Shown: positions 1 through 64,000, counted from the stretch's first letter. The stretch: 64,000 nt of DNA from Guillardia theta CCMP2712 (GCF_000315625.1 NW_005434631.1:186001-250000), one strand, 5' to 3'. The notes: generated by a model from the letters alone, not told the origin. Made by a program: numbers and translations.

Positions 1-888
1 TCAGATACGGCGGATCAGGACGAGAGTGCTACCAAGGAAAGACGATCCGCCAGGCGATATTTCCAAGAAGAAGATTCATCGGTGAGCTTCACGCCCATTT
101 ATTCAATCTAAATGCGATTTGTGCTTCTGTATGTGCAATCTTAGATGTCATTGATGTTTTCATAGATAACATGCAGACATTGTGGTGGCATAGGACATTT
201 TGCTCGAGATTGCGTCAATGAGAAGGTAGTGTTGATAAGACATTCTCCTATGTGCTATCGCTTATCATCGTTTTGCGTGTTGATGCCTTGACAGATACCA
301 AAACCTTGTTTCCTTTGCGGCATCAAGGGACACAACGCACGAGATTGTGAAAATCAGCAGTGCTTCAAGGTGTCTTTACTCTCCTTTGCATGGCTCCATC
401 AAGAGTACAGGATCCTTGACTTGCTTACAGTGTCGGAAGCCCGGTCACAGGATCTCGGAATGTCGCTTCCCACCGTACAGGGACGACACCTGTTTCAGGT
501 GAAGTACTTCTCCCAGTCTACAGCGTCTGAGTAGGAGCGAAGGTGCGGGTCGATCCAACATTCACCTTACGACTGTCCCGACGCGATCCGATTTGATGGC
601 ATCATCAAGATGCCGTCGCGGTCCCAGAGAGTGGATCCATTACTCTCCACAGCATGGTCAGGTATCCCGCTGGATACAACAAGATCAGCGCTCTCCTCAC
701 CCTTCGTTCCCCTCGCAGGGATAAGAGGGAACAAAGATTTCTGGGGCATCGTAGGGAAACTACAGAGAAAACTGGGTTGCAAGAACGAGCAGGAGGTCAA
801 ACCAACCAAGATTAATTTGACAAAGGAAGCTGGCATGAAGCGTAAGCGGGACATGGACACTTCCCTGCCGAAATCTGTGCGTGAATGA
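1..888 (+). CDS. Multi-CCHC zinc-knuckle protein, Air1/Air2/ZCCHC7-like (5' partial, multi-exon)
   Basis: Spliced exons 1-81, 166-225, 295-369, 431-498 and 543 onward give RYF followed by CRHCGGIGHFARDC, CFLCGIKGHNARDC, CFKCRKPGHRISEC and CFRCGSIQHSPYDC. RYF before tandem CX2CX4HX4C knuckles is typical of Air1/ZCCHC7. The 3' end is uncertain and may continue to ~1430. Confidence 0.7.
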
Positions 889-2249
889 CAATTGAGCCCT
901 GTGTATGCGCTGATAGAGTTGCCAGAGCGAGGAGGAGGAGGAGGAGGAGGAGGTGGAGGAGGAGGAGGAGGAGGAGGAGGAGGAGGAGGAGTCTGTTCCA
1001 TTCCACCTTCATCAAACCAAGCGGTGAATTTGACTCATGAAACACTGAATGATGTTTGTTTGGTTCTTTTTTGACTCCTCTTTTACTTTTGCAGACGAAG
1101 ATTGGAAGAAGAGGATGTCAGGAAGCCAAGTCCAAAAGCAAAACCGAAACTTGTAGATGCTAATCAATATCACAGGTTGTTATTTCCTTGTCTGAGTGTC
1201 TACTGTAATGTTTTTGGCAGGGGAAAGCTGATGGGAGACCATCACAATACACCATACATGGGGAGACGAGCTCGTCAGAAAGAGCGGAGGATACCTGTTG
1301 GAGGCAAGCTCGCGCTCCTCCTCGCACGTTGGACTGATTCACTTGACAGGAGGGAAGCAACATCACCAACCCGCAGTGCGAGGAAGAGGAAGGTAGATCG
1401 CAGTCAAACAAGGATCATGTGGAACTGATTGCTTCTATTTCTAGGCAAATGAAGCTTCAAGTGAGGCATTCAGAAAATGTCACGTTCAACAAGAAGAAAC
1501 CAAATTTTCACCCTCTACAAAATCATCCTAGAGGCAGAAAGAATGGGAGATTTCACAACACAGGGTGGCGTTGACAGATCTCAGTAAAGCATGACAACAG
1601 TGTTTCGTATTAACTGTTTCTCACTCTCTCAGTCTGTCAATCTCTTACTTTGCTTGTCCTTTCCTGTCCTGCTATCGGGGTTCCTCTACCCATTTTCTAC
1701 CTTCCTCCCGCTGTTTCCCTTCCCACTACCCACCCTCTGTATCACTCCTTCCTTTCATATCACCCCCATTACACATCATCAAATAACCCTACCCCCAATT
1801 ATGACGAAGATGAATAGAGGCTTATACCCCCTAGTCAGCAACCGTGGTTATAGTACCCCACCTCATTGCTGACTACCCTCACCCTGTAGTTTCCCATCCC
1901 CGCTCCTCTTCCCTGGGCTGCTTTCTGATTTCTTCCTCCCTCGGTTCCTTCTCTCCCCTCCCCTCTCTCCCTTCCCCTTCTCCTCCCCCTCTTCTCTCCC
2001 TTCTCTCTCCTCCCTCCCATCTTCTGTCACCCTTCCTTGTCCATCTTCAGCTCCTCCGTCCCTCCTCGCCTTGTCTGTGTTGGCCACTCACCACGTGCTT
2101 GGACCTGCCTTTCATACTCGTCCTCGCCTCTTGTAACATCACATCATACGTTTAGACCGAAATATTCCTCCTTGTAGCCCAAATCTTGAAGATCCTCCTC
2201 CTCCTCCTCCTCCTCCCTCTCCCTTCCCTCAATCTTAGCTTCACCCATC

Positions 2250-4118
2250 ATGGCGCGCCGATCACGGGTGGCATACATTCATGACCCAGAGGTCGGCCTG
2301 TTCTACTATGGCCCCTCTCACCCCATGAAGCCGCACAGGATGCAGGTGGCCCACCAGCTCATCCTCGGGTACGAGCTCCACCACAAGATGAGTTGCTACA
2401 GGCCCCATAAGGCGTCTCCTGCAGAGATGAGGAAATTCCACACGGAGGAATACATCGACTTCCTCCTCAAGATCACACCAGACAACATGCATGAGATGGC
2501 AGACAGGATGAAGCAGCACAACGTGGGGTTCGTGGGGCAGTACGACTGTCCTGTCTTCGATGGTATCTTCCCCTTCTGCCAGATCTTCACGGGATCTTCG
2601 CTGGACGGGGCAGCGAAGCTCATGGATGGGAGCGCAGACATTGCCATCAACTGGTCAGGAGGGCTTCATCATGCGAAGAGCGACGAGGCCTCGGGCTTCT
2701 GCTACATCAACGACATCGTTCTGGCCATCCTGGAGCTGCTCAAGTTCTTCCCTCGCGTCCTTTACATCGATATCGATGTGCATCATGGAGACGGAGTGGA
2801 GGAGGCGTTCATCAACACAGACAGAGTTATGACAGCCTCCTTCCACAAGTACGACGGCAACTTCTTCCCGCAGACTGGTGACGTCACAGACGTCGGGGAA
2901 GGGGCGGGGAAATACTGCTCTGTGAACGTGCCGCTGCACGATGGGATAGATGACAGCAGCTTCGAGCAGATCTTCAAGCCCATCATCCGAGAGATCATTG
3001 GGACCTACGACCCCAAGGCCATCGTCATGCAGTGCGGAGCTGACAGCCTGGCAGGGGACAGGCTGGGAGTGTTCAACCTCTCGGTCCATGCGCATGGCGA
3101 GTGCGTGTCGTTCCTCAAAGGGTTCAACATCCCGATGCTGGTGGTGGGGGGAGGCGGATACATCATCAGAAATGTGGCAAGATGCTGGGCATGGGAGACG
3201 GCGATCTTGACGGACTCGCAAGTCTCCAATGACCTTCCGTGGAATGATTACTGGGCTTACTTCGCGCCCTCCTACCAGCTCCATGCTGATTTACGGTGAG
3301 GGATGGGTGGGCTGGGAGGTTAGAGGGTGAACGCAGCACTAGAGAGATTGGAAGGTGGTGAGGGGAGGAAGTTTCTGTTGTTGGAGTCGTTGTGTTTTGA
3401 CATCTTTGCTTCTTTTTCCTCCTCCCTCTTGTTCTCCTTCGTTTGCTCCCTTCCTCCCCTCCCTCCCTCCCTCCCTCCCTCCCTCCCTCCCTCCCTCCCT
3501 CCCTTCTGTCTTTTCCCTCTGATCAGCGGGAAGGATTGGACGTACTCGGAGAACCAAAACACGCGCGAGTACCTGGAGAACGTGAGGAATACGGTGCTGA
3601 AGAATCTGCGCTGCCTACAAGGAGCTCCTTCTGTGCAGATGCAGCAGCTTCCCCCTGCCCTCTACGTCGACATGGACAGTGAGGATGAGGACGAGCTGAC
3701 TGATGACCAGAAGAGGGTGCGGGACCTCGAGCGGGCGATAGGTGAGATGGAGTTGGGATGGCGAGAGAGGGTGGAGGTGGAAGAGTTAGCAAGGGAGGGA
3801 GGGAGGGAGGGAGGGAGTGGAGATGAAACATGGATAGGCGAATAATGTTTGTGATTGTGCTCGGATGGTGGATAAAGTAGGCAGAAGAAGGATGGAGGAA
3901 GGGCAGGGTGAATGAAGGATCAGGGGGAGGTGAGAGTGTGGAGCAGGAGGGGGGCAGGAGTGGGGGACGAAATTGGTCACTTGTGCTGACGGGGGCGATC
4001 AGAACATCCTGGGGAGTACTTTCCTCCCGAGAAGTTCACGGTGAAGGATGCTGGACACGTTTCTGCGAGGATGGATGGGACAGGTGAGGAAGAGGAGGAT
4101 TTCGTTTCTCCTCCTTGA
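2250..4118 (+). CDS. HDAC3: Class I histone deacetylase (RPD3 family, HDAC3-like); exons 2250-3295, 3527-3741, 4003-4118
   Basis: Motifs [38 protein letters not shown] and GGGGY are present. The extra residue in [10 protein letters not shown] and the [14 protein letters not shown] segment resemble HDAC3. GT-AG introns keep the frame. Confidence 0.88.
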
Positions 4119-4350
4119 GCTGACGAACCTGCAGGGATGAAGAGGGAGAGAGACTGGGAGGCAACAAGTTGACAGACGGGGGGAGGAAGGAATGTGAAGA
4201 GATGAATCAAGTAAAGCAGACAGATGATTTACTGGCGCTGGAAGGTGGCAGGGAATTTCTGTAGATAATGCAGATAAGGGAAGGAGTAGGAGCTGGTGGA
4301 GGAAGGCGGCTGGGGTGGTGGGGGGAAGGGGAGGGGGTTGTTGACGTAGC

Positions 4351-6462
4351 TCATAAGGCAACTCGTTGATAGAGCAGAAGCGTCGGGGCCCTTTTCCCTG
4401 CAAGCATCCTTGATTTCAACAAGGTAGCGAAGAGACGGGGGGTGGGTGGGTGGGAGGAAGTGAGTGACGGAGAAGGAGGGGTAGAAAAAGATAGGAAGAG
4501 GCAGACCAGTCTTCTTGTTGCGTTGATTGATCCACTGAGCGATGAGTCAGAGGAGATGTCCGTATGAGAAGCGGGTTGAAGAGGACAAGAAGAGGGAAGG
4601 AGAGGAAGGAGGCCGAGAAAGAGAAACTTGCCTGATGGAAGTAACAAGACCAAAATTTCTTCAACACACTCGTCATCCTTTCACAGCAAAGACGTTCAGC
4701 CTCTCACCGCATCTTGTTGGCTCGCATGCTCCTTCACAGCCCTCTGCTCCATCATCACTGGGAGCGGAGAGAAGGAGGAATAGGATGGTAGCAGCGATGC
4801 GGCATTGACGAGGATGTGGTGGTGAGTGTAGATGAGGACGAGAAGAGAAAGAGGAGGGAAGAGTGAAGGAGGACAGGCAGGAGCGATCCTTTACCTCCTC
4901 CTCTTCTCCTTCTTCGTGTCCAGGGTAACAAGTGACGCTGACGCATCCTCCCACCTGTTTGTGTCCTCTCAACACTGTGAAACGAAAGAAAAGCGAGAAG
5001 AACAGCACAAATCAGGACAAAGGGTGGTGGTGGTGGTGGTGGTGGTGGTGGTGGTGGTAGTGGTGGTGGCAGTGGTAGTGGGGGTGGTGGTGGCCTACTT
5101 TCAAGGCTCGCTGAGATGACTCGATGGTAGGGATAGTAACTTCGCTCGTCGTAATGATCGACTTATCCCCTCCTGCCCATCTCGTCAGCCCTCCCGCCTC
5201 CCAACCTCCCGCCTCTACCGCTTTCCTTCATTCTCCCTTCATCTACATCTATTCTCTTCACTTCTCCTCCCACCTTCTTACCACACCCTTGAACCTCTAT
5301 CCGCTCCCCCGACTCCCTCTCCAATCACCTGGTAGGTAACCCAAGTTGAAAACCACCAACCTCACACTGTCCTCCTCCTGCGATCTGAGAACATCCAGGT
5401 GGCTCTTCCTCCTCCACTCCACCACCACTGTCACGTCCTCCCCTCCTTCTCCCCTCCCCGAGCAGACCCAGACGTCCTCGCTCCTCTCCTCGATCGACAT
5501 GTCCAGCTCCTCCTTCACCAGCTTCTTCGATCGCTCGAGAGCCACTTGTTGGATGTCACAGGTGACGACTTCTCCTCCTCCTCCTCTAGCGACGCATCGG
5601 ATGAGATGCAGCGTGTCATAGCTGCGAGAGAAACTGATGAGAAGGAGAGGAGGAGAGGAGGAGAAGAATGAGCGCGGCAGAGGACAGGAAGGCAAAGCTA
5701 GAGAAAGAGGCAAGTCGGGAACGGATGCGAGAGGACGGAGAAGGGGGAGGGGGAGGGGGAGGGGGGAAAGGCGAAGGAGGAGGAGGACGAGGAGGAGGAC
5801 GAGGAGGTAGTGGTGGTGGTGGTGGATGCGAGAATTTCCCACCCGTTCCCACAAGTCGCATCGATCACTCTGTCGCCTGCACGGATGATTGACTTCCAGT
5901 ACGTGTGGGCAATGTCGGTATGAGGATGAAGAACAATCTGATGCTCAGGTCAAAGAATTCCTCCACCACAACACGCTCCTGCTCCCGTTGCTCCCGCTAC
6001 TGCTCCCGCTACTGCTCCCGCTACTGCTCCCGCTACTGCTCCCGCTACTGCTCCCGCTACTGCTCCCGCTACTGCTCCTGCTCCCAACTTCTAATGCCCT
6101 TCACTGCATCTCCTCACCCCCATCCGCATAAATTCGATGAAGTTGTTTCGTTCCTCTTTCCTTTCCTTCTCCTTACCGTGTCTGGGATCGGGTGTCCATT
6201 CCACTGCCGCACTGGAGGAAGAGGAGGAGAATTTGCTGGGGAAGAGAGAGATATCTGCGACGTTGAAGAACAACTTCTGTATGGTATGGAGATTAGCCCT
6301 GAATCCTCCCTCTGCCCCCCCTTCCCCCCACCCTTCGCAGCTCCCTCCTCTCGGTCCTCCTCCTACCTCGCAGTCCTCAATACTCGGCTCCAATTTCTCC
6401 TCTCTGGGGCGCAAACACTCCTTCCCTGTCTCGCCAGGAGGGCTGGAAGTTTGCGAGAGCAT
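4351..6462 (-). CDS. Putative rRNA methylase (YtqB-like SAM-dependent methyltransferase), multi-exon
   Basis: Exons encode AHTYWKSIIRAGDRVIDATCGNG (~5850-5925), CDIQQVAL, VFNLGYLPG-GDKSIIT, CYPGHEEGEEE and FHQ/WINQRN..APTLLLYQR. The start is uncertain (6462 or up to ~6907). Confidence 0.8.
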
Positions 6463-6647
6463 GCGAAACTGACAGCAAGATTAGCATCATGCTTAACTTT
6501 CTCTGAACAGGTGAGAGCATAGAAGACATCTCACCCCAATGATTCTTCACACACGGCAATTCCCACAGCGTAGAAAGCTGGACACATCGGACGATCAGAT
6601 TGTATCCCAACGAACTGATATGCCGAGGCATTTTGTCTCCCCCCCGG

Positions 6648-6842
<195 letters not shown>

Positions 6843-7592
6843 CCATCGCTGCCGCCATCTACTCTCCCTTGTATACCTGCCATGGCCGCTAGGTGCTTGG
6901 CCGCCATTCCTTGTTTTAACTAAACGTTTACTCAATATTCTTTGAGTAATTTATTTCGGTTACATAATAATTCCATTGGTACTTTCAAAATAACTTCAAA
7001 TTTGAAAAATGCTTGGAAAAATTGGGAAATACAGAGAGAGCACTTCTGAACTCAAAAAGAACAATCTCCCTTGCTGCTGGTGGGGTGTAATTGACGACCA
7101 CCCACAGAGCAACTTTGAGTACCCCTACTTTAAACTAAAATTTATCTTATTTGGAAAGGTAGGGTAATCGAATTTAGGGGTACGGAGGAACATGAAGCAT
7201 TGTAGGTGACAGGGGGTGGTAGGGTATTTCCGGGCGAAAATGGCACCAAGGAAACGAACAGTAGGATTGAAAGGAGGAGAAGGAACGAGAGAAGGAGTCA
7301 CGAGATGGAGAGCATGTGGTGAACAAATGCAACAGAGATTGTGCCAGAAAAGGACTGAGAGCTCATAGAGAAGTAGCTGGGCGCAGATGCGTGTGCATGT
7401 AATGTAAGAAAGCACAAGACGTAGAGAAATTGCATGTGAATGGAGCACAAAGTTTGCAGCAGCATCTAACAGCATGCACAGGTGCTGGAATATTGTGAGC
7501 TCGCCTGTGCCAACAAGTCCCGCATCTCCCAATATTTCGTTCTTCTCCATGGTTAGAAGTTCAGTTCGTCATATCAGCATAGACTTGAACAC

Positions 7593-9879
7593 TTGAAGCT
7601 CCCCTGCAAGGAAAGTCCAGCTTCACCAATGGCTGTCAAGGACAGCTGCAGCTGTGTCCATCGTAAGGCTCGCACCCCCCTTGACAAGATCTCGCTGGAT
7701 GATGAGGAACGGAAGGTCTCGCTGGATAAAGGCAGTGCTCAAGCAGTCAAGCAGGGAGTGCTCGTGAAGCAGGGCAATAGGTGGCGGAAGGTATGGAACG
7801 AGCGATATGTCATCCTCGACCACAAATCTCTGCGATACTACGCGTCAGGAGCGCAGGACGGTGCGCCTCGAGGAAAGATCCACCTCGGGCCAAGGACGAC
7901 TGTGTGCAAGCTCGACGGCGGCAAGGCTCCGAGGATCAGAGGAGCAGGGTTGGACTGGAAGGGAGTGCAGGTGGGGCACGGCATGCCCTTCTGCTTTCAG
8001 ATCACAACAGATTTGAACGAGAGCTTCCTGTTTCAGGCCCTGTCGGACAATGACAGGAACAACTGGATCCAGGCGATTCAACAGTGTTTGGATGGCTTGG
8101 CCGTCAATGGGGTTGAGCGAGAGACAGCAAAGGGCAAGAAGAGAAAGGAAGAGTTCGACAGCCTACCTTGTAAGATCGTCCTTGGGGATGACGACGATAT
8201 CATCTCAGGAGGCTTCTTGTCCGAGGGGTTGGAGAAACAGATCAAAAGCGCCCTGCAGAAGAAATCAGACGTGCTCAACAAGTCAGACCCAGCTGCCAAG
8301 AACAAGGGCAGATCGCAAGGGAAGGCCGAGGAGATTGTGGATGAGCGGAGAGAGCCGCCGACCACCATCGACGACAGAGGACTCGGTTCGGTAGGAGGGC
8401 TCCCTGGCAAGGCGAGGAACTTCACTCTCTGTGGGATCCGGTCAGGTTGCATGTCAAAGGAAGGCGGGTCGTCCAGCTGGTTTCCCCTCTGCGATCGAAA
8501 TCCTCCGACCACCTACGAGAGCAGCAGCCCTCAGAACTCTTCGCCTGAAGCTCATCCGGTCTGTCCTCCTGCTGACGTTGCCAGCAGTGACCCTCCCCAC
8601 CCGCAGGATGCTTTCCCTCTTAGCCCGAGGAGCGCAGGGGATAGGAAGCAGGATGCAGAGGCTACCAGGCAGTACCAGGTAGGTGGCCTGAGAGATGTTT
8701 CTGCTCTTGTGTGAGAGACTCGCACAGGTTGGAACCACCGACGTGCAAAGGAAGACAAAAGCGATTTTATCTAAGAACGTCCCGAAACCTCAGTTTACCA
8801 AGAAGTCGAAAGAGTCGAAGGAACGCAAGGCAGATATGGAGAACTCCTCGCCCATCTTGAAGGTCCTCGACAACCATGGCAACAGAAAGGTGTCGCCAAC
8901 TGTCTTCCCTCTAAGTTCTCACCCACCTGCTAGATCGCCGAAGCAATCTACGAGTTCAAGGGGGAGGAGACTGACGAGATCGACCTGGAGATCGGTAAAG
9001 TTGCTGAACACGATGACATGAAGCTTAACCCTGGTATGTCAGGCGACAAAGTTGCCATCATCGAAGAGTTCGACGATGGTTGGTGTCAGGTCCGTACTCT
9101 ATCACTGACTGCTCCTATCTCCCTACCTCTCCACTGTCTGTCCCCTTTCCCCTACCTCAATTCTCCCTCTTCCTGCCTTCCCTCCCGGCTCACTGTCATT
9201 TCCCCTACACAGATCCAACTGCTCGGTCCGGGTGCCAAGAGAGCGAAGGAGCTCGATGCCATGATGAAGGTCCTGTTCAGGAGCATGTCTAACACCCGTC
9301 CTCACGCGTGGGCAGGAGGGGAAACACGAGGAGATCGCGGGGTGGAGGAAGAAAGGGATTGTGCCGAGAAGCTACTTGCAGATCATCAACCCTGACATGC
9401 CCAACGAGCCGCACGCGGGGCATGAGGTGAGGCCACCGGGTGCTCTGCAACCTCGTCGCAGGCTAACCTCCTCCCCTCCAGAATGAATCCGCACAGAACG
9501 TCTCTGCGTCAGTGTTGAGTGACAGCAAGACGGAGGAGCATGTGAGCTCTTCTAGGTAGTTGGACTTGGCGTGCAAATGTCTCTCCTCCTTACGATCTGC
9601 AGCGGTGCGGAATCTCCCAAGGAAGACCGTCATGGTGATCTCCCGCCTACAATTCTTCGGCGCCATGACGAGACAAAGGTAATTCGTGCATGCGACCTTG
9701 ACGATGTTGTGGCATGATCATAATGAAAGGAGGCGACAACACCGAATGACAGTGTCGTGAAGAACAACCCTCAGACGAACGGAACGAAGTCGATAGTGTT
9801 TGATGTACAGGACGAAGAGGAGACATCTGGATGCTGTGTGAGGTGCTTCTCTTTCAAGAAGCCGAAGAATGTTTTGTGA
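7593..9879 (+). CDS. PH-domain + SH3-domain protein, multi-exon
   Basis: PH domain: KQGVLVKQGNRWRKVWNERYVIL...FCFQITT...DRNNWIQAIQ. SH3 is split over exons ~8934-9390: AEAIYEFKGEETDEIDLEIGDKVAIIEEFDDGWC...KGIVPRSYLQII. Both termini are approximate. Confidence 0.8.
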
Positions 9880-10677
9880 GAAATGTACATGACAACAAGT
9901 GAGGAGAGGAATGAACAGACTATTCTTTGCTGTCCTCCCTCCTCACTACTTCCTCCTCCTCCTCCTCCTCCTCCTCCTCCTCCTCCTCCTCCTCCTCCTC
10001 CCTCCCATTCTCTCAGCTCTGCGCTCGACCAGCCTCAATTTTTCATGCCCTCACCCACCCCTTCTAACCCACTGATAATGGAGGGGGTGGGTCATGGACC
10101 CTCATGAACTAAAAGGACGGGGTGGGTCCTTTAGAACTCTGACGACTGAGGGGGTGGGGAGAATTTGTGTCGGTGGGGTAGATCGTTGACACGGGTGGGT
10201 CATTATGATATGAGGTAGGGGTGGTACATAATTTTTGTGCACCCATAGTTTTGACTGAAAACAGACCCCATCCATGAGGGATTTGCCTCACCCCCTCATC
10301 AACAGGGGGGTCCGACTGCTGGAAATAGGGTGGGGTGAAGGTGGGTGTGTGGTGGCTTGCCGAGGTAGTGAAAAATGCGATAAGCGATGCGCTGAAATAG
10401 GAGAGGAGGGAAGGGGAGGGAGGGGAGCAGGGGAGGGAGAGGAGGAGAGGATAGGAGAGGAGAGGATGTGAGAAGAGGACAGAAGAGTGAAGGAGAATGA
10501 GAGCCAGGCAAACAAGCAGAAGCGAAATGCAGCAGGGAGAAAACGCCGGAGCAAGTATTTGAAAAATCAGAAGAGGAGCATGAGTGGCGAAAGGAAAGAT
10601 CAAGACACAGAAGGGCGAGAGAAGAGGATGAATGAAAAAGAGAGACAGAAGAGACGAGGAGAAGTTGGTAGCAGAGC

Positions 10678-11601
10678 ATGTTCATTCGAGAAGAGCACCA
10701 CAAGAATCTTGAACTGGGGACGCATGTTGTGAAGGAAATGTGATTAGACGCAAGGAGATCGGAACGACGGGGTTGAAGGAGGGAATGATATAAAACCTCA
10801 AGTTACTTCACTCGAACGACAACGCACCAGGGCACGCATGCTATGCAACAATCCGATGCCTTCGATAGATTGCATTGGAACAAATGCACCCCCCAGTATG
10901 AATTCATACAACCTGACCCAACGCTACTGCTACTTTCATGGTTTGAATGGTTTCCCGTTTTGATTGCCACTGGTGTGCAGGATGAGAAGAAGAGGATTTG
11001 GAGGAGGTGGTGGTGGTGGTGGAGGAGGAAGCTTTCGCAACCGAGGAGGAGGTATGCAATCCCCACCCCCACTCCAACCCCCTCCAGCCCATCCACACCC
11101 CTCGCGGTTGGCTTCTCATCGAGCGTAGGTGGAGGACGGGACCAATCTGTGAGCTCGCTGATAGACTTCATGTCCTCCATCGGGTCGATGTCGATGCAGG
11201 TGCGCGCCCGTCCCTGCACGTGACTCAGGTGGAGTCGTGCTAAAGATCTGCAGGTCGACAGCGACGATCTCAAGTCGGCCCTTCAGAGAGCTGGGCACCT
11301 GCTGAAGCAGTTCATCCAGGACGACTCGCAGGCGAGCATTCTGATCCACAACGGCGCGAAAGGATTGTCGGTGTGGTTGGAGGCGCCTTCCGACGCGGAC
11401 ATCAAGAACAGTTTCTCCTTCATCAAGAAAGATGGAGCCCGTCCTGACCCTTCGAAGTGATCCTCCTCCTCCTCCTCCTCCTCCNNNNNNNNNNNNNNNN
11501 NNNNNNNNNNNNNNNNNNNNNNNNNNNNNNNNNNNNNNNNNNNNNNNNNNNNNNNNNNNNNNNNNNNNNNNNNNNNNNNNNNNNCTACCTCCTCCTCGTC
11601 G

Positions 11602-11646
<45 letters not shown>

Positions 11647-13847
11647 CTTTCCTCGTAAGCCCCCCGCTTCACCCAACTCCTGTCTTAGCCTGCACCAACC
11701 CCTCCTCCCCTGCCAGCTTTCCTGTCACTCTCTCCCCTCGCTTCGACTGCATGGCACTGATTTTCACGTTCAGATTTTGGGGGCTATCGCTGTCGTCCAT
11801 GTCTGGAGTGCCGCAGGGCATGAAAGTTCTCACTGAAGAAGAAACTGAAAACTCCCTCAAGGTCAAATATAAGATCCCGACTCCTCACCTCTCCTCTGCT
11901 CCCCTCTGCTCCCCTCTCCTCGTTTCTCCTCCTGTCCTTTCATTGCTAAAATGTGCATGGTTAACAGGAGGCAGTAGTTGCTCCGTCTGTTGCTCCCCCT
12001 CCTTCCCCCTCCGTCGCCCTCCATCGCTCGAGCTCAGAAAATTTTGGCGAAGCCTGGGGATCATCCGCGCCGCCGCCTCCGACTATCCACAGATCTGTGT
12101 CAGAGCCCGTGTTCAACGAGGTTCTCCCTCCTTATCCTCCTCCCTCTCTCCCGCTCTCGCTCTCGTTTCCTCTCCCCTCTCCTCCTCCCTTCTTCCTCTC
12201 TATCCCCTTTCTCTTCCCCTGTACCTCCATGTTCCCTTTCCTGTTCTTGCTTACTCTCTCCCTTCCTCCCTTGTCCCGTTTCAAGGCTTCCGCTACCCCC
12301 CACCCCCCCCGCATCCTCTGCTACTCCTGGGCATCATCCTCACGTGGTCTCCAGGAGCCGCGAGCGAAGGAGAAGCCGCAGGAAGTCAAGCGAGAGAAGC
12401 CGGCGAGGCCCGAGTTCGAGGGCACGTGGGCAGGTAGGCAGGGCCCTGGCCTCTTAGCGCATCTGACGGTCTGGCATGACAGACGAGTCGGACGATGACG
12501 GTCATTTTCTCGCAAAGCTCCCGGAGCTGCCGGAGATCAGCAAGCGAGAGGCTTCTGCTGAGGACGAGCAAAGGATGGGAGGGGAGCAGGCAAGCAGGAC
12601 AAGCCAACAGGACAGGGGAGAAGCAGCAGATGAGGCGGACGAGGGCAGGCAAGGCAATCGAGATCGCAGGAGGAGAGACACACGCAAGGTGAGGAAGGAA
12701 GACGAGGAGAAGGAGGAGGAGGAGGAGGAGGAAAAGAAACGAGACAGAAACGGTGGATGCAGAACTTGAGTTGTGATGTTTGCCTGGCAGAGGAACGACG
12801 AGCAGCCAATGCGCGAGAGGAACGATTTTCAACCCAACGAGTCTCGCGGTTCGCATGCTCCTGGCCAGTGCCCTCCATGACGTGGCGTGCAGGAAGGGGA
12901 GGAGCAGACCGCGCGAGACGTCCACCACCAGCGAGGAGAGAGCAGAGCGACTACTCGAGCAAAGAGTCCGAGACAAGACCGATGCACACGGGAGGATCGT
13001 GGCAGGCGATGAGAGCAGCGGGAAGGTTCACGTCTCCAATTCCCACTCTGTCTCCTTCCCATTCCTACTTCCCTCCCCTTCATGCTTCCCTTCCTCTTCT
13101 CCACTTCTCTTGCTCCCTCCCCTGTCGCCCTCCTCCTTCCGTCCTATTCCTCGTTCCTCACCTTCTCCGCTCATCCCCTTGTCAGGTACATCCCCCCTGC
13201 CAGGCAGAACTACTACGAGGACCCTCGAGTCGCATCGCATGCAGAGAGGAACGGGCAGGACGGAAACGGGCTGAGGGTCACGGCGACCTCAGACGGCAGC
13301 AGACGCGTCATCTCCTCTCAAGCTAACCAGGGGAGGCAGAACCGCACGAGAGGTAAAGATCCGCCCTTTCCTCCCCTCCCGCCTTGACTCCTATCCCCGA
13401 GTTCTTATTTTCCCCGTCGCCAACCTCCTCTCCCTCACCTTCCCCGTCTCCTCCCTCTCGCTCTCCTCTTCCTCCATCTCTCCTCTCCTGATCTCTTGCT
13501 TACTCACTCGCGCCTGCCAGACGACGAAGGATTTACCGTGCGAGTCGACGAGAACGGAAGCCGGAGGGTCGGGGGAAGAGGCCGAGGGCGGGGGCGGGGG
13601 CGCCAGAGTTATGGAGGAGGAAATTTTAGAGGGGAGGGAGAGGAGAGAGAATGACAACAGTCTGAGCCTAGACAGGAGAATAAACAACTTTCACAAGAAT
13701 AATCTCTGCTGTACAACGAATATCGAAACAATGACGACGACGATGACGACGACGTCAACAATCCCAACATGTCTGACTCACCAAGTTGGCTCCGGCCGGA
13801 GCATCTCACAGCTAATATACAACGAGGTCGCCCCCCTCTACCATTGA
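10678..13847 (+). CDS. Uncharacterised multi-exon protein (spans an assembly gap)
   Basis: Splice-consistent exons such as VEDGTNL/WSRAKDLQVDSDDLKSALQRAGHLLKQF (intron 11149-11228), FWGLSLSSMSGVPQG and DESDDDGHFLAKLPELPEI. No domain recognised; boundaries approximate. Confidence 0.45.
11485..11584. other. Assembly gap (100 N)
   Basis: N run flanked by (CCT)n and (CAT)n microsatellites. Confidence 1.
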
Positions 13848-13897
13848 GCTACCTCGTACTCCTTCTATCTTCTCCCTCTTGTTTGCTGTTGTGAGCC

Positions 13898-16800
13898 CTA
13901 TCCTCCCTCCCTACCGCTTGTACCGCCCGGACGCAAGAATCTGCCATGGAGGGTGAGCGACTTGGCTGTCAACCCTCTACCTCCTACCATGGATGCGAAG
14001 TGATTGACGACACTCTTGTTGGACAGCAAGTCTTCGATGTGCCAGCTCGCCCGCCACCTCCACAAGTGGTCGGTCCCCGGGAAGTTGATCTGATCGCTCT
14101 GCGACAAGTTAGCACAGGGGCGAAGGAGACAGACGAAAGCAAGGAAAAGAACAAGGCGGAATTGGGAAGGGGCCCAGGAGGAGGAGGAGTGTAGAATAGG
14201 AGGATCAGGCCCTCGCCTTGGGATCCTTCGTCACCGTGGCGGCGCAAGTATCCAGAAGGTCTTGCAGGGGAAGGACCGCGAGCTGTCAGGCATGTCAGCC
14301 TACGCATCGCCTCTTATCTCAGCCATCACAATCGAAGGGCTTGCAAGGATCGACTGCACGATTTGCTTGGCAACAGGGGGTGAGCACTTGAGAGGAGCTG
14401 GCCCGGTGCAGCCAAAGCTCCTCCACATCTCATCGCGGCTGCTAGCTGGGAGAGAATCCCACCAGCTGGAAAAAAATGTCAAACATACGTCGAAGCAAGG
14501 AGAGCGAAAGGTAGGAGCAGGACGAGAGCACAAGAGAGCGGGAGGACGCAGCGTACCAAGCGAGAGTGGACATGTCGTGAGTCGACGTGGAGGCAACAGA
14601 CAGGTAGGGATACTCCGACGTTGGGCCTCCAGTGACGCGAGGAATCCTCAGCCCCTGCTCTCTGTCACTCGATGAGAAAAGCGCGAAGATCTTCGAACCG
14701 GTATTGACATGTCGGAGAGAACACGAGGAAGGCACGCCGGTCCAGGTCCCATATCTTCACCGCATAGCAGCATGTTTGACGCAGCCTGCTCCTCGTCAGG
14801 AGACGGAAGGAAGCTATTTCAGTATCTCCAAACCAGCAGGTGGCGGAGGCTTTCCCTTGCTGTGGCTTCACATAGATCCTCCTGCAAATTGATCAACATC
14901 GCCAACTTTCGCTTCACGGAATCGAGTCGTGTACCTGCCTCCAGGAGAAATACGCATCATGCAGCTCCTTGAGCTTGATCTGACAGCAGAAACTAAGGAC
15001 AACACACCCCAGCATCCAACTCTATTCTTTAATCCTGACCTGCCAATCATGCCCCAGCTCCGCGAATGAGTCGGTATCCCACATCCTGGGTCCAAACTCA
15101 GACACTGGAGAGCTCAATCAGGAATCTTACTTGTATCGAGGGTAGAAACGATCGTCTGGGAATTTCTCATCCCTTATGAGACATCTGTCATCAACAGTGA
15201 GGAGGTCTGGCACAAGGAAACGGTAGAGACAATGCACCGATCGTTCAAAAACAAGATGAGTGCGTGCAGAACAGCCTGTCTCGTCATCCCCTGCACTTGG
15301 ACAGGGTCTCTCTCCTAGTACATCACGTCACCAGAAGGACGAATATTAGTAGGAGAACACAGACTCACCATCGCATCCTGAAGTGCCTTCTCTGTGTCAA
15401 GGCCAGGCTTGAAGCTATAGGTTCCTATCCATTTACGTCAGTGTCGTTGTGTCATGATCAAGACCGAGCAAGATACCATGTAGCCCTTGCGAGAAGAAGC
15501 GACGCACAACATTTTCCCAGTCTTTGCCGAACCTGAAAGAAGGAGAGAAGGGCAAGAAATTATGACAAGTTCACAAAAACAAACATCACAAAGAGATGGA
15601 TGCTTTGATACCTTCGTTCCAACAGATGCGATCGAACGTACGGCTGAGTCAAGCGCTGCCTATCCCATAAACCCTACAAACAGAGCTTGAGTCCGGTATT
15701 GATACTCAATTGCTATGAGACCTTAGAGTCCAACTCTTCCTTCGTGATGGGGTGGCTGGGACTGTCACAAAGAGTAAGGCAAGCATGCCCAGACGGTTGA
15801 AGGGCCATTACAAGTAATGTCCTCCGAGCCCAGTCACTGCATGAGCTGGTAGATCCCAGAAACGGAAGAATCCCAATATGTGGTCTGAAAGCATTATCAG
15901 GACATCAAAATTCCAGCAAGGATTTCAGTCACCAAGGCGGACAGAGTGGAAGTACATGTTCATGCTCCTGTGCATTGCGGTGAGTTGCATGCCATCACTA
16001 TTTCGTGCCTGCACCGCAGTCTCGCTCTCCACCAAGAAAATCCATCCCTCATCATCTTTTCCCAGTCATAAGCCGGGAAGTTCCAGTTCTGCGGTACACA
16101 GATTGAGTCTCGATCTCAAGTCTTGTAAACAGATTTCGACCTGCCCCAACTCTGTGAAGGCATCTGGCGGTGCTCCCATCCGCTTGTCTAATCTGAATAA
16201 TTCTACAGATAAGGAAATCAGTCCGAAGGCAAAGACAATTCTATTTGTCCTGATACCTGGCCTTGACCAAATATCCACACCATTTCGAGAAACACCAATC
16301 GGCAAATCGCCTATCAAGGCTACCCCTTTCTTCGCAGCATATCTGCAACAATCGTGAACGTGTGCAATAAGCTACACAAATCTCAATTCGACCGGCTTGC
16401 GTCCAAGAATTGCTTGTGCAAGTGATATTGAACCCAATACCAATATCTGACAATTGGGTCAGGTAAACTAAGATACTCATGGACAGAATGATCTACCTGC
16501 AAGCGTTGTACTTGTTTCCTCCTGGACTTGAAAGAGCATCCATCTAGAATACAAAATCACTCACTTCAACTATCGAAAGATCGAAATCATCAACCTGTGC
16601 AAATGATAGCCTGCCCATCTCGCCCCATTGTGATGGATCACTCACACCATACATGTCCCTTGTTGTGCGTCAATACAGCTACATACCAATTTGAGCAGGC
16701 AAAACCTCAGAACACAATATAGCGCATAGGGTTTGAGCCAGTATCCCTGGAATTGCAAGGTGACATCCCATCCATTGATGTATGGATCTAGATTTAAATC

Positions 16801-19461
16801 GGTCACCTGATCCAACACAAAGTCTGCGAATTCTTCAGACTCCACAACTCTCTTTCCAGAAGCTTCATAGGCCATTCGTAGGAGGCGAAGTTTGGCTGTC
16901 ATAACCTTCTCATAGTCCAGCGGCTCGCTGGAGGTATATATCAGTCAGGTAGTCATTCTAGTGTATGTAGAAATACAGCAATGTCGATCCGCAACTCTCG
17001 TCCACAACTGTCTGATTGCTGCCCTCATTCATTGACTTGACGGTATCTTGTATTTCCCGCAAGACTGTAAAACGCAAGATTTTAAATGCATGTTCTCGGC
17101 GGCCAATAAATCATCACCATCCAAAGGAAGATCTGGCAAGCTCTGAAGCCTCAGATACAACGGATGTAATGCATGCACAGAGACGGAGGAATACGGCGAG
17201 CTGAAAACACTGCTTCAGCACAGGACATCAGCTTTTGCACGACACAACAACCTGTCCTCCCAGGTAGCATGTGCGTGCGCAGTGGTATCTGTCAAAGGAA
17301 GCAGTTGCACAGAGTTGAGCCCAACCTATTAGCATCGTGTCATGCAAAAATCATGGGAGCAAATGATCACTTTGTCGCAGAAATCCACGAGCAACTTGAT
17401 GTCTTCAAACTCTCCAGTTCCCATTCCACTGCACAGATACATCTCAATCAGCCACCGTCTAAGCAACAAAAGCGGGAATATCGACCTTCGTGACCGTAGG
17501 GAGAAGAGTGGAAGACTGACTCCTGTTCCCCGAAAGCGGTCTGCCTTTTCAACAGGCCATCTAAATCAAGTATCTCAACGAAATGCATATGTTGGAAACA
17601 CTCATTACCGATCGGTTGTAGCTTCATCCCGCACTGATACAACGTACTTGCTATTTCGAATACCCTCCTGTTGAATCAAAATCACTCAGCCTCTCGGTTG
17701 CCGTGCAGATAAGCATCAAAGACCTGCTGCAATATCCCAACTGGGCGACCAAGCCACCGAGGAGCTCCAGATTCTCTGTAGTATTTGTATAGATCACGAA
17801 TCGAGAGCTTGACCCAGCAATCTCAGCATCATACCTATCCACTATTTCTCCGTTGGTAAGATTGACCACGACATATTTGTACTGCAAAACATTCAGAAAC
17901 AAGCAACAATCAAAGAGACTGATGACACCTGTGCAGGAAGAAGCTGGGTAGGGGCTTCAAGATCAAGTTCCCACGACTACAGGACAATTCAGTATGGGGC
18001 CAAATTGAAAGAATATATGCATACGGGAAATCTTGCACATGACATGACAGCGACATCCTTTAGAAGTGCCTGACACGAAATCTGGTCAGGAAAATTGTGT
18101 CCGCTTCAGTGCGAACGGTTACCGCACTCTCTACAGCCATCGCACAACCCAATGGAACTCTTGTCCGCTCAACATTCAAATGAAAATTTGTGATTGCAGC
18201 CTTCACAAGCAAAATTTACGAAGATCAATCACAAAGACCGCAGGAATACCCTCTTCTCCCCGTCTTGAGGCTCAGCATGTTTCATCACATCCGCAGCATG
18301 TTTGACCTGCAGACATTTTGAACAAATGTTCAACCAGGACGGTGTAAGAGATACGACCTTCCCATCTAAAATTGCCTCTTCTACGGCATCCAACCGGCCC
18401 TGACCATAAACCACTTGTGCAATGGCATCTGCCAAAAAGTCAAAACAGTTGTACTCAATATTTCCCCAAGTACCTGTCCTGAGCACCCAGTCTTCTCCGT
18501 TTTGGCGACTCACACGCCATTGATCTCGAACCTAGCAGGTTATAAGGATTCGAATCAATATTCCAATAGATGTAACCTCAAGCTGCATTGGTTCTTGACG
18601 GCTGGCAGCCTGCAGAAAACCAATATTTGAATATTTGAATGTAGAGAATCGATCTGGTTCGTTACCTCAGACAGCGACGACGAAGAGCCAGCACTGCCCA
18701 CGGCTAACAAGCCCCTCCTCCTATAACAATTGAGCATCAGAAACAATAACTGATCAAAAAAGTTTTGCAATTCATTGCCTGTTGGAGCTCTGTCTCACTA
18801 AGTCATCGATATCGAGGTATCTGCCATAACGAATCCCCCCTTCGACAAGTGGCTCGCCTTTCTCTCGGACTAGTGCATAGCGATAAGATAGTCCAGTTGG
18901 GGCAGGATGCATTACAGTGACGTATTCCCAATCCCCGTTCGCAATGTAGCGCATAACTTTGCCTTTGCCCATCGCAATGGCTCTTCTTGTCTCTGCTTCC
19001 GAAGGATTTGATATTCCACCCAGCTCATCTGTCGAGCCAACGATGATTACATTTTCTCCCCATCTTGTAGAGTAATTGATTCGAAATTTCACTGCAATCT
19101 TCATCCCTGTCGTGATGGGGCGGTTTCCTGGCACAGAAGACATCACTCTCATTTTTGAAGAAACATCCAGCAGTGTAGAATCCGTTTCACTCCCGGTGGA
19201 ATCTCCCACACCCGACTCGCTTCGAGCTCTCGGAGTTTTAGATACAGCAAGATCTCCGCCACGTATTGTCAGTCTTAGCTGCATGTCCATTGGATCTTCT
19301 GGGGTTCTACTTCTCGCCGGCGATGGCTCCCTTGATGGTGCGGATGGAATCGTTGGACCAAGCAAAGGTGCAATGCAAGGAAAAGTAATGCAGTCTGTGA
19401 CTGATATTGTTGTAGATAGAATCAGTATCGTCACCAACACGAGCCGACGTATGTCAAACAT
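13898..19461 (-). CDS. DPE2: 4-alpha-glucanotransferase, DPE2-type (CBM20 + GH77), many short introns, N-terminal signal peptide
   Basis: CBM20: VKFRINYSTRWGENVIIVGS..YRYALV. GH77 motifs: GMHLLQLLPLTDT, PYSSVSVHALHP, IGDLPIGVSRNGVDIW, MGAPPDAFTELGQ, DHILGFFRFWDLP, CGEDMG, STHDMSTL and INFPGTDHLWRWR. Confidence 0.88.
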
Positions 19462-21494
19462 CCTGGGAATTCTATAGTGGGTCATATTCCCAGAAATAAA
19501 GACAGGTTTCACGGTTAGAAGCATTAATGTCCCGGGAATCGAGTGCATACACTGTTTGAGGTAATTAGAGAGATATCTTGAACGGAATGGAGCCGATTAA
19601 ACTCCTGCATCCCGGCCAAATTCTCGTGAACGAGAGAATGTCCTCTACAACCGAAGCATGGCACTGAGATGCCAAGTCGTCCTCGTGGATGTTGAGTTCC
19701 AACAATGAATCTTTGCAGGAGTATTTATACCGATTTGAATCAACACAATCAGTTGAAACTCGTGCCTATATTCTTGGGCTTTGCCTGCATCAAACGGATC
19801 AATGAATGAAAACAGAGGCATCAAACACCAGTAATATCTTTCATGTTGAAGGCATCAAGCATGGCCAACAAATGGCTTCTAAAGCAGCAGACTTTCGTAC
19901 ATATAGATATAGATGAAAAGATGCAATCAATGGATTAATCACTGCTTGTGTACTGGCAGTGTGGTCCTAAACTGATGCTCTGGAATTCATGAAAGTCATG
20001 GTCCGCTCATAAGAGAGTAAGCTTGCCGACTCTACTCACAATACAAATGTCAACAAACCATCATATACTCCAGTTTCAAATCTATTGCTATCGATGCACA
20101 GGAGAGTCCGGAGATCGTGCTCTCCTGACTCATGTTACATATGATCATCTACATGGGCACTGAAGCTCTCTTCACTCCAATAGCAACCAGAACCAAAGAA
20201 ACACACCCTATAACTGATTTTTCGCACAAGCAACATCACTTCAAACAACATCATGGAATGTTTGTCTCTTTCTGTTGTCTTTCTGCATGCTTTGCTGCAT
20301 GTGCAAGCGCAATGAGGTCATCACCCCCAACGCGGCATGAAGGTTCCGCCCCACGGTTTTATCAATTTTTAAGACCCACGAATAAAGGTACTCTTGCTGG
20401 TACTAAAATTAAAATATAAATGGTTATGTTTTTTCTCTATCAAACCTCGATCTCCAGCTTACACGTACATAATTAAAATGAGATTGTTTTATAAAGTCCT
20501 CTGATCGGTATTATTCGTACCTGAATTGTACGGTGAAGGGGCGGAGCAGCTAAAAGTTTGCTAGGATCTGGTTTTATTCTTGTACGGAGTCACTTTTATA
20601 TTTGAGAGGTGGACGGTTGAAAATACCTAACAAATTGTTTTAGGCTGTTTGTAAATCTTGTTTTCAATTTGAGTACCTAGACAAGGCTAAAACAATATAA
20701 ATGTCTTTTTAGACATTTTTGAGCCTTAATAGCGGAGCCTTTAATATATAATAAGATTCTGGGGCGGACCGGGTAGAAGATGGAAATATTGTGGGGTGAT
20801 CACCACACCCCTACCCAACCATTCCGAACCCTACCCTGGATCTGTCCGATTATAGGTATAGAGTCAACCCCTTTTATATACTACCCTCTTTGGAGAATTG
20901 TTGCGTACCGGTGTTGATATACTACCCCACCTTTGACAAATGGTTGCCACTCTAAAACTTGTTGTAAGAACACGATAGATACTGATCATGTGGTACATTC
21001 TTAAAACTAATTAGCAATATTAAAAACAAATGTTTTAAGATAATCAATTCATAAAATGCTTTTATTCCGCCTTTCACTCTCTCCCAGGGGCACAAAACCT
21101 AGTCACCCTGGCGAGGTCAGTACCCCACCCATCCTTCAGTATCCTACCCCCCTTTCTTCTATCCTTTATACCCCCTTCATCCCTCCGTCAATTACCCTAC
21201 CCCAGTGATAGAATTACCCACCCTAAAATGATGACCCACCAGACTTTGTTGACATATAATAGATATAATAATGGCTTACATCGCCCGTACGATCACTTCT
21301 TTAAATGTATTATGGGCTCGCCCGACCACCCCGTACCCCGTCATAATGAATGGAGGACCCCTACCCCCAGATCTCCACACACGTTGAATGTGGTCTACCG
21401 GCTACCGTGGATGCCATTGTGATCCACCGGCTTTCGCGGCTTCAACACGTAAAAGTTCCATGGGATCATGGGACAGTTTGCGGGCACCTCGGAG

Positions 21495-21571
21495 CAGGGG
21501 CGGGGGCGGGGGCGGGGGCAGGGGCAGGGGCAGGGGCAGGGGCAGGGGCAGGGGCAGGGGCAGGGGCAGGG

Positions 21572-21605
<34 letters not shown>
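21495..21605. repeat. (GGGGCA/GGAGCA)n hexanucleotide microsatellite
   Basis: Tandem run seen directly. Confidence 0.9.
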
Positions 21606-21608
<3 letters not shown>

Positions 21609-22029
21609 GAGATTGTGGAAAGTGAGGTGTAGACCAGAAAATGATACTAGAGCAACGATTAGATCCACGACAGCAAACGACGAAACAAGAGCAGGAGACG
21701 CGAGCAAGCGCAATCGCTACAAGAAGCAATTGATCGGAACGAGGCTAACGGTAGAGAATAGGTGATGTAGAGTGCTGCAGAGGATTTGAAATTTTCCTTT
21801 GATTGCGAGACGCAAAAGGACAAGGGAACATTGGAGATTGAAGAATAGCTCCAAGAAAGGAAGAAACGATAGAAAGAAAAAACGCGCATGACTAGATTGG
21901 TTGTTAGAGCTTTGTGTGTCAATTCATCTGTCAAGTCCCGGAATTGCGTCAGTATATTGCAGTACTATGACAATTGAAATCAGGCCATTGTCGATCCGTG
22001 GACTACATTCACCAAGGGGTTCAGTTGTC

Positions 22030-22160
22030 ATGAACAGGCTCTGGCAGTCGATCAAACGCCCGGTTGGAGGCAATGTGAGTAGAAGAGAAGGAAACGGCAA
22101 GGGGGGAGGAAATCGTGTTGTGGCGGCGGCGGCGATGAATCGATGGAGATGACGATGACG

Positions 22161-22228
<68 letters not shown>

Positions 22229-24751
22229 CCTGGTATGACTCGACCTTAGTTTTCCAGATGCTTCTCAAGTGAGGTTCCAGAGATTTTTGATCGGACCGCC
22301 AAGAGAAAGCAGATGGACAGGGTGGCAAGCAGGTGCTGCCTGCTCGTTGCAAGCGGTGCGAAGATTGATCCAGCTCGGATTGTGCAGGCTGGACGAGAGG
22401 ATCAGTGGCCAACTGAGAGGGAAAGTCGCCGAGGACCTCCTTGACAGATTATGGGATACTAACAAGAAGTAGCTACCTTGACGCTTCTCTTCTCCAACCC
22501 TCCCTCTCCTCCTTCGCCCTCTTTGCCGCAAAGCCTCACTCCTCCTCACTCCGTCCTTGCAGATTTCCTGTAGCTGCCGATGTTGGATGCGCGGAAGGAT
22601 TGCTGCTGAAGAACATGTCTGGGGTGCGTTGCAGAGCAATTGCTTCACCATCGAGTGATATCGAGCGCCAGGGAGTAGGAGGAATCAGCAAATTGTACCA
22701 GTGCGATCAGTCACAGAACATGTTGATGAAATGCCGGTATTTTCAATTTTTCCTCCCCTGCTTCTCTTCTTCCTCTCCCTCCTCCTCTTCTTCCTCTCCC
22801 TCGTTTTCTTCTTCCTCTCCCTCCTCCTCTTCTTCCTCTCCCTCGTTTTCTTCTTCCTCTCCCTCCTCCTCTCGACTCCCCCTCGCTCACTGCTGTCCTC
22901 CATGTCTGTGCCTCTCCCTCCCCTGTCATCACCCTGACCTTTTCTCCGCCTGATAATCATATCTGAGTAGGAAGGGGCTTGTCAATGGGATCCATGCAAC
23001 GACAGTTCTGGCAGACAGCGAGGTCAGTCCCTTCCTTCCGCAGTCACAGAGTTGATCAACATGTCCACCTCCTCCTTCTCTCCGCTGCCCCTCCCTTCTT
23101 CACTCATTTTCGCAGTTCCTGCCGTTCTTGCCGGAAAGTCTTGACTTGGTCATGTCAAATCTCACGATGCATTGGATTAACGATCTTCCTGGTCTCTCTT
23201 CATGTCCTTCACTTTCCTCGCCTCAGTCGATTCGGATTGCAGGAACCTTGACTCAGATCCGAAGGGCACTAAGACCTGGTGGGATGCCTCCCCTCCCCTG
23301 TCCTGCCCCTTCCTCTTTCTTATTCCTGCTCGCCTCAGACGGTCTCTTCCTAGCCTCGATGCTCGGTGGCGACACTCTCATAGAGCTTCGACATGCGATC
23401 ACAGTAAGTTGCTTCCTTCAATTTCTACGGCTGATACAGATTCTTCCTTCCCTTTCTATCGACTCTCCCTTCCTCCCTCCCTCCCTCCCTCCCTCCCTCC
23501 GTCTCTCCCTCCTCCTCCTCCTCCTCCTCCTCCTCCTCCTCCTCCTCCTCCTCCCGCATCTTCGGCTTCTGTCTCTCCTCCTCGGTTTCCTCCTTCCCTT
23601 GCCTGCTCCTAATTGTTCTCCTTCCGGTTCTTCCTGACCTTCTCTCTCTACCTCTTTCTCTCCTTACCGCTGCTTCCTTCGTTTACATCAAAGGTGGCTT
23701 CCATGGAGCGAACAGGAGGACTCGGGTCACATCTTTCTCCCCTAGCGAACGTCGCGGACGTGGGCGGGTAGAGTGGAGAAAGGAGGAGAGGAGGGGAATG
23801 AGGATGGAAAGAGTGGGTGAGGAAGGTGTTTGGGTGTGTGGGAGGGAGGAGATGGGAGGCGGAAAGTTGATATGTACGTCAGCCTGCTCGGTGGGGCTGG
23901 CTTCTCTCTCACAGCCGTTGACGTTGACACCGTCACGATCATGTTTCCCGACGCCATGTCGCTCCTTTACGCACTGCAGGTTGAGGAGGAGGAGAAGGAG
24001 GAGTGATGAATTTGGATCTTGGTTGTTGACGAACAGGAGGAAGTGGAGGAGGAAGGATGGGAGAGGGAGGAGGATGGGAGGGGGGAGAGCTAGCAGTGGC
24101 GGATGACGCGGTTGGCTCAGGACATGGGGGAGAACAACGCTGTGCACGGCAGGCAGATGAGGCGACAAACGCTGATTGCAGCAGCTGCTGTGTATCAGGC
24201 GATGTATGGAAGGGAAGGAGGCGCCGTTCCTGCGACCTTCCAGGTGGAAATGGAAATTGAGGAAGGGAAGATGAGAAAAGCGGAGGGGAGGGAGAGAAAA
24301 AGGGGAAGGCACGGGAGAGAAGGGAGCGGTCGAGGTCGAGCAAGAGGTCAAGCAAGAGAGTGATGAAGCGATCGTGACAGAAGCGGGGAGAGGAGGAGGA
24401 GGAGGAGGAGGAGGAGGGGACACTGATGTGTATGTTGCAGGTGATCTATATGTCTGGTTGGGCTCCGCACGCGTCGCAGCAGAAGGCGAAGACGAGAGGA
24501 TCAGCACAGGCCTGCTCCGCCTCCTCTTGCTGCTCGGGATCTGACGGGCCAGACAGATGTCGCTGGAGGACCTCCGAGAAGTTTTGAACAAAATTGACGA
24601 CGGAAAGGGAGGAAGGGGAGGGGGAGGGGGAGGAGGAGGAGGAGGGGTTGTGGAGGGGAGGAGGAGGGGGTTGTGGAGGAGGGGGAGGAGCGGGGAGGAG
24701 CTAGAAACTGTGAGTGTACGAAGAGAATCTTGTTACGCCCTCTTCAGATGA
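22030..24751 (+). CDS. NDUFAF5: NDUFAF5 (mitochondrial complex I assembly factor, SAM-dependent arginine hydroxylase), multi-exon
   Basis: Motifs IFDRTAKRKQMDR, LLDRLWD, DVGC, SLDLVMSNLTMHWINDLPG, LRPDGLFLASMLGGDTLIELR, ERTGGLGSHLSP, VDVD, LQDMGENNA and VPATFQVIYMSGWAPHASQQK..RGSA. The 3' end is approximate. Confidence 0.92.
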
Positions 24752-27700
24752 ACTCTTTGAGATTGTATGGATGTTGAACATTTTAAGCTTGCCGGTCCTC
24801 CCGTTGCTCCCCCTCCTGTTCCTCTCGCTCCTGCTTCCTCTCCTCCTGCCGTCCCTCCCGCCCCCCCTCGTGCTCTCCCTCCTCCTGCCAATCTTCCTCC
24901 AACACAGCCTGTAAGCTTGACAGAACTTTCGACGATCGAAACAGCTCGAGGACGACGGCGTGATCGACGTCCCGCCTGATAGGAAAGAGGCACTCGACCT
25001 TGCCACCATCATCCGACTGACAGCAAGTGAGAAAGAGGAGCAGGGGAGAGAGGGATAGAGGAGGGGAAGGGAAACTGGAAGAGATGAGAGGAGAAAGAGG
25101 AATTGTAAAACAAGAGGGAGGAGGCAGGAGCATGAGCACGAGCACGAGGGTGAAGACAGGAGGAGAGAAAAGGAGAGGAGGAGCAAGAGAAATCTACCTT
25201 CCGTCTGCCGACCCGTTTCCCTCCCCATCTAGGGGAAAGGTCAAGAAGATTCAGTCTCCTCAGCTCCTTGCCGTCCTGATCAGCACCAAGGGAACGCAAT
25301 GTCTACCTCACCCCTCCTCGCACCTTCTTCGCCAGCTCCCCTTGCTGGCAGCTGACCTTGACCACGAAAGTTTTCCCGTCGGGCCTCTCCCGCATGCTGG
25401 AGCGCTGCGCCTGCTCTCTTGCTTCCCTCCTCCTCGCCTTCACCTCCTCCTTCAGCAGTGCGCGATCTTGCGAGAGCTCTTGGGGCGGCCTCAGCTTACA
25501 GAAGACGTAGCACCTGGAGACGTGGCAAGGGAGGAGAGCGGTGGTCAGGGATGAAGAGAAGAGAGCAGGTGCTGTACTTGCACATAGCGTGTCCTTTGTT
25601 GTTGAAGTTGAAGTGATCAAGAAGGGCAAGTCGGTGATTCTTCAAGATGGGAACAATCTGAAAAGAAAATGAAAGAGACTCAAAAATTGGTCTGGTAGCA
25701 TCTCAATCATCTCTATCACATCAATTCTATCATCAATGCCATTGTCGTCATTTTCATCATGTTTATCATCCTCATCTTCTTCCTCTCCATCATCATCGTT
25801 CTCATTATCGTCTCACATCCTGCTCGAACGTCTTGGTGCGGATAGTCACGACCAGGAGGATCCCGTTGACTGCGAGAGAAGAAGCCCATCGCCTTGACGA
25901 TCGACATCAGCTTCTCGTAAAACTTGCAATGATTGCAAATGCTTCACAAGACTCTTTTATGCGTCAATGCACCAACACTAGACAGAACTCAGAGATCTGA
26001 GATCAAAACCATGATCTTCGACTATCTCAAGCATCACAATAATTGAAAAGGCAACAAGACCAATAAGATCACAATCCCATCGAAGGATGCGCAGGGTGAA
26101 CTCTCAAAAGCCAAGAATTTGATCTGTCAAACAAACTCACTTGGCCCATATCGGCGTGGATTTCATCACTTGTGACCAACTCCTGTTGGAAGGAAAAGAG
26201 TCAAACTGACGGAATAAAAGGCAGAAAGACGATCAGAGACAGAGTCAGAAACAGTGACAGACGGTGGTATAAGGATGAGAGAGGAGGAAATGGATAGGGA
26301 GGAAGGGAAGGGAAGGGGAGGAAGGGAAGGAAGGGGAGGTAGGGGAGGAAGGGGAGGTAGGGGAGGAAGGGAAGGAAGCGACAGGGACAGTGAAAGAGAC
26401 AGGAAAACAGACAGACACGAGGCGAGACATAGAGACGAGACGAGACTGAGAGAGGGAGGGGGACAGGGAGACAGAGACAAAAGGAGGAGAAAGGTAGGGA
26501 GGTACCCGTGTCTGTGACCCCAGGGGGGGTCGACGATGATGATGTCCGCCCATTCGCTTTCGCAAGGCTGGAGTGAGACGTGATTACATCACTGCCCATC
26601 AACAGGCAAGGCCAGCAAGAAATGAGGAGCAGACTGATTGCTACACGACACATCAAACGAGCTCGCCTGCTCTTCGCGCAAGTCGCAAACGTGGAGATCC
26701 AGGGGGAAGTTGATGTCTATCCCGGTCGTCAGCTTTTCAAGAGTTTCAGGAAGTTTAAACTTTCACCATCAGCCAACCACGTCAGGTTCCCCTTGGCAAC
26801 GTCGATCGAGACTTGTTCGGCGTCACATCCAATCACTTCCTGGCAGACATCGCCATCATGGCTTCGATGAAGAGGGGAGATCAGTGTGCTTGACGGTCCT
26901 TACCAGCCCGAACTTGAGCTTGTTAGCGACGACTGCAGTTGCGCAAAGGAACGTCCCAACCCCGCACATCGGATCTAGAATGTGAACATCTCTCTTTCTG
27001 CCATGTTTCTCTGTCGCTCCTCTTCCGCTCCCGTCGTGTCTCTTGTGTGACTTGACACTATCCAGCATCCTGAACTTTGCCAGAGCAACCCATGCCATGC
27101 AGAAAGCAACAGAGTCGTCAGCACGGGATCGAACGTCACCCTAGCAAGGGCACACCAAGATCAGTCGCTCCCATAGCTCCTCCCTCCCTCTTCTCCACCT
27201 TCCGCACGTCGAGATGCCGACAGCGGCACTGAGGGCTCATCCTCCCCATGCACACCATCGTCTTACCGACCCAAACAAAGATCTCCTTCTCAAAGTCCGT
27301 CAGCGAGACCTGTCTACCTCTCAGCTCTTAAAACTTCCGGTCATGCTACCCTAGGAAGCGATGATAGCCGCTTCGCTATGGCGTCCCCCACCATGTGCTC
27401 CACCTGCGCGAGCAGCAGCAGCCGTGACTCACAAGCATGCTCGAGCACACCAGTACCTCTGGGTGTGTGAAATCGTGCGCCGCATCATACCCACGGGCTG
27501 CAGAGACCCTCCATGGCGATGAAGCTTCGCCGTCATGCAAGAAAGCATCGATCTCTTCGATGTTTGCTGCAACCTGTGTGCAAGCATCAAAATCATTTCT
27601 TTGTTATCAGACACAATGAAAGAGAACCAAATTATCCACAGCGTCTTCTAGAGCCTCTCTGCACATGTTTGGGACCAAGAGGACACTATCGAAATTCCCT

Positions 27701-28292
27701 CCTGGTGGAGATGTCAGGACTTGACGTTCCTCTCGTTCCTTCCTCTAACCCTTTGTGAATGTATGAAACAGATGGATGAAGGTCTTTGGAAGATAGTCAG
27801 CTAAATTTCCACGTGTCATTTCATGAACTAGCAGCCATGTTCAAGCTCACTGTCCTCCACCTCTATCAATGCCGCGCACTCATTTGGAAAAGTCAGGAGG
27901 CTGGTGCAATTGACCGCCTTCAACTCCTGCACGAGAATATGTTGGTTGGTTCCATTGCCCTCGTCATGCTCATCAATCGCTCTTCCTCCTCGCCCCTTAA
28001 TCTCGGGTCCCACATTTTTCCTCCTCTCCTCCCTTCTAGGACCTTCTTGCTTCGGAATATGAGAGGAAGGGGGAAGGGGGAAGGGGGGCAGGGGGGGAGG
28101 GAGGAGGGAAGGAGGGAGGAGGTGACGAGGGGAGGAGGGAAGGAGGGAAGGAGGGAAGGATACAGAGACGGGAAGGAGGGGAGAAGGGAAGGAGTGGAGC
28201 AGGGGAGGAGAGCAAAGAGTCCCTCTCCTTCCTGTCCTCACCTCCTCCACCGCTCCCCGCAGCCCATCGCCATGCACGCCGAAGAAGTGCAT
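24701..28292 (-). CDS. THUMP-domain RNA (m2G-type) methyltransferase, THUMPD2/THUMPD3/Trm14-like, multi-exon, with C-terminal extension
   Basis: THUMP-like segments WRVSAARGYDAAHDFTHPE..VGDAI and VSLTDFEKEIFVWVG. MTase motif I ILDPMCGVGT (~26960-26985), GSDV, motif IV DIIIVDPPWGHRHG (~26505-26548) and GILLVVT. Confidence 0.75.
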
Positions 28293-28399
28293 TGATTAAA
28301 GAACTTTGCGGGTATAATCACGGCCCGCCTCAGGTTTATCAAGAGCTTTTTGGAGGACAGCAATTATCTCTTAGCTTGGCAGCGAAACAGGATGCCCCC

Positions 28400-30600
28400 A
28401 TGGTGAGGCGGGCTGTGTTCACGGGAATGCAGAGAAGCGCCTCATGGGCGGTGGCCGCCTGCATGCTGCTGGCGGGCTTCGGGGCGGGACATGCGGGTAG
28501 GAGAGGATGGGGGAGAGCTGTGAGAGAGGGAATGACATGGTCGTCCATGGAGGAGGAGGAGTTGACGTCCAGAGACTCGTCGACTTGGACCTCAGGTTGG
28601 CTCGCAGCCCAGTGTGGGACTGTGTCAATGACCGGCTCCACTTTGCGGTGAGGCCCCTTGCGGCGCCATGGAGGAGGAGGAGATGTGCTGATGTGCCGTC
28701 TGAAGGATGTGCTGGGAGAGAAGGTCCTGTCTTACAGCCCTGCGACTAGCAAGTGTCAGGTACGTCGGTCATGACACGATGGCCCACCGAGATCTTACGG
28801 CATGTTTTGTCAGTCGATCGACATGCAAGAGTATGTAGGTTGTGTGGTGAGTGAGACTGTCCTATGCATGCTGAAAGTGCTGGGGAAAGTGATCGATATC
28901 CATGAATTTTCAGTCTCTTTATCAAAAAGACAGGATATTCGCTGTTGGCACAGAGAAGGTTTATCAGGTCCATTCATCGTCTTGTATGTTTTCTTTCAAG
29001 TCACTGTACTTTCAAGCTCATCTTTAACGACGAGTTCGAAGAGAGAGTGCCGCTCCATTGCGCCATCCTGCCGCCATCGGAGTGTGTGGTACCTGCACAA
29101 ACCCTGTTGCACCTGTGCCCCTGAGCCTTCTCTGTGCAGCAAATCAAGCAGGGAGAAGACGTTTTCATCCAGTCACCAGACGGTGAGGGATATAGTGTGA
29201 GGGAAGATAGGTCAGCTTGACTCCTTCTGGAAGGGTTGAACTTTGTGGAAGCAAGAAACGATCCAGAGGGAAGGTGAGTCGGTCCAGTAAGGCCCGGGAA
29301 GACCTGGAACAAACGGATCTGCTTCCAGGTTGTGGCTGGCCAATGCATACGAGCCCGACAAGGAGCCCATGTTTCCTTGCAACCCGATCGCAAAGTTGTT
29401 CTGCATTCGACCTCCAGCCGGAGTAAACCTCTCCTCCTCGCATCCGGCTGATGTTTGATCCAACGACACCGCAGTGGGCAGCCGAGGATAACCTGGACGG
29501 TCTGGTCCACCAGTACGGGCCCAACATGGTCATGAAAGAGAAGTGATCCTGCTTTTCCTGCCTTCTCGCGTCGGAACGGCTGAGATGCTTCTTCTCACCA
29601 GGTTGGTGGGCTTCCAAGGATGCCGTGGGATCGATTTCTGGGAGAGCCCGGCGGAGACAGATAGCGCGACTCGCCATCTGTTGGTTCTCAACGGCACTGC
29701 TCGGGTGAAGTTTGTTTGTAGCGTCAATCTTCCTCACCGTTGGGTTGTCGACAGGTGCTCCAGTCCTACCTGGTTCTGAAGGAGAATGGTACTGTCATTG
29801 AAGACTCCCAGAAAATCGTAAAACTTGCTCCTTGCTCGGCCAGACAGTCACTCGTGCGATAGATGCTCCAGTTTGGAAGCGAGGGGGATCAACTGATGCA
29901 GCCTGCTTGTTTCTGCATCGACAGCGAAGGTAAAAGTCGCAGGGGCTGAACTCATGGACTCACCGCGCCAAGGCAAGGTTTGGGTTGCGTTCGAAGGGAG
30001 CGAAAAGCTCGTTCGGTATGACGTGGAAACCGGAGCAGCTTTGCAGGTGGAGCAGGAGACAAGGGGGCTCATTCCTAGCCATTGATCTTGCTTTCAGCAC
30101 GTAGAACTGCCGACCAAGAGGGTGACGGGGATGGCGTTCGGCGGCGAGACATTGGAGGATCTTTATGTCACCGTCAGGTTTGAAAAGTGTCTGAAGCCAC
30201 AAGTCAGTCATGTGCCTTGCAGCATGGGCAAGCAGCAGGCCATAGGCAAAACAGGCCAGGAAGTAGGAGGAGGAGGAGGAGGAGGAGGAGGAGGAGGAGG
30301 AGGAGGAGAAGTGAGAGGTGACGAGAGTGGAGGAGGACAAGTAGGAGGAGAAGGGCGAGGTGACGAGAGTGGCGGAGGAGAGAGAGAAGGAGGAGAAGGA
30401 GAAGGAAAGGAGAAGGGAGAAGTGACGAGAGAGGAGGAGGAGAGAGTGCAGGTGAAGAGAGAGGAGGGATTCTAAGGGTGAAGATTCCCGGCATTCGAGG
30501 ACGCCGCGACCCTCACTTCGTGCACCCATTGCCGTCGAAACCAAAACTCAAGCAGAAGAAGAAATGGCAGAAGAACTTTGTTAAGAAAGCTGTCTCATAA
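28400..30600 (+). CDS. SMP-30/gluconolactonase/regucalcin-family beta-propeller protein, multi-exon
   Basis: Segments LARSPVWD, DPEGRLW, CIDSEGKVWVA, VELPTKRVTGMAFGGETLEDLYVT and VKIPGIRG. The N-terminus is hydrophobic and signal-like. Confidence 0.8.
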
Positions 30601-30952
30601 TGATCGAGGAGGGTGCGAAGGAGGAGACTAGACTCAGATAAAGAACTGATTACACTCTTACGTTTTCCCGGTGTGTCACTCTACCAGTGACTAGTTCATC
30701 TCTCTCAGTTTAAGTTCGGGGCTGGTCCCGTTCCGACAGTCCGAGCCAGTGAACAAACAGCCGCCGCAGTGAGCATCCGGGACTATCGAGACGGCTCGGT
30801 CCGATCCTATCGGGTCACACTGTCGGAGTGGCCCGGCCCGGCCCGGCCCGGCCCGGCGACTCCCGGAGCCTCAGCCGGTCAATTTTGCAGTGCAGTGCGG
30901 AACTGGCCAGTCGCAATCGGAGGGGGTTGTACAGATAGGGGCTGCCACAACA

Positions 30953-33675
30953 ATGCCGGACAGACAAGATGCTATGGAGGAGGGGGAGGGGAACGAGGGG
31001 AGGGAGAGAGAGGAGGAGAGAGAGGAAGATGACAGTGAAGGCTCATCATACGAGCATGAAGAGGATGAGGAGGTTGAGAACGCAGACTTAGATAGCGACA
31101 CGATGGTGTTGATAGACTTTGATGCTGAAGAGAGCGGGGAGCATGATACGGGGGACGACGAATCATCGTTCCCTTCGGACGATGAGGAGCACAGCATGAA
31201 CGAAGATGGCGATGTGAACGAGGAGCTCTCTCGGAGACGAACTCAGATGCTGGAGAGCATGAACTACGACCCCAACCTTCCAGCAGCCCATACCTACCTT
31301 GGGGAGAGGTCTACAGCCTCGGGCGAAGTGATAGGCATCTGCAAGGATGGAGACGTTCTGGACGTCCCTGTAGTCAGAGCAAGTCGCATCATCATGTTCC
31401 CTGGTCAGAGTGTGCCCATGATGGAGTCGAACCCCCGGCTGGTCAACCTGCTGCTGAGGATCTTGAGCGACCCCAACGAGAGGAAGCTTGTCTTCGTCAA
31501 CGAGGCCATCGCGCAGAAGGTTTGGAACCTCGAGGACCCTGCAGGATCCATAGGGACTACAGCAGAGATCCGCAGCTACTGCCACACCCCCGAGGCGCTC
31601 AACATCGTCCTGGAGGGGAGGCAACGGGTTCGAGTGCAGAAGGTCGTGGTTGTTGAGCACGTCCTCCGTGCTGTTGTCGAGGTTCGCTCCCCTTTCCCCC
31701 TGTCTTTCTTCTTCTGCTCACTCTCCTTCCTCCTGTCTTTCTCTGATCGCTCCTCCTCCTCCTGTCTTTCTCTGATCGCTCCTCCTCCTCCTGTCTTTCT
31801 CTGATCGCTCCTCCTCCTCCTGTCTTTCTCTGATCGCTCCTCCTCCTCCTGTCTTTCTCTGATTGCTCCTCCTCCTCCTGTCTTTCTCTCATCGCTCCTC
31901 CTCCTCCTGTCTTTCTCTGCTGTCGCCGCCTCCTCCGCCTCCTCCGCCTCTCTCACACAGACTCGTCGCTCAGGTCTTGCCCGAGTCGTCGCCTCCATCC
32001 GTTCCTCGCTCGCTTGCCCTTGTCAACACGAGAGCTCGAAGCTGCAGGCGCGATCGCTGCCAACCATCCTTCCTCTTCTGGCCCATGTGGGCGTTCAACA
32101 TGTACGATGCTGTAGAGCTCTGCGATAGAGCGAAGAAGCTCTTCTCAGCCATCACAGGCAACATCCCGGTTGCCTGCCCGCAGCACCCTGTCGCCTTCAG
32201 GTGATGGAGGGAGCAGGGAGGGAGACGGGAGCAGTGAGCAGGGAGCAGGGAGGAAGGAGAGAAGAAAGAGGTGGGAGCGGGGAGCGGGGGGCAGGGAGGA
32301 CAGAGGAGGGAGGGAGGACAGAGGAGGGAGGGAGGAGCAGGGAGGGAGAGGGGAGGAGATACCCGCTAAGCTGCTGCGATTCAGTTTCTGGTTGTCATCG
32401 AATCTTGTCCTGAAGGTTCTAGATCACCAGAAGCTGCTGGAGGTTCTCTTCCCCTTCCCCTTCCCCCTCCTCTCCTTCCATACCAATCTTGCCCATTCTC
32501 ACTCGCAACTCCTCGTCGTCGTCCTCCTCCTCGTCTTACTCCTCCTCATCATCTTCCTCCTCCACCTCATCTTCCTCCTCCTCCTAATCTTTCTTTTAGG
32601 CGCATTCGACCGTAGCAAGGCTCAGGATGCTGATCAACTTTCTCGAGAGGTGTGACGCGGACAAGAAAGTGGGAGGAGGGGCGAGGATGAGAGTTAAAGA
32701 GGAGGGGGAACGGAGGATGGGCAGCAGGCGACGATAGTGCTGGCCCTGATCTGGTTGTGAAGGATGGGAGCGATGACTTGCATTCGGTGCCGGATCAACA
32801 TCTGCGACTACAAGCAGGTGAAACAGTTGCGACATGTTTGATCTGAAAGCTCCTCCTTCTTCCCTCTCGTCTCAACGTCTTTCCCTGCTCCTCTTTTTCC
32901 TTGTGACAACTGCGCTGCAGTCTTTCTGCATGTCTGCTGAGGGGCCAGTGAGGTGAGAAGGAGAAAAGGAGGATGAGAAGAGGAAGAGGAAGGAGAATTC
33001 AAGGAAGAGGAGGAGGAGAAAGGAAAGATAACTGACCTATGACGTCAGCGTCTACGTCAATCCAGCTGGAGTTGTTCACTCGACTGTCACTTTCTACGCG
33101 GCGAGAAATCTCAGACTCATCGGGGAAAGGAGGTCAAAACTTCCTTCCTCTCCTCCTACTCCTACCACCACCACCACAACTACGCCCCCTCCTCCTCCTC
33201 CTCCTCCTCCTCCTCCTCCTCCTCCTCCTCCTCCTTCCTCTGTCCCTGTGTCCTGTTTCTGCTGCTCTTGTTGTACCCTGCCAATGACGTTCATTGCAAA
33301 ACCAGCACGCAACATTCATGGTTTCCTGGTTATGCATGGAGGATTGCTGTCTGCGCAAACTGCGGGACTCATATGGGATGGCGCTTCTCCTGCGTAAGAT
33401 GGAAGGAGGGGAGTGGGGAGGAGAGCAGAGCAGAGCGGAGGGGCAGAGAGGAGGGGAGAAGGAGGATCTTTGAGGAGAAGAGAGGAGAGGAGAGGAGGGA
33501 CGAGTGACGCGTTTCTTGACAGGTGAAGGAAGACTCCATCCCCAGATCCTTCTGGTCTATCTTCACTGACTTCACTCTCCCTATCGCTGAACTCGTCGAG
33601 CAGGGGATTGTGCAGGGATTCACTTCGATCGTCAATGGATGCGACAGCGTGAAGAGAGAGAGAAACGGATCCTAA
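30953..33675 (+). CDS. CRBN: Cereblon (LON-N domain + CULT thalidomide-binding domain), multi-exon
   Basis: NYDPNLPAAHTYLG; LON domain IMFPGQSVPM..IGTTAEI..GRQR; FSFWLSSNL; CULT domain CIRC..YVNPAGVVH..HSWFPGYAWRIAVCANCGTHMGWRF..FW. Confidence 0.93.
31731..31920. repeat. Intronic minisatellite of ~29-32 bp units (CTGTCTTTCTCTGATCGCTCCTCCTCCTC), ~6 copies
   Basis: Tandem units seen directly within a cereblon intron. Confidence 0.85.
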
Positions 33676-34682
33676 AATCCTCTCCGCATTCTACCCTCTA
33701 CTCCCCCTCCCCTGCCTCTCCTCTCCTCCCCTCCCCTCCTGTTTCCTTTGCTCTCCTCTCCTTTGCTCTCCTCTCCGCTCCTTTCCGCTCCTCTCTCCTC
33801 TCCGCTCCTCTCCGCTCCCCTCCCCCTACCGTCCCCTGCCCTCCCTTTATCTGTTCTTTTCCCCCTCTGCTCTGCTCTGCTCTGCTCTGCTCTCTTCCTC
33901 TTAGATGAGGCTCTCGGGCAACGGGTTATGAACAAGCGATGTCTTGCCTTGTTTGTAGATTTATGTATAGAAGACAAAACGAAACCACCCACAAGTTGCT
34001 TGTGACTCCCTGAGATCATCGTCTACCTCCTCCTCCCCCTCCCCCTCCTCCTCCCCCGCTCCCCTCCTCCTCCTCCCCCGCTCGCCCTCCTCCTCCCCCC
34101 CCGCTCCCCATCATCCTCTTCCTCCTTCTCCTTCCCTTTCACCGTCTTCTTCTGCATCATCGATTTAGTGGAAAAACAAAATCGTGTTTCAGAGACCCAA
34201 CGAGGGTAAGCAGCTTTGCGCTGCAAGTTCGAATGACAATGTTGTTGTTGCACCAGATCGATGATTGAGAAGAAGATGGTGAAAAGGGAAGCAGGATGTA
34301 CGGGAGGACAAGGACAAGGACAAGGACAAGGACAAGGACAAGGACAAGGACAACAAACAGGCAGGGAAGGAGGAGACTGTGAAAGAGGAGGAGGACGAGG
34401 AGGATCTAGTGAAGGGTTGGCAGCAGCCACCAGCGTCATCAACATCCAGGACTGAGCAGCAACGAAGTAGCTTCTCCTCGCCTCCCTTCAGCCACTCCCT
34501 CCAACTGTCGCCCGCACCTGTCGCCTCTCAAAGGCTCGAGGATGGAGAGGAGGAAAGCGCGCAGGGCAGGCAGGGAAGTGAGGAGCGACAGGAAGAGAGT
34601 CAAACTGACAGACGACGAGCAACAGGGGAGGGAAAGAAATCTTGCCGGAAATCTGCTCAAGATCCTCGCAGCTTTTCTATCA

Positions 34683-34882
<200 letters not shown>

Positions 34883-35697
34883 GAGAAAAAGTTCCACAGC
34901 ATTTGAGATTCTCAGAAACGAATCCTGGTTCGCCTCCACATGCTCCCCTTTACATCTACTCCTCTGTTCTACCATCTCCACCTCCGTCCCTTGATGTTCG
35001 TGCTGTCCTGCTCCTCGATTTCCTTTCTTCTTTCCCCTCCCTCTCAATCAACTTGCTCAAGTCTCTGTCCTCCTTCTCCACACCCCTCCTGCCCGGCCAA
35101 ACTCCTCCTCCTCCTCCTCCTCCTCCTCCTCCTCCTCCTCCTCCTCCTCCTCCTCCTCCTCCTCCTCCTCCTCCTCCTCTATCTATCTAAATCTCCTCCT
35201 CCTCGTCCTTCTTTCTGCGCTCCTCCAAGACCTCCACAAGAGATCGCCAAGACAGAAGTCAAATCATCCAACGTTGAAGGCATTCATTGCTAAATGGGCA
35301 CCAGCCTCGCGTTCCACAACAACTTTGACACGCCACGATCGTCTTGATGGCAACTCACATCGAGAGCATCTCCCTCCTCAACAACAAGCTCCTCATCCAA
35401 GGAGCTAGACCCATCCTCCTCCTCTTCCTCCTCCTCCTCCTGCTCCTCCAGCTCGCCCTCCAATCTTCCTTTTCCTCTCTTCTTGGCTCTCTCCCTGGCA
35501 CCCACATGGCCAGAAGCCCTCCCCCCCTCCCCTTGCAAGGGCAGGAGCAGCCCGTCATGCAAGGCTGAGCGGAACCATGACGTCTGTTGGCTTCTAGCAA
35601 CGGCGGGCGCACGACCCCCTGAACCTCTTGAATTCCACAAATTGCAAACGACATCAGGAGCGGTCGACGACCTGCGCTCCCTCCGCTCCCAGCACGT

Positions 35698-37215
35698 CTA
35701 CCTTCCTCCTCCTCTTCCTTGGAGCATCCCGGGCACGGTCTTCCAGTGCTTCCTCAGCATCTCCATTGCCAGGCTCACGTTGACCGTCATGGGACCCCAC
35801 TGTGTCGCGCCCTCAGGCGTGATGCCGATGTAGCGGAGCATGAGCTTGAGCGCCATGGCCATGTAGCAGACGTTGACGTGCTTCTCAGCCGGCAGGAACT
35901 CCACCACCACCGTCCCCACCCGGCATGCGATCATGTTGCTCAGTCCGGCGCCATGTGGACCGACAACAATTTTCGCTTGTCTAAACTGCATGAGCTGCTC
36001 CCGCACCTCCCCCTTCCCGTCATGCACCCGCACCTCGCAACCCTCCAGCCCCTCCCGCAGCGCCTTCACCAGCTCCTCGTGGTTCGAGATGCTCCTCGAC
36101 GCCTTCCTCCTCTGCACCACCATGACCACACACTTGTTGTTGCTCTCCCTCCTCTCCGCCTGCTCCGGGTCCTGACCCCCCAACGCCGCTCGTAGCAGCG
36201 ACATGCGCATCAGTCTCAGCGCAGGCGCTGAGGGAGTTCCGCATGGCGTCGGCTCGGGGATGTAGAGGGTCTTCGCCCCCACGAGTCCATCGACGAGCCT
36301 GCTGGAGGATATGCCGAGCAGGGCCAGTGCGCTCTGAGTGAACTGGTTCTTGGTCTTAACGTGGACCATGTAGCTTTTCTCCCTGATAGACGACAAGTAT
36401 TCGATCGCCATCGGCAGCCGGACGAGGTTCTCCCCGAAGAAGTGGTAGTAACCTTCACCCCAGTAGTGCGAGATCGTCGCCACCTTGTCGTACACGTGCG
36501 ACGGCTTTGACTTCGTGGGCGACCCACTGAGACTGGAGCATCCCTTGGTAATTATGAAGTAGCTGCCATTCTGCGCGTTGCCGTCTGGTTGTACAATAGC
36601 GTCACTCAGAATCGCCAGACTCGGGAGAGGGTCGTTCCCTTCCGGGTAAGCCGAGAAGAGCTTTGCCGCTGTCGCGAAATCCCCGGCCTTATAACTCTCT
36701 GCGATGTCATGATAGTAGGAGCGATGGGCTGACATGTCTTTAACGGTTTTCACGGAAAGTGTTCCATTCGTCATCTTCCACCAGCTGCTGGTGAATTCCA
36801 CCCAGGGGATGTTCAGTTCCGTGTTTGATGGGCTCCAGTACGCCGTCGTGACCCCGTTCTGCAATAGGATGTCCGTGAAGTTGACTTCACGGCCCAGCAC
36901 GATGCGTTTCTCAGGCTCCGAAGTGTTGGCATGGAAGACCGTGACGAAGGGATTGATCGTCCTATTCCACGACCTGAGCCCACCAATGCCGAACGCTGCC
37001 GCCCCGCCGTCCCCATTTGACAAGAGCGCCACAGGCCCTTTCACATCAGCTGCTGAGAACCCCACCTGGCCAGGGGACTGGTGCCGTTGCAGGTTGTCAA
37101 ACTGCTCGATGATGAACTTGGGGGCCTCGAAGACCTCTAGGTTCGTGCTGTAGATGTGGACGAGGAGGAAGACGGCCACCGCCATCATCCATAGCGCTAG
37201 TCGCCATTGCAGCAT
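35698..37215 (-). CDS. Glycosyltransferase family 61 (DUF563-like) type II membrane protein, single exon
   Basis: 505-aa ORF with an N-terminal TM segment, GYYHFFGENLVRL, RSISNHEEL, EQLMQFRQAKIVVGPHGAGLSNMI and VVEF. Confidence 0.88.
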   Translation of the reverse strand: MLQWRLALWMMAVAVFLLVHIYSTNLEVFEAPKFIIEQFDNLQRHQSPGQVGFSAADVKGPVALLSNGDGGAAAFGIGGLRSWNRTINPFVTVFHANTSEPEKRIVLGREVNFTDILLQNGVTTAYWSPSNTELNIPWVEFTSSWWKMTNGTLSVKTVKDMSAHRSYYHDIAESYKAGDFATAAKLFSAYPEGNDPLPSLAILSDAIVQPDGNAQNGSYFIITKGCSSLSGSPTKSKPSHVYDKVATISHYWGEGYYHFFGENLVRLPMAIEYLSSIREKSYMVHVKTKNQFTQSALALLGISSSRLVDGLVGAKTLYIPEPTPCGTPSAPALRLMRMSLLRAALGGQDPEQAERRESNNKCVVMVVQRRKASRSISNHEELVKALREGLEGCEVRVHDGKGEVREQLMQFRQAKIVVGPHGAGLSNMIACRVGTVVVEFLPAEKHVNVCYMAMALKLMLRYIGITPEGATQWGPMTVNVSLAMEMLRKHWKTVPGMLQGRGGGR

Positions 37216-37922
37216 TTCAGTCAGCTAGGCAGGGCGTCGTTCAGACTCTGGTGGCCAGGGGTGGTGGGTGGTATTTCAGTCAAGGAGGGGGGTAGAGGGT
37301 GAAGTAGGTGGAGGGGGAACCTTTGATGGGGGTGGTACTTATTCTTTTTAGTTTATTAGGACTGGGGTAATCACAGCAATTAGAGGGAAATGTTGACTAA
37401 AAACCGCACTTAAGTTGAGTCAAAAATTGGACACTTGTTGGTTGAATTAGCCAGAAGTGAGCGAAATTAAGCTAATTTTGAACAAAATCAAGTAAAATTA
37501 AGCAGTATTGTCTTAAATTAACCAGATTTTACTTAATTAGCTAATGTTTTGTTATTTTTCAATCCTACTGGTCGCCCGGGCTTCAAAACGGTCACTTACT
37601 GCTACCCCACCCAACCCAGCATTATCTACCCCCACCCCCAACTCTCATATGAAAAAGAGGGGTAACAGAGTATTCCGATTGGTTGCTACCCCCTCCGACC
37701 CAGTCCTTCTTTACCGTCCCATCGGTAACCCCTACTCCGATCTCTACCCCCTACCCTCTAGGGATTTTCAAGTCAATCCCTTCACCCCCCTCTTGCTCTC
37801 CAAATGTCACTAAACTTGATCCGAGGGGTTATCACCTCCACCCCCCATATGAACAGCCGGACCCCACCCCCCACCCCACGGGAGCATCACCCAACGAGTT
37901 TGACCCGTTCGCGCCTCTCGCC

Positions 37923-39114
37923 ATGGCGTCGCTCTTCGACTGCTGCTCGCCATCCAAGAAGGTCGTCGCCGTAGCCAAGAAGGACGTCGACGCTATCAAT
38001 GCCCCCATGTAGCCTCCCTCCTCCCTCTCCCTCCTCCCGGTCCCCTCCTCCAACACCTTCCCTCCTCCCTCTGCCCCCTTGCCCCCTCCCCCTCCCACGA
38101 CCCAGCTCCTTGGTCCCTCCCGTGCGTCCTCTAGTTATCTTCTAACCTCCTGCCACATGAAACTATCCTGTATAAGGCATGATCGTTGTCTCGCTGATGC
38201 ATCCTTGCCTTTTTACCTCTTGATTATGTTCCATTTGACTGATTCTGCCCTCTTCACAAACTGCTTTGATGTCTCGTATCTGTCCGTGCTCTCCTTGTTT
38301 CGTCTTTTGATGCTGACCGGACTAGAAACAGCCACCAGCAACCTCCTGGTATTCGTCCCTCACCATACAACCAAAACTCTCAGTACAACACTCCTGTCAA
38401 ACTGGTGATTTCCATCTCAGTGATGTTTAGTCAAGACGCCTGATCATTGCATAGCAGAGCTCGTCAAGCAGCGGCGGCTCAGAAAGCTACAACTCTGCTG
38501 GTCCTGCACAATGCCTATCTCGTGCCATGGTGTGAGAGTGAGAGTTGTTACAGCTGGAATTGGCGTGTCGTGGTTCAATGATGTTTCTACTGGATGTTTC
38601 CGTGTAGCTGGTGAGATTTCTCTGTGCTGCCATCACTTTCCCCTCTTCCCCCCCCCCCCCATATCTCCTCTCCTCTCCGCTCTTTTCCTTCCTTGTCGGG
38701 AGCTTCCTTCCCGATGCTCTTCCTCCGCTCTTCTTCTCTCTTTCTGTCATTCGAATAGACTGAACAATGGCTGCAAGGATTTACCCGGAATTCCTCCGCA
38801 GCGGAGAGCGGAGTGATACAAGCTGGCGACGTGCTGCTGGAGGTCTGGCGGGGCAGGCGAGGGAACGAACTGTTTCTTATCTTGCCACAGGTCGACGGCA
38901 TTCCAGCCATGCAGAAATCCTTGCGGGACGTTGCGATGATGATTCTGGGCCCTCCCGGGACAACTGTGACATTACGCCTGCTGCCGGTACCAACATGCCT
39001 TCGCGCTGAGAAGTGCACTGATCCTGAGAGCAGGCAAACGAGTCTCTTCCTCCTAACTCCAACAGCGTCATCAAGGAGATCACTCTCATCAGGCGCTCGA
39101 TCAGGCAGGAGTAA
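37923..39114 (+). CDS. Small PDZ-domain protein, multi-exon
   Basis: AGIGVSW, SGVIQAGDVLLE/VDGIPAMQKSLRDVAMMILGPPGTTVTLRL; N-terminus MASLFDCCS. The 3' end is approximate. Confidence 0.75.
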
Positions 39115-39735
39115 AGCCCTCCTACAGTGCTGATGGAGTGGACGAATGAGCTGGGGACAGGAAGGGAGGAGAGGATGGGCGGGGAAGGGTGAGGAGAAGA
39201 GGATGAGGATGCAACTGTAGGGAAGGAGAGAACAGGAGGAGCACTCAGATCACTGTGAAATGTGAGATTGCTGCGACGAGGAGGAGAAGCAGCGGAATGG
39301 TCTTGTAACATGCGATATCTCAATAAGATAAATGCGAGAATCATGTCATGTTTCCAGACACCTGACGAGAGAATGGGAGTGGTGAAGGAGGGTTGTCGTC
39401 AAGCCGCAGTTGAAAGTGGTGGAATCAGGGTGGAATGCAAGGCGAGTCAAGAGGACGGAGACAGCGCGATAGAGGGGGAGTGAGTGAGGAGGGCGGGTTG
39501 GGAGGGGGGTGGGAAGAGGGAAGAGAGGAGGCATTGAGACACAAGCAGGGAGTAGTGGATGGTTTATTCTACATGGACGGCATCACTGGAGATGAGGAGA
39601 GGGAGACAAACATGGAGCATGTCGTCCGATCTCCTTGTCAAACGCCACGCACGCCTGCTCGCACTCTCAGCACCTCCCACGCCCTCGCACGAACACGCTT
39701 CACCTTCATCCTGCTCGCACTCCTTGTAACGGTCG

Positions 39736-42700
39736 TCATCCTCCAGGTAGCGCCGTTAGGCCCGAAGCGATCCTGCAATGCGGTTCACAGCTGAGACGAG
39801 GAGAGACGAGGAGAGAGGAGAGGAGAGGGGGAGGAAGGTTAGAGGTGGAAAGAGGAGGGCAGGACGTGGTGATAGGAACCTTGCGGCAAGCAAGCATCTC
39901 CTGCGAGATGTCGCTTGCTTCTTCTTTCTTCGCGCTCCATGTCTTCTTGCCGGAGAGGAGGAGCGGAGGGCCTTCAATGATCTCCTCCACCTGCCGCGCC
40001 ACCTCCTGCGAGCTCGTCCGGGCCACCGACAGCCGCGGGCAGTCGGGCGGGTCGTCCAGCTGCGCTCCGTCCTTGATGAGCAGACTGCTGGAGAGGGAGC
40101 CTATCCTCCCCTTGCTCTGCGTCGCGAACTTGTCGGGGCTACTCCTCATCCTCTCCGGCTGGAGCCTGTCGAAGGGGCCCCGAGCTCCTCCAACCCCCCC
40201 TTCTTCCTCCTCCTCTTCCTCGTCATACAGCACAAGAACCTGTGCGGGGTCAGCTTGCAGGAAGAATGGAGGAGGAGGTTGAGTGGAGGAGGGAGCGAGA
40301 GGGAGAGGGAAGAGAGAAGGAGGAAGGAGTCCCTACGTTGCCGTTGCTCTCCTGCTGTGCCTTGACCCCGTTTGCAGCTCTGACGATGCTGAGGATCCTC
40401 CGCAGGCTCATGCCGAGAAACTCGTCCACCTCCATCCTAGCTCCCTCCTGAGCACAAGCTCATGCCAGGTATGCACACAGTTGAGGGATCAGTGAGGAGA
40501 GTATGGGGGAGGGAGAGGGGGAGGAGGAGGAGGAGGAGGAGGGGGACCTGAGATTGTGTCCCCCTGCTTGCAAAGCTCTTCCACGCTGCTTCCGCTTGCT
40601 GCAGCGCCTGTTCGAGGGCTCCGAGCTTGAGCATGCACACGGCACAGTTGACCTGACCGACGGCTATGAGCTCAGGAGAAGAGGAGGATAGTAGAGAAGG
40701 AGGCGGTGGCGGGGGGGGCGGGGGCTGAGATGGAGGAGATGCGGGAGGAGGATGGAGAAGGAGAGGTCCTACCTGAGCGATGCTGAGGACCAGCTCGGGG
40801 CTGCAGGAGAACAACGAATCGACTGTGGAGGAGGAGGAAGATGAGGAAGAGGAAGCGGAAGAGCAAGCCTTCTCTTCGTCTGCTCCTTGCTTCGGGCTCG
40901 TGAGCTCGACACTGCCAGGAGGGAGGGAGAGGAGGCATGGCCAGCTACAAGGGGAGGGGAGGGAGGAGGAGCCCTTCCTCACACCACTCAGCGTCTGCCT
41001 CGCAGCCGTGAAGAGCTTGAGTGCCATGCTGAAGTTGCCGAGCTGTGCGTGAAGATACCCGACATGCAGCTGGCAGCAAATGCGCTGAAACAGGAGGAGG
41101 AGGAGGAAAAAGAGTGAACGTGAGCAGGTGGCACAACAAGTTTCTCTTCTCTTCTACCTGTCGCCCGCTGATCCCCCCGAAGTCGATGCTGCTGTCACCC
41201 GTCCTTGCATCCTCGTCGATGAAGCTCCACAGCTTGTCGATCGCTGACTTGACCTCCTGCTCCTGCCGTCAGTCCTGCCATGAGCCCGAGCCGACGCAGA
41301 AGTTACCTGGGGCTGAGGAGAGCGCGGAGCAGGGGAGAGAGGAGGAGGAGGAAGAGGACCGGCCGGAGGTCGAACGGCTCGACGAGCAACGCAGTGAGCT
41401 AGCCAGCACTTCATGCCCTCGGAAAAGCTCCTGGGCAGGTTGAAATCTTTAGTGGGAGAGGAAGGGAGGAGAGGATGGAAGAAACGAGAGAGAAGAGGGG
41501 AAGGGAGAGGAGGAGAGGATAAGAGAGAGGTTGAGAGGAAAGGGTCAAGAAGGGAAGGAGAGGAGAGGAGAAGGAGGAGGGAAAGAGAGGAGAGGGGAGG
41601 AAGAAGGGAAAGAGAGGAGAGGAGAGGGAGAAGGAAGGAGGGAGGAGTGAAATTTCTTGCGGAACAACCTTGCATTACTGGCGATGAGATTGTCTAGGAG
41701 GGCACTCGCTAGGTCAACCTCCTCAATGAGCGCGAAGTTTTCAGCTGCCTCGCTCCAGCGATGAGCGATCTGACCATCCTGTGAGGATGAACAGAGCAGA
41801 GGATAAGCATGGATGATGGTGAGGAAGGGAGGGAGAGATGGGAGGGAGAGAGGGTGGGAGGGAGAGATGGGAAGGTGGGAGGGAGAGATGGGAGGGAGGG
41901 AGGGATGGGAGGGCTCGAAAGCAAAAAGAGGGATTTCTAACCTCTCTAATCGTCGCATCCTCGCAGTGTCGGCTCCTACCATTGGTCGAGGGTCTGGCGC
42001 TACTTCAGAGGAGGAGGAGGAGGAGGAGGAGGAGGAGGAGGAGGAGTGCGCAACAGGCACGCACCTGTGCCTCTGCCCCCGAGACGACGTCAACCTCCCC
42101 CTACTCACAGGTCGACCCCAGCTCCCTCCCAGCATCTCTCCCCCGCCTGCTTCCTGCTGAGATTCTCCACGGTGCCCCGCCTACTCGCAGGCATCAGAAG
42201 TTGCCCTCCTCCTCCCCTTAGCTCGGACCTGTGCTGGAGTGGAGCTGGACGCTCCTGCCTCCCTCTGCGCCTCGTCCTCCTCCCTGGGATCGTCTGAAGC
42301 GAAGAAGGGGAGCCACAGGCATTCGACCCTCCTCCCCTCCTCCCCCTGCCACTCAGCCTCCTCCTCCGCCGCCCTGACCGCCTTCCACTTGGGCTGCGAC
42401 CAGATCCTCTCAGCTCGCAGCTGGGAGAGAGTTGAGGGCGAAGACGTACCGTCTGCTGCGCTGCCTTCCTCCTCCTCCTGAGCAGCGAGCATCGCTCCAT
42501 CCCAGCTTCTCCCTGCCCGTTTTGTCACCTTGACTCTGACTTGTCCTCCTTCCTCCTCCTTCCCTCTCTCTCCCTCCCTCCTCTCCCTCCTCTCCCTCCC
42601 TCCCTCCTCCCCCTCCATTTTCAGACCTGCTGCATGGAGTAGTCATGAGCAGCCAGTCGCATCCTCATGACCGCCTGCAGGCGAGTCGCGCAGGTGCAAA

Positions 42701-44580
42701 GGAGGAGCAAGGAGGATCGAAGAGAGAAACGACGGAGATGACGAGAAATCTCCTGCACGACACACGCACAGTCATTTGTCAAAAGAGGAGAAGATGGTGG
42801 CAGTAGCAGATTTGGGAGGAGAGGCACGGAGGAGGAGAAGAATGAGGAGGATGAGGAGAGTGAGGAGGAGGGGGAGAGTGATAGGGAGGGAGGGAGGGAG
42901 GGAGGGAGGGAGGGAGGGAGGGAGGGAGGGAGAGAGAGAGAACGGGAGAGAGAGAGAGGAGAAAGAGGAGAAAGAGGAGAAAGAGGAGGAGAGGTGGTGG
43001 TGGTGGTGTTACCTCAGCAGCCAGTCGCGTACGGAGCAGTCTCCTTCGCTCCGACGCTGCGAGCAAGACCCGCTGCAGTTGACGTTTCGCCTCCTCTCTT
43101 TCTTGCAGCAGCGGGATGAAGCTCCTTCTAGCCTCGGTCCTCCTCACCACCCCAGCAAGCACCTGCAAGGAAGGAGTCAGCTCCTGCCTGCTCTCTTCCC
43201 CTAATCCTCATTCTCTCCCTTTTTTCTCCCCTCCTCCCTGTCTCGCCCCATTCCCCCACCCTCCCTCCCCTCCCTCTTCTCCTCCCTTACCATTCTCGCC
43301 CGCTCCCTCCTGCGTTTCTCCTCGTCCACTAGCAGCCTCTTCATCCCCGGCCCGATGATCTCCCTGCACGCCCGCAGCTTCAGCAGGAAGCAGGAGAAGC
43401 TTGACAGCTTTGCTCGTCGCAGTAGGTGGGCGGAGATGACGGTTGCGCACTTCGAACGGTAGAGGTAGTTCCAGGAGGAACGCGCGGTCCGCCGCCTGCT
43501 GACTGACTGCAGCACACAGATCGCAGTCCTCTCGTCCTCAAAACTTCTCCTCCCCCTCCACGCCATGATCATTCTCTGCAGCGTTTTCCTCCCCCGACAA
43601 ATCCCCCTCAGTCTCTCCGCAAGGCCGCTCCTAAAGTTGGCGTCAAGGACGAGCTTGCGGCGGACCCATGCTGTGATCATGCTCGCGCTCTTCCTTCTTG
43701 ACACCCACGTCTCCGACCTGTTCGTTTCATCATCCTCATACGCCAAAACCCGCTGCAGGCTCTCCTCCTCCTCCTCCTCCCCCTCTCTCACTCCCTCTTC
43801 CTCGACCACTTGCTTTCTTGCTTCAACATTGCACCCGCGCTCCCTTCTCATCTCCTCCAGGTTGAATCCTTCTTCGAAGTTTATCTCCATCGCCTCTCTT
43901 TCTTCCCTTGGCCCCAGCGCGATCCGCACATTCAGCTCCTCCTCGATGGCTTGCGCGGGACGAGGAGGGAGAGTCTTGAGGAAGCGGGAGAGGCGGTGAG
44001 AAAGTCGTCCATTGCCCGGAGAGAAGTCGGAGCTCTCAGCAGGCAGTAGGAAGGCAGGTGACTGCATGTCTGCAAGATAGCGAATCGTCGTCAACCTCTT
44101 CTTCTCCACCGAGCAGAGCAGTGGAGTGAGCATGAGCTTTGTCTTGGTCTGGAGACTCGCGCCCCCCAGCTCCACGAGGAGGCGGACGAGAGTCGTGTGC
44201 CCGTTCGACGCTGCGATGTGGAGAGGAGTGTATCCTCGAAGGTCTGTCTCGTCCACAGAACATCCCGCAAGCATCAGCCTTGCCGCTACCTGCACCCTAT
44301 CATGCACAACAGCCGAGTGCAGCGGAACCATGCCCGTGGCGTCCTGAACATCAAGATCCGCACCATACTTGACGAGCAGGGAGACGATCGGGAGGTTTCC
44401 CCTCGCAGAAGCATGATGCAACGCCGTCATACCGTGCTCGTCCGACCCAGAGATGTCTGCTCCCAGGTGAATAGCCTCCTCCACCTCTGCTGCTGTTCCG
44501 CTGCGAGCAGCTTCGATGACATCAAACGTCCGGCGCCCGAACCCTCTCATGGTCTCGCTGCCCAAGGTGTTCCGATCCAC
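39736..44580 (-). CDS. Ankyrin-repeat + IQ-like + TPR-like protein, multi-exon
   Basis: Ankyrin repeats GMTALHHASARG, GMVPLHSAV, GYTPLHIAASNG and LTPLLCSV. Repeated IQ-like motifs (AICVLQSVSRRRTAR, ATRLQAVMRMRLA). TPR-like helices (NCAVCMLKLGALEQALQQAEAA). The 3' end is approximate. Confidence 0.7.
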
Positions 44581-45314
44581 TGCCGATCGAAGTATCCCCT
44601 CACCTCTCCATCGCGCAACAGGTCAACTTTGCTGGGGATGTTTGTGAGAAATTCTGTTGGTAGCTTATCTCACCTCATCAGTTCCGATCCCATGTTGCTC
44701 CCTCTCCCTCTCCCTCTCCCTCCCTCTCTCTCTCTGTGCATCTCTGCTCAACACCCAGCCTCTCTCCGTCTCTTCCTCCTCCTCCCTCCACCCTCCAGCC
44801 ATGCTCCTCAGCAGCCATGGCCGTTATCCCCTTCGCCCAACCTCAAAAACTCTCAAACTTTAAACTCAGCCCAGAAGTTTATTCGCAAACGTTTCAAAGT
44901 TCGAATAAAAAGGTCGTAGAACAGGGGTCGCAATGTTGAGGCAAGAAACAGGAGCACCAAGGAGAGGACGGAAGACAGGAGGGGGGTAGAAGCTGCATGC
45001 TCGAGGCTTTGAAGTAGTGGATGATGGAGTAAGGCGTCAGGTTGGGTCCCTTGCAGACTCGCTGATCCATCTGATGCTGTTTTAAACCTAGTCACAAGGT
45101 AAAGGGAGTTGAGAACTTGTAGTGATTTCGTGTTCTTCCCTCCTTTCTTGGAGAATAGGATGACAACTACATGTCGAAGCATGATATCTTCATCTCATAG
45201 GAAATGCACCGCTTTTCTGCATACACTCGTAGACTGAATCACCCAAGGATGATCCTTTTGCTAGGTGATTTGATCCTGTTAGTAACTTGTTCTTCGCTTT
45301 ACCCAGTCGTGACA

Positions 45315-46527
45315 ATGGCCGAACCCCATCATCAACCTCGAGACCATATGGTCTTCGATGACAAAGTCGCGGAGGAGTATGTGAAACAGGTTCTCATTAT
45401 TGGATTTTCTCCTGCTATACTAATCTCTCTACAGCAAATTGTACTTGAAAACGCTCAACAAGTTCTTGAATGTGCCAAGCCTTACATCAAACCTGGCTGC
45501 GAGATCCTCGGTGAGGCCCGAAACACATCCTAAACACATCCTAAACACATCCTCGAGTGCTGGACCCTGACCTTGTTTGCACGCCATCAGATTTCGGATG
45601 CGGCCCTGGGTTTGCGTCCCGCATGCTTGCAGCTCTGCCGGAGGTGAAGAGTGTGCTCGGGGCAGACGTCTCGGAAGGCATGCTGGGCCAGTTCAACAAG
45701 CTTGCGGGTACCGCTGCGTTTATGTTTGCGATGACATCCGCCATGACTTGCAACACAGCCGAAGAGAATGAACAAGTGAGGTCGAAGCTGTCCTCCTTGA
45801 AAACGTCTGCCAACCCCGTAGAGGAGCTGAAACCGCACGTGGGATCGAAGGATCTGGTTGTGATGGCTTTTGTGGTTGGCCACTTGCATCCAAGAGAGGC
45901 AGGCTATGAGGTGCTGAGATTGTCTGCCCTGGTCCAATCCTTTGAAACCCTCAGCAGGTCGTCAAGCTGGCAGCTGCCTGCTTGAAACCTGGTGGTCGCT
46001 TCCTCCTCGCCGAACTCAATGGCGGCGCTCCATTTCATGCTGCCGGAGGAGGGCACGGGCATGGCCATGAGCACGGGCATGGCCATGAGCACGGGCATGG
46101 CCATGAGCACGGGCATGGCCATGAGCACGGGCATGGCCATGAGCACGGGCAGGGGTATGTGATTGTTCAGGTGTGCCAACAGGATGAAGCTGACGATGTG
46201 AACAGACAAGAGACAAGCAGCTGTCATGAGCACGGTCACGGTCACGGTCACGGTCACGGTCACGGTCACGGTCATGAGCATGCCCATGACGAGCACGAGG
46301 TTTACTATGAAGATCAGTTGCATGATTTGCTGGCAAAGGCAGGTGACGTGGCATCGCCTCTCTTCTCTCCTCTACCGTTGTTGTGCCTGATTGCTGTGGC
46401 AGGCATGAGCGGCATCAAGACAGAGAAGGGCTACAAATTCACCAAGAACAATGTGACAGTTAACTGTGCCGTGATCAGCGGCGTGCGCGAGGTCAACAGT
46501 GAACTGTTGTTCACAGAACGACACTGA
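45315..46527 (+). CDS. Class I SAM-dependent methyltransferase with His-Gly-rich insertion
   Basis: L/DFGCGPG, GADVSEGML, DLVVMAFVVGH, LKPGGRFLLAEL, then (HGHGHE)n tracts. Confidence 0.85.
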
Positions 46528-46848
46528 CTGGTGTATGTGCAGTGAAGCGTAACGACCATCAAAGGTGATCATTTTTGAAGGACATCGAATCGTCTCCAGC
46601 ACCATGCAGTGCCGTTTGCTGGCCGTGACTTGAAACGAGAACTTGAACATTGAAATTCTTGTTTGTAATGAATGGCAACATGAATCCGAATGTGTATCGT
46701 GACGAGTCTGCGGCGACTGCCAGGCTGTGTGAAAGCTCTCGGCGATTTTTGGTACCATATCAGGTTATAAAGTAGAAATTTCTAGATACTCTCAGAGGTA
46801 TATAACTGTACTGATCAGATGCACGGGTGCGGTCATCAATCTACATGT

Positions 46849-48651
46849 CTAAAGTTGCAAGGTGCTTTCCTGCTGCTCAATCTCGGTTCTTCTCTGTTTC
46901 TCATTCCCATAATCTTGACAGAGCTCTTCGTATCGCTGCCTCTTGTGCCCACAAAGCCGCTCCTCCTCCTCTTCCTTTTGCTTTTCAAAGTACAATCCCA
47001 AAGTGTTGGTGCCAACAATCTCCGAAGCTCCTTTAGTGAACAGCCTCGTGATGTATTTCTTTGCCCTGTAGCAGACGGGAGGGAGGGAGGGCTGTGTGCT
47101 CGTATCACTCAAGCACTCGTGCAGGTACTCCAGAGCTGCGGCCTCATCCCTACCATGTCGCTCGTTGTACTTGATCATTTCATCAAGGAAGGCGTCTTTC
47201 AAGAACCTTCCCACGGGAACGAGTTCGACCAAGGTCATGCTGTCGTCGCACTTGTTGATTTCTTGCAGGGCCTTGCGGATGTGTGCTCTACTCATTCTCA
47301 CGCTTGCTGAGTCGGCGCCGTCAAATCCCACGCACACCACATACTTCTCGTGCTTGACAGGGCAGGAGAGCGTCGGCTTCACTATGCAGACCTTTCGGAA
47401 GCATCGCGCGAGGATGTATACTCCCCCTACCGTCCCTCGTCCCAAACTGTCAGCAATCCTGCATATGAACGAGCCTCCCTGCTCTAGCGCCCCCATCCCA
47501 GCCCACATCTGCACCAAGAAGGACGGAAGGCTGGAGGTCTCGTTGGTACCACAAGGGGAGCAGCGGTTGACCGCATCTCCGATGACAATGTTAACTCTGC
47601 TAGTGGCAAGCATCGCTATCAACGGCTCAAGGTCTTCAGCCACGTCAGCTCTTGCCGCTGTCATGCTGTCTTGAGGATACGTGCGCAACAATGAGGAGGA
47701 CGGCAAGGACTGCTGGAGGCTCGGGAGGTCTGGGCTTGCCTTGTCGTTACGGTTCAAGATCCACCCGCACTTGACTCGCTGCCCCAACGACTGTAGCAGG
47801 AAGTCAGAGCAGCCGCCTCTTCCTCCATGGAGATCGAGGAACGAGACTCTGTCACGATTTTGTGTTCCTGTCATTGGCATAGCTCCATCTTTCATGAGAG
47901 ATTGGCTGCAAATGTCAAACACATCTGCAAGCTTCACTCCGGCTCTGCTAACAAAAGGTGTGCACAAAGATGAGTAACATGGGAAGAACTTCTTGATGGT
48001 TGTCGAACTCTTCATATTTGTTATTCCCCGATTTTCCAGGACTTCTTCCAATACATTGTCAGGGCAGAAATTCGAATACTTGTATTCTTTCAGCATTTGG
48101 CCCTTCACAAGCCACTCGTGTTGCGGCTGAAAGGAAATACTGCTGTCCAGCAGGAGTTCTGATCTTTCAATCCAGCGGAGATCCGCAGCTTTCACTCCTC
48201 GCCAAGCTCTCTTATCAACGTTCTCATACTCGCAAGTCAAACCCAATCGATCTCCTTGTAGTCTTGTCGTACATTGGACAGGTACAGTCATACCCTGACC
48301 TCGCTTGCCGAGACCATCTCCCTTGCGGTAGCCGTATTTCTCCAGCTGCTTCCTCGCAAACTCAGATATGACCAGTTTTTCAGGTTGCGTCTCAGGTTGC
48401 GTCTTGGTTCGACCACATTCCTCGTCAGCTGTCTTATTCCGACTGGAACCATTGACGTTCATTCTGGGCACGCGCAGATGAATGACGTTAGGGATTTGAA
48501 TTCTGCATACACCAAACACTAAGAAGAAGACGTGATAGAGTATCACTTGCAGCCAAGAGAAGGTGTCGAGCAATTGTTGGCTGGTACAAACTTGCAATAA
48601 AGATTCATCCTTAGCCAGTAAGGGATCGATGTCTCTGATGATCATGTCGAC
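46849..48651 (-). CDS. CMTR1: G-patch + CMTR1-like RrmJ/FtsJ cap 2'-O-methyltransferase domain (last exon of the predicted fusion gene)
   Basis: G-patch ARKQLEKYGYRKGDGLGKRGQG..RLGL; FVSRAGVKLADV; FLDLHGGRGGCSDF; IGDA; GGSFICRIAD; KPTLSCPVKHEKYVVCVGF. Preceded by a phase-0 acceptor at 48652. Confidence 0.8.
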   Translation of the reverse strand, partial: VDMIIRDIDPLLAKDESLLQVCTSQQLLDTFSWLQVILYHVFFLVFGVCRIQIPNVIHLRVPRMNVNGSSRNKTADEECGRTKTQPETQPEKLVISEFARKQLEKYGYRKGDGLGKRGQGMTVPVQCTTRLQGDRLGLTCEYENVDKRAWRGVKAADLRWIERSELLLDSSISFQPQHEWLVKGQMLKEYKYSNFCPDNVLEEVLENRGITNMKSSTTIKKFFPCYSSLCTPFVSRAGVKLADVFDICSQSLMKDGAMPMTGTQNRDRVSFLDLHGGRGGCSDFLLQSLGQRVKCGWILNRNDKASPDLPSLQQSLPSSSLLRTYPQDSMTAARADVAEDLEPLIAMLATSRVNIVIGDAVNRCSPCGTNETSSLPSFLVQMWAGMGALEQGGSFICRIADSLGRGTVGGVYILARCFRKVCIVKPTLSCPVKHEKYVVCVGFDGADSASVRMSRAHIRKALQEINKCDDSMTLVELVPVGRFLKDAFLDEMIKYNERHGRDEAAALEYLHECLSDTSTQPSLPPVCYRAKKYITRLFTKGASEIVGTNTLGLYFEKQKEEEEERLCGHKRQRYEELCQDYGNEKQRRTEIEQQESTLQL

Positions 48652-48703
48652 CTAAACAAAGCGTGAGCTATCAATCAATGCAGCCACAGCATCATCTGCT
48701 TAC

Positions 48704-51700
48704 CATGCTTGGGTGTTCTTCTAGCATGCTTTCCGTCAGTTCCTGCGTGACTTCTTGTAGGTAACGCCATAGTTCTTGTGTGGTAGGTTGATCCAAGGAT
48801 TTGATAGGCAACTTGCCTGTAAGGATCAGATGTGCGAGTGCGTATCGCTCTTTGAGCTCGGAGGGATCATCTAAGCTCCAGACATGCGTGATGGAAGGGA
48901 GAGAGGTTTTGTCGATGAGGTCAAGGAACGCAGAGCTTTCCTGCTTGATCTCTCGCATGCTGATCTTTTTCTTGCCCGTGTACCTCTCTTCAACAATGAA
49001 GAAGTCATCGTCCGTTTCTCGGAAGATCCACGAGTAAACTCTCTGGCGGAGGGCGAAGGTCAAACCTAAGAAACTTTCGTCCTCCTTCCCCTCCATCGGC
49101 TGAAAGCTGTTTGGTGGCCACCAGAAGTGACGGGCGCAGACCAGACTGAATAACCGATTCTCAAAACGATAGTGCAGAAATGCTTTCAAGAAGTTTTCGA
49201 TCGCATCTTTGCTCTTGCAGTCACCGTCGTTTGAAGATCTTTCTCCGAACACCTTGGCTAGTGGCTCATTGTATGATTGTTTCAGGTTATCAAACAGCAG
49301 CAAGCCCACATTTCCCTTGAACTCCTTTGCAAGAAAGTAAGGCGTGTTCGGCGAGTTCTTGTCATCATGGGCCAAAAGTCCTCGAGCTGAACGAGCCAAA
49401 GCGACTTCATTCACGAGCATGCTCAGTTGTGCGAACGCGAGCTCCAGCTGGTCGAAACGAGGATTCGGATGGTGATCATCTACTGCATGACGACGAATGA
49501 TGCTATGGAAGAACTGACTGTGAGACCTGGGACTTTCCTTCTCCTCTGAGAAGCACGCATGCATGTGTAGCATGTCTCCTGCACCCTGCCAGATCCTGAC
49601 TTGTCGGATAACTTCCTCTCGCAGTGCTTGCAGCCGCCTGTCATATCTACTCTTCACTGACTCCCACGGTACCGTAGGAGTAAAAGCATTTTGAATGAGA
49701 TCTAAGTCGTCCCTTGCCGCGTCGTCGCAAGCCTCGTGCCTCCTCTTGCGATGTTTGAGCATGAAGTAGTCGTTGCCTTTGCGGTTTCCGAGGGCAAACA
49801 GATGATGAACACTTTGAACATTAAACGTTGACTGGATTGCGCTGGGCAAAACGACGAAGCAGTTCCCTCGCGATCAAAGTCGATCATAACTGTCACATCC
49901 ATGAATAAGAAATCTTTATCTCGTGACCAGATCACAACAGCTTTGTGTCTCTGTGCATAGAGCAATGCCACGGTATCAGCATTCTGAAGCTCCTTGGAGC
50001 CTGAATGATACAAGTCTATGCGAGCCGCATCTTGGTTTTCCAGAGCTTGAATCGCTCCTACCATCACTCGTTTCTTCATCATCACATCAGTCTCCGTCCC
50101 TCCTCCATCAAAACAAGCCTTCAGATTCTCTCTCATATGAGCAGCTCTTTCAGTCACGTCGACATCTTGATACAGCTCCTTCATGTACTTGAGCTTGCTG
50201 AAGTTGCTCTCCTGTTGCACTCCTCCGTCGTCAGGCACGCCGTCAAAGATAAAGACGATCCTGGATCGCGGATCGTTGCCGCTTCCTACCTGAAGCTCGG
50301 TCCAGAGCTTTTGAAAGAGACGTAGATAGGCCTTGTAGGATTTGATATGATCCAGCTGAGAGTGAAGTGACTTGAGATTGGACCCGTCGACAACAATCAG
50401 AGGAGCACAAGCTTCTCTTGCAATCCTTTCGTTTATCAGGTGTGACAGTCGATACTTTTCAGCTGGAACTTTCTTGTGTAAAGCCCAGATGGTGTGAGAT
50501 CTGGTGGGGCGGATCCGGTTGATGACAGAAGTGCAAACTGAAGGCAGTATCTTACCTTTGAGCAATCGCTCCTCGAGATCGATCGAGCTGATTCGAAACC
50601 GTCGCATCCACTCGTGTGCGATCAGCTTTCTAGCTAGCTGAATGCCATGAGCTTCCGAGCTTGGGAAAACCTTGAACAAGCGCAAAGTCCTGCTGAGCTC
50701 TGCGATTCTGAGCTCTGCGAAGTATCGCGCGCCCAACAAAAAATATTCCATCCACAGGTTGTCCACGCGACCTTGATCTATCAGGCTCAGCTCGCATCCA
50801 TCTGGGCTCTGAGGCCAGCTCACCCCAGTATATGGCAGAAGGGCCTGCAGGTAGTCCTCGGCAATGCCCTCGAAGTGCTCGCAGACCAGAAACGTCTCGC
50901 TGCTCGTGGACGCGCTCGTGGTCGGTTTGCATACAGAAGTGCGTGCGAAGACACATGAGACAAGATAGACCAGACAAAGACTCGCATGGTCACACAGACT
51001 CGCCATCCTCATCACCAGGTTTCCTCCCTTGCTCAAAGCTCCCATCGCTGTCACGACTTGACAAAATTGCAGTTGCGCATCCATGGCGCAAGCCTGACCT
51101 GATGCTGCTCCACCCATGCACCCATCAGCCGTCACCAGCATAACAGGACCCTTGCTCTTCATCTTCTCCCATGCTCCCTCTATGTTGGGACGCAGCCGCA
51201 TGTCACCGGTATTATCAGCTCCAAAGTACCAGTGCACTACGGTCTCGGTGATCAAAGCGTCATCTCCGGTCTGCGTAAAGAGTTCAAGGAAGCACACGGC
51301 ATGAGAACTAAAGTCACCAGATGTCGCTGGTCGTTTCCTTCGAAGTGAGGGTTTAAGGTACAAGCAACCCAGTCCCATTCAATGTTTTCTTCAGATTGTT
51401 TCCTTAAACCCATAAAGTAATGATTTGTTGCAGAGACAAACGCGCCTCGAGCTTCACATAGATGTAACGAAATGAATTTCTTCGTGCATTGTAAATTGAT
51501 AAGTTGGAATGCTGAAAGTATCTCATACATCTTCGCAAAATCAACGGAGCACAGCTCAGGCGCTATTCTGTCTCGAATCGCGGGTTCTACCGCGGCGGTC
51601 AGAATTGTTCGGGCAGTGAGAGCGTCCCATTCCTAAGGCAGGTCAGCTACAGCACGTGCTCTCTCTACAGCCTACCTGCTTGTCTACGCCTTCCACTTGC

Positions 51701-53486
51701 CGCCTGCTCAGTCGTCAGCAAGGGCTTCAACTTGTTAAAGAGATACTTCTTCTGTTCAAGTTTTCGTAGGACAGGCTGAATATTGTCGATACCGAAGGAG
51801 GAGGATGCGAAAAGAGTAGCAGCAGGAGGCAGGGATATTCCCATCCTCTTGACTTCGAAGCACTTGTCGATGAAAGGTGCCTCATCGTCTTTCTTCTCTC
51901 GCCGCTGATCCATCGACTTCTGGATTAGACCTCCCAACTCGAACATTTTTTCAGCTTCGTCTCTGCTCATCATCAGAAGTTCAGGAGGAGGAATCTGAGC
52001 CTTGGTATCATCGCACTTGGATGGACAGTGACCTCTAGTGCAGTACAGAACTTCATCTGACGGTGATTCCTTGTGAGCTGTTTTCGTTGTATTCGTCGAA
52101 ACATTCAAGTCATGTCTGTATAGTTGCAAGCAATCATTGAAGGTGAAATAATGCCCATCTGGAGAGTTTGTTGAGCAATCTTGGATCATTTCATTCTGTT
52201 TCAAATGATCTGGTTCTGTCCTACGTTTGTAAAGCTTGAGGAACAATATGAGCTCGCACGCCGACATTTCTTTCAGTGCGGCACTCGTCTCCGTTTGCAT
52301 CGATCCGACTTTGTTTTGAACCCTCCCCATCCATTTTGACTGAGTGTGGATTGAAAACGGAAATTGGTTGCCATCTTCAGTGTACAAGAAATCAATGCCA
52401 GGAGTATAAGGTGATAAATGCGCTTTCTTCACGTATGCCTTGCAAAATAGACAAACTTTGCAGGAAGTTTGGACCTTCTAAAATCTCTTCATCCAGCTCG
52501 CATTCCAGCAATCTGCGCCTCTGCCGTTGAGAAATGACCAGGCTCAAATCTCTTTCTACGAGTGCCTCCACCCCTTCCCTATAATGTATTCCCACTGCAA
52601 TATGCAGCGCTGTCTTGCCTTGCCCGTCCTTCAAGTCTACTCGGACCTACAGCACAAGTATCTCCGGTCAGCTCCTCTCACCTCCTACTCCTCCTGGACT
52701 TACCTTGTCGCTCTCCAGCAGAGCCCTCACGCACGCCGTTTGCCGGTGATAGACGGCGAGATGCAGCGGCGTATCGCCTGACTCTGTTTGAACGTTGGGG
52801 CTGGCACCTAGGGCGAGCAGCCTCCTGCAGCATTGCTCCTTGCCTTTCTCGCAAGCTCGATGAAGAAGAGACCTTTCCTTGTATCGGGGCAAGAGCTCGT
52901 CGATCCTCGCGACGTTAAGGAGCCGCTGGAGCTCGTCCGCGTCGTCCCTCATGAGGACCTCATTCTCCGATATCATTGTAATAGCTGTCTGTGCGTTCTT
53001 CTGTCGTGCGTAGTCCAGCACAAGTCTCCCCTGCCCGTCCTGGATGTCCAGACATGCACCTCCCTCCATGAGTGCCTCCACCCCCTCCCAATAGTCTCCT
53101 CCCGCTGCAATGTGCAGCGCTGTCTTGCCTTGCCCGTCCTTCAAGTCTACTCGGACCTACAGCACAAGTATCTCCGGTCAGCTCCTCTCACCTCTTACTC
53201 CTCCTGGACTTACCTTGTCGCTCTCCAGCAGAGCCCTCACGCACGCCGTTTGCCGGTGATAGACGGCGAGATGCAGCGGTGTTTCTCGCGAACTTGATAT
53301 TGCCTGTACGTTGGGGCTGGCGCCCAGGGCGAGCAGCCTCCTGCAGCATTGCTCCTTGCCTTTCTCGCAAGCTCGATGAAGAAGAGACCTTTCCTTGTAT
53401 CGGGGCAAGAGCTCGTCGATCCTCGCGACGTTAAGGAGCCGCTGGAGCTCGTCCGCGTCGTCCCTCATGAGGACCTCGTCCTGCAT
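48704..53486 (-). CDS. CMTR2: Ankyrin repeats + CMTR2-like cap 2'-O-methyltransferase + FEN1/Asteroid-type PIN-like nuclease (5' part of the predicted fusion gene)
   Basis: Ankyrin: SLLHRAC, TPLHLAV, GKTALHIA. CMTR2-like: ELCSVDFAKMYEIL, SLHLCEARGAFVSATNHY, TLNPHFEGN, DDALI, WYFGADNTGD, VTADG, KPTTS..SE. Nuclease-like: VVDGSN, FIFDGV, NAD, SRDKDF, GNDY. The start is uncertain. Confidence 0.78.
52561..53478. repeat. Near-identical direct duplication of a ~400-bp ankyrin exon/intron unit (52561-52961 and 53071-53478; offset 510-516 bp)
   Basis: Long identical stretches including the intron, e.g. GCAGCGCTGTCTTGCCTTGCCCGTCCTTCAAGTCTACTCGGACCTACAGCACAAG in both copies. Confidence 0.95.
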
Positions 53487-54208
53487 GATGTGCTCAGTGA
53501 GGACAAGGCGAACCGCAAGTATTGGCGTGTGTAGTCAGGTACGCGCTCCTTGCGGGAATCCCTTGGCTGCCTTCCTCGGTGAGCTCGGAACTGAGAACAA
53601 CAGACGGGATTGAAACGGTTTTCAACGTACGGTACCCTTTAAGGTACCCCCTGATTCCCCTGCTGATACCCCCAATACACTACCCTCACCCGAGTGACCA
53701 GCTGAATGACCAGGCACTGAAGTTGATGAACAGGGCATGGGAAGGGGACGGAAAGACCCCGCGACTGTCCTCGCTCTCAGACCTGCCCACTCCTCTGCCT
53801 AAGAAGAAACTGAAAGCCTAACTAACTTCCGTGACTAAGATCATAAGAAATGAGAAGGGCATACACTTCTCAACTCCAACTTCGACAGGAAGCGTTAGTT
53901 TTCTTACTCGCCCGGATCAGATACCTTGAAGGCTCAGCTTCTCACCGTCACGCTATACCCCCCTTCAAGAAGGTTTTCTCCTCAGTCCGATCGAGGACGC
54001 CTCCGAGTCCGATCGTCAACTACCACCGTTGGGTTTGGCACAGGGCTGCGGTCCGGGCACCGGGGCCCGGCAGTGACGGTACGGTCGGTCCGGGTGGTTC
54101 CCGGCGGCGCCGGAGCCTTCAGCCTGTGAGCGGCCCGGGCCCGGGTAACTAAGCCGTGAGGAGGCGGGCTTGTAAAGTGAAGTCAGTTTGATGGACGACT
54201 GCGGCCCT

Positions 54209-57188
54209 ATGGTGAAGCTGGTAAGTGAGCATGAGCAGGAGAGCAGGGCAGCAGCGAGGGAGGGGAGAGAAGGAGGTAAAGGGCAGGAACGATAGCAGAG
54301 GACATTGAAACATGCGGTAGAGGGAGTGCGAGAGGGGGGGGGGGAGCAGGTAGGAAAGCATTTCAATGAAGACCAGCGGGAAAGGATGAAGCTGTTCCAT
54401 CTCAGTATTGCTGATTGTTGCGATGAGATCGCAGGAGGATGATCGAGGAGATGTAGAGAGAAGAGCTAGAGTGACATGCGTCTCTGTTGTCAGTCAAGAC
54501 ACTGACGTCCTTGCCTCAAGATGGTAACGTACCACCGGAGAAAGCAGCGATAGGCATCCTACCTCACCGCCAGCTCTGTCTACGACGCCATGGAGGGTAA
54601 CGTATTGCCCGAGACGTCGGAGAGCGGGAGTCTAGGAGGATACATCTACAACGACGACGAGGACGACGATGCGGATGACGAGCTTGACAACGAGCATTCC
54701 GACTTCGAGTCATGCGAAGAGCTCGAGGGCGCGAACCAGCGCGCGGCTCGAGAGATCAGCGACTTGAGCATCAGCGGCATCTCAGCCGTCCAGCATGACG
54801 AGACTTTACCGCACGAAGACGCTTCGGACGACTACGTGAGGAGCTGCGTGTTGAGCTGAGGCCGAGCTGAGCCTGAACTGTCAGGTCGAGATCGTGAAGA
54901 ACTTGAGCGATAGCGAGCAATCGTCGGATGATGACGTGTCAGAGCCGTTGAAGTTGAGAAAGTGAGATGACATGTTGCCCGTCAGCCCTCTGCCTTACAC
55001 ACCATTGCAGGTTTGACTACACTTTGGTACTGGAATGTATGTGCGCGGGAAGCAAGAGGAAGCAAATCAACGTTTGGCTGCCAGAGACTCTTGTCTTTGT
55101 TAACAACGTCCCGCTGTGTTGGTACTTCACGCGGAAGCAAGTGATCATGGCGACGTGGTTGTGCTTGCTCGGCTCATGTAATGCAGGACTGTACCATCTC
55201 GAAACGAAACTTCGGGCACAAGAAGTCAATGACAAACCAGCAGGTCAGAAAGTTTGATCTCTCCTGACCTTGACTGGCTCTTCTGAGCATGACTGTAGAT
55301 CCTCGCCAAGTTCGGAGGGTTGACCGGAGAGATCACCTCGTACTTCGTGCATGTCACTGACGTCGACGAGGAGCACATGAGCTGGAAGATCGAATACTTC
55401 GATAGGAAAAGCCTCCGAGATTTTCTCTACGATGAAAACGCAACTCGCAACGGTTTCTTGCAGAAATTCGTGTGCATCCGCAAGCATGTAAGTCTTTCTC
55501 TTCCTTGTCTTGGCGTTCATCTCCGACCTCGATGACATGCTCGTGCAGCGATTCGCAGCTTCTCTAGACACGAATCAGCTGCTGCAAACCTTTGACGTGA
55601 GATGGAAGAAGGTGAGGCAAGCTTGCTTGACAGGCGACCGAACTCGCTGATGCCTCTCCCTCCGCAGGACGATCTGAGGAGCACGAGGGTGCAGACCCGC
55701 TCCTACGTCTTCCGCATCCCTGACGACGGGACGAGCTCCTACAGGTACGGCATGGCAGAGCCGCACGACCATCGTTCCTCCCACCTGTCGATGAACTCGA
55801 CCATCACCAAGAAGGCTCAGAGCGTCTGTCGCTGCATCGCTGAGTCGATGAAGCTCCCCGTGGACGGATACTCCCGCACCCTCCAACGGATTCACTGCAA
55901 GTTCAGGATGGGAAAGGAGGGCGTCCTGTGGTTCCAGTTCTGCACCTGGATGAGGGCGGACAAGTACGGCCCCCTCCAACGGAGGCTGTCGAGCCTGCGC
56001 ATGTCCGACCTGCTCTTCTCCAGCAGCAGGAATTTGCTTCAGGGGGAGCCCGCGCCCGACTCCTCGCTTGCTCAGCAGAGCAAGGGCCCTGTGCAGGAGC
56101 ACGAGCACGTGAGGAGTGTGGAGGCGGAGCAGGTCAACAAGGTCAGCCTGCCGACCAAGAGCCAGGACATGAGGACCTGTTCTCTGTGCTCGGCTCGAAT
56201 CCTCGCGCAGACGTCATGCTCCGTCACCTACGGCGAAGTCCTTCCCTTCCTGATGCACCTCAACGTCAGTCTCCGCTCTCAGCTCTCCCCAGCTGATGCC
56301 CACCAGGGGGAGGCAGCAGCAGAGGCGGCGGTCGAGAATCTGCCGCAGGAGCTCTGGAGGGAGATGCAGCTCAAGGAGGAAGAGGAGGTCGGCCTGCAGG
56401 ACCTCAGCTGCCGGCTGCAGTTGATCGGGCTGTCACCGTCGTGGATCGAGAGGATCATAGTGGAGATGGCGTCGAGCGACGAGGAGATCAGCGGGTTCGT
56501 CGACCTCAGGCTGTTCAGGATGGCGATAGAGGCCTCGCAGGGTCAGCGGGGGAGAGGCTGGACGGATGGAGGGGAGGAGAGGAGGGAGTGGGAGCACGGA
56601 GACTCTATCTTCTCCGACCAGCCGCTGATCTACCAGTACATGTCCCCAACTTTGCACAAGAGGAAAGTTCCGTCAGTGTTCAACGAGCTTGCTCTTCACA
56701 TCCCTGAGTTGGACTTCCATCTCTTGTTCGAGGAGAGGCATGGCGGGTTGTCATGGGCAGGCGTCCTTCACAAGGACGTGGTATGTTGCCTGCATTGCAA
56801 ACGAGTATGCAAGCTCTTCGTCGAGGCGAAACTTCGAGGGCTCGAGTACTCGGAGCCTCAACTCGACAAGCTCAAGAAGCTGGTGCACCCCAACAGCCCG
56901 ACGCTCCTCGCCATCATGTGGAACTTGCGGGGCAAGAAGACAAGCACACAGATCCCCGTCGACCGGGAGTGGAGTTTGGACCGGGCCAAGGAGTCGAGGA
57001 AGGTCGAGCAGCAGCGGGGAGGTCAGCATGCAGGTAGTTTACAGGTGGGGAGCAAGAAACAGTGGCAGAGCAAGTCGAAGCAGAGCCTGCAGTGGCTGCG
57101 CGAGATCTCTAACGAAGAGCTGCTGCAGGAGCTTGCCAGGCGCGCGGCTCCTCCTTCGATCCAAGAAAAGAATACCCAGTGGAGATGA
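54209..57188 (+). CDS. Uncharacterised multi-exon protein
   Basis: ATG-GTG-AAG-CTG|gtaagt start; acidic N-terminus; exons LPETLVFVNNVPLCWYFT and IEYFDRKSLRDFL..NGFLQKFV; a 528-aa terminal ORF with Cys pairs (CSLC, CLHC). Confidence 0.6.
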
Positions 57189-57267
57189 CTAGCCTACTGG
57201 AAGTCAACCTCCACTTTGACAACTTTCATCTCCTGCGATCAGTTGCAGTCAGCTCTTGACAAGCTCG

Positions 57268-59919
57268 TCAAGTTGCCCACCTGGTCAGGATGTCCTCGCA
57301 GACCAGAGATGTACTGGAGATGTTTGACGGGCTGACGAAGTTGATAGTCAAGTCATAATGTTCTCCTCCTCCCTCCCAAGTCTCCTCCCTCCCTCCCTCC
57401 CTCCCTCCCTCCCTCCCTCCCTCCCTCCCTCCCTCCCTCCCCCGTCCTCCCCTGCTGCTCTTCTCTCCTCCTCTCCTCCCCCTCCTCACCTTGGTCCCTC
57501 TTTCTCTTGCTGTTTGTGTCACGCCAGACTTGGGCAAATAAACCTGCAGGAATTCAATGTGAGGGGAACGAAGCAAGAGCAGTAGGACACATGAACACAA
57601 GAGTGAGAGTGAGAGTGAGAGAGAGGGAGAGGTGGTGGTGGAGAGGAGGAAGAGGAAGAGGAGGAGGAAGAGGAGGAGAAGGAAGGGACCTGAGTCTCGT
57701 TTTCGCGTCTAAAGTGAGACATGTTCGTCTGAGTGGAGCAGGTCTTCTTGGTGTGCAGGTTTGCAAGCTGCAATGCCTTGCGGCGGAGGGACCACTCGTT
57801 CCAGTCGTACCTGACAAGGAGTAGGAAAATCACGAGAGAGCAATGCAGAGAGAGCAGGAGGGAGAGAGGGAGAGAGTCGAAGAGTGAAGGATGGAGAGTG
57901 AGGGAGTTAGTGAGTGAGTGAGTGAGAGGGAGATAGGGACGGAGGGAGAGGTAGAGGGGGGGAGGGAGGGAGGGAGGGAGGGAGGGAGGGAGGGAGGGGA
58001 GGGAGGGAGGGAGGGAGGGAGGGGGTACNNNNNNNNNNNNNNNNNNNNNNNNNNNNNNNNNNNNNNNNNNNNNNNNNNNNNNNNNNNNNNNNNNNNNNNN
58101 NNNNNNNNNNNNNNNNNNNNNNNNNNNNGAGGAGAGGAGAGGGCATGGGAGGGAGGGGAGGTAGAGGAGTGCAGAGTAATCGCACTTGTACAGGACGTAT
58201 CCCAGCGATGGGTTGCCGGGAAGCAGCAAGTTGTTCCTCTCGACGATCGTGACTGGGCAGAAGCCTCCGAAGTTAACGACGAGGTTTGCGATCTCGGGGT
58301 TGTCTGACCTGACATTGAACAGAGTCATAACAGACTCCTCCCTCCGTCTCCTCCCCTCCCTCCTTTCCTCTTCCTCTCACTTCCTCTTCTTCCTCCATTG
58401 CTGCCCCCATCCTTCCTGTCTCTTACCGGTACACATGAATCGCTTCCGAGGACTCGACATTTAGCGCTGCCTCGATCTTCTCTCCGCTCACTGACTTGCC
58501 CTCCGTCTGACCCTCCCCACCCTCCTCCCCTGCTGAATGCGATGGACTTCCTACCCCCACTGCCTCCTCCCCTGCCTGGCCCTTCCCCTGCGCCTTGCTC
58601 GTGATTCGCTGAGCAGCAAGTCAATCAAAGACAGCAGGTATATCCTCCTCTCCTCCTTCCTCCTCGTCCTCACCTCCACCAGCTCCTCGTTCAGCTGCTT
58701 TACGTAACGCGGCTGAGAGAACTTGAGGAGGTCCTCGAAGATCCCCAGCAGCGCGTGCGTGTGTTGGTCGATCTCCTTGCTCTCCACCCAGAGCTTTGCC
58801 AGGTTCTCGAACAGAGGATAGACCTTCTCCTTGGGCACTGCCGTCTTTCTCCCCACCAGCTCCCTCAGGTCCTCCATGTTCCCGTCGTGCTGCCGCTTCA
58901 GGTCTTTGGACCGGTCGCGCAAGCTCAAGAGCTCCTCCTCGAAGCTCTCCAGGAAGTTCAGGTACTGCCTGCAAGAGATCTGATCAACTCTTCATCTACC
59001 TCCTGCTCCCCACCCTTCCTCCTCTCCTCTCCCGTTCCATTCTCCCCTCCTACCCTTCCTCCCCTCCATGACTCCCCTTTCCTTTTCTTCCTCCCTGGAG
59101 CTGCTCTACACACCTTCTGTTGGTCAGCTCATCCTGCACTCGCTTCAAGGAGGCAACGAGCGTCTCGTCCGCACTAGCCTCCGCTCTCTGCATCATCTCA
59201 ATCGCCATGGCGTACTCCTCCACCACCGCTCTTGCTTCCTCGAGCTCCGCGTCAACCCTGTGGAACAAGTCCTCTATCCTCGTGTGGGACTCGGAGACTT
59301 TGTCGGGCAGGTCGACTCCTCCCTTCCCGATCGACTTGTTGAACAGGCGGATGCCCAGCACGTAGTTGAACAGGTCCTCCATCCTCTCCCGCTTATCTGC
59401 ATACGGTAGGCTCGAGAACGCGTGCAAGTTGGCTCGAGGCAGGACGCTCTCGAGCGCTGCCGCTACCTCCTTCTGGTAGACTTCGCTCTGCGGGTCCTGC
59501 CCTGTCTTGGTGAGCAGCGCAGCGATGATGAGCTTGTGTAGCTGGCCCATGGTCGCCACGTCCTTGGCATGCTGCAACTTTACGGCACAGATGCTCTGCT
59601 CGATGACGGTGTACTTCCTCTTGGAGTCCGCTCGCTCCTTCTCCAGCTCGTCTTGCTTCTCCACGTAGCTCGAGTCGAAGCTCACTTGCAGGCGGAGGGT
59701 CTCGAGAGAGGGGTCGTCCTCCTTGGCGAGCCTCCTCACGGAGAGGGAGACTAGCTCTTCGATGTCGTCTGCGCTCAGGTTCTTGTCCAGTTGGAACCTC
59801 TCTGGACTTTCTAAGATGATCGCCTTGGCCACGAAGGCAGCAAGCATCTCGTTCGCAAGGATCTTCTGCCGACGGCATCGATCCGTGATCTCGTATACAA
59901 TCTTCTGTATCTCGTCCAT
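57268..59919 (-). CDS. CFAP206: Cilia- and flagella-associated protein 206 (C6orf165), multi-exon, spans an assembly gap
   Basis: LAAFVAKAIILE..DPSLETLRLQVSFD; EVAAALESVLP; VLGIRLFNK..GKGG; ELTNRR; AVPKEKVYPLF; GFCPVT..LLLPGNP; YDWNEWSLRRKALQLANL..STQTNMSHFRRENETQVYLPK. Confidence 0.93.
58029..58128. other. Assembly gap (100 N)
   Basis: N run flanked by (GGGA)n. Confidence 1.
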
Positions 59920-60000
59920 CCCTGTTTTTCACCTCCACCTGGCACACCAACGTCAGTGGACGATAGATGCGATGCTGAAACCTTGATTCCAGACCACCTC

Positions 60001-60066
60001 CTGTCCTGTCCTGTCCTGTCCTGTCCTGTCCTGTCCTGTCCTGTCCTGTCCTGTCCTGTCCTGTCC
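60001..60066. repeat. (CTGTC)n pentanucleotide microsatellite just upstream of CFAP206
   Basis: Seen directly. Confidence 0.9.
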
Positions 60067-60437
60067 TCTCCCCTCCCACACCCTTCCCCGCCCCTCCTCT
60101 CTCCTCTCCTTCCCTCCCCTTCCCTCCCCTTCCCTCCCCTCCATTCGTTCCCTCGCCTCCCACTGCATTTCAACGGCTGTGCGGGATCTGAGGTGGGCTT
60201 GACCATGTACCCCACCCCTGAAGGCATTTTATCATAAAACCAGGGGTCATTGCGACTTCGACCCTTCACCCGTCAGAAGTCGTTACGGAAACAGGGGTAT
60301 AGCAAGTGTTTGGCACAAATTCCGAAAAATGAAGCCAGAGTTTCCATTATTTCAAATTTGCATGATAAATTTAAAATCTCCAGGATCCGTTTCATGTTAA
60401 CTTCACCCTATTCGCTTTGTCCGGACCAGCTGACACG

Positions 60438-63400
60438 ATGGAGGAGGACGAAGATGCGCGATGGGGTGAGGAAGAGGAGGACGAGGCGTCAGGAAGGGGC
60501 ATGCAACACACACCCAGAGAGCTCAGGGGAGGAGGAGCTCCTTCCATGCGGCAGATAGCTGGTTGGGCTCTTGGGAAAGTCATGGGGAAGGGAGGGGGAG
60601 GGTATAGCGAAGAAGAGTCGCTGACAGCATGCCGGGCGGTATCAGAGGAGATCGGTCTCCGGGCAGGTTTCTTTGAGGTTGAGAATGGGAAGAAGGACAG
60701 GAGGAGGAAGAACGGGTTCGATCCTTGCTGCGTCCACGTGTTCTTCGGAGACCTGGACATCCTTGAGGCGATCGTGACTGGTGGTGAGCTGAGCGCTGGG
60801 GCGGCATCCAGGATGGAGAAGTACGGGTGGGATGCGCTGGATCGAGGGGAGGGAGGAGTTTCTCCTCTCCTTCGTGGCGACTTCTCGAGGCTGGTCAACG
60901 TGTCTGCCTACGAGAACGCTGCCCTCCCCAAGCAGTGCTCCGCCTGGGGGTTCTCTACGTCATGGAGCATATCCTTCGAGAACAGCTGGAGGCGCCTCAT
61001 GAACAAGGCGCGAACTCTGCACTCCGAAGGTTCTCTGGTGGACTTCTGCTGGGGACCCGTCGGGGATCTCAAGCCTCATGCAGGGACGCCAGAGGAACTT
61101 CAGAGGAGGAGGGCAGACGGGGTGACGTTGAGTTCGATCCCGATAGACTTCGAGCCCGCCAGGCACGACGATCCGGGATCGAGAGATGGGTGGAGGATGA
61201 AGCTCGGTAGCTGCACGTCGGGAACCTGCTTCCGATCAGCCTCCCGGGAGAGATGTCCTCCTCAGCAGTCCTGGCGCTTCAACGCGATAGCGAACCTTTA
61301 CTATTGCCCCGTGAAGCATGCCGGGAGGGTGGTGCTGAACATAGTTCGGCATGGCGTCGTCGGGTTCTCTCGAGAGCCCTCCGGTCACATCAACAAACAT
61401 CTTGACCTCCTCGTTCGGTTCGTGTTGCAGCAGCAGTGCCTTGCGGGGCTTCCGAACCGAATTGTCTCCGTCAATCTGCTCAGCCACTATAAGGCGAGCG
61501 GCGAGCCGGACATGACGGACAGGCAGCTCCTGGCCTTCCAGGAGATCATCCGCAAGCTCAACGCAAAGCACCTCGGATCGGACGCGAAGGAGGAAGGCGG
61601 ACTGCCCAAGGACCTCCCGATCGTCCAGTACGGTCAACTCCTCCTCCCGGCCAACACCGACCAGTGGGAGATGGGAGCCGACTACAACCGGAGGAAGAAC
61701 GTGGACTGTGCCATCCTCTACTTGCAGTGGGTGTGTGATGATGCTGTGTATGCGATCCGGCGCCTGATGACCAAGTCCGGGTTTGCTGCGATCGGGCCGA
61801 CGGGACCTGGAGGAATCCACCTAGCCAGCATCGTTGCTTCCTCGAAGCCTCACTGGGCTGCCTTGCAAAGGGAGTACACGCAAGTGATCCAGAAGGCACT
61901 GGTGTGCCCCGGCTGTGCGGACAAGGCAGCGATCACGGACTGCATCACGTGCGCTTGCCAGCCGTTGGACCAGTACTTCAAGAGTTTCCTCCTCATTCCA
62001 ATCGTCAGCTCCAGCGACGACCAGGTATGGGAGACCCTCGTCGACTTCCTGCCTGAGTATCTCAAGAAGAGGATCGAGGCACACTGGCGCGGGCTGCGGG
62101 CTGAAGCAGATGCGGACGGGATCAACTCCCGCTCGATGGAGGTTGTCAAGCAGACGGTCTCGCTTGTCCGCAACATCCTGCAGATCCTCTCAACGACGGT
62201 CTGCCTGGTCTACCGCAGGCTCATCAATCTCTCCCCCAAGCGCCTCGTGTCGGAGTTGAGTCCTTCTCCCCAACAGAACCCTTGGGATGCGACCAAGTCT
62301 GACCAGTCCGAGTCCCCGGACGAGAAGAAGTTTTGCGCCCCAGCACCCCCCCAGCACGGGGAGAAGCAGGAGGAGGCGGTGGAGTCGGACATGGAAGATT
62401 CGTTTGAATCGCCTTCGATGAGCAGGTCGCTGCAGGAGGAGAGGATGAGGGAAGTGATGCAGGAGCACCTGCACGAGCTGGAGAGGGCGAGGGTCGCCAT
62501 CAACTCGCTCCGTACGCTGGTGCAGGCCGAGCTGGGTTTCTGGGAGGGAGGGTACATGTCAGACTGCCGGGCGGAGGAGGGCGACCAGTCGCAGAAGAGA
62601 AGGTTCAGCCGGGTCACGTCCATGTCCGCCGCTGCGCTGCTCAACCAGGCGCTCGGGGTGATCGTTATGACCAACTGCAAGAGCGGGCTCGATCGCACTG
62701 GCCTGCTAGTTGGGATGCAGGGCTGCATCTCCTCCCTCTGGACACTCTACCCGCGGCAGCGGTGGGGGCTGCACCTTGCTGCCATCAACTCCCACCTGTT
62801 CCAGGCCCGCAACAGCAGCGGCGACGAGATCTTCGTGCAGCCCTCGACGTGGGACGAGTTCGGGAACGAGCAGGAGAAGTCGCTCTGGGTCAAGTCGATC
62901 TTCAGGGAGCGGACCATGGTGAGGAACCACCGGCTGCAGCAGTTGAACCTTCCCCAGCAGAACAGGGAGGCCAGCGATCGGGAGAGCTACAGCATCGCTC
63001 CCAAGTATCTGCAGAACGCTCCCCTGTCGGACGACTGCCTGCTGTTCGAGGAGTCGACGAGGATGCTCAAGGCTCTCTTCCCCCTCAAGTGCCTCATGAA
63101 GAATTTCATGATCAACTATCTCAGCGAGGCCAACGCTATCATCACCTTCGCCTCCACCGGCGTCAGGTCAGCCGTAGCTCCCTTCTCCCCCCTCCTTCCT
63201 CGCCTTCCCCTCCCTTCCCCCTCCCTCTACCTTTGCTTCCCCTGTGTGTTCCTCCTCTTCCCTCCCCTTCTTTCATCTCTGTCCTCATCTCATCTCCTCC
63301 CCTCCCCTTCCCTCCCTCTGCTTTCCCTCCCCTCCTTCGACCTCCTTCCCTCTCGTCCTCGTTCCCTACGTCGCTACAGCTGAGAGGCAAGGGCAGGGGC

Positions 63401-64000
63401 ATGAAGTACGAAAGCCATCCTCTCCTCGGCGCGCTGATCCCGCGAGATGTCCGCGTGAGCAGCAAGGCGGCGAGCTCGAAATTCTCTTCCGAGCGAGACG
63501 CTCCATACCGCCTCTCCTCCCTCCACTCGAGGTGAGGAGGCGGAGAGGAAAGTAAAGTTAGAGGTGGAACAAGAGAAGGAAGGGAACAAAGTACAAGTAC
63601 AAGGAGGAGGGAGGAGGGAGGAGGGAGCAAGGGAGGGGAGCTAGGTGCCGGGCTGAAAGTGGAGCAGGCAGTACCTCGGGCTGAAGAGCCTTGCCGGAGG
63701 CAAGCTGGCTCAAGACACTCTGACCGATCTCGGAAGGTAGGAAGAAGATGCTTGAATGCGGGTTGGGGGTGGAGGAGATGGTGGTGGTGGCAGAGGAGGA
63801 GGGGAGGAGGAGATGTGAAAGTGTCTGGCAGGCTTCTACTCGTGGATGCCTCGAGGTATCGGAGCAGCTGAAGGAGTTTCGGAGGACGCAAACATCATCT
63901 GCCCTCCTCCTGCTCCTATGTTTTGGTCTCATGTTCCCCCCTCAGTCCTGTTCCGCTCCCTCCGTCTCTCGTTCCTTGCCGCTGATCCCTCCCTCCCCCT
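60438..64000 (+). CDS. Large CX5R phosphatase, SopB/IpgD/INPP4-like putative phosphoinositide phosphatase (3' partial)
   Basis: A ~2.7-kb first exon contains IVSVNLL and NCKSGLDRTG (62673-62702), then STGV followed after an intron by GMKY. This matches the CKSxxDRT P-loop class. Confidence 0.65.

Follow-up and report, generated by a model that had tools for sequence, protein, structure and literature searches.

The window analysed here is a 64,000-nucleotide stretch of the Guillardia theta CCMP2712 genome, and its minus strand from about 46849 to 53534 most likely carries a single CMTR2-family gene encoding ankyrin repeats, a first RFM domain (RFM1), an inserted module, a G-patch and a second RFM domain (RFM2). 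Database and alignment searches were run exon by exon; exons 2-3 and exon 5 gave the FtsJ matches, and candidate junctions taken from the sequence allow every exon to be joined to the next in frame. The 5' end of the gene consists of ankyrin-repeat exons in tandemly duplicated units (52395..53534, minus strand), recognised as open frames with ankyrin-like repeats. They are followed by an N-terminal exon (51701..52432, minus strand; open reading frame 51665-52432) with homology to the N-terminal regions of a paralogue on contig 64 and of the relative P0002. No in-phase GT-AG intron was found at the junction of this exon with RFM1; the exon is probably followed by a GC-AG intron (51633-51700), for which a GCAAGT donor at 51700, read by eye, restores the frame.

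RFM1 is encoded in two halves on the minus strand. The first (51318..51632), which keeps the first Lys and has Arg for the Pro of motif I, gave a Pfam FtsJ match of 18 bits, below the cut-off, and was aligned with nine relatives. A 47-nt GT-AG intron of phase 0 (51271..51317, minus strand), with an intron at the same place in the genomic contig L042 of a relative, precedes the second half (50872..51210; Pfam FtsJ E 1.9e-11, with an EP424R/CMTR1 alignment), which keeps Asp and Glu and has Arg for the second Lys. Between RFM1 and the G-patch lies the inserted module (48704..50460, minus strand), a possible nuclease domain and then a helical region, with 53-55% identity to the contig-64 paralogue. 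A 52-nt GT-AG intron of phase 0 (48652..48703, minus strand), identical at 52/52 positions in contig L027 of a close relative's genome, joins the insert in frame to the last exon. On the minus strand, this exon contains a 21-residue hydrophobic segment conserved with the contig-64 paralogue (48499..48561; own-genome search, 51% identity over residues 2-64 with its peak in this segment), the G-patch (48247..48360; Pfam PF01585, E 6.3e-8, above the cut-off), RFM2 with its first Lys, Asp and Glu kept and two Arg (47323..47955; Pfam FtsJ, E 1.1e-12) and the gene's stop codon (46849..46851, from the list of open reading frames). An exact-sequence look-up of the window's open reading frames in a protein collection gave no match, nor did word-index protein searches with the last exon, for which a 277-aa relative fell outside the length window.

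Four motifs that the preliminary description had quoted from the two RFM domains are present as given on the minus strand, at 51464-51438 and 51027-51004 in RFM1 and at 47835-47809 and 47478-47455 in RFM2. They are positions within well-conserved domains (Pfam FtsJ, G-patch) and not chance matches. Their Arg codons are CGA (51447-51449, motif I) and AGG (51007-51009, second Lys site) in RFM1, and AGA (47818-47820, motif I) and AGG (47458-47460, second Lys site) in RFM2. The same description held that Pro and Lys have each been replaced by Arg in both domains while the first Lys, the Asp and the Glu are retained, and alignments to human CMTR1 and ASFV EP424R bear this out. Against human CMTR1 (8p4e, 4n48; phmmer E 1.5e-24), RFM2 keeps K239, D364 and E441; K404 and the Pro within the glycine-rich SAM loop each align with an Arg. 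In RFM1, the second Lys position of the K-D-K-E tetrad is occupied by Arg when the domain is aligned to EP424R and CMTR1; two further alignments, to ten and to 24 first domains of the CMTR2 type, show that its first Lys is retained and that Arg has taken the place of Pro. Gene conversion between RFM1 and RFM2 was rejected as the origin of the common Arg residues, as the codons around the sites are unrelated.

CMTR2 combines a catalytic N-terminal RFM domain with a non-catalytic C-terminal one, both of which are needed in one chain (PMC3941023, PMC3113572). Two RFM domains in one polypeptide are also found here, from the FtsJ matches and the in-frame joinable junctions, and as in human CMTR2 (hMTr2, FTSJD1, the cap2 2'-O-methyltransferase) each falls in the matching clade and the C-terminal domain is without the catalytic Lys. 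In trees, first domains, second domains and canonical CMTR1 formed three groups (SH-aLRT 100, 90 and 79, respectively). RFM1 lay in the CMTR2 catalytic-domain clade (support 99-100 in both trees), and RFM2 fell among the second domains of proteins with two such domains (SH-aLRT 90), outside the CMTR1 group; this grouping and the Arg at its Lys site mark RFM2 as the non-catalytic kind of C-terminal domain. A reading of the gene as CMTR2 joined to CMTR1 is contradicted by the tree position of RFM2 among the second, non-catalytic CMTR2 domains. The Guillardia protein differs from human CMTR2 in its N-terminal domain, which is K-D-R-E with Arg for the motif-I Pro, in the module of about 590 residues between the domains and in the N-terminal ankyrin repeats. 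RFM2 is also far less degenerate than its human counterpart, with a preceding G-patch, the first Lys, the Asp and the Glu, and its recognisable glycine-rich loop and other tetrad residues depart from the published description of the CMTR2 second domain.

By sequence and by fold, the best solved-structure match of RFM2 is human CMTR1 (4n48, 8p4e), in which a G-patch likewise precedes the RFM domain. Pfam and Foldseek both place a domain of the CMTR1 fold after the G-patch, and the AlphaFold model of RFM2 (pLDDT 78.8) had 4n48 as its best Foldseek match (E 1.9e-23, TM 0.69-0.74). Unlike CMTR1, the gene here has no guanylyltransferase-like or WW domain and most of the cap-contacting residues appear not to be kept; among K203, D207, R218, R235, E373, N374, Q376 and R436, only R235 is retained, K203 is Arg and the rest differ, at about 25% identity with an uncertain loop alignment. 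Assignment of RFM2 to the CMTR1 family was rejected, as both the motif-I Pro and the second Lys are Arg and the domain lies outside the CMTR1 tree group. RFM2 was also dismissed as the alga's only CMTR1. Single-sequence genome searches missed a stand-alone enzyme, but a search with a 27-row CMTR1 profile detected a canonical, many-exon CMTR1 gene on contig 29. The check for separate canonical enzymes that the preliminary description had proposed thus gave a positive answer, with this CMTR1 and with Lys-bearing CMTR2-type domains on contigs 64 and 71, the latter canonical.

The Arg pair of RFM2 appears to be an inherited state. By HMMER, relatives with FtsJ, G-patch and FtsJ in this order in a single open reading frame are P0002, P0009, P0011, P0016 and P0151; in P0002, an Ank open reading frame lies directly upstream of the CSD-FtsJ-G-patch-FtsJ frame. 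P0151 (ENA ERZ930071, genomic contig L042), an environmental protein whose source is probably another cryptophyte, is the nearest relative of both domains (support 97-99) and has the same-place intron described above. Its second domain is 41% identical to RFM2 over 477 aa and has both Arg residues; the pair is thus old. The first domain of P0151 differs in keeping both Pro and Lys, and the protein has no inserted module. The motif-I Arg of RFM2 has been kept through three codons (AGA, CGA and CGC), and nearly all residues conserved in its own subclade are present. Arg is the commonest residue at the second Lys site of second domains (28/55), and many CMTR2-family second domains have no recognisable SAM loop; the full tetrad is retained in the second domain of P0002, P0003, P0005-P0007 and P0013. 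The preliminary description had named frequent Arg in active protist CMTRs as a finding that would speak against it; with Arg frequent in second domains of protist relatives this is borne out in part, although not for known-active enzymes.

The history of RFM1 is different. The contig-64 paralogue (about 323900-327500, plus strand) is 54% identical, is the sister of RFM1 (support 100) and has the same inserted module and hydrophobic segment, but it keeps Pro and Lys. It ends about 110 residues past the hydrophobic segment, without a G-patch or second RFM domain, and searches of the contig 64 and contig 71 loci for a second RFM domain found none. Lys occupies the second Lys site in 29/29 other first domains, with Arg only in this copy; the motif-I Pro and the first Lys are each present in 23/23. 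The Pro and the second Lys are likewise invariant across 27 diverse canonical CMTR1 proteins, and Arg at the Lys site was absent both from these (0/27 aligned) and from the canonical CMTR1 in the tree (0/31). Each RFM1 change is a single base relative to the paralogue (AAG to AGG and CCA to CGA). The K-D-K triad is conserved in the N-terminal domain of all CMTR2 members except Plasmodium (PMC3113572), and RFM1 reads K-D-R. Across 26 other first domains, 32 columns show conservation of 90% or more; at these, six changes are particular to this copy and none to the paralogue. Faster overall evolution of this copy was rejected as an explanation, as unique changes are equal between the two (22 vs 24) and the excess is confined to family-invariant sites. 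No close relatives of exon 3 were found in a metagenome scan. On these sequence comparisons, the RFM1 Arg pair postdates the duplication in the Guillardia lineage.

These ages bear on the reading in the preliminary description, in which selection altered both domains in parallel and produced a double cap reader. Arg does stand at the same two positions in both domains, the motif-I Arg of RFM2 has been maintained across species via synonymous codons, and the fold and reading frame are conserved. However, the two pairs of changes are not of one episode but of very different age, the RFM2 pair being present in P0151 and the RFM1 pair being unique, and second domains, many of them without a recognisable SAM loop, have Arg at the Lys site as their default state. 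In addition, the residues that hold m7G and the triphosphate in CMTR1 (K203, D207, R218, E373, N374, Q376 and R436) appear by pairwise alignment to be mostly not kept in RFM2. We therefore regard a double cap reader as quite improbable. The part of the earlier proposal that stands is loss of methylation, which is the likelier outcome; as for RFM2, its Arg is the family's usual non-catalytic state.

The inserted module is absent from all relatives outside Guillardia and had no Pfam match at E values up to 10 and no sequence match in the PDB. A protein language model placed it nearest to clusters of FAM120A, XPG_I and Asteroid (score 0.95, 192/256 features in common), with 9/10 of the best neighbours from one family or clan, and the module may be a FAM120/Asteroid/XPG-like nuclease domain. 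The FAM120/Asteroid proteins, with XPG/FEN1-like PIN-type nuclease domains, are thus its nearest clusters by these features, and the module is a candidate member of that group; an AlphaFold model of the insert from a 3-row alignment was unusable (pLDDT 41). Within the module, DNA alignment with contig 64 revealed a frame change at 49832..49896 (minus strand), where a single 1-nt gap separates the two genes and the paralogue reads through 66 nt. By sequence, the change may reflect a 65-nt GT-AG intron, a fault in the assembly or a genuine frameshift through the loss of 1 nt near 49857.

The frame change, lying within conserved coding sequence, raises the reading that the gene is a decaying pseudogene, with the gap and the Arg codons as its early lesions. 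The excess loss at invariant sites in this copy is consistent with decay. A dN/dS of 0.45, obtained with a 96%-identical relative over 269 codons from the linker, G-patch and beginning of RFM2, can be read both ways, as a sign of coding constraint and, being no more than moderately low, as compatible with decay. Yet three open frames of 558, 385 and 598 codons are stop-free despite 46% divergence from the paralogue, the amount of amino-acid change is equal in both paralogues, and the two indels relative to the close relative are both in frame. Removal of the 65-nt intron would also eliminate the frame change, and RFM2 retains the residues of its subclade almost completely. Decay of the gene is accordingly very unlikely.

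With the gene apparently maintained, the outcome of the RFM1 substitutions was considered by analogy with other enzymes of the fold. In the VSV L methyltransferase, K1795R yields a soluble, methylation-dead protein (PMC11381362). The two cases are alike in that an RFM cap 2'-O-methyltransferase has Arg for Lys at one and the same tetrad position; they differ in that the VSV L mutant is an engineered, distantly related viral enzyme that also performs N7 methylation. By this analogy, methylation loss is the likelier outcome of the RFM1 change. Flavivirus NS5, an active enzyme of the same fold, carries Arg at the motif-I place (PMC2670515), and judged at the level of the motif Pro to Arg there need not affect SAM binding. 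The remaining SAM-binding motifs of RFM1 are intact, a state compatible with a pseudoenzyme that binds SAM and equally with an enzyme.

RFM1 might instead still be active with an altered chemistry or substrate, with Arg in place of the second Lys and a harmless Arg in motif I. In SPOUT enzymes, which belong to other classes of 2'-O-methyltransferase, the base can be an Arg, and residual or altered RFM1 activity is therefore possible. The retained first Lys, Asp, Glu and SAM-loop motifs, a rate no faster than that of the Lys-bearing paralogue and the Arg of active NS5 all agree with this reading. Both Guillardia paralogues also lack the conserved Pro, Gln and Glu of a loop that aligns by position with the CMTR1 cap-contacting loop, a hint that the substrate may already have been a different one when the gene was duplicated. 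Against it, the same substitution ends both methylations in soluble VSV L, no other first domain or canonical CMTR1 in the comparison has Arg at the second Lys, and RFM1 has six lineage-specific changes at invariant sites. Continued activity is thus unlikely.

The evidence is best explained by a probably non-methylating CMTR2-family paralogue in which the chemistry of RFM1 was lost after duplication and the domain was kept for binding or scaffolding. RFM2 would be the accessory domain of the family, a non-catalytic part on which human CMTR2 depends to bind its substrate, with its Arg pair inherited. In RFM1, the domain that normally does the chemistry, the Lys (AAG to AGG) and the Pro of motif I (CCA to CGA) would have been lost after the duplication together with several further residues invariant in the family, while the open reading frame, the fold and the rest of the SAM-loop motifs would have been retained. 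We infer that the protein no longer methylates caps and may be a scaffold that binds RNA, cap or SAM in the service of the inserted module or of the Lys-bearing sister protein. Cap methylation would then be left to the CMTR1 of contig 29, which is canonical, and to the CMTR2-type genes with Lys on contigs 64 and 71.

Wider readings, which we hold to be unlikely, include a split enzyme, in which the contig-64 protein, with a live catalytic domain but its accessory second domain lost, and the present protein, with RFM2 but a dead RFM1, would function only as a heteromer joined via the insert that both have, or else a protein whose dead RFM domains bring the nuclease-like module to capped RNA. 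A broader corollary would be an origin of the CMTR2 second domain from a G-patch plus CMTR1-like enzyme; this domain may still be active in the relatives with a full second-domain tetrad listed above, which in that case would be single-chain cap1 and cap2 enzymes.

The gene is a spare, diverged member of an enzyme family already known, and by itself it changes little. It does provide a naturally occurring case of Lys replaced by Arg in a cap 2'-O-methyltransferase domain, one that has remained folded and open-framed, and with a sister gene of complementary defect it offers a test case for how two-domain methyltransferases become pseudoenzymes. The comparison set indicates that in many protists the 'inactive' CMTR2 second domain comes with a G-patch and a CMTR1-like active site, which the CMTR2 papers cited here do not mention (PMC3941023, PMC3113572). 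It has already been asked whether certain CMTR2 orthologues produce cap1 as well as cap2 (PMC3113572), and the protist second domains bear on this question of dual activity as well as on the origin of cap2 enzymes.

The four motifs quoted in the preliminary description, which reported that the motif-I Pro and the second Lys of the K-D-K-E tetrad had been replaced by Arg in both FtsJ-type (RFM) methyltransferase domains of the window gene, were found exactly where it had placed them. Alignment of the second domain to human CMTR1 (E 1.5e-24) showed Arg opposite both K404 and the loop Pro, with K239, D364 and E441 retained. For the first domain, alignment to ASFV EP424R and CMTR1 placed Arg at the second Lys, and family alignments showed Arg instead of the loop Pro together with a retained first Lys. 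The observation is confirmed, and its interpretation is partly supported.

The window occupies positions 186,001-250,000 of contig 43 in an assembly of 87.1 Mb and 669 contigs, and all searches with the window gene were conducted exon by exon. The gene lies on the minus strand and consists of long open frames joined by very short introns, including GT-AG introns of 47 nt (51271-51317) and 52 nt (48652-48703). No in-phase GT-AG intron was found to connect exon 1 to exon 2, which are connected by a probable GC-AG intron with a GCAAGT donor (51633-51700). A frame change near 49857 (within 49832-49896) corresponds to a one-base gap in conserved coding sequence relative to the sister paralogue on contig 64 (about 323900-327500, plus strand), and a GT-AG intron of 65 nt at 49832-49896 would abolish it. 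The paralogue carries GT and AG at the corresponding positions, with an in-frame spacing of 66 nt, so that either both copies or neither may have an intron here. Pfam searches detected FtsJ three times: weakly in exon 2, with E 1.9e-11 in exon 3 and with E 1.1e-12 in the last exon, where a G-patch (E 6.3e-8) precedes it. The upstream part of the gene contains ankyrin-repeat exons (52395-53534, minus strand) in near-identical tandem units whose exon and intron boundaries recur three times, which suggests a recent internal duplication.

In a full HMMER search, the G-patch and second domain were compared with 1.84 billion representatives, yielding 855 matches. The best non-trivial matches were not CMTR1 but single open reading frames in which a CMTR2-type domain is followed by a G-patch and then by a second FtsJ domain (related proteins P0002, P0009, P0010, P0011 and P0016), and a further search found P0151, encoded on a genomic contig with an intron placed as in the window gene. 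CMTR2 is defined by a catalytic N-terminal and a non-catalytic C-terminal RFM domain, both needed in one chain (PMC3941023), and its N-terminal K-D-K is conserved in every member except Plasmodium (PMC3113572). Trees of 117 domains (FastTree) and 60 domains (IQ-TREE, mixture model) resolved three groups, namely first domains with a support of 100, second domains with 90 and canonical CMTR1 with 79, and in both trees each window domain fell in its respective group, the second as sister to that of P0151 (97-99) inside a ten-member subclade (98). The likeness of the second domain to CMTR1 seen in the preliminary description is real at the level of fold, since its predicted structure (pLDDT 78.8) best matches CMTR1 4n48 (Foldseek E 1.9e-23), but does not extend to membership of the CMTR1 group. 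The window gene encodes a new CMTR2-family variant.

The two Arg pairs differ in age. Among second domains, the second-Lys site is occupied by Arg in 28 members, Lys in 17, Gln in 4, Glu in 2 and four single other residues; the consensus of 24 second domains also reads Arg. Both second-domain Arg residues are present in P0151 (domain 41% identical), and the motif-I Arg codons differ (AGA in the window, CGA in P0151, CGC in P0002), so this Arg has been preserved through synonymous change. On this evidence the second-domain pair is old. The first-domain pair, by comparison, is recent and specific to the window copy, because all other first domains retain Lys at the second site (29/29) and Pro in motif I (23/23), and the contig-64 paralogue, its sister (support 100, 54% identical), keeps both residues, each codon differing from that of the window copy by a single base (CCA to CGA, AAG to AGG). 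The proposal that both domains changed in parallel is therefore not upheld.

Relative-rate tests with P0151 as outgroup gave 22 unique changes in the window copy versus 24 in the contig-64 paralogue (p 0.77), with no overall acceleration of the former. At 32 columns conserved in at least 90% of 26 other first domains, the window copy deviates at 12; the 6 deviations of the paralogue are all among these, leaving six lineage-specific losses in the window copy versus none in the paralogue. Both Guillardia paralogues (window 50900-51130, minus strand; L019:1600-1800) had already lost three residues, Pro, Gln and Glu, which 26 other CMTR2-type first domains share without exception; by position, the loop in which they lie corresponds to the m7G/cap-contacting loop of CMTR1. 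The environmental contig L027 (985 bp), which matches the last part of exon 4, the intron after it and the beginning of the last exon at 96.4% identity, gave a dN/dS of 0.45 (269 codons) and two indels, both in frame. Given the equal overall rates, the six-versus-none losses, this dN/dS and the in-frame indels, the window gene appears to be maintained, with constraint relaxed at sites of catalytic type. Separately, the 52-nt intron (48652-48703) is 100% identical in L027 while the exons on either side show differences at about 4% of bases in this small sample, which is unexpected for an intron.

In the window gene, the first domain is separated from the G-patch by an insert of about 590 residues, which the contig-64 paralogue shares and all relatives outside Guillardia lack. 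Its nearest protein-language-model neighbours were FAM120A, XPG and Asteroid clusters (score 0.95), a likeness that no profile or structure test supported. Both paralogues also share a strongly hydrophobic segment of 21 residues (window 48499-48561, minus strand; contig 64, about 327090-327150), the best-conserved stretch of its region (about 24/32 residues around it), which might form a membrane helix or a buried one. The corresponding DNA looks intron-like (GT, pyrimidine run, AG), but its length is not a multiple of three. The paralogue stops soon afterwards, with no G-patch or second domain found beyond the segment.

Separate canonical enzymes, for which the preliminary description had advised a check, are present. 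The CMTR2-type first domain encoded on contig 71 has the canonical Lys, Asp, Lys and Glu and retains the Pro/Gln/Glu loop. Contig 29 (about 350900-354600, plus strand; L051) encodes a canonical stand-alone CMTR1 with a G-patch, motif-I Pro and full K-D-K-E, divided among many small exons (about 30-60 codons each) and found only with a 27-row profile, having been missed by single-protein six-frame searches. In addition, three open reading frames encode VP39-like (Pfam PARP_regulatory) 2'-O-methyltransferases (C241:35089-35775, L039; C47:571674-572303; C216:2078-2707); the first lies in a frame at least 845 residues long and, when aligned to vaccinia VP39, keeps the complete tetrad, and the other two have identical scores. 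With these genes and the contig-64 paralogue in the genome, cap methylation in the alga would not depend on the window gene. It is an attractive possibility that the window gene and the contig-64 paralogue may complement each other.

Among the environmental relatives, P0002 (L028), P0003, P0005, P0006, P0007 and P0013 have a second RFM domain that retains the G-patch, glycine-rich loop and full K-D-K-E, and may thus be an active second methyltransferase. This differs from published descriptions of CMTR2, in which the C-terminal RFM domain lacks all such motifs (PMC3941023, PMC3113572).

K1795R, the equivalent Lys to Arg substitution in the methyltransferase of VSV L, removes both methylations while solubility and RNA synthesis are retained (PMC11381362), and the change therefore probably abolishes catalysis in the window protein. 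The Pro to Arg change need not block SAM binding, as the active NS5 enzyme of West Nile virus, which belongs to the same fold class, has Arg in its glycine-rich motif (PMC2670515), which at the level of the motif would take the place of Pro. The window protein is most likely a non-methylating paralogue retained for binding or scaffolding.
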